From: Styela clava
Taxonomy: Eukaryota
Reading direction: 5' to 3'
DNA: 64,000 bases
Assembly: GCF_964204865.1 (NCBI RefSeq)
Contig: NC_135262.1
Location: 15,190,001 to 15,254,000 of the forward strand
Every line of letters begins with the position of its first letter. Position 1 is the stretch's first letter. This document shows positions 1 to 64,000 of this stretch, in pieces. The notes beneath the pieces were generated by a model. That model was given only the letters and a program-made list of their open reading frames with translations. It ran no database searches and had not been told where the DNA came from. The position numbers were made by a program, and so were the translations under genes.

Positions 1-220
1 AGAATTTATACACATGCAACTACCCCATAAATTTGAACGTGGAATGCATGTTACTAATTTCTTTTATATAATGTTTGGAAACAGAACAAATGCCATCATT
101 CCAAAGAGCACATTTTGCACCATTCATATCTATAGTTAAATTGGATTTAGCTACCAATAAAATTGCAGCATGATATAATAAAAATTTCACAGTAAAAAAT
201 ACTGTGCGTGGGAACAAGAC

Positions 221-455
221 GGTACTTCCGAAGTATGGGAACCAAGATTGCGGACATCGGAAGGTAGTATGTGTACCTGGTTAGAGTTGGGCCATAATTC
301 CAGGTACAAATACTACGGGACTCACTTGGCTAGTCACCGAACTCGTAATGGAACTAAAATAAGGAAAATTGAAATAAAATTATGACCTGACCCTAACCTA
401 GTACGCATACTACGTTCCGGTGTCCGCATCTTGGTTAAAATACTTCGGGAGAACC
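221..455. mobile_element. MITE with ~78-bp TIRs and 8-bp TSD (GG termini, Merlin-like)
   Basis: Left end ggtacttccgaagtatgggaaccaagattgcggacatcggaaggtagtatg is the near reverse complement of the right end catactacgttccggtgtccgcatcttggttaaaatacttcgggagaacc. Flanks aacaagac/aacatgac match 7/8. Empty sites are present in the paralogous copies at ~4445 and ~13430. Confidence 0.85.
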
Positions 456-1201
456 AACATGACTATCGCACATTTATTTCTATTTTGGACGTGGAATTCT
501 ACAAATAAAGCGAGATACAGAGACTTGATACATTTACAAGTAATTTCCAGATCCAAAAGCAAACAAACTTTATTCCATTTAGTTAGAGATTTGACACTTT
601 CAAATGAGTTCTCGTGACATTGACAGGATATTGGTATCTCGAGTTATCCTGTCTTTGAAAAATATTTTAATACAACTGATTACGTGGAAATATATTAGTC
701 ACCTGAACGTTAATTAAAATTAATGATTTGGTATAGGAAGAATTGCTCCGACAATGAGGAAGTGCTATTGACTAAGTCCCTCAGTTACGCCCCTGGTTAA
801 GAGAAGTGACTTCTGGTAATCTTTACCAAATTATTATTTCATCACCTGATATGTTAAAATAGAGATTTACATTTCACTACAAACAAACAATTGTATGCGC
901 GCTAAATTCAGAAATGAGTATATATCACGAGTATAGTACAAACTTGCCTCTGAAGTATATATGAGTAAACCACAGAAAATACCACCCGGAAGGTCTTTTA
1001 TGAAAAATATAAAGTATAGATTTGAGTACAAATAAGTTTATAGGATATAAGATACAAAAGGGCGGAAATTTGAGCAAACTGGTCATTTGGAATGGGATTC
1101 GAGAAAAAAGATTTCGCGCCTGCAAAAATGTGAATATATATGAGATCAGATGTTGTGGAACAATCCACCAACAAAATTTTTGCCGAATTCTTTTGACACA
1201 C

Positions 1202-2580
1202 CAGGGGTGGCCAGCACGTAGATCGCGATCGATTGATCGATCGTCACGTCTTGAGTAGTCGATTGTCTTGAACCAGTTTCGTACAGCGCCTATCGTGCGT
1301 TTTTAAAACAGAACGAATGTAGTACTGTATATGTGCAAAATACGATATACACATGCAGCAATTGGGTATGGACAAGCTCGATAGAGCATATTATTTATTA
1401 CGTAACAAATCGTCACGCTAATAACCGGATTGCGTAAGTCATTTTAGCAGTTTTAAGAAAAACGTAAAAAACTTCCTATGATACTGTTATGTCATTGGGA
1501 GTCAATAATTTTAATCAATAATTTACGACGTCTAATCTAAAAAATAGCTAATCTGTTTCAATTACATTATTTTTTTATGTTTAAAACTCGCTCTGCACAC
1601 TCACCGAATTAAGACTAAGATTAAATATAAAGAATGAAACAGCAATGCATCCAATATAAAAGCCACCCAAGGTGAATTGGTTTAGGACGGTGAATATCAC
1701 AAGTGCACGTCTTCCTATACTGTAGTATAAATTCAAATTTATAAGCGCTAAGCTAGAATCCGAGATGCAAAAACTCGAAAATACTTCGCCGATGTTACTT
1801 TGCCTTTGTGACGTCACAATAGTCCTGTGATATCAATGATAATTCATTATGACGAAACAATTGCACAAATGTCCAATACAATACAAAATTTCCATTTTTA
1901 TGAGTTTCAGAATTCTTAAAATAAAATCGGAGTTAACAGACAGGTGCGCAGCATTACATAAATACCTATTTTATAGAAAACTTGAAATCGCCAAAAATGA
2001 CTTACGCAATTTAGTTATTAGCCTGACGAAATGCAAGTTTGACTACTGCAAAGTTTTAGGAATGAACTTGCAGAATATCGTATGTCTTGACTGGCAAACG
2101 ATCCTACAACAATTTCTGCACTGTGCGAAAGTTATTGTCTCACTCGAAGAGAAGTGTGATATATTTTGGAATGCCCAATTTGGACTTGAATAAAATTGTA
2201 AATTATATACTGAAGTTTGAACATTCATGTAACATTTACGGTTTGAGAATATTCATTATTCGCTATTCAGATAATACAAGGATACTTTTCAAGGTTTTTT
2301 GAGGAAGTGAAAACACTTATGACTAGAAATTAGACAGGCCGTAGATCTGAATTGTATGATTCAAATAAATCTAAAATAAATGATGAAGCATTTACTCCGG
2401 GCACAATCACATAGTCAAATTAACAAATTAAATAGAATATAAAAAATGCAAATTGTGTGGCAATTTCATTGAGAATGTGCCCGCAGAGCCGAGCTTTAGT
2501 ATGCTTGTGTGCAGTTGTACCGAACAGTCGACCGCGAGCTATTTTGAAGATTCTGGTCGAACGCGGTCGAAAGCAAGGCC
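1202..2580. mobile_element. Non-autonomous hAT-like insertion with damaged right end
   Basis: Starts caggggtggccagcacgtagatcgcgatcg (hAT-type terminus with GATC-rich subterminal repeats). Absent from the paralogous position ~5200-5218, where ttctgatatac runs into ggccgtctaat. Confidence 0.65.
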
Positions 2581-3309
2581 GTCTAATATTTTTGACGGTT
2601 GAAGGCATTCGTGATTCTTGTTGAGTTGTAATATTCGCGTTGATGCAATAATTAGATGAATATCAAAGGAGTTATATTCACCGGGACTTGAAGATTTGAC
2701 AAAGCCTGGGCAACAACAAAATTTTTCTATCATCCTGGTAGAGAGGGCATGAGCATTTGAATAAGCATTCGTTAAAAAGTTTGAAATAATATTGCATGCA
2801 ACGGAAAAGTACATTTTCAATAAATTTTCAAAAGGGATGTTTATAATCCTATCTTACCATAAAAGGTACTCAGTTATAATTGGCGAATAATTGTTCACCA
2901 TCACGTTAGTAATCAACATACTAATTCAAGTAAGTCAGGTTCGCAATCTTACAAATTTCTGGTCATAAAAACTTATAGACGCAATTAGAACAATTTTATT
3001 GAAAAATTCAAAGATTTATTGCGAGAGTTGGTCCTCTGTTGTTCAGTAGTCACATATTAATTCGATGTAAAGTTTGAAACATTTCGTAGTCGACAATTTG
3101 TTGTAGCTCTTTATTTGTTGAAGGACTAGTCGGTAGTATATGCAGACGAAGCGGCGAACACTAGTTTTAATTATTTGCACCTGCGTCAATTTTGTTTAAT
3201 AATAAATTTGAACTTAATTCTGTGCTTCTGAGCATAGAATCACGATCTGCGTGAATGAGATCCTCGCGAAACAACTCATATTCATGTCATAACGCAGAGA
3301 CAAAATTCA

Positions 3310-3425
3310 GAAACAAAATCTTTTCTACGAATTCCGATTGAGAAGTGTTGTTCCAGAGGCGCAAATGCCAATTCAGTGTAAAGCTCGTCTTAATGTATTC
3401 ACCGCGTAGCGGAATACCGTTATAA
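3310..3425 (+). pseudogene. Isolated last-exon remnant of a GPCR paralogue
   Basis: Reads ETKSFLRIPIEKCCSRGANANSV* versus ETKSFLRIPAKKCCSIGTDVNSVSS in exon 9 (10693 onward). It has a premature TAA, and no upstream exons are present. Confidence 0.85.
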
Positions 3426-6003
3426 GATATTAATTTTTAAAGTATTGGCCTTGATAAAATTTATATTAAACCACAATTAGTAGTAGAGCTGTACTGTACC
3501 CATGCATCATATTTGTGTTATTTCTTCAATAATCCTTAGTTATTTTATTCTTGATTTTTTTTCATAAAAGGTAGTAGTATTTTAAGGAGTTGTTTAATTT
3601 TTCCGAAAATCAGTTGTTCCATGATATTGTGCTATACAATAGAAATATAAGACACTTATTTTAGAATTAATATTGAGTATAAATCATGCTGTCGTTCAGC
3701 ATTCCTGTAACTTTTCATTTTTTTACTGTGGAGAGTTCTATCAAGATTTTGTTATCAGTTGTATAGATGTATAAATCAGATGACATGTGTAAATATCTAT
3801 ACATAGAATTTGTATCAACAATAGTTATTCAGTTTCATCAATTTTTGCGCTTATGATTGATCACTTTGAGTGATTTTAAGATCGTTGAAAATATATGTTA
3901 CATTATACAAATAATAACATTTGTTTAAAACGGTTCATACCCAGAGTACTGGATGTATTCCTGGTTGTAATTTTGTTCATCGAAGTGAATAATTTAGCCT
4001 ATACTGAAAACTGTATCAGAAATCATTTTAAATAGGACAATTTTAATCGCGATATTTGTTATCAATTAAATTAATAAATTGACTTTTGCTATGAATTACA
4101 ATATATCGAAATCTGAAAAAATATCGGTTTTGTTATTTTACATACATGTGTTGGAAACTGTAAAAGACTGGTTCAGCAAAATCCTATTTTTCAAAACGCA
4201 CTTTGAAAAAATAATATTTGATGGAGTGCCATCGATCAAGTTGTTTATCGGAATGCGCGTAATTCTATTGCAATCAATACCAGAAGTGCGAGAATTTATA
4301 AACATACAACAGAAAATAGTGACATCATTTCAGGGGGCACATTTTGTTCCATTCATAGCTATTTTTAAATAAATTTAGCTTTTAATAAAAATGAAGCATG
4401 ATAAAATAGGCTACGAACTTGACAATAAAAATCACTGTGCGTGTGAACATGACTATAGCACATTTACTGCTATTTTGGACTCGTAATTCTACAAATAAAG
4501 TGAAAAAAAGAGACCTCATACATTATCAAGTATTTTCCAGATCCGAAAGCAAACAAACTTTATTTCATTCAGTCATAGATTTGACAATTTAACGCGAGTC
4601 CTCATGACATTGGCATGATATTGATATCTAGAGTTATCAGTTATCCTGTCTTTGAAAAATATTTTAATACAACTGATTACGTGGAAATATATTAGTCACT
4701 TGAACGTCATTTCAAATCAATGATTTGATATAGGAAGAATTGCTTCGACAATGAGGAAGTTCTATTGACTAATTCCCACAATTACGTCGAACCCTGGTTA
4801 ATAGACGTGACTTCCGGTAACCTTTAACAAATTATTATTTTATCACCTGATACTTTAAAATAGAGATTTAGATTTCGCTACAAACAAGCAATTGTATGCG
4901 CTAAACTCAAAGGATATATACCATGAATATAGTACAAACTTGCCTCTGAAGTATATATGAGTAAACTACAAACAATACTACCAGGAAAGTCGTTTATGGG
5001 TAATATAAAGTATAAATTTGAGTACTTAGTAAGTTTAGGAGGGAATGGCGCAAATTTGAGAATACTGGCTATCGAGATCTAATTTGGATTAGCATTCGAG
5101 AAAAAAGATTTCACGCTTACAAAAATTTGATGGACATGTATAATGAGATCAGATGTTGTGGAACAATCTACCAACAACATTTCTGCCGAATTCTTCTGAT
5201 ATACAAAACTAAACGTTGGCCGTCTAATCGGTTTGACGCAAGGGGCCTTCGCGATTCGTGTTGAGGTATAATATTGGCTGAAGAGGATTGCAATAATTGA
5301 AGGAATATCAAAGGAATTATATTTACCGAGACCTGAAGATTTGCCAAAGTTTTCACAAAGCCTGGGCAACGACAAAAAAATTTCGGGTAAAGAGAACTCT
5401 AACATTTAAATAAGTATTCGTTAAAAAGTTTGAACATAATATTGCATGCAACGGAAAAGTACATTTTCAAGAGGGATGTTTATATTTCCATCTTATCACA
5501 AAAAGTAATCATTTATATTTGGCGATTACTTGTTTACGGACACCTTAGTAATCAACAATCCCTTTATGTTTGAAGTGGTGAAATGAGATGGGACGGCGTA
5601 AAATACTAATTTATGGAAGTCAGGTTCACAGTTTTATAATTTTCTGGTCATAAAAATTTATAGACGCAATTGGAACTATTTTTATTGAAAAATTCAAAGA
5701 TATTTGGCCTTCTGTTGTACAGTAGTCACCTATTAATTCAATGTAAAGTTAAAACATTTCGTAGTCGACAACTTGGTGTAGATCCTTATAATGACCCGTC
5801 CCGTATAGATAATGTTAAAAAGAACTTGTGGAATGGCCATTGGCGAATATATACAGACAAGAAAGCGGCAAACAATAATTTTCACTAATTATACTTGGGT
5901 AAATTTTATTTAATAATAAATTTGGACTTAATACTGTGTTTCTGAGCATAGAATTATGATCTGCGTGAATGGGATTAACCGAAATACTTCATATACATGT
6001 CAT
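3310..6003 (+). repeat. Copy B of the tandem unit: GPCR last exon, 3' UTR and intergenic DNA up to the next promoter
   Basis: Positions 3310-4870 align with 10693-13840 once the 11853-13389 hAT is removed. Positions ~4310-6003 align with copy A. Confidence 0.9.
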
Positions 6004-6310
6004 GAGTCAATTTACCTTCGCAGGCGAAAGATTTTGCTTACGCGATTTGATTATCTGAAAATCAATATTGAAGAAGAAACTTGCATCAATGCTGGAATCA
6101 AACCAAAAATAAACGAATCTATTAACATTTAAACTTTTTCTGTTCAGAATATTATCTTGAAAATAAAATTAATATACAGATTCATCAACTAGGACAATTA
6201 TTATAAAATAATATTTAGCTCAAATTTGACAGTTGCTCTATAAACGTGACTTGTTGTAAAGCTGCAAAAGTAGGAATCAAAGAAAATAAAAACATTGAAT
6301 CAATTTGAAG

Positions 6311-8865
6311 ATGGATGAAAGTACAAATGAGTACAATATGACAAACGTGTGAGTATTTAATTTCATTGTATTTATTTATTTCCATGTAAAGTATAAGTTA
6401 TAAAATCATATATAGGTAATAATATACTAAAGTAAAGTGTATTTGTCATTCTCTACGTAGGTCGTCATAGTTCTGATTTACATTTCTACTGGATAAGCAT
6501 CAAATGTTTTTTTATTATAACTTTAACGCTGAGTTTTTTAAGCCGCTATTGGAGTGTTTTATTATTATATATGTATTTTTTCTTATAAACTATTGAGTAG
6601 TAAAATAGCATTTTGTTCTGATTTCTCAAGAAGCCATGTACATCCCTTCGGAAAAAATGGAGCAATTGCATCTGCCGTTTTTCTTTTGCCCATGTCAGTT
6701 TTTGGATTGTTCGCGAACCTCATCACTATAATCGTGATTACAAGATCAAAGAAGCTCTCAAAGTAAGACAAATGTCGAAAAGTATTTTTTTCTTGTAATT
6801 TTTTTCTAAACAAGAAATATCCATACATCCAGCTCTTTCATGCTACGGTATTAGGAAAGAGATATCTGCGAAGCCAAAGTTTGTTTGTTAAACGGACAGT
6901 TATAGCACACGAAATGGACATATGAATTGTTTTCCTGTATTGTCGTTGTTACTGTTCGTGTCGGGGCTGCTATTGATGTTGAACAAACAAATCGTTTTCC
7001 TGCGAAACTAACGCCATTGATTTGAAAATATATATATATATAGAGGAATGCTACTGCATCATTTTTCATCCCTTATGTGCCCATTTTTCTAGTTTGAGAA
7101 AACACAGTGGTAAGACATTCGGTACTCACCTTTTTTTGACGTTTGTGTCCATACTAGGTACAAACCTTTATGTGACATCTGACACAAATCTTACAACATA
7201 TCGCAGAATTTTTCAAACAATGTACCTTGATCATTTGAGATTTACTTTCAGATCTGTCTTCAATCTCATGATCGTCAGTCTCTGCGTATCTGATTTAATC
7301 TCTGCAATCATCAGCCCTTTATCTCACCATAGACGCACATGGGGTTTTGACCATTGGATATTGCCAGAATTTTTTTGCAAGGTAATTTATTAAAACAAGC
7401 ATGAAAAGTTCCGCATCACGTTAATATCTGTGGTAATATGGGTGACTATACATGGTGTGACGTATGTGGGTCATGATTAGTGTTCTAAAATGATGAGCAA
7501 GACACGATTAAACCTAGAGGAGGTACCCCAGTTGCAAGAAAGCATTACGGTGAACAAACTCATACAACATGCATTTTTAGTAAAAATATTGTCTGCATTT
7601 TCTCAAGAATGTAATTCAGCAGAAATGGAATTTATGGAAATATTTTGTTCAATAGTTGTGAAAATGGCATTCTATTACACATTACGTTGTTTTGATTTGT
7701 GGGTACAAAGAATTTTTGAATAATGTTGTGAATATATATATTAATATATATATTCATGAATGAATGATTATTTAAGATATATTGCAGAATACAAAAATCC
7801 GTTCATATAAAATTACTTGCAAAATTTTGTTTGTGCAAAAAGCTGTTGCGTATACGTTTTTGCAAGAGTGACATCGGCAAGAAGTAAACCTCACTAAGTG
7901 AAGATGAATCGCAGCTGATCTAGACTGATGATCCTGAATTTACCTACAGGATTATCAGGTCCAAAACAATCGTAAACTCTGATTTCTAGTAACTTGATTA
8001 CACGTGACTCCGTAGTGCTTGTGGCAAAATATTACATTTTGCAGTTGTTCTGGGCAGCTGACCATTGGACATCTTACGTAACGTCATTGCACATTTTATT
8101 ATTTGCTTGTATTCGATTGGCTTCTGTAAAATCACCAACAAAATATGAAAGATTGAAGAATAAATACGTCAAGGTTAGTTGAAATTGTTACTCAATTTAT
8201 CAGCATCTCCCAAACTTGACTATTCAAAATTATTACAACACGTTGCCACCGAGTGAAGAAATCGCGATAGTGGACATTGCCTGAAAAATTATTTTTAAAA
8301 GTTATTCTGTTCCTTCACAACCTTTTATTGAAAGTAATAAAATAATATTTATATTTTCCATGATTGTATGACAAACAGGATATTGTTGCCGTAATATGGT
8401 TCGTAGCCTTTGGATGTGGATTCATTCCAATGTGGATTTGGTTTGGCATAAAAGCGTCAGATCGACCTGCTGGTGGCCACGGTACAAATTGGCCAGACTG
8501 CACATTATATTATGCAAGGTACTCGAACGTTTTTCTATTTTCTGAGTAAATCAATATTATGACTATATTATTTTTCTCAAAATATTATTTTTGTTTTCAG
8601 GATTGAGCAGTTTCAAGTGTATGTAAAAATTGCGTACACAACTTTTTTTTATATCCCCATGATTGCAATCCTGATTATTTCTCCATCGATCGCTATAATC
8701 ATAATGAAACGAAGAAAAACTAGACTACAAAGAAGAAATATTGATGGTGATGTTCTAGTTTTTATTGAATTATACATCTGAGACGTTAAACAGCCTGCTG
8801 TATCCGTTGGCAAAGCTCCCGAGAAGAAATCGTTTTTATATGGTTCAATTTTCTGTTCACTTTGT

Positions 8866-8914
<49 letters not shown>

Positions 8915-10809
8915 TTGCACACCATAACCATCTACATACTTGAATTCTTTTTATACTTGCACTCTACAAATTTGTATATTTGCATCCTCGTACACTGACA
9001 CGAGCATACCTGTATTTATATAAATTAAAGCATTATCTCGGATCCTTGAATTTCAAAACTTATGAATATAACTTTCAGGTGTAAATGCATGTCCTAGTGA
9101 ATTTGAGGTGAAGCGTCAAAAAAAGGAAAACAGTGCAATGGTACAACTGGCTGTGATTGTGGGTTCTTATATGCTCGGATATATACCTAGTTCAGGTGAA
9201 ATATACGTTGTATAAGGTACAACAAACATTAAAAATATAATCACGATTGCAATCTCATTTAGCTTACTTATTGTACGCAACTGCTGCACCTCAGTCAACA
9301 TTACAAGAACAGATATTTCATTGGACTTCTGGGACTATTACTTATATTCTTTTACGGTTATCAGAATGTTTGAATCCAATACTCTACAATGTTGCATCGA
9401 GGTATTATATTTCAATATATTTAAACAAATTAGAATGTTAACGCAGTTTGCCCAGATTCAATCTAAAATTCATATTTTCTTAAAAATATAGTGATTACAT
9501 TTTGATAGACGGCTTAAAAATCTTGGAACTAATATCGTGATTTGTTAGTTTTCAGTTACTTCAAGAATAAACTTTATTGCTAATTAATTTTGGACACGAA
9601 ATGGACCGATAGATCGTTTTGTTATGTTGTTGTTGTTGATCAACAAATGCGTTGAAATTTTCAGTGGTAAAAGATTATATTTTTTGCTTGAAGGCTATTA
9701 AAAATATCTGTGGCCTCTACAGGATTCGTTTTCTATGTGCGATGAAGTCATTGAAACCAAAAATTACGCTTTTTGTGACGGTCCCAGTTTCGCATAAGTT
9801 AAAATATGTTTCTCAGCTGCGATACGGTACCAGTAGGCTACTGTGTTAGTTCGCATGCCCATATCATTTCGTATTCATATATTTGAATCATTTCAATATT
9901 ATTTTGTTGGACACGTTAGTTGAAATAACGATAGTTTTGCATTTTATGTTGGCAATCTTCTTGTTCCTGTTCTTTGACACGATTTTAGAAAGTCGCGCTC
10001 TTCTTTGATTACTGGACCTATCTTTTTAAAATTTTCAGTGCTTGAAGATTAAATTTTTCTCTAGAGGGCTATTACTTTTATTTATTTCAAACATTCCGCT
10101 GAGCTGCATGGGATTCGTTTTTATGTGTGTAATATGAAGCTATCCGAATTTGCCACTAGGTAACGCTGCTTGTCCATATATTTGAGCGTAGCTCTCTTGT
10201 TGTTCTTGTTTTTCTTCTCCTTCGTAATGACAAAAACGCCTTTCTCTCCGAATACTGGACCAGTGGCTTTGAAATTTTAGTGGTTAAAGATTGATTTTCT
10301 TGCTAGAAGGCCATACTTTTACTTATTCAAATTCTGTGGACTCCAAGAGATTTGTTTTTCATGTGTCAGAACAAAAAATAGCTACATATTTCTCTGTGAC
10401 GTGTCCATATATTTGAGGATAGCTCCCTTGTTATTATTATTATTATCCTTGGGGCGTATAGGAATATATAGGGTAGGGTATATATTATTTTCATGTATTT
10501 CTCATTCTAAACTATATTGGTCGTTTCGGCGATTAACCTATAGTCGGGGTATAGTCTGCTACACTGATTGTTGTGAATGTATATGTGTATATGGAGTACG
10601 TTTGAATAAAAGCAACAAAATTATCTAGCTGCGATTGTTTATCACGTTGCCCTAATGTTAATGCCAATCAATCTTTCAGTAAAATGAGAAACGAGACGAA
10701 ATCTTTTCTACGAATTCCGGCTAAGAAGTGTTGTTCCATAGGCACAGATGTCAATTCAGTGTCGAGCTCATCTGTTATGAATTCACCACGTAGAGGAATA
10801 AAGCTATAA
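6311..10809 (+). CDS. Orphan rhodopsin-like (class A) GPCR, 366 aa, 9 exons
   Basis: Exons 6311-6348, 6631-6762, 7252-7381, 8045-8173, 8379-8518, 8601-8746, 9079-9195, 9263-9401 and 10680-10809 are all GT-AG and join in frame (1101 nt). Motifs: N-terminal NMT/NVS sequons, TM1 GLFAN, TM2 SLCVSD, ECL1 W...FCK, TM3 CIRL, TM4 IW...IP, ECL2 Cys, TM5 FFYIP, TM6 GYIP, TM7 CLNPILY, helix 8 followed by CC. Confidence 0.92.
8869..8908. repeat. (AT)20 microsatellite in GPCR intron 6
   Basis: Uninterrupted AT run. Confidence 0.95.
9600..10440 (-). repeat. Three tandem copies of a short interspersed element (Helentron/SINE-like family)
   Basis: The blocks tggacc...gaaattttcagtggt.aaagatt...tagaaggctatta recur near 9602, 10012 and 10255. 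Units end gtccatatatttgagc.tagctctcttgtt. The same end motif recurs at ~27592 and ~56369. Confidence 0.7.
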
Positions 10810-11852
10810 AATATTTATTTTTAAAGAATTGACCCTGATAAAATTTATATAAAATCACAATTAGTAGTAGAGCTGTACTGTACACATGCATCATATTTGT
10901 GGTATTTTTTCAATAATCCTTAAGTATTTTATTCTTGATTTATTTCATAAAAGGTACTAGTATTATTAAAAGGAGTTGTTTAGATTTTCCGAAAAACAAT
11001 TATTTCAAGATAATGTACTATACAATAGAAATGCATGACACTTATTTTAGAATCAATATTGAATCTAAATCATGATGTCGTTCAGCATTCCTGTAGCTTT
11101 GCATTTTTTTTACTATGAACGGTCCTACCAAGATTTTGTTATCAGTCATATAGATGTATAAATAGGATGACATGTGTAAATATATATACATAAAATTTAT
11201 ATTAACAATAGTTATTCAGTTACATATTTTTTTCGCCTATGGTTGATTACTTTGAGTGATTTTAAGATCGTTGAAAATATATGTTACATTATACAAATCA
11301 ATATTATTTGTTTAAAACGGTTCATATCCAAAGTACTAGGTGGTTGTACTTTTGTTCATCGAAGTGAATGTTTTAGCCTATACTAAAAACTGTATCAGAA
11401 ATCATTCCAAATTGGATAATTTTGAGCGCGATAATTGTTATCAATTACCTTAATGAATTGACTTTTGCTATGAATTACAGTATATCGAAATCTGGAAAAA
11501 TCGGTTTCGTTATTTTACATACATGTGTGGTAAATCTGTTTCTATGATGATTCAGCAAAATCTTAATTTTTCAAAACGCACTTTGAAAAAATAATATTTG
11601 ATGCAGTGCCATCGACCAAGTTGTTTGTCGAAATGCGTGCAACTCTGTTGCAATCAATATCAGAAGTGCGATATTATATACACATACACAACTAACTACA
11701 GATTTGAAAGTGGAATGCTTGTTAATTAATTGCTTGCGTAGATTGTTCGAAGCCAGAAAATAGTGACATCATTTCGGGGGGCACATTTTATGCTAGTCAT
11801 AGATATTTCTAATAAAATTTAGCTTCTAATAAAATTATTGCATGATAACATA

Positions 11853-13389
11853 TAGGGATGGGCAATATAGAATACCGAATCCGGAGGATTCGAATCCCAA
11901 AGTATTCGAATCCAACGGGATCCGATAACAGGATTCGGTTTCCGCCTCTCTGGCGCCAAGCGACAATTTTTGTATTTCGGGTTTCTAATTTATCAATTAT
12001 AGACGAGCGTTTTTCTCGCGTGGAAATCTCGTGAACCCGTGAATCGGTAAACATAAAACACTGTCATTTCAATCGGCATATTCAGGACAAGAAGTAGGTA
12101 ATATAACCTCATGGCAAGGACTCGTTATTGCACCATTTTTGCGTTTTCCTTCTTTGCTATCTAGCTAGCGTTATTTGTGCCGACTTACTGGTGATATTCC
12201 GATAATCTGAATGCAACAATCTTTAATTGTTTACAGACGTGCCTTGCCTCATTTTAAATTAAATGATTTTTCGCGACCTACGAGTTTTTCCAAAAAAATG
12301 ATGCACGTAAACCAAAAGCCAGGCGTTAAATGTTATAACATTACTCGCCATTAACTTAGATCAAATATAATTTACGAATAATTTTATTATACCATTTTCC
12401 GAAATACAAAGTTATATCGCAAAACGCGAACAACTGTCACATTTAAATTTCACTCTCAAAAGATTACATATTTTTCGGTCCGTTTCTATCGTTCAAGATA
12501 GACGCACGTTTGATCGTGTGTCTGTAGTATTTTAGTCGCAGATAAATTTTGAAAAAAGTTGCCGCATCTGGCGAAGATAGTGACGTTTTGAATTTGAGTA
12601 GGGCTAAGTCTGGGTAGATAATGATTAATGATAACATTTCTATCGTTCAAGATAGACGCACGTTTGATCGAGTGTCTGTAGTATTTTGTCGCCGATAAAT
12701 TTAAAAAAAAGTTGCCGCATCTGGCGAAGATAGTGACGTATTGAATTTGAGTAGGGCCAAGTCTGGGTGAGTTCTGAAATGAGTTCGTCTTCAGATGTTA
12801 TTACCTAATAAGTAAGTACGAAATCGCGTTTACGGGAACTTGGTTTTACGTGTCTTGCTCTCACAGAATAAAAGGTTGATTTTAATTGATAGTGGTTAAA
12901 TTTAATATTTTACAAGGGCGCATAGGTTGCAGTGGCCACACGCTGGTTCAGCATCTAATTAATTCTCAGCGGGTATGTTTTAGTATACTCGGCAGACTTA
13001 CATTAATAATGATTTACCGCCGTTTCATGTCTATTTTGTATTTAACCGCTTACTATTAAAGTGTGTAAAGCGTGTCTTAATTTAGCATATCAGTATTTAG
13101 GGATTACATACATTTGGAACAATTGAAGGCAGAAAATATTGTAAAATTCCTAAATTTTATTGTCCTGGGAACTGTCTGTTTAGTATCAAATGAAATTCAA
13201 TGTTCAGGACATTTCCAAATAGATAACACATTTATAGTAAGTAATACATTTGCAACTTTTTACCATCTAAATCCAGCAATGTAGAAATTCCCACTATTTG
13301 AATAAGTATGAAAATAGAATAGGATTCGGTATTCTGGATTCGATTTAACTATTCTAGAATAGTAAATTATTCTACATTGCCCATCCCTA
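11853..13389. mobile_element. Non-autonomous hAT (Ac-like) transposon, 1537 bp
   Basis: TIRs tagggatgggcaat...attgcccatcccta; perfect 8-bp TSD ATAACATA (11845-11852 and 13390-13397); gattcgaatcc subterminal repeats; internal tandem duplication ~12484-12618 and ~12637-12768. Absent from the paralogous copies. Confidence 0.93.
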
Positions 13390-27300: not shown

Positions 27301-30300
27301 TATGGATCGTTTTATTAAATTGTTGCTGTTATTTTTATTCTGTTGTGCTTTTCTCTTTAATTATTTGATCAAATGCTTCTTTCCAATGGTTAAAGATTGT
27401 TGTTGTCGCTAGAAGGCTGTGGCATTTGTTTTTCACTTTATTGTGTGTATTCAGTATTATTGAAAATTGCGCACCGTGTGGCGGTTCCGCGGTCGCATTT
27501 CAGCGATTTAGGGGTCAGCGGATTAGCTACTTGATGACAGGAAAGACTACGGCTAGTGAGAAAGATATGATTCTACTTTGTTTTGGTTTCGTGTCCATAC
27601 ATTTGAGCATTGCTCTCCTGCAATTCAGAATAATAATGGTATTCGGATTAATAAGCAAACCAATCATTCATGTTTTCATAAGTTCTATGTTAAGTTATGA
27701 GACTTTCCAAAAATAATCGAACGAAACTTTTTTCTACGTTAATTGTAATAGCTTCTAAAGTTTCCACACTCAGGTCACAGACAATTAATCAATTTTAATT
27801 TAGAAATACCTTTACTATAACATGGATGAACACTACAATTGTTCTAACATTCCCAATCACCCTGTAATCAGGAAACGGGTTAGTGGAAATGATCAATTAT
27901 GGTTTATGGAGAATTCCAACTCAAGCCATATTTGTTATTATTCGTTCTACGTTGCCGTAAGTTTATTCAACTTTTTATTAAAAGCCTGTGTATTCTAATT
28001 ATGAGCTGGGGTTACGCGAGACTACATACATACCTATGCTTCCTCTATGCCTTCATGCTATAGAGGATCAGTATAGAGCAAGGGTACTTTAGCATGAATA
28101 AACATGACTTTACTACGCAATTCAAGTGCCCTGCTGCACACTAACGTTTTCTGGGACGTTTCGTCTGACGAAAGTCAGACTACCTCAGACAAGCATTTTA
28201 CAGCAAATACATTCTACAGAATTACATTTGTGTTAGTGTGCAGCAGGACTCTTGAATTGCCTGTGTATTGTGTTGCATTATCTCATTCTTTCATTTTTGC
28301 TTTGCGATCGTATATATTCAGACGAAATGTAAACACCGTTCAATATTAAGGGGGTGCAGATCTTTGGCCACTTGTGAAGGGAACACAATGGGAAAGGGAA
28401 AGTTTTTAAAAGCTTTGTTTGGTTTGTAAACGATAATGTGGGCCGGATACATACAAAGTCTTTTTTGAAGATTTAAACCTTTGTTTCGCCGTAAAAACAA
28501 ACATAGTATATATCGCGATGTTTTATATTTTAGGTTTCATATACGACATGAATATATTTTCCACATTTGACGAGTGGGTATGGCAATTTCCAAAATAAAT
28601 CTATTAGTAATGATGGAATTCTATCAAATTAATAAAAAGACTTTACCGCGTCTTTTGAATAGCTGATGATCTGCGCATAAGAACGGTTGATGACAACATC
28701 ACATATTCCTGTACTGTGGCCTTGAAGTAAACATATTGGTTTAGCTTCAACGTATGGATTCCAAATTCTCACAAAATGATCCAGACTACCCGTAACCAAA
28801 ACGTTTAGACTCTTGCTGTAGTCAAAACATTCTACCCCCTGAAATAAATAAATTTCTTTGTAAATGTCAGCTTGTCCAATTAGAATCTAGTTCCGTTAAA
28901 AAAAACAAGTGCAGTGTGACAATGGGTTGTTTTTATATTAGATTTGTGAATGGTCGATCAAGTGATTGATAAACGTATGGATTCGAGTCATTCACGCTAG
29001 TGCAAAATTTTCTATTGTTTATATATATTGTCACAGTTCTGTTTCAACGCTCATAATTTGCGCAAGTTTTAAAATTTTCTTATTTGTTGCAGAAATAAAA
29101 CGAAATCTTTTTCATTTTTAAAAAAGATTGAACAAGGCAAGCGTATAAAGGCATATTATTACCTTATTTACTTTGTAGATATATGTCTTCTTTTTCTTTT
29201 TCAAGTCCATGAGAACCACGGATGTGCTTGACGACACTGATGACGAAATGATGACGTCACCGTCAGCTACGTACATCACTCTTCGAATAACTTCTTCATG
29301 AATATTGGGAATAAACTCATATGTAACATATCGTTTGTGTTCCTTTATATCCTTGAGTGAAAACGGACTTTTATTCAGAAATGATTCTATTGCATTGATT
29401 ATTTGCTTGACTATCCTCCAATAATATTAAGGTACGTAACAATTACAATATAAAAGAATAATACATACTCACATTGAAATATACTCTTTGTGTCCCTTGT
29501 TGCGGACTGAATGGTTTTTCAAAAAGTCTGGATTGCGGGAAATGAAAATGAAGAATATGGACAGATCCAGTGTCATCACCAAATAATAGCATTGAATGTG
29601 AATTTGTTGCATTTTCGGCATACCAGAAATTAACACAGTTGGGAACATCTGGCAACGCTGTTCCAAGAATAGTTTTTAGATGTAAAAAGAGAATTAATTT
29701 GTGCAACCAAAAAGAAGAAGAACTGAATTGCCGATGTAATTTTTTTTAAACCGCATTCGAAATAGTACACTTGAGTTTTAAACACGTAGTTTTTTAATTG
29801 TCGTTTTTAGTTTTTTTTTTTTTTTCTATAAATATTTGATAAATGCTGAGTGGCAACTCAAACACAATAATTATTTGTAAAAGACCTTATTTTATATCCA
29901 CCAATATGGTATTTAAGGCATTTTTACTCAGTGTCTATCAAGCAAGCTGATCGATCGCTAACAGTTACGTAATAGAAAATTATATCAGCATTTCGTCAAA
30001 CCTCAAATGCAATCTCGAGGCAAGGTTTCAATCCACCGCCTTACATATCGGTATCATAAACCGATTGTTTATGCTCAAAATTAGCCTTACCATACAAGCA
30101 GAATTCTGCGTAGTAAGTTGCGGTTGAAGTATCATAAAAATAGATTTCTCGGCTAGTTGTAGTCAGGGCAAATTTTTGTGCGTTTCTCATATAGACTCCA
30201 TCAGTCACCCACGTATGGCAACGACGCCGTGAAACTGCATCGTCAGCGCTGAAATTCGATCCAAGTTTGTAATTCTACAAAAGCAAAACATATTTGTAAA

Positions 30301-33300
30301 TCAAATATATATATCAAAATTTTATGATTAGTTGATTTCAGATATAAATTCAACAAATTCAAATTCAGAGGACACTTTTCCAAAAACTTGTTTCTACGCT
30401 GACGCATAAGAGCTATAGAGCTACAATATTTGATGAGAAAGCAAACCGGCGTAGCGTTTACGAGTGTTTGGGGCGTGAAAACAGTCTTAACTACTATAAC
30501 TGCATAAGATGATCTACGCGCTGGTCTTAAGGTTATCGATGCTATCGTATTCAAAAGCATACAAAATCATATTTAATTTCAGTTTGAGATATTGAGATTT
30601 CAACGATTTCATCATATCATTTAATACCTAGAATTTGAAATTGCCCATAATTTACTGACATTTCGCGTCTTTCGATCCATCCATTTCGCCGCCTCAGTAC
30701 CATAATATACAAACCTTTGTGTCGTAACAATAGAATCATAAAGTATTCTTAGCGTGCCAGTGTTTTTTTTTTCGACTCTCCCGTCAGCAATGTTTTCACT
30801 TTAATTTGAGAGAATGCGACCTTGCTCTGAATTGTTTTAGCACATTAGAGCTCTGGGAAGTTATAAACATTAATAGTATATCATATAAACGATTGTTCTT
30901 TGTGACATATAAATTTGCATTGGAATTACAATTAAAGTACAAACGCACAGAATTTGATACTTACCTTCAACAGACGAAGTTCTGTGTCGTAGACACCAAT
31001 ATCACCCACTTTACTGATATTCACTATTCGGGTTGGATTTTCAACCAACAACATTTTAGTTGTTGTTTCTTGCTGTAAATTAGGATTTGAGAAATTGACG
31101 ACGTTACGTTATAAGGTAACTTTAATTTTAATAAGAAGTATCGCATTTTATATAAACAACTATGAAAATTGGGATAAATATATACCAGTTGAACTGTTGA
31201 ACACGTGCCATATTTTCTTATTCCACCTGGGGGCTGGTCAGAGCAGTTAGTATCTCATTATTAACATAAATTATGTATCTTATATCGCAAAGCATGTAAA
31301 CTATTCTAAGTTGAAGTATGTAAGTGGCACCCAAATTTCCGATTAAATGTATACGGTTACCTTATTATGATAAGCTCGTTTTACTATTGCTTCCGTAGTG
31401 AAGGGTTTCAATTTCGCATTTTGTATATGCTCCAGTTCTCGCATTTGTAAGAGCATATAAGTGCAAAATTCATTCCAATCAACGTATCCATCACAACCCG
31501 TATCAACCTTAAAAGGGAAGATAATTGAACGTGAATTCATTACATATCATGTGTTTTTAAATTCATCGAGTTAAAAAAGGCATCCTTTTCTATATGCAAA
31601 TGCCCAACACAATGTATCCTTTAAAAAAAAGTATATCAACATGACGTAATTGAGACGATATACCGTTACTTTCGCGGTTTTAGTCGCGATGAAACTGGCT
31701 TGGAAAGCTTGAAAAATCTTTTTGAATATGATATTTTCATTTTTGCTCCAATAAAATTAAATATCGTCATTTGTTGGCGACTGCATGTGTCATCAACCCG
31801 TGGCCGCCGTCGGTGGAAGCCAACAGAGTTTGACCGAACGCTCGTGATGATTACAAGCATGACGATTTGTCTTAACAACCGTGCAAATTTTTTTTTTTTA
31901 TTATTGTTTATACCATTAGAAGTTACGGAGTGGTCTGCTACAAACAGGTTTTCTTTTCCGGAAAATGGTTACGTGTTAAATTAGATGGACTGAACTACAT
32001 GTGAACGTGTAACATTAAATATCAACATAAATTCATAACGATTTAGAAAATCTTATTTAAAACAATATCAGAAATAATGAAACATCAACTACATTCTTCC
32101 TGTTCTTTCCTAATTGGTCTAAAACAAAACAATTCTACGCTGCATGTACCTCAATACGTATTCGAAAAACTGAAAATTTCATAAATGGGATTGGAAACAT
32201 CGCAATAAAAGACGTTATATTTACCATTTTTTTCGCACCAAACACTGGTTAATTCTTGTAAAATATGTTCCCTAACCTAAATTCCCGAATGGGTTCATAA
32301 CATAACAATTAAATTAGCCAATTCACGATCAAAATAGTCAATCGCGTCTGGTTTGGCTTCATTTCTATGGTATTAGAAAAAATTAAATTGCGTCAATCGT
32401 TTCAAGTGTCGCTTAAAATTTTGAACTTGCCGAATAACAATAGAATGCGGCGTCGCATCAGTATACGAATCGTTATATATGGTTAGTGTTAACCTGCATG
32501 GCAAAGGTGATTATCTAGTAAGCTAAAAGCAAATTACCCCGCCAACTTTATAGCCGGACAACTAACCTTGTAAAACAACATTTCCATTTGATCATTCCAT
32601 TTTTTTGTTCCCAACATGGATGATATTATTACTTTAAATTCTGCCAAAGTCATCATTCCTGCTTTTTGTCGAACTTTTTCGGAGCTGTCATCTTTACTTT
32701 TTTGCAAAGGTATCCCTGAAATGAAAAAAAATTCAAACTGATTTAGAAATTCATTAATATTTTTTTTTAACGTACATATAGGCGTTTAATTAATATGCAT
32801 ATACATATAATGCTTTCAGGATCAAAAAATTAACAAAAGAAGTAACGTAGCCGTAAGAAATAACTAAACAATTATTTTAACGTCACTTCAAATTAGTTAG
32901 ACACAATGGATCCCAATTACTGGTTGTGTACTCCAGTTGTGTCCTGCATACATAATTTTATCAGTTTCAGTCATTTTTTCAAATGGTAGTCCCCGAAATA
33001 TCGGAAGATAAATGACTTTCTTCTTTTTACTTGCATGATGCCTAGCGTTAAAACAAGTTCCTTTATAAATGTCATTTGGGGAATGAGAAAAAAGTCTGTT
33101 TTCCAATAAAATAAAATTAGAATTGTTGATGATGACAAAGTCTCAGTCTCATGGTGTTTTTTTGAGATAATCCAAAGCAAAAGCCTGCTTTAAAAGTCAG
33201 ATATCTAAAATCCGATACATCGATTGTTCAATGCCAAATATGATCCGTATATAAACTCGGTCTGAACAGCACAATCTATCAGGGGCATACATAGGCCACA

Positions 33301-35538
33301 ATTTTATTAATATAATATTTTTTGTATTTGTCGACTTGTTAATGTGAATGACTAGAGAACCGACTGTATAAATTTACGATGACAGCACATTTCAACCCAC
33401 TTACATTCGCACCCTACATTTGCACCCCTATATCCGCGGGTTCAATCTATATGCGGGTGCTAAAATCCATGGGTAGGGTTACTATGGGTTCAAATTTAGT
33501 AGGTGCAAATTTCCATGGGTGCAATAGTGTGCAGATGCAATTGTCGTGGGTTCAAATTACGGGTTCAAATGTACGTGGGTTCAAATGTAATGGAACCATA
33601 TTTACCTTCATTTTCTTTGCTTTCATTCTGGTCTATACGCATAGGAACATGAGTTTGAAATTGGTGAAGTAATTTATGAAGATGATGCAGTTTTATATGT
33701 TCTTCCAGGCGAATGTGGCTGTCCGAACTATAAATATTTAGCATCAAGTATGAATTATATAAACCTTCCCCAAGAGAGGAAATATGCTGTTTTTGCGGAG
33801 TAATTTAGCTTTGTATTTGCTGTGTTATTACTAATAATATTTCTTTCTTTTATAATTACTATAAAACCTATTTATCCACACATAGACTAAATATATTATC
33901 TGAGCGGTGAATGAAGTGCAATTTGCGCTCACCAATAACTAAAAATTCATTAAAAATCGAACTATTAAGTAGGATTTTATGCAAGACGAGGAAGAGTTCC
34001 AAAGAGTTCCAAAACAAGCGAATGGAAAATTTTATGAAAAGATAATAGCACTGGTTGCGGGAGCCAGTACTGCATACTCAGACAGTGATCAGATGATACA
34101 GTATATAATAAATTGATTTATTGTCTAAAAATTTGAGCGAATAGCAACCCTTCAACATGGTTATATACGTTTATCTTCAAACAGTACCGTTGACTTGTTA
34201 CTAGATTATAATGTCGGTGTAGTAGGTGGTTTATATTCACATTTGTGGTGTAATCTACCTTCTCATCCTGCGTCATTATAACCGATAATTATTACAGAAC
34301 CACAAAGTCACGCGATATTCCTCTAATATTTTTCTCAACCACTGAGAAATATCGTTCGGGACAAAAATCAAAGAAAAATTGTGATTCAAACACTTCTGTC
34401 CTGAACCCATCAAAAAAATAATATGAACCTCGTGTTCAACCAGGAGCTATTGATTCAAACAGCAAATGTGATTATACTTATTGATTTTATGTCCCAATGA
34501 CATGAAGATCATATTTTTTTTCCTATTTAGTTATTGTATAATACAGAAATGTCTTATAGATTAGGATGATTTTCAGGAAAAGACTTATGCCGCAAGAACT
34601 TCATGAGAAGTAATATTAGGCGTGTTATATTAAAGCGACGTCGTTTGAGAGATATGTCATGATGTAAAGTCAACAATGTTGTTCACCTTAGCAACGTACA
34701 AACGAAAGGACTTCTACGCTATCATGTACCACGCTTCGACGGTACCCAATTCGTACTATACGCGTGGATTATTTGACAGTTTAAACATGGATCTAACATA
34801 AAGTTATGTCAACAGTATGAACTAGAAGAAACATACAACTAACTTACATGTACCTGAAAAGTAGACGCATCCCTTGTGCAAATACAGAGCTAATAATGGG
34901 GAGATATGTCCACTCCATGTTTAATATTGGCAATAAAATCTATCTCTACCCTCTACCGACTTCGAAAACAGGATCCAATTTTGTGACGATATAGGGTTCC
35001 ATGAAAAGGGGGAATTGTCCATATATTAACCGAAAGGTCTAAAACTGAACTAAAAGGCCTAATGCTGAAAATACAAGCCCATTCTTCCTATTATTCTGAA
35101 ACCTCATTCGTTGTCCGTCCTTTTGGTGTTAACGAAAAAACAGAAATTTAAAACCAGCACGCGTCCTTTTAATTATGAAGCCACTGGTACAAAATATTGT
35201 TATAATACACAAAAGAATTGTTTAAATAACACTACTTTAATTATATACTGTACCTTTAAATAATGGAAAGACTGGATGCTACTTTGAAAACGTATTTTCA
35301 ATAATAACGGTGCGAATAGATACTTAGGTAGATCTTACTTAACTTAATATTTAGAATATCTGGATTGACTATAAAACAAAGCAAGTAATGTGGTAGTGTA
35401 GAATTAGAATGTATTGAATAATTATTCTCTATGAGAAAAGATAATGATTTCTATGAATTTAACTCACCTTTTAAAACTGTAGTCACTGCTAGAAACATCA
35501 CTCAGACTTGATATCGAAGTATACGAATTTATCTCCAT
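18351..35538 (-). CDS. EF-hand plus WD40-repeat protein, WDY/EFCAB8/WDR49(CFAP337)-like, ~1,150 aa, ~24 exons
   Basis: In-frame GT-AG exons start (minus strand) near 35538, 33727, 32715, 31507, 31073, 30275, 29657, 29351, 28838, 27200, 26971, 26646, 25502, 24486, 24348, 24079, 23666, 22762, 21938, 21766, 21238, 20796, 20408 and 18613; stop at 18351. EF-hand LFYKVDTGCDGYVDWNEFCTYML. WD repeats LVTGSLDHFVRIWNPY, GHSTGI..KDAVIKVWD, VTAADDSTVTVWN, FTGARDGSMKAWN, LATGSYDGTIIVWN, ITGDSEGNVTVWD and VTSSTDKTARLW. The first exon is the least certain. Confidence 0.88.
18958..20243. mobile_element. Non-autonomous hAT transposon, 1286 bp, in the last intron of the WD40 gene
   Basis: TIRs cagtggttctcaaaa...ttttgagaaccactg; perfect 8-bp TSD GGTTAGAA (18950-18957 and 20244-20251); ggggcga and poly-G subterminal tracts. 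Confidence 0.95.
25062..25285. mobile_element. Decayed Tc1/mariner-type MITE
   Basis: Left end cagcgtgacacctcaaatg resembles the reverse complement of the right end catttttggggtcacccttg, which is followed by TA. Confidence 0.5.
28117..28260 (-). ncRNA. Penelope-type minimal hammerhead ribozyme motif (probably mutated) enclosed by 29-bp inverted repeats
   Basis: Minus strand 28188-28155 reads CUGAGGUA-GUCUGAC-UUUC-GUCAGAC-GAAA-CG-UC, with a perfect 7-bp stem II and palindromic ACGU stem III. Arms 28117-28145 and 28232-28260 are 27/29 complementary. Confidence 0.7.
33378..33597. mobile_element. MITE with repeated gggt(t/g)caaat subterminal motifs and 8-bp TSD
   Basis: acatttgcaccc-type repeats on the left face gggttcaaatgt-type repeats on the right; the element ends ggaacc. 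Flanks aaatttac (33370-33377) and atatttac (33598-33605) match 7/8. Confidence 0.75.
34681..34695. promoter_or_regulatory. RFX X-box-like motif in intron 1 of the WD40 gene
   Basis: gttcaccttagcaac has a perfect AGCAAC half-site. The host gene family is cilia/flagella-associated. Confidence 0.4.
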
Positions 35539-36990
35539 AACTTAACTTATGTTTTAAACCCTAACATAAGCTGTTGAAAACCTAAACAGAAGTGACATTC
35601 CCATGAAATACCACCTTTATCGCCGGCGTTCGCTTGACAGAGCGTACATCGATAATAACTTCAAACTTGTTGATACCCACACAGTGTAACTTCAACAGAG
35701 ATATGAAACTAGTCGATCATCGCTTCATACAACCCTATGGTAATGTCGTCATGACTTAGACAAATATACTCGATTGTTATATAAAGCATTGTTCCATCGA
35801 TACTAGTTAGGCTCTTTCACTAAATCTTTTTGGATTGGTCTTTGCTAAGAGCTTGGATGCTAAAAACCTTTTATTCTCAGCTCGTTATATAGATTAAGGG
35901 CCTCTTGAGGGGCATACACAATAATAGACTTCCTCGGTTGAACATAACGCCACGGCGGCCCTTTCTGGAGCGTTATATGGAAGATAGTTTGAAGGCTGAA
36001 TTTAACTTGATTTCAGCACTGCAAGGTCAGTCTCCAGTTTATCCGAACATGAGTAACATGAACATATAACTTAATATCTGAAGCGGGGCTTCTGAACTAT
36101 TTTTACCAAAGATTCGAAACTTTAAAGGGGCCGGTCTTTCCAGAAATTATATTTCGACATCCTGAAACGGCTAATAAAAATTCGTTAATTAATCATGATA
36201 GCACTATCCGAATTGTTTATAATGACGTTACAGTTCTTTTCATATATATTAGTTCATATTTTATAAAACCTTGTACTTTTTTGTTCCCCGTTTTTTGAGA
36301 CAAATTTTGTCCTTTTCTCGATTTTATTGGATTTGACATGATTGTAAAAAATAAGCCAATTAGTTATAATAAAATCACTTTGGCGTGAATGATAACGTAA
36401 CCTAGTTTTCTGCTTATTCACAGCTATTTATAAATCTTTTTAATCGGCCTAGATTAAAAATTTCGTGATTCACTGCGATAGAACGGCAGTGAATTCACTA
36501 TAATTTTCCGGCCAATAATTTGCATTAACTACGCTTGATATTGAGTAATGAAGTAACTGAAATGAAATATTAATTTGTAGCAAATATGACCCTGCGGAAT
36601 AAACTATACTACTGTATCTCTTTAGAAAAGAAAATGATTCGGAAAATTAATTCTTTATAAGGCAGAACACGCTATTTTAGGCGATATGTTTAATGCATAA
36701 AAGCCAGTCTAAAGTCGCATATTTCATTTCAAGTCAGCGAGAATATTAAATTGACTATAAAAATAAAACACGATACGTGGGTACGTACGTAAAGTATGCG
36801 ATGAAATGCGTCGTATTCAAACATGATCTAATTTCAGTTTTCAATTTTTTTAAATTATATATTACAAAATCGAATATGGAACCGGAATTGACGCTGATTT
36901 ATCCAACAATCATTGATTTCATACCATAAATAAGTAACTGTGTGATATCTTTTGTCATGTCAGGTCTTTTCTTCTTTTAATTTTATGTCC

Positions 36991-37128
36991 TCCTACGTTT
37001 GTTAATAAGGAAAACAATTTTTGTCAATCACAAGAGCGAGACGGATAAGATGTAGAGCATCCTACGTTTGTTAATAAGGAGAACAATTTTTGTCAATCAC
37101 AAGAGCGAAACGGATAAGATGTAGAGCA
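36991..37128. repeat. 69-bp tandem duplication (2 copies)
   Basis: tcctacgtttg...gatgtagagca at 36991-37059 and 37060-37128, with 2 mismatches. Confidence 0.95.
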
Positions 37129-37576
37129 TACTTGTCAAGAACATGACAGGGAGATTGCTAATGTGTTTCGCCCTTGGGCGCATCTGTTACTCAAACCATT
37201 CTGTTAACAATTATCTTCTTGATGGTTATGCCGGTGACAGCCACGCAAGGGTACACTGTTAAAAGTAATAAGATAAATTCTCATCAATACAAAAAAAACT
37301 GAAAACATATTTCAAGTTTTCAAATCGCGCCATACACGATACCTTTGTTTTTTTTCAAATCTTGCCAGTTGTTGGCCGTAGATGTATCGTGATACATAGT
37401 TGGTCTGTAATGAACCATGTGAAGCATAATGAGAAAAAAGTAGTATTTTTCTCGTTGAAGCTACGTATGAAAATTTTTGATTGTTAGCCCGGGGTTATGT
37501 TCCTTTTTGATATACTAATGTTACACTGAAACTTTTGCATTCGAATTTGGGTATCGTACATGAACGGAGAGCAAAA

Positions 37577-40500
37577 ATGAAAGTACTCTTGCTTGCTGCT
37601 GCACTTTTATTTTCTTCGGCTTATGCTGATGGTAAGTAACGTGGACGATATATAAGCAAGTACATGTGCTTGAGGGAAGGAATTTTACTTGTCAGCAATT
37701 ACACATATGTAAAAATATTGCTCGTACATGTCTGTCATTTGAATTATTCATGTTAATGGTGGAAATTCATTCTGAATATAAAATATGATTTGCTGAATCT
37801 TTCCAGTCAGAGTAACAAATATTGATGCATTATCAATCTAAACATCGTTTTTTTGTGAAGCAAAATACCCTATTAATTTTTTTAAGAGTGCGATGAGACC
37901 GCCGAATGCAATACTGGAGAAATATGCTACGAATTTGAACCAGCCTTAAAAGAGGGAGTTTGCTCTTGCCCGGGAGGTTATACAGGAGATGAATGCAAAA
38001 CAAGTAAGTAGATTTTTCAAGTCCATAAGTCTTTATTTTTTAAAATCTAGAATTATCGTATCAACCAGCATTTAGTTTTCGCGGATTGGATTCTTCCTAA
38101 TAACATTATTATCAAGTTCATTTACAGCAAATCACCTGCGACTTTAGTATGAACTGTGTTTTTTCTCAACACCTTGACCAAAGATTTCATACCAACTGTA
38201 CTTCTAGTTCTTGGGTATTAATTTAAGTGAGCCCATTCATAATTTTTTTTTGTATTGGTGATTTGCAAATGAACAGTATCTATCAGAAAGAAAACCCTTT
38301 TAATATGAAATAAAATGTATGAATAATGTTGGTAGTATATTAATTGAAGCATTTAGCATCGAATATTGTAACCTTTTGGAATTAATTATCCTATTCTCCC
38401 TAAAATTTTTGCTTTGCAGTCGACGAAAGTAGGTACGTAGACAGCACGTGCCCTTTGCCAAAAACATCAAAATTTCCGTCACTATGTACAGTCATTGATG
38501 GATGCGCTATTGACAATAGTTGCGATTCTGATGAAATTTGTTGCTCAAATGAAAACGGATGTGGTTCTGTATGCAAAAAGAAAGGTATGTAAACAGGGTT
38601 ATTAATGTTTTTTAATCACAGGAAAATGTATCACGAAGCTAGAAAAATTTAGATATTTTCAACCTAGATCTAAAAAAAATTCTTTTAATGTTAATTTTCG
38701 ATATCATTCAAAATATTTATACTGTATTGCAATAATATTTATATAATTGAAACGATTTAATGGGCTTAGTAATTGCTCGACAAAAGAAGCTTGAATGAAT
38801 TTGACAATAATTCATATTTGCAAATTGTCACAAACGATTTAATTATTATTTACATTAATTAAAAAATTTTAATATTCTATAACAAACAACTTAAGTAGAC
38901 AAAGCTTCGTAAGTTGGATTCAATGTATTAAAATAAATAGTGGGTCTATTCTAAACTCCAAACATTCAAATAAAATAGTTAAGTACTGCATAGTGCCAGC
39001 AGATGAACCCTACAATATATTTTAGTAAAGAAAAAGCAGTCTTTAGAAATGATTAACTGAAAGTAGCCTAACATATATAAAGTAAAAATGATTGATAAAA
39101 CAAATATACAATGTATCATTTTTTCTACAAGAGTGACGAAATGCCAATGAAACAGTAAAATATTGTTTTTATATGGTTTAAATCTATTAATCGTGCAATT
39201 ATCGTGCACTATACCTACATAAACGGGATGGTTATGAATACATTAATGAGGTTTCTAAATAGGTATTTTTTTTATTGTTTTTAAGTCAAGATTAATTAGG
39301 GAACACGTTGAAACTGATGTCGTTCGGTACTTGGCGTAGACACCCCAAGGGCAAAACGATTTAGCGACAGTCGCGTACTGGTACTGGGTTCCATTGTAGT
39401 ACAAGTACGTAAATATGTTTGTCCTCGTCCGTTCAAAAAGTAATACAATATAAATAAGGAAGTCTAAGTCAATTCAAAGTGCCATACTGCTACAGGTATA
39501 AGGTGCTACGAGAATTCAATTGTAAAAGATAAAATTTATTTAAAAAATATATTAGTTTTACAGTGACTACATTTACAATTAATTATTCGTAGTATATGTT
39601 AGAAATAACCGCCCAAAACAACGACAAATCCTCGATAAAATGATTTTCTCGTAAGAAGCAAATTCTTGTACAATAAACCGGATATGTTTTTTTGTTTATA
39701 TATTATACAAAACAATTTTACTCTTGAAATTTTTCATCGTAACGGATACCTTGGTACCAGACACCGCCGAGAACATCTTGATACAGAACGCGCATATTCG
39801 AAATTTCTTATCGCATTTTCATCTATGTGAGTCCCGTCCGTGTCAGTCAGACGACATCACTAAATTCGTAAAATGCCTTGAAACTTGAAACCGTTTTTCG
39901 AACTTTTTTCCTTTCGATATGAACAAAAAAGAATACAGATAATAAAATTAGTTATAAACTTAAGGCTCCTTACTTCTAAGAACGAAAAACCAACAGAGTT
40001 ATCTGCGTTTACGTTATCTGTGTTTTGAATCGAAGCATACACTCTATGTGAAACACAGTAAGGGTTTTATATCATGTTCAGGTGTTTTCCTATATCTTAG
40101 ATTTTTTCGATGACGTTGTATTTCCGTTATACTTTTTTTTCATTTTTGGATTTCCAATCCTTTGCAATTAATTCAAGCTTTATTAGCACTCATTGTAAAA
40201 TAATGATCTACTTTGCAGTAGGGTAATAAATAATATTTTTTGTCGTATTTTGTAAATAATGTTTGGTATCTTCAAAAATTCAAATCATATAAATTAAATA
40301 AGAAGTCACACAATTTAACACAGAACTCAAACGTTCTAACTAACTCAATTTTAATTGTTCTTGCCTAGATTGTTCCGTTGAAGCCAACAAAAAGTCGTGC
40401 ACAGACCAGAATAAATTGTGCATAAATGACGCGGATGATGGATTCAGATGTGCTTGTGCATCCGGATACGCGGGCGATGATTGTAAAGATAGTAAGTTGA

Positions 40501-42630
40501 TTCATGTTTAATCTTTTTTTTTTTTTTAAATGAAATTATGTCATGTTTCTGTAATTGGATAATTATCAAATCCTTTATTGTTGTCGCGATTTGATAAAGT
40601 AATTAAATAATTAAAATTGGTCATTAAACTGTTCCAAAAGTTATAAAACTATTTGCAATAGGTATAGTTATTACCAACGTTTTCTCTCCCTATATGTGAA
40701 TGATTTCAATACGATAACCTCTTTTTGTTTATTTTTGTAACTTGCAACTTAAAACTTAAGGAGCGATGATTGACGAGATGTGCGAATACCCTGATATAAT
40801 GGAGACTTGTGAAGCAATTGAACCAGGCTGCACGGCTACTAGTCAATGTGATGACGGAAAAATATGTTGTTCAACTGGTTGCGGCACAGAATGTGTGGAT
40901 AAATCAACGGATCCTCCCAAAAAAGGGCGTACGTAGATAAATGCTATTCATACAAATAATTCCTTGTTTGTTAATTTTTTTCCGTGGATAGAATTTTTTT
41001 GTAAAAATATGTAGTGCAGATTGTTCAACATATATACGCATAGATCGCCAACTGACGCTTAGTATATCTCAGTTATATTAAAGTGTCATTATTTGTTCAT
41101 TTTTATAACATTATGTAGTAATATGAAACGGTTGTGGTATTATGAATATTGTTATAGATAGAAATCATAAAAGAAGAAGCAGTTTCAATATAACCAATCT
41201 TTTGTGGCAATTTTCCTAATGTTTCGAATTATTTTTTCATTCTTATTTCAGTATAAATGTCTTAGCATGAAAAGCTGCTGTGTTGGTTTTATTTGGAAAT
41301 AGTCTGAATGAAAGATGTTTAATGGAGTTGTCAATTTCAAAAACGTTGATGCAGATCACTTCAATATCATTGTCTAACTTAGACGCATACTTAAAAACCA
41401 TAGAATTAATACACTCCTAACTATTTCAACATATAGGCATCTCGTACATCAACTACAACATATACATCAACTACTTTTATAAATTTAGATGACGGATAAC
41501 TTTTTAATTTTATTTTATAGTTGATTTTGGGCTGGTCTTTCTATTATCTATGCTTGGTGGCAACAGCGGCGGTGGCAGCGGCGGACTCTTTTCTTCCGGA
41601 GGAAAAAAATGTGGACATTGTCCAGATTATTGTAGCGCGAGAAGTCACATATGTCATGGCAATCTTCTTGCAAAATGTGAAAATATTTGCGGACAGTTTT
41701 GTGATTTTGCCTTTAAAGATTACCATCACGAAGCTAAATACGTAACAAAATCGTGTAAGTTTACTGTTTTTTGTTTCAGTTTGCTGTAAAAAATATGGTG
41801 CCGGCCTCTTTTTGCTTATTTACGATATCAGTAATTTTTATTGTAATCTGGAACTGGATAGAAGTATAAAGGAACACCTTTCGCCGCTGACATATGGCTA
41901 ATGAAATTATTTGCTGACAAGGTGCGCCTTCCTCAAAATATGCATGATATAATGGCGTCTTAGCTGTGGGCGTATTGTGACATATATACAAAATTCTATA
42001 AATTTTTAATTGGATATGCTATGTTTTGTCTATACCAGGTGTTTGCCCCGCCGATCGACCACCTGCCAATGTTAGATGCGATCAAGAAATTAGCTATTGC
42101 ATGCAATACGAATGTGGATATCTTCATTGTCGGGTGAGTAGGTGCGGAGGATGTACAGTTGGTTGGTACGACGACAATTGGACTCAACAACAATGCCCTC
42201 AAACACGTAAGTATTTAAAAATGAAAATAAAAGAAAAATTTAGAGACTTGACTCAAAAGACTTGGAATTCTTATTTTTTTAACAATTTTACATAACTTTA
42301 TTATAGATTATTCACCCTCAATTATTAGGGAATGTCACAGTAGAAGACCAACATGCAAAAGCCAAAAAAAAAAAAAATTTCCCAGCTTCATATCCTAAAT
42401 ATTTCCTTTTCGGCCTCATTTGGTTAAAAAATAGGAAAAAGGCATAGCCTTTCATAGATTTCACAATAAAATCGGAATGCCAAGTTGACAGAGAACACAA
42501 TAGGCAAACCAGCATTTGAACATCATTGCATATTGTTATGTATATATTTTTTTCAATAGGATCACGAAGTTTCAATAGGGGTCACGAAGGTGGTCAAGGT
42601 GGTTTGTTCGGTAATCTCTTCGGCAAATAA
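37577..42630 (+). CDS. Secreted EGF-WAP-EGF-WAP plus 2x 8-Cys-module protein (paralogue A), 366 aa, 8 exons
   Basis: Exons: 37577-37631 (signal peptide MKVLLLAAALLFSSAYA), 37887-38003 (EGF, CSCPGGYTGDEC), 38420-38584 (WAP, C..DEICC...GCGSVC), 40369-40491 (EGF, FRCACASGYAGDDC), 40761-40928 (WAP, CDDGKICCSTGCGTEC), 41521-41754, 42039-42206 (CRVSRCGGC) and 42560-42630. All introns are phase 1 GT-AG and the frame is open (1101 nt). Confidence 0.9.
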
Positions 42631-44274
42631 ACAGCAGAAATTGAATTGCACAAAAGAATTAAACGCTCTTTTTTATAAGAGAGTCTTTGTACGGCATATA
42701 CTTTTTCAAAACTTTTTCGAAATTTCATTCTTACTACAAAGCCTTTAAATACGCAAGATTTGGAAGACTGTCGTATTTTCCGACTGAGAAAATTTGGATA
42801 ACAATACAGAGCATCTTTAAGTTTTTGTCTAATGTAGAAAAATTCACTAATACTCCGACCTCGTTTATAACATAATAAAATATATTCTATATTGATCTTT
42901 GAATTTATAAATGTGTTACAAAATGTTATTTTGTATGTTTGTGATCGAGATAAGATATAGACAGTACATAACAGTCGTTCCCATCTTTACTAACCAAGCG
43001 GAGGAGAAACATCAATCAAAATAATCTTAAGGATCGGTAAAAAAAAATTGAAATAAATGGGAAATAGAAAATAACCTGTGTTTACCTAATATACTTTAAT
43101 GTTTTGACAAAACTCAACTGTGTTTCCGCTGGTACATAAACCATACTGAAATAAAATCGGTTAAATCATAGGCCCATCAAATATCAACGTAATGAAAAAC
43201 AAACGAAGTTCTAAAACTTATACGCTTCCACACACAACCATCTTCTATTTTTTCGACTTTGTCGGGGCTCTTGGAGCGTTTTTAAATAATACGACGCGTC
43301 CCGTTACTTTGCCAGTAATTAGGATACCATTCTCAGTTTTCTTCTTTTACTGTTTTGCTATATATAATATTTAGATTTTAGACATTTACGAGAATTACCA
43401 AACTGCTGTCGCAACGGGTCGGAACTTGGAAGGTTCGACTGCTTGTTGACCAAGATATCGTGGTGCAATCTATATCATCATTTCCAAACACCCAATTTAA
43501 CGATGAAAGGTAAATCACCTAACAAAAACACGGTCATTTGGTAACCAAACGGTTAAATTTGCAGAAAAAATATACAACAAATTCGATTAGCCAAAAAGAT
43601 CGAGTTATTCACGTGTGGATTGACAACAGTGAAGCTGGTGAGTGGGAACATGTATTAAGAAAATAGTTCAGAACTAAAAGGGTATCAATGATTCTGTCGG
43701 GAGGGTGAAAATATATATAATTGCAAGTAATAAGTGATGTTATCTACTCACTACTTATATACTCACACAAGTCGAAATTATTTATTTTCAAACAAAACTA
43801 TACCTGGGTCAAAAATTACCAATATACATAACTTTCAGATCTTTTTCCAACTTGAAAATTGTCAACCAATCTAAATCCGCAGTTTATGTTTTGGGGGTTC
43901 TCCTAACTTTCGATCGATAAGTCTTCGGTCTCGAACCGATATTCTCGTTGAGGTATTACCAGTTTGTAATAGCACCACATTCAAACGAGAGGGCGATTTT
44001 GGACTTTGATGCAATATGGGCGCTGAATGGAGATTTCAAAGGTTAAAATATAGCATATGGCATCTTATGATTAGTCAAATTTATAGCTTAGAAAGTGGAT
44101 TTATGATATCGTTTTAAAAAATGAAGAAAATGAACGCATTTCTGATGAGTGTTACGTCTTGGTGCTGATGAAATACCAAAAATACATGACTCTATTGCTT
44201 ATGGATTGTCGTAAAAGTTCCCAATCACACCTTCCTTACTCTTATTAGACGCACTACGAAAGTATTTAACGTTC

Positions 44275-44541
44275 AAACGAGAATATCGGTCGGGGACCGA
44301 AGACTTATCGATCGAAACTGCGGTTTCGATTCATGACTCTATAGTGACACTAATTGAGTAATAGCTCGCAAATTATACGACATAATTCACTCAAAACCAA
44401 TAGGCTTCTGGTCCGAGATATAATGAATGCACTTACAAAATTTGAAGCAGATTCAACCTCGCTTTCGTGAGATATCGGGTGCATCTAACAAACAGACATA
44501 TACCTATCAACATACTTACCGATCTCAAGATCGATAAGTAA
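44275..44541 (+). mobile_element. Helentron/DINE-like non-autonomous element
   Basis: 5' subterminal acttatcgatc and 3' gatcgataagt inverted repeats, a 3' hairpin tacttaccgatc-tcaa-gatcgataagta and an acagaca microrepeat. A second copy lies at 56460-56778 and an inverted 5' end at ~43905-43950. Confidence 0.6.
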
Positions 44542-44707
44542 CAATGCAGCCTGTATAAAGTGTTTAATTGGAAAGTTATTTGACAAGACTTTTAAAATAC
44601 GTTGCTAAACGTTTCGGGTCAAAGATCGCTGGAATGACCAAGTATCACTACCGCTTGTGTCATGGGTGGTCTAGATGTTGAGGACCGCGTGTAAATTGTA
44701 CAGTTGA

Positions 44708-47053
44708 TTAATAACTCTTCTTCCTAAGAAAGGACAAACTGAACATTGTATAAGCAATTATCGCCCAATAACTTTATTAAACGTGGACTATAAAATACTG
44801 AGCAAAACATTAACAAACCAAATGAGTAATGTAATCAAACAAAATTGATCTTGATCAAACTGGATTTATTAAGGGGAGAAATATAGGGGATAATATTCGT
44901 CTGATTTGTGATGTAATTGACCTAACTGTTGCTGAATCATTGCCTGGAGCTTTAATTTTTCTTGATTTACAAAAAGCGTATGATAGTGTGAAATGGGACT
45001 TCTTGTTCAAAATTCTTCATGTATTTGGATTTGATCTTAAATTCATAAAATGGGTTAAAATCCTTTATAAGGATATACAGTGTTGTGTCACAAACAATGG
45101 TCATATTTCAAATGATTTTGGAGTCCATAGTGGCTTAAAGCAAGGTGATTATTTCAGCTGTCTTACATTTTTACTGGTAATTGAAATTTTTGCAAACATG
45201 GTCAGGCAAAACCCCAAAATTGAACCCATAAAATGGAGGGATATTTCCATAAAAATTTCTATGCTTGCTGATGATGTGACTGTAATAACAAATGGATCAA
45301 AATCTAGTATTGATGCCCTTTTTCAGACTTCAAATATTTTTGGGACTATATCTGGGTGCAGAATTAATATAGCAAAATGCCAAGCAATGTATATTGGCAA
45401 TAAGATTGGAACCTCCCCGATTAGTAGTGAATATAATCTCAATTGGAACGATGAAATCAAAATATTGGGTGTTATTCTGTCAAACAAAATGGAGGGTTTA
45501 TACAGCAAAAATTTTCCACAAATATTAGACAAAGTCAAAAAGCTACCTCAGGTGTGGAAAACATGAAATTTGACGTTTTTGGGAAGGGTTTGCATTATTA
45601 AGTCTCTCATTTTACCCCAGATATTATACCATGACACTGTTTTACCAATTGACGTTCCTGAAAGTTTCTTATCTGAATTGAATAGAACTATATATGTATT
45701 TGTATGGGGTTCAACTTGGGAGCGGATCAAACGAAATACCTTGATTGGCCCCAAAGAAAAAGGGGGTATTAATATGATAGATATAAAAAAAATTTTTGTT
45801 GCCCAGAAAATGAAATACATTCAAACACTCTTGAATGAGGACGTTAACCCAGTGTGGAAATTGATTGAGATGGAAGTGCTTGACCAATACTGTTTTCAAG
45901 CAATGCTTGAAGGAAAATTGAGCTCAAATTCATATGTAGTGAAACATTTACCTTTAACATCCATACGAAATATATTGAAGAACTGGTATTTTTGTAAAAA
46001 TGTGCTTTTTGATTGGAAAATGTCAAATTTTGATCAACCTATATGGTACAACAAAAGTATTTCTTATGCCAGAAAACAATTTTTTATCAAGTCTTGGTAT
46101 GATCATGGTATAAAAGCAGTAAGACACTTAGCAAATGTGGGTAATCTGTTTACTTATAGAGAGTTGACTGAAAAATATAGCATGCAATATAGTGATGTAG
46201 AGTATGTAAATTATTATCGCATCACTGGAGTTTTACCTGACGATTGGTTATGCAATATTGGAAACTGTATTGATTCTAGTGTATTAAGTGACCCCGAGGA
46301 AAATGTATCTCATTTTATTTCTGAAACATTCGAGTCAGAAAAAGTAAATAAAAGTATCTATGAAGGTTGAAACTGATCAAATTTATATTCCCTGATAAAT
46401 CAAGGAAAAAATGGGCAGATCTTATTTTTTTAGAGAGTGATTTTAATTAGAATAAATTGTATATGGATATCTTTTATTGTACTATTGAAACTAAATTGCA
46501 ATCTTTTCATGTAAAAATGTTCCATGGTGCCATAGTACTGAACGATAGATTGTATAAATTTAAACTTGTTTCATCAGAGTCATGTGATTTCTGTCATTCA
46601 AATGTTGAAACTACCAGCTACCTTTTCTTTGAATGTATAATTGTTCAACAGTTTTGGGAAACACTAAACATGTGGATATACTCAAAAACAGGGATTAATT
46701 TTAACTTTTCAAAGAGAGATGGCTTGGTGGGATATAGTTATAATTTTTATAACAAATTGTGTAACTGTATACTTCTTGTTGCCCGGTTTTATCTATATCG
46801 TTGTAAGATACAGAAAAAGAAACCACTGTTTAATGTTTTTACCTCAGATCTGTATGAAGTGAGGGAAATTGAACGGATCATTGCATATAAAAATGGGAGA
46901 ATAAAGAAACATGATCAAAAATGGAAAATTTTATGATACATTTACTGATTATTTTATATGATGAATTGTGTATTGTCCATGATTAGTGATTGTTGTAGAT
47001 GTACCGATCAATTGTGTTTTATATATTAATAAATATATACAAAAAAAAAAAAA
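44708..47053 (+). mobile_element. 5'-truncated Tx1/L1-clade LINE (RT plus C-terminal Cys motif), disrupted
   Basis: Peptides LITLLPKKG, NYRPITLLNVDYKIL, DQTGFIKGRNIGDNIR, LDLQKAYDSV.W, GLKQGD, ADD and CDFC...ET..YLFFEC. AATAAA at ~47028, poly-A at 47041-47056. 15-bp TSD AAATTGTACAGTTGA (44693-44707 and 47054-47068). In-frame stop at 45564 and frameshifts near 44845 and 46370. Confidence 0.95.
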
Positions 47054-48821
47054 AAATTGTACAGTTGAATTTTCGATGAATCTCAACAAAGTGTGGATAG
47101 TCATACACGATAATACCCAGAGGTCGAAACAATTGTGATAACACTTCCACATCACTGGTTTTAAGCCAAAAAGTTGATAAGTTTTTCAACAGATTTTTTA
47201 AAGTACGCAGGTGTTAAACGTGTACCGTATTTATGCTCTTGATAATTGTGCAACTGAACGAGATATTCTGGAATATTAAAATGATTTTAACAATAAATTA
47301 TATATATATATTCGACTGCATAAAAATGAACGGAGCTACCATGAAACGATTCTACTAACTTTTATTTGTGAGAAAGATACAGATTTTTTATAAAACAAAA
47401 TATTAGCAGTTGCTAAGAATAATTAAAAATATATAAAAGTATTTTGCATGAACATGCAAATTTGAAAATTGATTTGCTTTAGTTTGTATTCTAACAGAAA
47501 AAATAAAAATTAGAGTTACAGTGTTCACGAATTTAATTTTGGAGTAGGTTTCATTACTGGTAATCTTGAACTTGACAAAATTAATCTGAAAAAGGGGCAA
47601 ACTCGACCATTTTTAGACCACATTTTAGCTTATCATTTTCATAAAAGGACGCAGTAATCACCGTTCTTCACCTCATACCAAAATTATTGCTTCATATTAC
47701 GAACCTAACCCATCACCATTATCTTGCCATGTAGTTTAACACCTTGGACTCAAGTTTCTTTTTAGGTGATATCTGATAGCAGACCCGGTAAATATTTTAT
47801 AAATTCTTTTTAAACTAACTGATAAGTAGTAATTTATTTTTCATTGAGTTTCTTTTTGATATGAGTAGATCTTTGTAACCTTCTTTTGAGTATGTATATA
47901 TTACCGTTTACGAATAACTTTCGATTAGATATCCTTCCACGGTATGTAACATTTTTTTATCGAGGTTCAACGAGTGGAAATATGGAAATATCAATACCGG
48001 TCATCTACATTATAATATCATAGTGCGACCTCACTTGGAGTTAATGAATAATATCTGTCTCTGTTACAGGTTTATCATTTGGAACGTTCCTTCTTTTATT
48101 TATACAAGGTCCGAATTCAATATGCTTCCAATGATAGTTGTGTAAAAATAAATTCGTAGTGCGATTCAGCTACGATTCATCAGTTTGAAATTGAGATTAA
48201 TATATTGTTCCAATCGCCATTTAAATTGCGTCCTCAACTCAGAGTACGTTGTACTATCTTAAAATTAATATGTCGTTTTTTGAAGAACTACCAGATTTAA
48301 AGGGAATTTTTTGTTGTTTATGTATTTAATCATGATTTATTTTTACTCTTGGTTCTTTTGAGATGATTCCAGCAATGTCCCAGATACACCAATTTCTGCT
48401 GACAGAACGGCTGTTGGCTATCTCCATCACAGCCGTACATGCTACAGCTTGCGCATGATAGAAATGTGAAAGTAACAGTTCCATGAGACGCATTCGAGTT
48501 ATAGTGAAGCTAGTAAAAAAATTCTGTCAACTTTGCGTTTCATTCATACAAATACCAAAAATAGCGTCACCGTATTTTTTATTTATCAACGGCTGAGCTC
48601 GAGTCTTCAAAATTATGGTTCTAATTAATAACTTCCCCTAAAATCCGTTATGGGAATCTTTAGTTAGTGTTATTACAAGCGTTCAATCTGCCCTCCGGCA
48701 AATTCAACAGACAACTACTTCTGAGCGCTTCATTTCGGATAGGGAAAGGCTATTCTTGTGCATTGAATAACTGAATGAATAGTGTAGCGTCTTATTAGTT
48801 CTAGAAAGAAAAGGCACAATA

Positions 48822-51800
48822 ATGAAAACAAAAACGTATGCTGTTCTGTTGGTAGTTTTTTTGAACTTCGTAATGACTCGAGGTGCTGGTGACAGTAAGT
48901 ATTATCTTCCTTGGAAATAGTTCTGCTTTGGTTTGTTTTGTCACTTGCGAGACTTGTATAAGATTAATTGTATAGGTATAATGTGGTGTCAAGTAATTCT
49001 CATTCCTTCCTTGTGTACGCTTCAAAATTCACTATAAATTGAGGCATAGCAACCCAAATTTATGTGAATGAAAAAGCACCATTGAGTAAAAATGTAATTA
49101 CCGATCATAAAATGATTGGGACATTGGATAGACGTTGTTTTATATAAAACCAATCAAAACTTGATTTTGCTTTTTTGATTCATTATTTATGAGTTCGTGC
49201 ATTTACGAGACATGATTCGATTGTTTCTTTTCCAAACCATAATATTAATAGGAAGTGGCTTCTGCGTTCAATGTGTTCGTTTTATTATTTTTGTAGAATA
49301 TGCTGTATTCTGCCTAAATTTTTCATTGTCTCACTAACGAGCCTCATATTTGTGTTATGAAGTTTTCCTAAAGTTTTTTATTATTTTAACCAGTGGTGGG
49401 ATTCAAATTTGTTGTCAGTCGGTTCCATCACAAAAGTCATATTTTTAGTCGGTTCTGTTCCAAACATGACATTGACAACAACCAGAAATGCTAACCGGTT
49501 CGCTGATCTCATAAAATTCCGTGGGATTGTTCTATAGAACCGGTGTGAACCGTCTGAATCCCACTACTGATTTTAACCATACCTACACATTTACCTAATG
49601 TTGTATAATATATATATTTTTTATTAAAACTCAAGTTCATTTTCAGTTGGGGATTCATGCACCACATCAGATGATTGTTCAGGTAACAAGGTGTGCTATG
49701 ATCAAGGTGGCGATAAATGCTGCTTTTGCCCAATCGGATATAAAGGAGACGACTGTACAGAAGGTGAGAATATTATGCGAAAATGCGGTGTTGAAATATT
49801 AGGAAAAGTTTGCATAGTCAGGTTTGTGGCTTCAATATTGAAAAACCATGCCACAAGATTGCTTGAATCTGTGGAATAGCTACTTACTTCAGTTGTTTTT
49901 AAGATATTGTGACCTATTGTATACTAACCCCACCAATGTTACACATTGCAATTAAAACAACTTGGAACAACATGCCACCGTTGAGGTTTAAGATAAATTT
50001 ATGTATTGAAGTAAAATAAATGAGTAAAATAAAATAAGAGATTTATGTTTAAAAACGCCATTATAATTTCAGCTGACTTGGTGAATCCTGTCTGTCCATT
50101 TCCTACAAATCCTGTTGATGTCTGCTCTGTGCCACCAACGGGACAACCATGCGGGTTTGACAATTCTGACTGCCCGAACGATGGAATATGTTGTATATCA
50201 TCCAATGCATGCGGATCACAGTGCGTTTCATCTTCTGCAGGTATAAAATAATTGACATAAACTCGAGGTGGTTATGATGCGTAAAAGTGGGTAACTTGTG
50301 AGTAATTGGGTCCAAGTGGTTGATTTCTCCGCACCTCGTTTAAATCATATTTTTATACAGCTGGTTACGAATATATATCTAGACATATTGAAACTTAGTT
50401 GTAGCTTAAATGTAAAGTATTTTGTTCAGTTACATTGTATAACAAATTTATTAACAATATGGATGGAACAACACAAAGATTTTTCTTGAACTCTAAAACT
50501 TTAACTATTCTGTAGTATCCACTGCGATATCTAAACTTAGATGAAAAATATTTAGTTAGTCAGTGCCAGGAACAAAGATTTTTTATTTGACAGCGAAAGA
50601 GAATTTAGACAAACTTCGTGGTTACTATTATCAATTTATCTGGTTTTATTTTGGCTATCCCGATAGTTATCATGTCGTGGCTGAATTTTCTTCTCTGAAG
50701 TTATATTTTGTTGTACGGCAACCAGAAAATTGTCTAGTAACATCAAATATTATTCTAATAAGATATATTTATATTTTAACGCCTCAGGGTAGTGGATCCC
50801 GGTACCAGAATGCTCAGTCGGTAACAAGCACTGGCCGTGACGATCGTAGGAAATATGTAATTGATTTAGAAGTATAATTATCAGGATATTAAGCCCTGTC
50901 ACGACTTTTAATATGCTTGATATATGATATACGCGTACAAACATGATATAGACTTAACTTCCATAATCGTTCATACCTTGACTCTGAAGAGAAAGAAAAA
51001 AAAAATATTTTTGCAAATTCAACCCATATCCTATTTCACAGTAGCATTATTGCTGTATTCAAATTACAAACTGCAAGAAAAATGTTTATATGAAGTCAAA
51101 AATTCAATGTTTAGTTTTTTTTATATCATTCAACAGGACCATGGGATAGTTGTATAAATTTTACAAGACTCGGTACATATATGAATTGAAATTCAAGTCT
51201 CCTCGAACCACTAAAGTAGAACTACTTTTTTTTTATTTAGCGTAGCTCATTGGTTCTCAACCAGTGGGCCATGGCCCACTGCTTAGCCATAGAGACATTT
51301 TCAAGTGGGCCCCAAGTCTATTAAAAATTATTATGGTTATTGAAAAGTTTAGTTTCATTTGTGTCATTATAGTCAAATTTTGATGGTAGTAGCATTGAAT
51401 GATGCTGCTGCTTTTCATTCTAATTATTAAAGTGAAAGTATTTATTTTTGCAAAGAGAGTCTTGTTTTTCTTGTAGTTTTTTCCTTGCATGAGAAAGTTA
51501 GTGAGCCACAGAATTTTTATTTGAGCTAGCTATTTTGATAACAAATTTTTCATCCGTAATGTTACTGCAAATACTGCGAATCTGGTAAAAGACAAAATCA
51601 TGAATATATGTGTATACCGTATTTTTTCACCACTGAAATTGTAACCTTTCTCTTTATGAAAGGAAAAGAAAGTAAAAATTGATTGAAGTGAAGTATAAAC
51701 AAAACAATACTGATCTGTCACTTTTCATGTAGAATATCATCAAAATATTTTTGTTATAGGTTGTGGAAGTTCAGCAAATGTTAAAACATGTACTGATGAC

Positions 51801-54296
51801 AATAAATTATGTGTGAATGACGGATTATCGCCGAACGGATTTAGATGTGAATGCCCAGTTGGCTACACTGGTTCTGATTGTCGAACTCGTAAGTATGGAT
51901 TTCCCGTCGACTATATGTTTAAAAACATTACGTCGCCAGCGTGTCATTCGTGAGAAAGCTTCTCCTTACAATTTGATCGTTTGAATTTAATTTTAACTCG
52001 GGAAATCAGTTGTAAATAGCCAAATTAAATTATCGACGTCAAATGATCTATTAAGAAAGTATTATAATTATTTTTATGGTGTTCAAATCATGATTGCTTT
52101 GTCACATTTAGATAAAGCATAATGTCAGTTTTCTGCGCGTACAGAAATGGTATTCGAGAGTTTAGCATCTGAAGTGAGTAGAAAGTGAGAAATTCGAACA
52201 TAATAGGACTTTTCCTACATGAATTGCTAATTTTTTGTTATTTTTCATTGACCTTTATTGGGCTATTAGATACATATTACTAGTTTTCATCTGATTCAGA
52301 TGTTGCAAAACGTTTAAAACATACTGTGCTTTGTATGAATATGATTTTCCGATTTTTTTATTTTCCTTCATCTTACAATTCAAGATTACAATCATAATGC
52401 TTCTGTGGTTACACTATCATAAAATGTACAAATACCACATATGAGTGGGCACAATAAATTCATTAGAATTTGAAATCAAACAATCATTGCGCTTCACACC
52501 TTCCTAACATTTCCGACGTCACAAGTTTTTTCCCCTGTGCAGTAAGATGTGTTAACGAGCAATTACACTTACACTTACAACAGGACAAATGATCGACAAA
52601 AAATGCGATTATCCTAAAGTACCAAATAATGTTTGCGCCACATTAGAAGACCCCACTTGTACTGCAACTGCTGATTGTGATGATAAGAAAATATGCTGCT
52701 CAACAGGATGCGGAACAAAATGTGTTAGTAAGGGTAGGTAAATCAATCCAGCAAATTAAGATGTAAATAAATTACACAGCAAGCTTGTAGCTTTTTCTCG
52801 TTGAAAATTTCATTTGAGAAGTTATTACAAATGTGTGATACGTAATCCAATTATGAATAAATGGTGTTGAAGGGCTTAACGCTGAGCTAGCCTGTCGCTG
52901 ACGAACAACCCAAATGGAGTTAGAAGAACATATAGTATTATATCAGGCTAAAACGTTTTTTGTCTTTCTAGGAGGAATAGATTTCCAAACGCTTTTGTTG
53001 TTAAGTACTTTAATGAGCCAAAGACGTAGACCACCCGTTCAACCTCGCCCTCCAGTATGCCGCAGGAGGGTTTGCGGCCATATGTTATGTCCCAACAATC
53101 TTCGAGCAACTTGTAGACCACTGGGCGCTTGCGATGGCTATTTTATTGATCAATACTCTGGGAAGGATATAACAGCAAAGTGTAAGTATTATGTTGGAAA
53201 AAAGTTATTTAAGTATTCTAACTATTTTCACTCCGATCCGTCGATCTTCTTTATCGAACTTCTCTGATTTCTGAAAATCTCAAGAGACAAGTTACCGAAA
53301 TATATCAGATAATCCAAGAAGTGTGGTCAATATCGAATGATTTAGAGTAAGATGCTACTGGAAATTAAATAGGTAAAAAATATGCACGACTGCAATAGGC
53401 ATTACAAAACATGGCGGATGTAGACAGTTTCGTCTTTCAATCTATTCCATGTAGTGTACTCAGAAGTCCAAATCTCAACGGTTGTTTTTTCCTCATTGAA
53501 TTCTGTGTAATTTATTCTACAAAATCGCAAATATATTTTATAGGTTCATGTAGGAGAGGAGAACAAGAAATATCCACCTGCCCCCCAAATTTCTGTTACG
53601 ACGCTTCAGGTCGGCCACTAGTATGTTCCAATTATCCCACCGCTAGGTGTCGAGTTTCAAGATGCGGAAGATGTTACAGATATTGGATTCTTGACAATGA
53701 GAGAGAGGTAACCTGCGTTCAGAAGATGTCGTCATCAAGTGTTACCAGCAATGGTATGTATGGTAGTTAACACATTTGAGCATTTTTCAAATAATGGCTG
53801 TGCGGAATTTTCGAAAAGCAATTCGCCTGTGAAGTTTCATACATTTCAATAGAAAATATCTCACAAATGTTCGCGTAAATATGAAATTGAGAGATTCACA
53901 CTAATATAAGATTTAAACTTTGCACAAAGATCACAGTATGCTTGTGCAAAACTAAATTGATCTATGGATTATCAGAAAACACAATATATGAATGATACCA
54001 AGAAATTATTATGGCCGAATAATGCAAGTTTCAAATATTTGCAGAAGTTGAAAATTGCTTTTATCACTGTGACTTAAAAGTAATACAGTATTTTAGTCTT
54101 CTAACAGTTTTTCCTACATCTTTCAGTTTGTTTACCTGGTGAAAGAGTGATTCCTAATTGCCCTGATTTGTGTAGCAGAGTCTCCTGTCCGAACTACTCT
54201 GATGCAGTATGTACAGTGCATCCTTGCAACGGGTGTAGATATAAATTTACTAGACAGGGAATTGACGTAACGTCACAATGCCAGATCATTGGATAA
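48822..54296 (+). CDS. Secreted EGF-WAP-EGF-WAP plus 3x Cys-module protein (paralogue B), 408 aa, 8 exons
   Basis: Exons: 48822-48894 (signal peptide MKTKTYAVLLVVFLNFVMTRG), 49647-49763 (EGF), 50073-50240 (WAP), 51760-51888 (EGF, CTDDNKLCVND..GFRCEC), 52584-52733 (WAP, CDDKKICCSTGCGTKC), 52972-53181, 53544-53753 (CRVSRCGRC) and 54127-54296. All introns are phase 1 and the frame is open (1227 nt). Exons 1-7 match paralogue A exon for exon. Confidence 0.9.
49391..49569. mobile_element. hAT MITE, 179 bp, in intron 1 of paralogue B
   Basis: TIRs cagtggtgggattca...tgaatcccactactg; perfect 8-bp TSD ATTTTAAC; accggtt/cggttc subterminal repeats. Confidence 0.93.
51249..51530. mobile_element. Partial hAT-like element (left end)
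   Basis: cattggttctcaaccagtgggccatggcccactg resembles the CAGTGGTTCTCAA terminus seen at 18958. No intact right TIR. Confidence 0.45.
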
Positions 54297-54357
54297 CGAT
54301 TCAAGACAAAAAATCTTATTTAAAATTTTATTGACAAATATATATTATGTGTGATTT

Positions 54358-54363
54358 AATAAA
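54358..54363 (+). promoter_or_regulatory. Putative polyadenylation signal of paralogue B
   Basis: AATAAA about 60 nt after the stop codon. Confidence 0.5.
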
Positions 54364-56459
54364 TACAATGACTTATTAAAGACAGACTGAGTTGTTTGAA
54401 GTTGAAATATTTATTTTTGTCGATCAATTATTATTAAACTAACTTGTTATTCAGTTATTGAATTGCAATACATCTCATGTTTGTTAAAGATCAAGTTAAG
54501 TATGAATATCATGGTATTAAGTATGAAAAAATATTTCGTAAGAGCTCGTACAAATAAACGAAAGTTTGTAAAAACATAAAGAGACAGTTCAGCGACAGAG
54601 CAAACGCAAATATAAAGAATATTACATTCAATAAGGGCTTCGACTGGCGATCAGTATTTTCAAACATTGTTCCCTAAGAGCATCTTGGGAGAAGTTTGGC
54701 TGTTTGCATACATATTCTTCACGTTTTCGAAGTCACAGTTTTTTGCATCTTCATAGCTGTGTACATGTATTTTCTGTTCTCCCAGAAAAATGAGTAAGAC
54801 TTGGTGGGTGTACGACAAAATGTCGTTTTAGTCTTATTTACTAAAACAGGCAAATACATACTCATAAAGTTGAAGAATAAATTAAATTGATGTTATATCT
54901 TATGTGGAAAACGATTTTTTTAAATTTATCCAAGGATTGAGAATCGCTGTCCATCAGAAAGGTCGATGATATCCAAACTCTGAATGATATTATTTTTATA
55001 AAGGTATTATTAAGGAATTGAAAACAAAAATATTTAAAATATTATATAGAATTTATATAAAAAAAAACAGCGGCATGGATCAGAGTCATAATTTGTATTA
55101 TTACCTAAGATAACGTCCTGCATCCAAACAGACGTGTGTACAACGAAGACCTCAAATTGAATTGACTTGAACTATAAATGAATCCCAAATCGTAGGTGAC
55201 TCAAGTCGGTTCCGGTGTCTCAATTAAACAAATGGACCCGAATTTGAATTCTTTAGTAACAATTGAATTTTGTTGTATTTAGGTACAAAATTTCATGTTT
55301 GAGTAGTCTTAAAAAATCCAATTCATCGCAAAATCACAGTCCATATCTAAAATTACGAAGTGGGATCACAATGAATCAGAAAATATGATTCATTGTTTCG
55401 AAAGTGGGTGTTCATTTTGAGACAAAATGACTGCATTTAATTTATGTTAAAGTCAACTTTCCAATAAGAGCATTTAACTCAATCAAGTCGAGTCAACGAA
55501 ATAACTAAAATTAGGTCCTTTTTAAAGAACTATCGAATTTCTTTCCTAAAAGCTGTTGATGTATTTGTGCGAGTATTTTCTCAACTTTTCTCTCGTAAAA
55601 GAGCATCAGCGATAGCTTGCAGCATTCAAATAGTAACCCTACCACTTTTAGTAGAGCATTTGGGATATTGTTGACAGCAAAAGTATATATAAATGGCAGC
55701 GCAGAGACATTTAATTCATGCTACTATCTGTCAAATGATTTATGTACATTTCTGCGGCGCTCTTGATGATCGTTGGTGTTACTACAGTTGTGAGTCGGAC
55801 CATCTTGCAATTTCAATTCACGCTCTTACAAGAAATGAAATTCTAAAGATATGGCAGTTCCGGTACCGCGACACAGCGCGGTGACACTGAACTAACTCAT
55901 AGCTGTCTGGTAAAAGCGGGGCTTGTTTTTTAAATTTTGTTTCAAATAATGGAGAAGGGAATGAAACGGATTACTTAGTATTTAAATTCATGTTGCAATT
56001 GAATGGAGAAGAGTAGATCATTGTCACGGGACATGTGAAATGGGAGACAGACAACTCGACTACGCACGGACAACTAGCAGAGACAACTTTGTAACAATTT
56101 GTAACCCAATTCAGATGGTGTTAAGTTGACGCATGTTATTTAGTAACGTTCTTAAGTGAAATGTTTGACTGTGGTTCGGTACCTTCGTTAATACGGTACA
56201 TAGTTGACTTATATCACGAAACATTTCAATTGATGTTTCAATATATTCAAGAAGAATGGATCATTGTTACATGACCTAAAATATTTATGACAGTTCCTGT
56301 ACCGTCACGGTACCCCGGTCCAGGTACTGGTAAGTCACCGCATATTATTTTTGGGGAATTGTTCTGCGTGTCCATATATTTGAGCATTGCTCTCTTGTTT
56401 TACTATGACAATGTTATTGGGACCTGACATATTTCTGTTGAGATCAATCAACATTCAAA

Positions 56460-56778
56460 ATACGAGATAGGGATCAGAGACCGCCGACTTATCGATCTAA
56501 CGGCGAGTATCCTTCGCTCTGATTCAATAGCGACACTGCGTGTCCGATCACTAATTGATCAATAACTTCCAATCCGAGATATGATGAATGCACATGCAAA
56601 ATTTGGAGCGGATTCAACCTCGCTTTCGTGAGATATCGCGTGTATCTAACAGACAGACAGACAAACAAACAAACAGACAAATACCTATCAACATACTTAC
56701 CAAAAAGAACGATAAGTAGTAACAAGCAGATAGACAAATACCTATATCAACATACTTACCGACCGAGATCGATAAGTA
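56460..56778 (+). mobile_element. Second copy of the Helentron/DINE-like element, with duplicated 3' end
   Basis: Shares tccgagatat.atgaatgcac, gattcaacctcgctttcgtgagatatcg, an (acag/acaa)n microsatellite and two consecutive catacttacc...gataagta ends with the 44275-44541 copy. Confidence 0.65.
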
Positions 56779-57149
56779 ATGAATGATATTTGAATGCAAC
56801 ATATATATTTAAGTTTGTGAGCTGCACCACAAATATCATGGTATCGGAAACGAACACACAGATCCATATGTCATTTTAGAAGAATCAGAATTGGCGATAG
56901 GCGTAACAGGATACTGAATGACAAACAAAAAAATTACTGTCCACGTTTTCTGTTGAGGAGCATTAAATATTCCATACCAATGGAATCCGTTATAACTACA
57001 CGAAGGACAAACCACTCCAGTCTGAAATGAACCAAGAAGATCAATGATATTAAACGTGACGTAAAATGTGGGTACTTCTAAAATAGGATAATCAATATGT
57101 CAACGTTTACAGAAAATAAATCGAATTGAAATATATTGCTAATCTACGA

Positions 57150-57802
57150 CAAGGGGAGAGGTTCAAAGTTTGAAAAGCTGAAATGTTTATAAAGTTCTGA
57201 AGCATTGAGTCAACATCACGTATCTAATCTTTAAATTTTGAAAAAGCAATGTATTGTTCGGGTTGCCAATGTTTTCTGTCCAGAAATAAAAAAGGCGTTT
57301 GCAAAAATAAGCATACCATGACAGATGGCTCTCGTCGCGTCGAAGAGTTTGGGAATTCTATAGCAGAAGCTTTATTTGCAAGCGTGGGAAACTTTTCATC
57401 GTATTCCTTGACGCTTGACAAAAGCACTGACATGAAGTCTACTGCTCATCATGCGGGGAGTTAATGATGATTTTGAAATTACCGAAGAGATCGCAGCCAT
57501 TGTCCAAATTGAGGGCACGACCATGGGCATTGATTTGTTCGTGGCTGGGATGAAAATTTTTAAGTCTCTTGGCTTGTCTTTGGCAAAAATTTCGAGAATA
57601 ACCACTGATGGCGCCCCATCAATTGCTGGGAAACAACAGTTTTCATTATTCTAATAATTGAGAAATATGGCGTGAAGGTATTGTTTTTTATTAACCTGTA
57701 GTCAGTGTACCAAAACTAAAACATATTTACCATGTTAAGTGGCCCGTGCATTTATCAGTAAACTACATGTGGCCCTTCGGCCAAAAAGGTTGGACGACCC
57801 TG
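57150..57802 (+). mobile_element. Internally deleted hAT transposon with a GTF2IRD2/SPIN-type transposase fragment
   Basis: Peptides YSLTLDKSTDMKSTA and RGVNDDFEITEEIAA....GTT.G.DLF...ISRITTDGAPSIAG (catalytic-region motifs). Right TIR aaaggttggacgaccctg. Flanks atctacga/gtctacga match 7/8. Confidence 0.85.
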
Positions 57803-59386
57803 GTCTACGATGACTGACAACTTCGTTGGGAAACCGAATCCACTATAATACGCGTTCAAAAAAATATTGAACTTGCTTTCGGCAATTCAAAATAGTCCTA
57901 TAAATATGACCGCGGATGTAGAACGAGAGCAATATTTCAATATACCAAATCACCAATTTGTAAAGGGCCAATGTGCACTTGATTGAAACAATTTTTCTCA
58001 ACCTTTATTCTTTTAAAAAAATTTTAGGTGAGAAAATCTTTATAAAATATTTGTATTATCATAAAAATGTTATTTATTCGTTAATACCAGTAAAATAACT
58101 AACAATCGAGATAAAAAAAAATGTACATTATCGCGAATAAACTGTGAATTTCAATACAATACATTTTTCGTGAGACCTAGTTCCCAATCAAAATTTTTGT
58201 TATAAACGAAATGAATTCTCCATTGTTTGTCATGGTATTGGATTGATATCGATTTGCGATGGAATCATTTTTCTGAAGTGATACAACTTCGCCAGTTGCC
58301 ACTGCTTTCCCCAATTAGAAACCCGAGTTAAGTCTGCGCACAGGACTTATGCGAGATCCAAACGTTATATCTGATCATAAAATTTATCAGTAGACATCAA
58401 TATTAAGCAATGACGTCAGCCTAATCGGAGATGAGATCATCGATCATAGAGAAAAAAATTGGTCCTGCAAAAGCACATCGATAGAAACGCACATCTTCAA
58501 AACAAATCTACCATGATAAACTCTAAGAAAAGTTTTAAATCTAAAACACTTTACGCTTGACGATAGTTACGATTGTACCTTCAAATCAACAGTCATATTT
58601 GTCCATGCACTTGCCCAATGACGATGTGTAGGATTCGTTTTCAGCAATTTCGTAGAAATGAATGAATCAACACTGTTATGATCATCATTCCGTATGACAG
58701 CAATTTCCACAAAATTTGTCTGCAAATAGAAACTGCTCGTAAATAATCGACATCTATTTTGGATGGATTTCAGTCCGGTAACGCAGACCTCTTTTTTCCG
58801 TCTTTTACTTCACAAAATTCTGAGATAACATAAACTCAAAATAAAAGATTCCTCAAAACATATCTCAATGTCATAGTTACAAGCTTATCATGGTATACTG
58901 AAATTGGACTTTTTAGAAAATATTCAAAAGTATTACTTTTTTGCTGCACGCTCATAGATACAGTCGATCCTGCGATATGTTCCTAATTTATTTTATTTAA
59001 AACCTGTCGGATCCTTTGTCTAACTCTTTTCACATCAGCTTGGGCTATTCCATTTGTAACGCTTCACCATAGTGGCGATGTATTTTTAATTATTTATAAT
59101 TTCTTAAATTGACGTCATAATATCAATATTCCTAAATTGTATTAGGTTGCGATAGATAAATTTATAGGGTGGAACCGATTGTATTACAACATTACGCGTA
59201 CCCCGATTCCTATGTAAACAACCCACATTCTAGGAATCATGAATTTTGCACACTTTTTATATCTTTCTTCGTATATATGCTACGGGCAGCACATTTTCGT
59301 CGTTGTCGCTGAAAACCCCACTATTATATTATAGCCCAACATCGAAAACGAATTTTTATCTCACTACCAGATTGTAGGTCATAGAC

Positions 59387-59896
59387 CTACGACTCTCAAC
59401 ATTTTTACTGTCAAGTACCCCCCGCGTCACGAAACAATCAACGCGAACCCCCGGTAATCAGACACCGAACAAAGTTGTGATATACTGATTACTGACACAT
59501 TGACTAACAATTTATTGCAACGCCTATTTATTGACCCTATGTAACTAAATTAAATCATCTTGTTGATATTATTCCCCTGACCTTGTCGTCTTCCCAACTA
59601 ATGAATTCTTAAAATCTCTCTCAAGTTTCAATAAGCATAACCACTTCTCCAATGCTCGCAGCACGCTGTCTTTAGAGATTTCACAGTTTGTACGCGAAGC
59701 CTTGAATTTTACATTGTTGTGTCACAATCACAACAACGCAAAATCAGGGAAAATCTACGTTTCAATTGGTGTCTAGTTCAATGGGCACGCATTTTCCCAT
59801 GGTAGGTATAAAGAATATTAAAAAACAGCAACATACAAAGACTGTCATCCAAGTACCCCGGGAAATCTTCTCGTGAACCCCAGTTTGAGAACCCTG
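59387..59896. mobile_element. Decayed non-autonomous hAT element
   Basis: Right end ccccagtttgagaaccctg, gtacccc subterminal motifs at both ends, degenerate left TIR, flanks tcatagac/ttttagac. Confidence 0.55.
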
Positions 59897-60581
59897 TTTT
59901 AGACAATTATTGACATGAAATTGACCGTCATTGTAAAATTTACAATTACCTGATTAAAAGCTAACGAAATAAAAGTATTGATCAAATATTGAAAATAAAA
60001 ATATCAAAGTATTTGTATTAAGTAATAATATTAAATTAAATAAAGTATAATAATAAAAATAAAGTATTTGAATACGATGACATGATGAACGACTGGCCTT
60101 ATTCAACAATATTTGTGAATAAACGTACCCTTAGTTCTTTCATTCGATACACTGCCGCGTAGCTGATGATTACCAAACTGTTTGTGTATTTTTTTTCTTG
60201 CTAGCATGTTTGTCTTTTACCGTTGCAACCCGTTTGTCAGTATAGTGAGTTCTTCAATTTTTGTTTTTTTCAATATTTTTCTAGATACTCCTGTAGCAGG
60301 CCTTTAGAGCAGACTATGAGAGTAAATTATAAACTATGATTCATTTCTTTTGTAAAATGCCTAAATTTATACCCAAGTCTATCGAACGTGTACCTAATTC
60401 GACGCTGCTAGATCAAAATCAGCGATTTTTCCAACTGTTTGCAAAAATTTCTTCTTTAAAATAACTAAAGGCTTTATATGGTTTCATTGAAAAAATGATT
60501 AAAACGATAAACTCTCATTCTAGATTATATTTGAAGTGAGTAAACTCGCGATGTTTTGATTACTTTTGGGTTTTCTCCGAC

Positions 60582-60647
60582 TGCGGCCCGCGAGACATCC
60601 TCAAAACTGCTTCCAGCCCTTTAACCTCGCAACCTTGGACTATCCTG
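60582..60647. mobile_element. Right end of a hAT (Charlie-like) element
   Basis: tgcggcccgcgag...ttggactatcctg resembles Charlie-type termini. The left end was not located. Confidence 0.4.
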
Positions 60648-61212
60648 GTTTATATAATTAATAAAACCACACAACTCGAGCCACATGGGTGTGATTACGC
60701 AAATTTAAAACTAGCAAATTTAATGTAAAAATATAATGAAGTAGTAATCATCGTTTTATGAGAATTTTATCACAGCAGAGCCACACGGACTCACTGAAAT
60801 GGCCGGAAAATATACTCTGGAGCAATACTAGTTACGTGGTTTACATTGTGTGTATATATATATGTGTTAAATTTATCAAAGAGGTAAAGTTTGAGTTTTG
60901 TACATCTGTATGCATTGAAATTGGCGATGAAGAATTATTTCAAAAGTGCTCGGAGTCTGCGTTGAAATTTCTAACTTTTCGACCTTTAATAGGGCACATA
61001 CGATAGATGTTTTCAACTGGTAAAACATGATCGCATTCTAAGTTTTCTTAGTCAGTGTTTAGTTACGTGGTTTTGTACCGAAGATGAAAGTTGAAGCTTA
61101 ATAGATATTTTATTTCCTTCTCTAGCGCATTCAATACAATATAGCAATTTGTTTTAAAATGATATGTTTATTATCCCCATGACACTTGCATCCATGGCCG
61201 TTTATGAATATA

Positions 61213-61760
61213 CAGGGTGTCTCAAAAGTAAATATACACTTTTAGTTTTGATTTCCTATTCAGGTACTCATCATGGGAGTTTCATTTCTGCAGAAAACAT
61301 AATATGAACAAGTAGTAAAATTTTGTTATTGTTTTCATTTTTCATCAACCTACAGAATGGCAAGAGGATTAAACCAAGGATTGAGGTGCAAAATTGATGT
61401 TAGGCAAGAAGCATATAAATCAGTAAAGCAAACTCAGCGCCCCTTTAACAGAGAAATTCGAATTCATTTGGCTCCTACACGACGAACAATTTATCCGATT
61501 CATTGTGAATTTATGAAAACTGAATCTGCGGTTGATGCACAAAGATTAGAAAGACCAATGAATGACGCTCTGAGGAAAACATTCAGAGCCAAATTAATTG
61601 GAAATTCTCAGTTAAAGAGGCGCTGAGTTTGCCTTATTGATAAAAAAAATTCAAATAATAACTAAATTTTACTACTTATTCATACTATGTTCTCTTAATA
61701 AATGAAATCTCTATGATGAGTATCCTACCTGGAAGCAAATCAAAATGAATTAAATTGTAC
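61213..61760 (+). mobile_element. Internally deleted Tc1/mariner element with N-terminal HTH transposase fragment
   Basis: TA followed by cagggtgtctcaaaagt. Long imperfect TIRs (~61240-61335 versus ~61650-61745). ORF 61357-61626 (YKSVKQTQR.F...APTRRTI....FMKTESAVD....RP) resembles the DUF4817-type HTH of mariner-like transposases. Confidence 0.75.
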
Positions 61761-62158
61761 ACACAAAAGACTCACTTACTTTAGAAATCCTTCAAGTAAT
61801 TGACTGTAGCTAGCAAAAATATAACAATTAGAGAAATCTCCTCCATTAAGCTTACTATTCCAAAAAGAGTTCCCGCTTCAATATGCAGCGGCTTCTTATT
61901 TATTTCGGCTTCTTCACGACATGTAGTTGTAGCACTAGAGGGATCCACCACTGAAGAAAATACACTAAATTCCAAATCTGAAACCGTTCACAAAAAATTC
62001 CAGCCAGCCTTTGTCAACGTGTGTATGCCGGGCCACGATTATAACTATAGGACAGCAAACTCATGTGAAAAAATGATATTCAACCGTAAATTTACTATGC
62101 CATTACGCTGCGCCTCTACGAAAATGTGGACATGGTCCACTTAAACGCTGTTAATAAA

Positions 62159-62172
62159 GTTGTCTAGGTAAC
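62159..62172. promoter_or_regulatory. RFX X-box-like motif
   Basis: gttgtctaggtaac is a near-consensus palindromic X-box. No associated gene was identified in the window. Confidence 0.35.
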
Positions 62173-62469
62173 GCTTCCGCTACTCATTTTTTCTGAGCTT
62201 AAATTCGTTTCAATTTCTGAACCAAATCCGTCGTCGTGCTCGCTATTGTCAAAGTTTTTGTTGTTTTCATTGTGGGTGAAAGAAACAAGAAAAAAGAAGC
62301 CAAGTTTATGTGCTTTTCTTTTATGTGAAAACCGCTGCCATTGTCACGAATTCAAAATATTGCTGCTTTTGAATGTACTTGGATTTTGTACTTACTTTTT
62401 TTAGAGACTGTCAAAATTCAACTTACAAGAAGCTGGTTCTGCATTTTATCCTGTAAGTGAGGTTTAATG

Positions 62470-63920
62470 ATAAGGATAGCGGTGATGCGGAGCGGTAGCG
62501 GTGGTGAAATAATTCCACCAAAAGAAGCAGTAAGGCGCCTCCTTCCCTCCGCTAGCTTGTGGAAGACCCTTGGGCAAGGTCAAATATACCCACTTATCCC
62601 CCCGATCAGGGTACGTGAAGTCACTTTTTAGTACAATGGCTAGGACAACCCGCTCTGTACAAGTAGTGCCCCTATAGAAAATAATTGCAACCTACTATAG
62701 GTATATCTTTGCAAAGAAAATCATGACACGAAAAACCTAAATGAAGTTAGACAACAGCGTGAAATGGGTTTCGAGCTCAAATGGAAACTCCTCGCTCGGT
62801 AGGGAGTTCCATGTGCGACAGGTGGTACCCGACCGTCAACAAGCGACTGTTCGCAAGCGACAAAAATCTAAAATAGAAACGTGGAATGTGCAAACAATGA
62901 TACAGAATAGGCCGCGAGCCGAGGCCCTGAAAAACGCCTAGAAAGTGAGTTGCGTAGCGCACATCAGGTAACTACCTGAAAATGATTTTAAAATGTTCCT
63001 TAAAAATTTAGTAACAAATATTGCTTTGTTCCCACTTCCAAAAGTTGCACGTTTTACGGAAAAGACGCTTTTACTACAAGAAATATGTGCTACGATCTGT
63101 CCTATATTCTCTACATTTTCGGCAATGAACAATGACTTCTGCATGACGTAACAATTGAATCGAATCAGGTGTTAGTGAGCGAATGAATATTAGTTATTAC
63201 TGCTCGACCTTGCGTTGAGTTGGGCAGCCTTTCCATAGCCATGTTTAATTATTATTAGTTAAGTTATGCTAAGACGTTGTTAAAAAATGTATAAGTAAGT
63301 TGTTAAAAACTTGTAGATCCTTACCACGGATATGGGCCGTGAGACGAAGCCTTGAAAACGCCCAGAAAATGAGTTTCGTAGCGCACATCTGGTAACTGAA
63401 TAAATTCTTCAGTTTTGTGTGAAAATGAACATACTGAATTTATTAGGTAGATTACGAAAAATATGGCATACATGTAACTAACAAAAAAAAATACTTTAAT
63501 TGTGTGACAGGAGTCGCGAGTGACCCCGAAAGCAGCGACACCAACACGCTGATTCACATTAGCGAATGAATTTTATGTAATAACCATAATTTTGCAAAGA
63601 TCACAACCTGACAGCGATGAACACCTGGTTCAAAAACCATCCAAGAAGATGTTGGACATAGAAAAGCCCAGGAGACCAAACCCGAAGCCAGATCGACTTT
63701 ATACTAATTCAAGAACGATTTCAAAACATCATGCAAATCCATGCCTGGAGCAGATTGTGGCAGCGACCATGTGCCCCGGTGGTCGGTACAATGGAACTTG
63801 AGCTGAAACGGCCAAGGGAAGCAACAGCAACAACAAAGCTACAGATTAACACACTAGAAAGCTAAGAGATGATGGACAAGTATAGCATCAGTATCAAAAA
63901 CAAATTCAATACACTAGAAA
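62470..63920 (+). mobile_element. Decayed RTE-clade LINE: 5' UTR and AP endonuclease, interrupted
   Basis: ORF from 62741 contains KIETWNVQTM (GTWNVRT motif). Positions 63590-63920 read FCKDHNLTAMNTWFKNHPRRCWT*KSPGDQTRSQIDFILI..RF..SCKSMPGADCGSDH. The middle is replaced by unrelated DNA at ~62906-63589. Confidence 0.88.
62908..63397. repeat. ~65-bp direct repeats 425 bp apart, inside the insertion that splits the RTE
   Basis: ggccgcgagccgaggccctgaaaaacgcctagaaagtgagttgcgtagcgcacatcaggtaact (within 62908-62973) versus ggccgtgagacgaagccttgaaaacgcccagaaaatgagtttcgtagcgcacatctggtaact (within 63333-63397). Confidence 0.85.
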
Positions 63921-64000
63921 ATCGTTTCCCAAACTGTGTTCCGCGGAACACTACTGTTCCGCGAGCCTCTTCCAAGTGTTCCGTAGAAAATAATTCAAAA
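63920..64000. mobile_element. Left end of a hAT-like element running off the window
   Basis: cgtttcccaaactgtgttccgcggaacac with tgttccg subterminal repeats; RTE homology stops exactly here. Confidence 0.6.

What the first reader, a model, noticed from the sequence alone, without database searches (positions are those of the whole stretch)
37577..54296. Tandem pair of secreted (EGF-WAP)2 proteins with an unfamiliar modular architecture
Seen: both genes encode signal peptide-EGF-WAP-EGF-WAP-hydrophobic motif-Cys modules, about one domain per symmetrical phase 1-1 exon. The second EGF-WAP pair is well conserved (CTD.NKLC.ND, CTAT..CDD.KICCSTGCGT.C) while the first pair and the C-terminal modules are strongly diverged. 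Established: WAP four-disulfide cores occur in protease inhibitors, antimicrobials and matrix proteins, and phase 1-1 exons mark exon shuffling. I do not recognise a characterised family with this layout. Inference: a lineage-specific secreted defence or extracellular-matrix system diversifying after duplication.
Basis: partly seen in the sequence, partly recalled or inferred. Interest (0 to 1): 0.75.

Follow-up and report, generated by a model that had tools for sequence, protein, structure and literature searches.

The report
Sea-squirt secreted EGF-WAP gene pair
Two neighbouring sea-squirt genes encode secreted proteins built from alternating EGF and WAP modules followed by an unnamed eight-cysteine module; they belong to a sizeable, uncharacterised gene family so far seen only in this species.

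Summary
The window is from Styela clava. Gene 2 (48822-54296) is real. All 7 introns are removed at GT..AG sites in contigs of 2-4 of 4 runs. The chain equals RefSeq XP_039255261.2, "uncharacterized protein LOC120332145". Every internal exon is phase 1-1 and carries one module.

Gene 1 (37577-42206/42295) is intact and collinear with the family. It has no read test and no product in the protein collections.

Pfam confirms EGF and WAP. The C-terminal parts are 2-3 copies of an unnamed 8-cysteine module with no Pfam or PDB match. That module also occurs in starfish, sea-cucumber, snail and rotifer proteins.

The pair belongs to a family of at least 16 loci. All 8 protein clusters found are from S. 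clava.

The duplication is old, because synonymous sites are saturated. "Diversifying" therefore cannot be tested. Function is inferred: a secreted matrix or binding protein. A defence role is untested.

The scan also noted this architecture on another piece of this genome (s1-814279) and the module on this stretch (s1-810906).

The parts
37577..37631 (+). Gene 1 exon 1: start codon and signal-peptide-like N-terminus (MKVLLLAAALLFSSAYAD), donor G|GTAAG, phase 1
   Evidence: predicted only, no read test
37887..38003 (+). Gene 1 exon 2: EGF-like module 1 (6 Cys), 117 nt, phase 1-1
   Evidence: EGF_2 18.6 bits, below the 22.1 cut-off; family profile 21.0 bits
38420..38584 (+). Gene 1 exon 3: WAP module 1 (8 Cys), 165 nt, phase 1-1
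   Evidence: WAP 23.6 bits, cut-off 20.8
40369..40491 (+). Gene 1 exon 4: EGF-like module 2, 123 nt, phase 1-1
   Evidence: EGF 22.8 bits, cut-off 21.5; 44.2 bits on the family profile
40761..40928 (+). Gene 1 exon 5: WAP module 2, 168 nt, phase 1-1
   Evidence: WAP 23.7 bits; acceptor found (61.1 bits)
41521..41754 (+). Gene 1 exon 6: hydrophobic motif, Gly-rich spacer, then X module. X has 8 Cys counting the Cys codon split across the next intron.
   Evidence: weak but collinear match to the family profile (11.5 bits); no Pfam family
42039..42295 (+). Gene 1 last known exon: diverged C1 module (8 Cys, lacking the P-x-A-x-C loop). It ends either at the strong phase-1 donor after 42206 or by read-through to the stop at 42293-42295.
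   Evidence: no further Cys-rich exon found in 42207-44900
44940..46936 (+). Intergenic remnant of a non-LTR retrotransposon (three consecutive ORFs). Not part of either gene.
   Evidence: (RVT_1 E 5e-21; zf-RVT E 3e-9)
48822..48894 (+). Gene 2 exon 1: start codon and signal-peptide-like N-terminus (MKTKTYAVLLVVFLNFVMTRGAGD), phase 1
   Evidence: joint 48894>49647 in 4 of 4 runs; N-terminus of P0001
49647..49763 (+). Gene 2 exon 2: EGF-like module 1 (7 Cys), 117 nt
   Evidence: joints in 4 of 4 runs on both sides; EGF 12.9 bits, below threshold
50073..50240 (+). Gene 2 exon 3: WAP module 1, 168 nt
   Evidence: (WAP 16.8 bits, below the 20.8 cut-off); WAP cysteine signature at P0001 71-114
51760..51888 (+). 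Gene 2 exon 4: EGF-like module 2, 129 nt
   Evidence: 3 of 4 and 2 of 4 runs; EGF 23.2 bits
52584..52733 (+). Gene 2 exon 5: WAP module 2, 150 nt
   Evidence: (WAP 21.4 bits); weak alignment to elafin
52972..53181 (+). Gene 2 exon 6: hydrophobic motif, Arg/Pro-rich spacer, then X module (6 Cys counting the split Cys codon). X is a degenerate copy of the 8-Cys module.
   Evidence: hhalign X vs C1 probability 95.8%, E 7.3e-9; no Pfam family
53544..53753 (+). Gene 2 exon 7: C1, a full 8-Cys module
   Evidence: joint 53181>53544 in 4 of 4 runs; no Pfam or PDB match
54127..54296 (+). Gene 2 exon 8: C2, a second full 8-Cys module, and the TAA stop
   Evidence: joint 53753>54127 in 2 of 4 runs

Best explanation
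Shown:
- These are two anciently duplicated paralogues of a Styela clava multigene family with at least 16 loci.
- Each gene encodes a mosaic protein of about 350-410 residues with 40-50 cysteines.
- One module sits on each phase 1-1 exon, in this order: signal-peptide-like N-terminus, EGF, WAP, EGF, WAP, a short hydrophobic motif, a Pro/Arg-rich spacer (gene 2) or Gly-rich spacer (gene 1), then 2 copies (gene 1) or 3 copies (gene 2) of an unnamed 8-Cys module.
- Gene 2 is transcribed and spliced exactly so. It is very abundant in one study's runs.
- The EGF-WAP half is acidic and the tail is basic, in all 7 family proteins examined.

Inferred:
- The proteins are secreted.
- They act outside the cell as matrix-bound or matrix-building binding proteins of the larval/juvenile body covering. 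The rigid disulfide modules would serve as binding surfaces.
- The oppositely charged halves would favour head-to-tail or partner association.
- Symmetrical exons let the number of EGF-WAP units vary between paralogues and isoforms.
- The WAP modules may additionally hold or block proteases.
For: Gene 2 is real:
- 7 of 7 introns are spliced at GT..AG sites in contigs of 2-4 of 4 runs. In X1, exon depth is 860-1100 against 2-10 on introns.
- The genome holds only one 100% copy of the C1 exon, so a retrocopy does not explain the joints.
- The chain equals RefSeq XP_039255261.2.

Modules:
- Pfam finds EGF and WAP.
- X is homologous to C1: hhalign 95.8%, against 0.4% or less for 5 control pairs.

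Family:
- 30 WAP2-type and 21 C1-type matches in the genome. 15 are tight same-strand pairs 0.6-2.2 kb apart.
- All 8 protein clusters found are S. clava.
- Isoform P0036 is P0003 minus one 94-residue EGF-WAP block.

Charge:
- The N-terminal half has pI 4.1-4.3 and the C-terminal half pI 8.4-9.2, in 7 of 7 family proteins.

Matrix and larval context:
- The qPCR primers for 'fibropellin1' in PMC11988888 map to the paralogue on C8. The reverse primer matches exactly. The 3' 18 nt of the forward primer match exactly at the start of the C1 exon.
- The authors chose that gene as an 'extracellular matrix structural constituent' gene that is differentially expressed during tail regression (section 3.4 read).

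The 8-Cys module elsewhere:
- It occurs in large secreted mosaic proteins alongside WAP, thyroglobulin-1, pacifastin and VWC modules.
- In a sea-cucumber protein, WAP at 232-269 is followed directly by the module at 287-327.
Against: - No functional, localisation or tissue datum exists for either window gene. Run identities are coded, so the tissue or stage of the high-expressing study is unknown.
- The 'matrix' label in PMC11988888 rests on an automatic 'fibropellin' name. The direction of change for that gene was not in the text I read.
- Gene 1 has no transcript evidence. No product of it appears among the 8 clusters found. Its X and C1 modules score only 11.5 and 8.4 bits on the family profile.
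The fold and binding mode of the 8-Cys module are therefore unknown.
- Signal peptides were judged by eye.
- WAP domains are classically protease inhibitors, so the rival reading is not excluded.
Confidence: 0.5

Rival explanations
1. This is a defence system. The WAP modules are canonical-type serine-protease inhibitors or antimicrobial units, and the family expanded under pathogen pressure.
For: - 3 of 4 WAP exons pass Pfam's cut-off.
- WAP2 of gene 2 aligns weakly to elafin over the inhibitory-loop region, C-A-T-L against C-A-M-L (E about 2).
- The residue after the second Cys varies among paralogues: A, E, L, V, D. Such variation is typical of inhibitor families (recalled).
- The family sits in tandem clusters.
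- The 8-Cys module co-occurs with pacifastin and thyroglobulin-1 inhibitor-type modules in a starfish protein.
Against: - The EGF-WAP half is strongly acidic (pI 4.1-4.3 in 7 of 7), unlike cationic antimicrobial WAPs (recalled).
- The loop after Cys2 is acidic (E-F-E-x-P-T) in most paralogues.
- The match to elafin is not significant.
- No immune-challenge data exist.
- The one paralogue met in the literature is a larval metamorphosis-stage gene.
Confidence: 0.22
2. This is the Hemps family. The genes are Styela relatives of Hemps, the secreted larval protein of Herdmania that triggers metamorphosis. On this reading they act as diffusible or matrix-released signals at settlement.
For: [quoted passage not shown]
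- Gene 2 has 4 N-terminal Cys modules and 3 C-terminal novel Cys modules.
- No Ciona protein was found in any search.
- Both animals are stolidobranch ascidians (recalled).
- A paralogue is a gene differentially expressed during S. clava tail regression.
Against: - No sequence comparison with Hemps was possible. The original papers are not held.
- The whole-library HMMER search with C1 gave only 9 hits. None of the 7 whose names I looked up is from Herdmania.
- Two of the four N-terminal modules here are WAP, not EGF.
Confidence: 0.25
3. Only gene 2 is functional. Gene 1 is a decaying or silent copy, so the 'pair' is one working gene plus a relic.
For: - No gene 1 product appears among the 8 clusters returned by the two family searches. 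Its predicted size (about 345-372 residues) lies within the length range those searches cover.
- Its X and C1 modules are the most diverged in the family (11.5 and 8.4 bits).
- Its C1 was not recovered in the genome search with gene 2's C1 at E <= 0.1.
- Its 3' end is undefined.
Against: - All 7 exons are open, about 343 codons in a 33% G+C genome where stop codons are frequent.
- All splice sites are canonical and in phase 1.
- Both tail modules keep an even count of 8 Cys despite rearranged spacing.
- Synonymous sites are saturated. A copy that died long ago should carry stop codons.
Confidence: 0.25
4. The genes are Notch-pathway ligands or fibropellins, as earlier automatic RefSeq names suggest (jagged-2-like, fibropellin-1-like).
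For: EGF-like modules are present. PDB sequence hits are Notch EGF repeats at E 0.003-0.2.
Against: - Pfam finds only EGF in P0001, with no DSL, MNNL or avidin-like domain.
- There is no transmembrane stretch, and only two EGFs, each separated by a WAP.
- The Atlas structure search gives TM <= 0.30 to Delta/Notch clusters.
- RefSeq itself has renamed the product 'uncharacterized'.
Confidence: 0.02

Closest known systems
Hemps of the ascidian Herdmania momus/curvata (Eri et al. 1999; seen only as cited and described in a passage of PMC3760835)
   Same: Small secreted stolidobranch protein described as 4 EGF-like plus 3 novel cysteine-rich repeats. No Ciona orthologue. Tied to larval metamorphosis. 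Gene 2 has 4 + 3 cysteine modules, and a paralogue is a gene differentially expressed during tail regression.
   Different: No sequence comparison was possible. Two of the four N-terminal modules here are WAP. The family here has at least 16 loci, and no functional data exist.
Mosaic proteins carrying the same unnamed 8-Cys module: Patiria miniata 'kielin/chordin-like' XP_038060050.1, Holothuria leucospilota 'WAP domain-containing' KAJ8046124.1, Littorina saxatilis KAK7090651.1, Rotaria sordida CAF1035266.1
   Same: They share the module C-x2-G-x-Q-x3-4-C-x3-4-C-x3-9-C-x2-P-x-A-x-C-x4-C-G-x-C-x-A-x-[WF]-x8-11-C. The sea-cucumber protein also has a WAP directly before a module.
   Different: These proteins are long arrays of 3-11 modules, combined with thyroglobulin-1, pacifastin and VWC modules or a transmembrane tail. 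None has the EGF-WAP alternation, the hydrophobic motif or the Pro-rich spacer. All are uncharacterised.
WAP four-disulfide-core proteins (elafin/SLPI, crustins, sea-star footprint proteins Sfp3/8/15 with WAP and antistasin; passages of PMC9382459)
   Same: The WAP cysteine core (C-x5-C-x5-CC-x3-5-C-x3-4-C). All are secreted, disulfide-rich and modular. In sea-star adhesive the WAP modules sit in extracellular material.
   Different: Here the WAP modules alternate with EGF and lie in an acidic half. There are no Kunitz, antistasin or FnIII partners. Inhibitory or antimicrobial activity is untested.
Mollusc shell-matrix EGFL/EGFZP proteins (PMC9290575; abstract and passages read)
   Same: Secreted, tandemly duplicated genes with two EGF-like modules, each on its own exon. 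A lineage-specific expansion.
   Different: Their two EGFs are adjacent and are followed by a ZP or ZP-like domain, with no WAP. Here there is no ZP.
Ci-meta1 of Ciona (as described in a passage of PMC3760835)
   Same: Secreted EGF-repeat protein expressed at the onset of ascidian metamorphosis.
   Different: It has 6 EGF-like plus 13 calcium-binding EGF repeats, with no WAP and no 8-Cys module. No Ciona protein matched this family.

Membership tests
WAP four-disulfide core (PF00095) | Eight cysteines with the core spacing C-x5-6-C-x5-CC-x3-5-C-x3-4-C | tested here: met
   All four WAP exons show it. The pattern scan finds it at P0001 71-114 and 170-209.
WAP four-disulfide core (PF00095) | Score at or above Pfam's gathering cut-off (20.8 bits) | tested here: met
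   3 of 4 exons pass: 23.6, 23.7 and 21.4 bits. WAP1 of gene 2 scores 16.8 bits, below the cut-off.
WAP four-disulfide core (PF00095) | Protease-inhibitory or antimicrobial activity (a property of some members, not all) | not testable with these tools
   Only a non-significant alignment to elafin (E about 2).
EGF-like domain (PF00008 and relatives) | Six-cysteine EGF pattern and the Pfam gathering score | tested here: met
   The second EGF of each gene scores 22.8 and 23.2 bits against 21.5. The first EGFs are below threshold (18.6 and 12.9 bits) but keep the pattern.
Mollusc EGFL/EGFZP shell-matrix proteins | Two adjacent EGF-like domains followed by a ZP or ZP-like domain (PMC9290575, passages) | tested here: not met
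   No ZP family at E <= 1 in any exon or at E <= 0.01 in P0001. The EGFs are separated by WAP.
Jagged/Delta ligands, Notch, fibropellin (former RefSeq names) | DSL/MNNL domains with a transmembrane anchor, or long tandem EGF arrays with an avidin-like end (features recalled) | tested here: not met
   Pfam finds only EGF in P0001 and only WAP or EGF-type hits in P0003 and P0005. Atlas TM <= 0.30.
Hemps (Herdmania) | Secreted; 4 EGF-like plus 3 novel cysteine-rich repeats (PMC3760835, passage) | tested here: inconclusive
   Gene 2 has 4 + 3 cysteine modules, but two of the four are WAP. Gene 1 has 4 + 2.
Hemps (Herdmania) | Significant sequence similarity to the Hemps protein | not testable with these tools
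   The Hemps sequence could not be reached. No Herdmania protein is among the 7 named hits of 9.
Hemps (Herdmania) | No orthologue in Ciona; expression in the larval anterior/papillae | tested here: inconclusive
   No Ciona protein was found, which is consistent. The expression site was not tested. A paralogue is expressed in larvae at tail regression.
Unnamed 8-Cys module (echinoderm/mollusc/rotifer repeats) | Eight cysteines with P-x-A-x-C, C-x4-C-G-x-C and an aromatic pair | tested here: met
   - C1 and C2 of gene 2 align with 7 invariant Cys columns across 14 sequences from five phyla.
- phmmer E-values are 4e-11 to 5e-4 to the foreign proteins.
- X is a 6-Cys variant.
- Gene 1's C1 lacks the P-x-A-x-C loop.

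The most novel reading that the evidence does not exclude
The family is the Styela counterpart of Hemps, the secreted settlement and metamorphosis factor of Herdmania. Hemps' '4 EGF-like + 3 novel cysteine-rich repeats' would then really be (EGF-WAP)2 plus three copies of an ancient, unnamed metazoan 8-Cys domain. In S. clava the gene has multiplied to at least 16 copies with variable module number. That would make the receptor, the matrix partners and the role of this signal in a major fouling invader directly testable in a species with a chromosome-level genome.
Probability: 0.25. Interest if true: 0.65.

Novelty: new variant of a known kind. Interest (0 to 1): 0.45.

Why it matters
If the reading holds, this is an abundant, lineage-restricted family of secreted proteins in an invasive fouling sea squirt. 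It is assembled by textbook exon shuffling from two common modules and one domain that no database names.

The 8-Cys module deserves a family definition. It spans deuterostomes and spiralians and accompanies inhibitor-type modules.

The automatic names 'fibropellin', 'jagged' and 'notch' have already entered the literature for a paralogue (PMC11988888) and are misleading.

If the Hemps link is confirmed, a 25-year-old metamorphosis factor of unknown domain nature would gain a domain description, a gene family and a genomic context.

Tried and rejected
Ideas and searches that led nowhere:
- Mollusc shell EGFL/EGFZP proteins were my first recalled guess. I rejected them after reading PMC9290575: they have adjacent EGFs plus ZP and no WAP.
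- The word search with a single 58-residue exon found nothing because of the length window. That says nothing about relatives.
- PDB sequence searches gave no credible match for the 8-Cys module. P0001 hit only Notch EGFs at E >= 0.003. P0008 gave nothing. The module profile A2 gave ferredoxin noise at E >= 0.31.
- Pfam on 14 module sequences gave nothing credible: IBR_1 in 2 of 14, best E 0.015.
- The Atlas gave no usable feature hit for P0008 or P0010, and structure TM <= 0.30.
- dN/dS for the pair was abandoned because pS is 0.68-0.86.
- A furin-site reading of the basic stretch after the hydrophobic motif was considered and dropped. The motif is not consistent across paralogues.
- A transmembrane reading of the hydrophobic motif was dropped. 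It has only about 9-11 hydrophobic residues.
- A search for a further Cys-rich exon of gene 1 in 42207-44900 found none.
- Literature searches found no paper on these genes: locus and accession names gave 0 papers. 'Styela clava' + WAP and ascidian + 'whey acidic protein' gave only antimicrobial-peptide reviews and unrelated papers. 'Styela clava' + adhesive + EGF gave nothing relevant.
- Supplementary tables of PMC11988888 (lists of differentially expressed genes) might name the window genes. Supplements were closed and not seen.
- Sea-star Sfp6 ('kielin/chordin-like', PMC9382459 passage) may carry the module. This is untested.
- Rfam at gathering threshold found nothing in the window.

Full report
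WHAT IS THERE

The window is contig C17:15190001-15254000 of a 377-Mb assembly. It is AT-rich, at 29-40% G+C per 2-kb window. A scan for stop-free, cysteine-rich stretches on both strands found two collinear series of such stretches on the + strand. These lie at 37886-42292 and 49628-54293, and the region between them holds no family exon.

Pfam, run exon by exon, calls the series EGF, WAP, EGF, WAP in both genes.
- WAP scores 23.6, 23.7, 16.8 and 21.4 bits against a cut-off of 20.8.
- The second EGFs score 22.8 and 23.2 bits against 21.5.
- The first EGFs are below threshold.
- The remaining exons have no family at E <= 1, apart from one noise hit.

GENE 2 IS PROVEN

Contigs of four runs were laid on 48800-54300. 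The runs are guessed to be RNA and come from four studies, one of them labelled as another organism. The contigs show seven GT..AG joints that define eight exons. The joints are seen in 4, 4, 3, 2, 2, 4 and 2 of the 4 runs.

In run X1 the exons have a mean word depth of about 860-1100 against 2-10 on the introns. The other three runs lie at about 3-5. The genome holds only one 100% copy of the C1 exon, so the joints are not explained by a retrocopy.

The first coding exon is 73 nt and the six internal exons are all multiples of 3, so every intron is phase 1.

A whole-library HMMER search with the C1 exon returned a 408-residue public protein, P0001. Its sequence is this exon chain, with the split codons filled in. 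The exon lengths sum to 1224 nt, which is 408 codons. P0001 is XP_039255261.2, 'uncharacterized protein LOC120332145 [Styela clava]', formerly 'protein jagged-2-like'. That fixes the species.

I made no joined sequence myself. The joined step was left out, and whole-protein work used this public record by id.

GENE 1 IS PREDICTED

An ATG at 37577 opens MKVLLLAAALLFSSAYAD and is followed by a phase-1 GTAAG donor. Six further exons have canonical AG/GT sites in phase 1.

The exons map collinearly on a profile of the family: 21.0, 17.1, 44.2, 61.1, 11.5 and 8.4 bits. That profile includes gene 2's own protein, so gene 2's scores there are circular.

There is no stop or frameshift in about 343 codons. 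The 3' end is open. A strong phase-1 donor follows 42206, but no further cysteine-rich exon lies before 44900. Read-through would end the protein at 42293-42295.

I rate it as probably functional. Synonymous sites between the two genes are saturated, so a copy that died long ago should carry stops.

BETWEEN THE GENES

Positions 44940-46936 hold three consecutive ORFs of a non-LTR retrotransposon remnant (RVT_1 E 5e-21, zf-RVT E 3e-9).

THE TAIL MODULES

The C1 and C2 exons of gene 2 each hold eight cysteines in this pattern: C-x2-G-x-Q-x3-4-C-x3-4-C-x3-9-C-x2-P-x-A-x-C-x4-C-G-x-C-x-A-x-[WF]-x8-11-C.

The cysteine part of exon 6 (X) is a six-cysteine variant of the same module. Profile-profile comparison gives 95.8% probability (E 7.3e-9) for X against C1, and 96.8% for X against a cross-phylum module alignment. 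Five control pairs among EGF2, WAP2, X and C1 give 0.4% or less. The last cysteine of X is a codon split by the X/C1 intron in both genes.

Gene 1's X keeps eight cysteines. Its C1 keeps eight but has lost the P-x-A-x-C loop.

The module has no Pfam family and no PDB sequence relative.

In 1.84 billion representative proteins only 9 reach E <= 0.001.
- Three are Styela family members.
- Four are foreign proteins with 3-11 module copies: starfish Patiria miniata 'kielin/chordin-like', sea cucumber Holothuria leucospilota 'WAP domain-containing protein', snail Littorina saxatilis, and rotifer Rotaria sordida.
- Two look spurious by their sequences (P0004 and P0009). I did not look up their names.

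The starfish protein also has thyroglobulin-1, pacifastin and VWC modules. The sea-cucumber protein has a WAP at 232-269 directly before a module at 287-327. The module is therefore old. The Styela novelty is its combination with EGF-WAP units.

THE FAMILY

Genome searches found 30 matches to the WAP2 exon (E <= 0.01) and 21 to C1 (E <= 0.1). They lie mainly on C14 at 1.08-1.59 Mb and on C8 at 13.98-14.04 and 16.03-16.09 Mb. These counts are lower bounds.

22 of the 30 WAP-type matches have a C1-type match within 6 kb downstream on the same strand. 15 of them, gene 2 included, have it within 0.6-2.2 kb. With gene 1 that makes at least 16 loci.

Word-plus-HMM searches with P0001 and with a 7-protein alignment each returned the same 8 clusters, all from S. 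clava (8 of 935 and 8 of 2870 candidates). These searches need shared 5-residue words and cover lengths of 0.55-1.75 times the query. Few stolidobranch proteomes are public (my knowledge). So 'Styela-only' means 'not seen elsewhere yet'.

Members have two or three EGF-WAP units. P0036 is P0003 minus one contiguous 94-residue EGF-WAP block, as expected when symmetrical exons are skipped.

The closest relative of gene 1's WAP2 exon in the genome is gene 2's (61% identity, E 1.4e-12; the next best is 3.7e-9). The two are sister genes, but old ones, with pS 0.68-0.86.

WHAT IT MAY DO

In 7 of 7 family proteins the EGF-WAP half is acidic (pI 4.1-4.3) and the tail is basic (pI 8.4-9.2). A conserved hydrophobic motif and a Pro-rich or Gly-rich spacer join the two halves.

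The only literature contact is indirect. The 'fibropellin1' qPCR primers in PMC11988888 (Table 1 passage and section 3.4 read) map to the C8 paralogue. The reverse primer matches exactly. The forward primer matches over its 3' 18 nt at the start of the C1 exon, so it spans the X/C1 junction. That gene was picked as an 'extracellular matrix structural constituent' gene differentially expressed in larvae treated with a TGF-beta inhibitor at tail regression. PMC9953650 (passages) mentions 'fibropellin' in the endostyle, but I could not tie it to this family.

From this I infer a secreted matrix-type binding protein. The classical WAP reading (protease inhibitor or antimicrobial) remains a rival. 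It is supported only by domain identity and a non-significant elafin alignment, and the acidity counts against it.

A LEAD

PMC3760835 (passage) describes Hemps of Herdmania. [quoted passage not shown] Gene 2's 4 + 3 modules, the absence of Ciona hits and the larval paralogue all fit.

No sequence test was possible. No Herdmania protein was among the named hits.

VERDICT

The genes are already modelled in RefSeq but uncharacterised and misnamed. The architecture is a new combination of known modules with an unnamed domain. Interest is moderate, and higher if the Hemps link holds.

Earlier scan notes agree on the repeated module (s1-810906). They also record the same architecture on another piece of this genome (s1-814279).

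Noticed in passing
window 44940-46936 (+): Three consecutive ORFs (208, 266 and 159 aa) of a 5'-truncated non-LTR retrotransposon lie between the two genes (RVT_1 E 5e-21; zf-RVT E 3e-9).
   Followed up: partly
window 49352-49535 and about 51250-51520 (introns 1 and 3 of gene 2): Many contigs 90-95% alike pile up here at very high summed depth in three runs, with loose ends on both sides. These are dispersed repeats that are transcribed elsewhere, not part of the gene.
   Followed up: no
window 48855-50172 and 52997-53628: Run X8 is labelled as a different organism (B), yet it holds two spliced contigs of gene 2 that are 99% or more alike. This points to a mislabelled or mixed sample, or a very close relative.
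   Followed up: no
window 48835, 48845, 53700: Single-letter differences in the coding exons of gene 2 are carried by the high-depth contigs of run X1: C>A, T>A and A>G. They are probably allelic.
   Followed up: no
window 28117-28260: Another first-stage note sees a hammerhead ribozyme motif here. Rfam at gathering threshold finds no family anywhere in the window. I ran no permissive search.
   Followed up: partly
window 36991-37129: Two copies of a 69-bp tandem repeat, 97% alike, lie about 450 bp upstream of gene 1's start codon.
   Followed up: no
L004/L017 (G000:C8:16.083-16.086 Mb): The gene called 'fibropellin1' in PMC11988888 is a paralogue of this family, not a fibropellin. Its forward qPCR primer spans the X/C1 exon junction at the same split Cys codon as in the window genes.
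   Followed up: yes
G000:C8:13985725-13986829 and 14034673-14035777: Two family loci about 49 kb apart have near-identical C1 exons (one residue apart in the printed stretch). This suggests a recent segmental duplication within the family.
   Followed up: no
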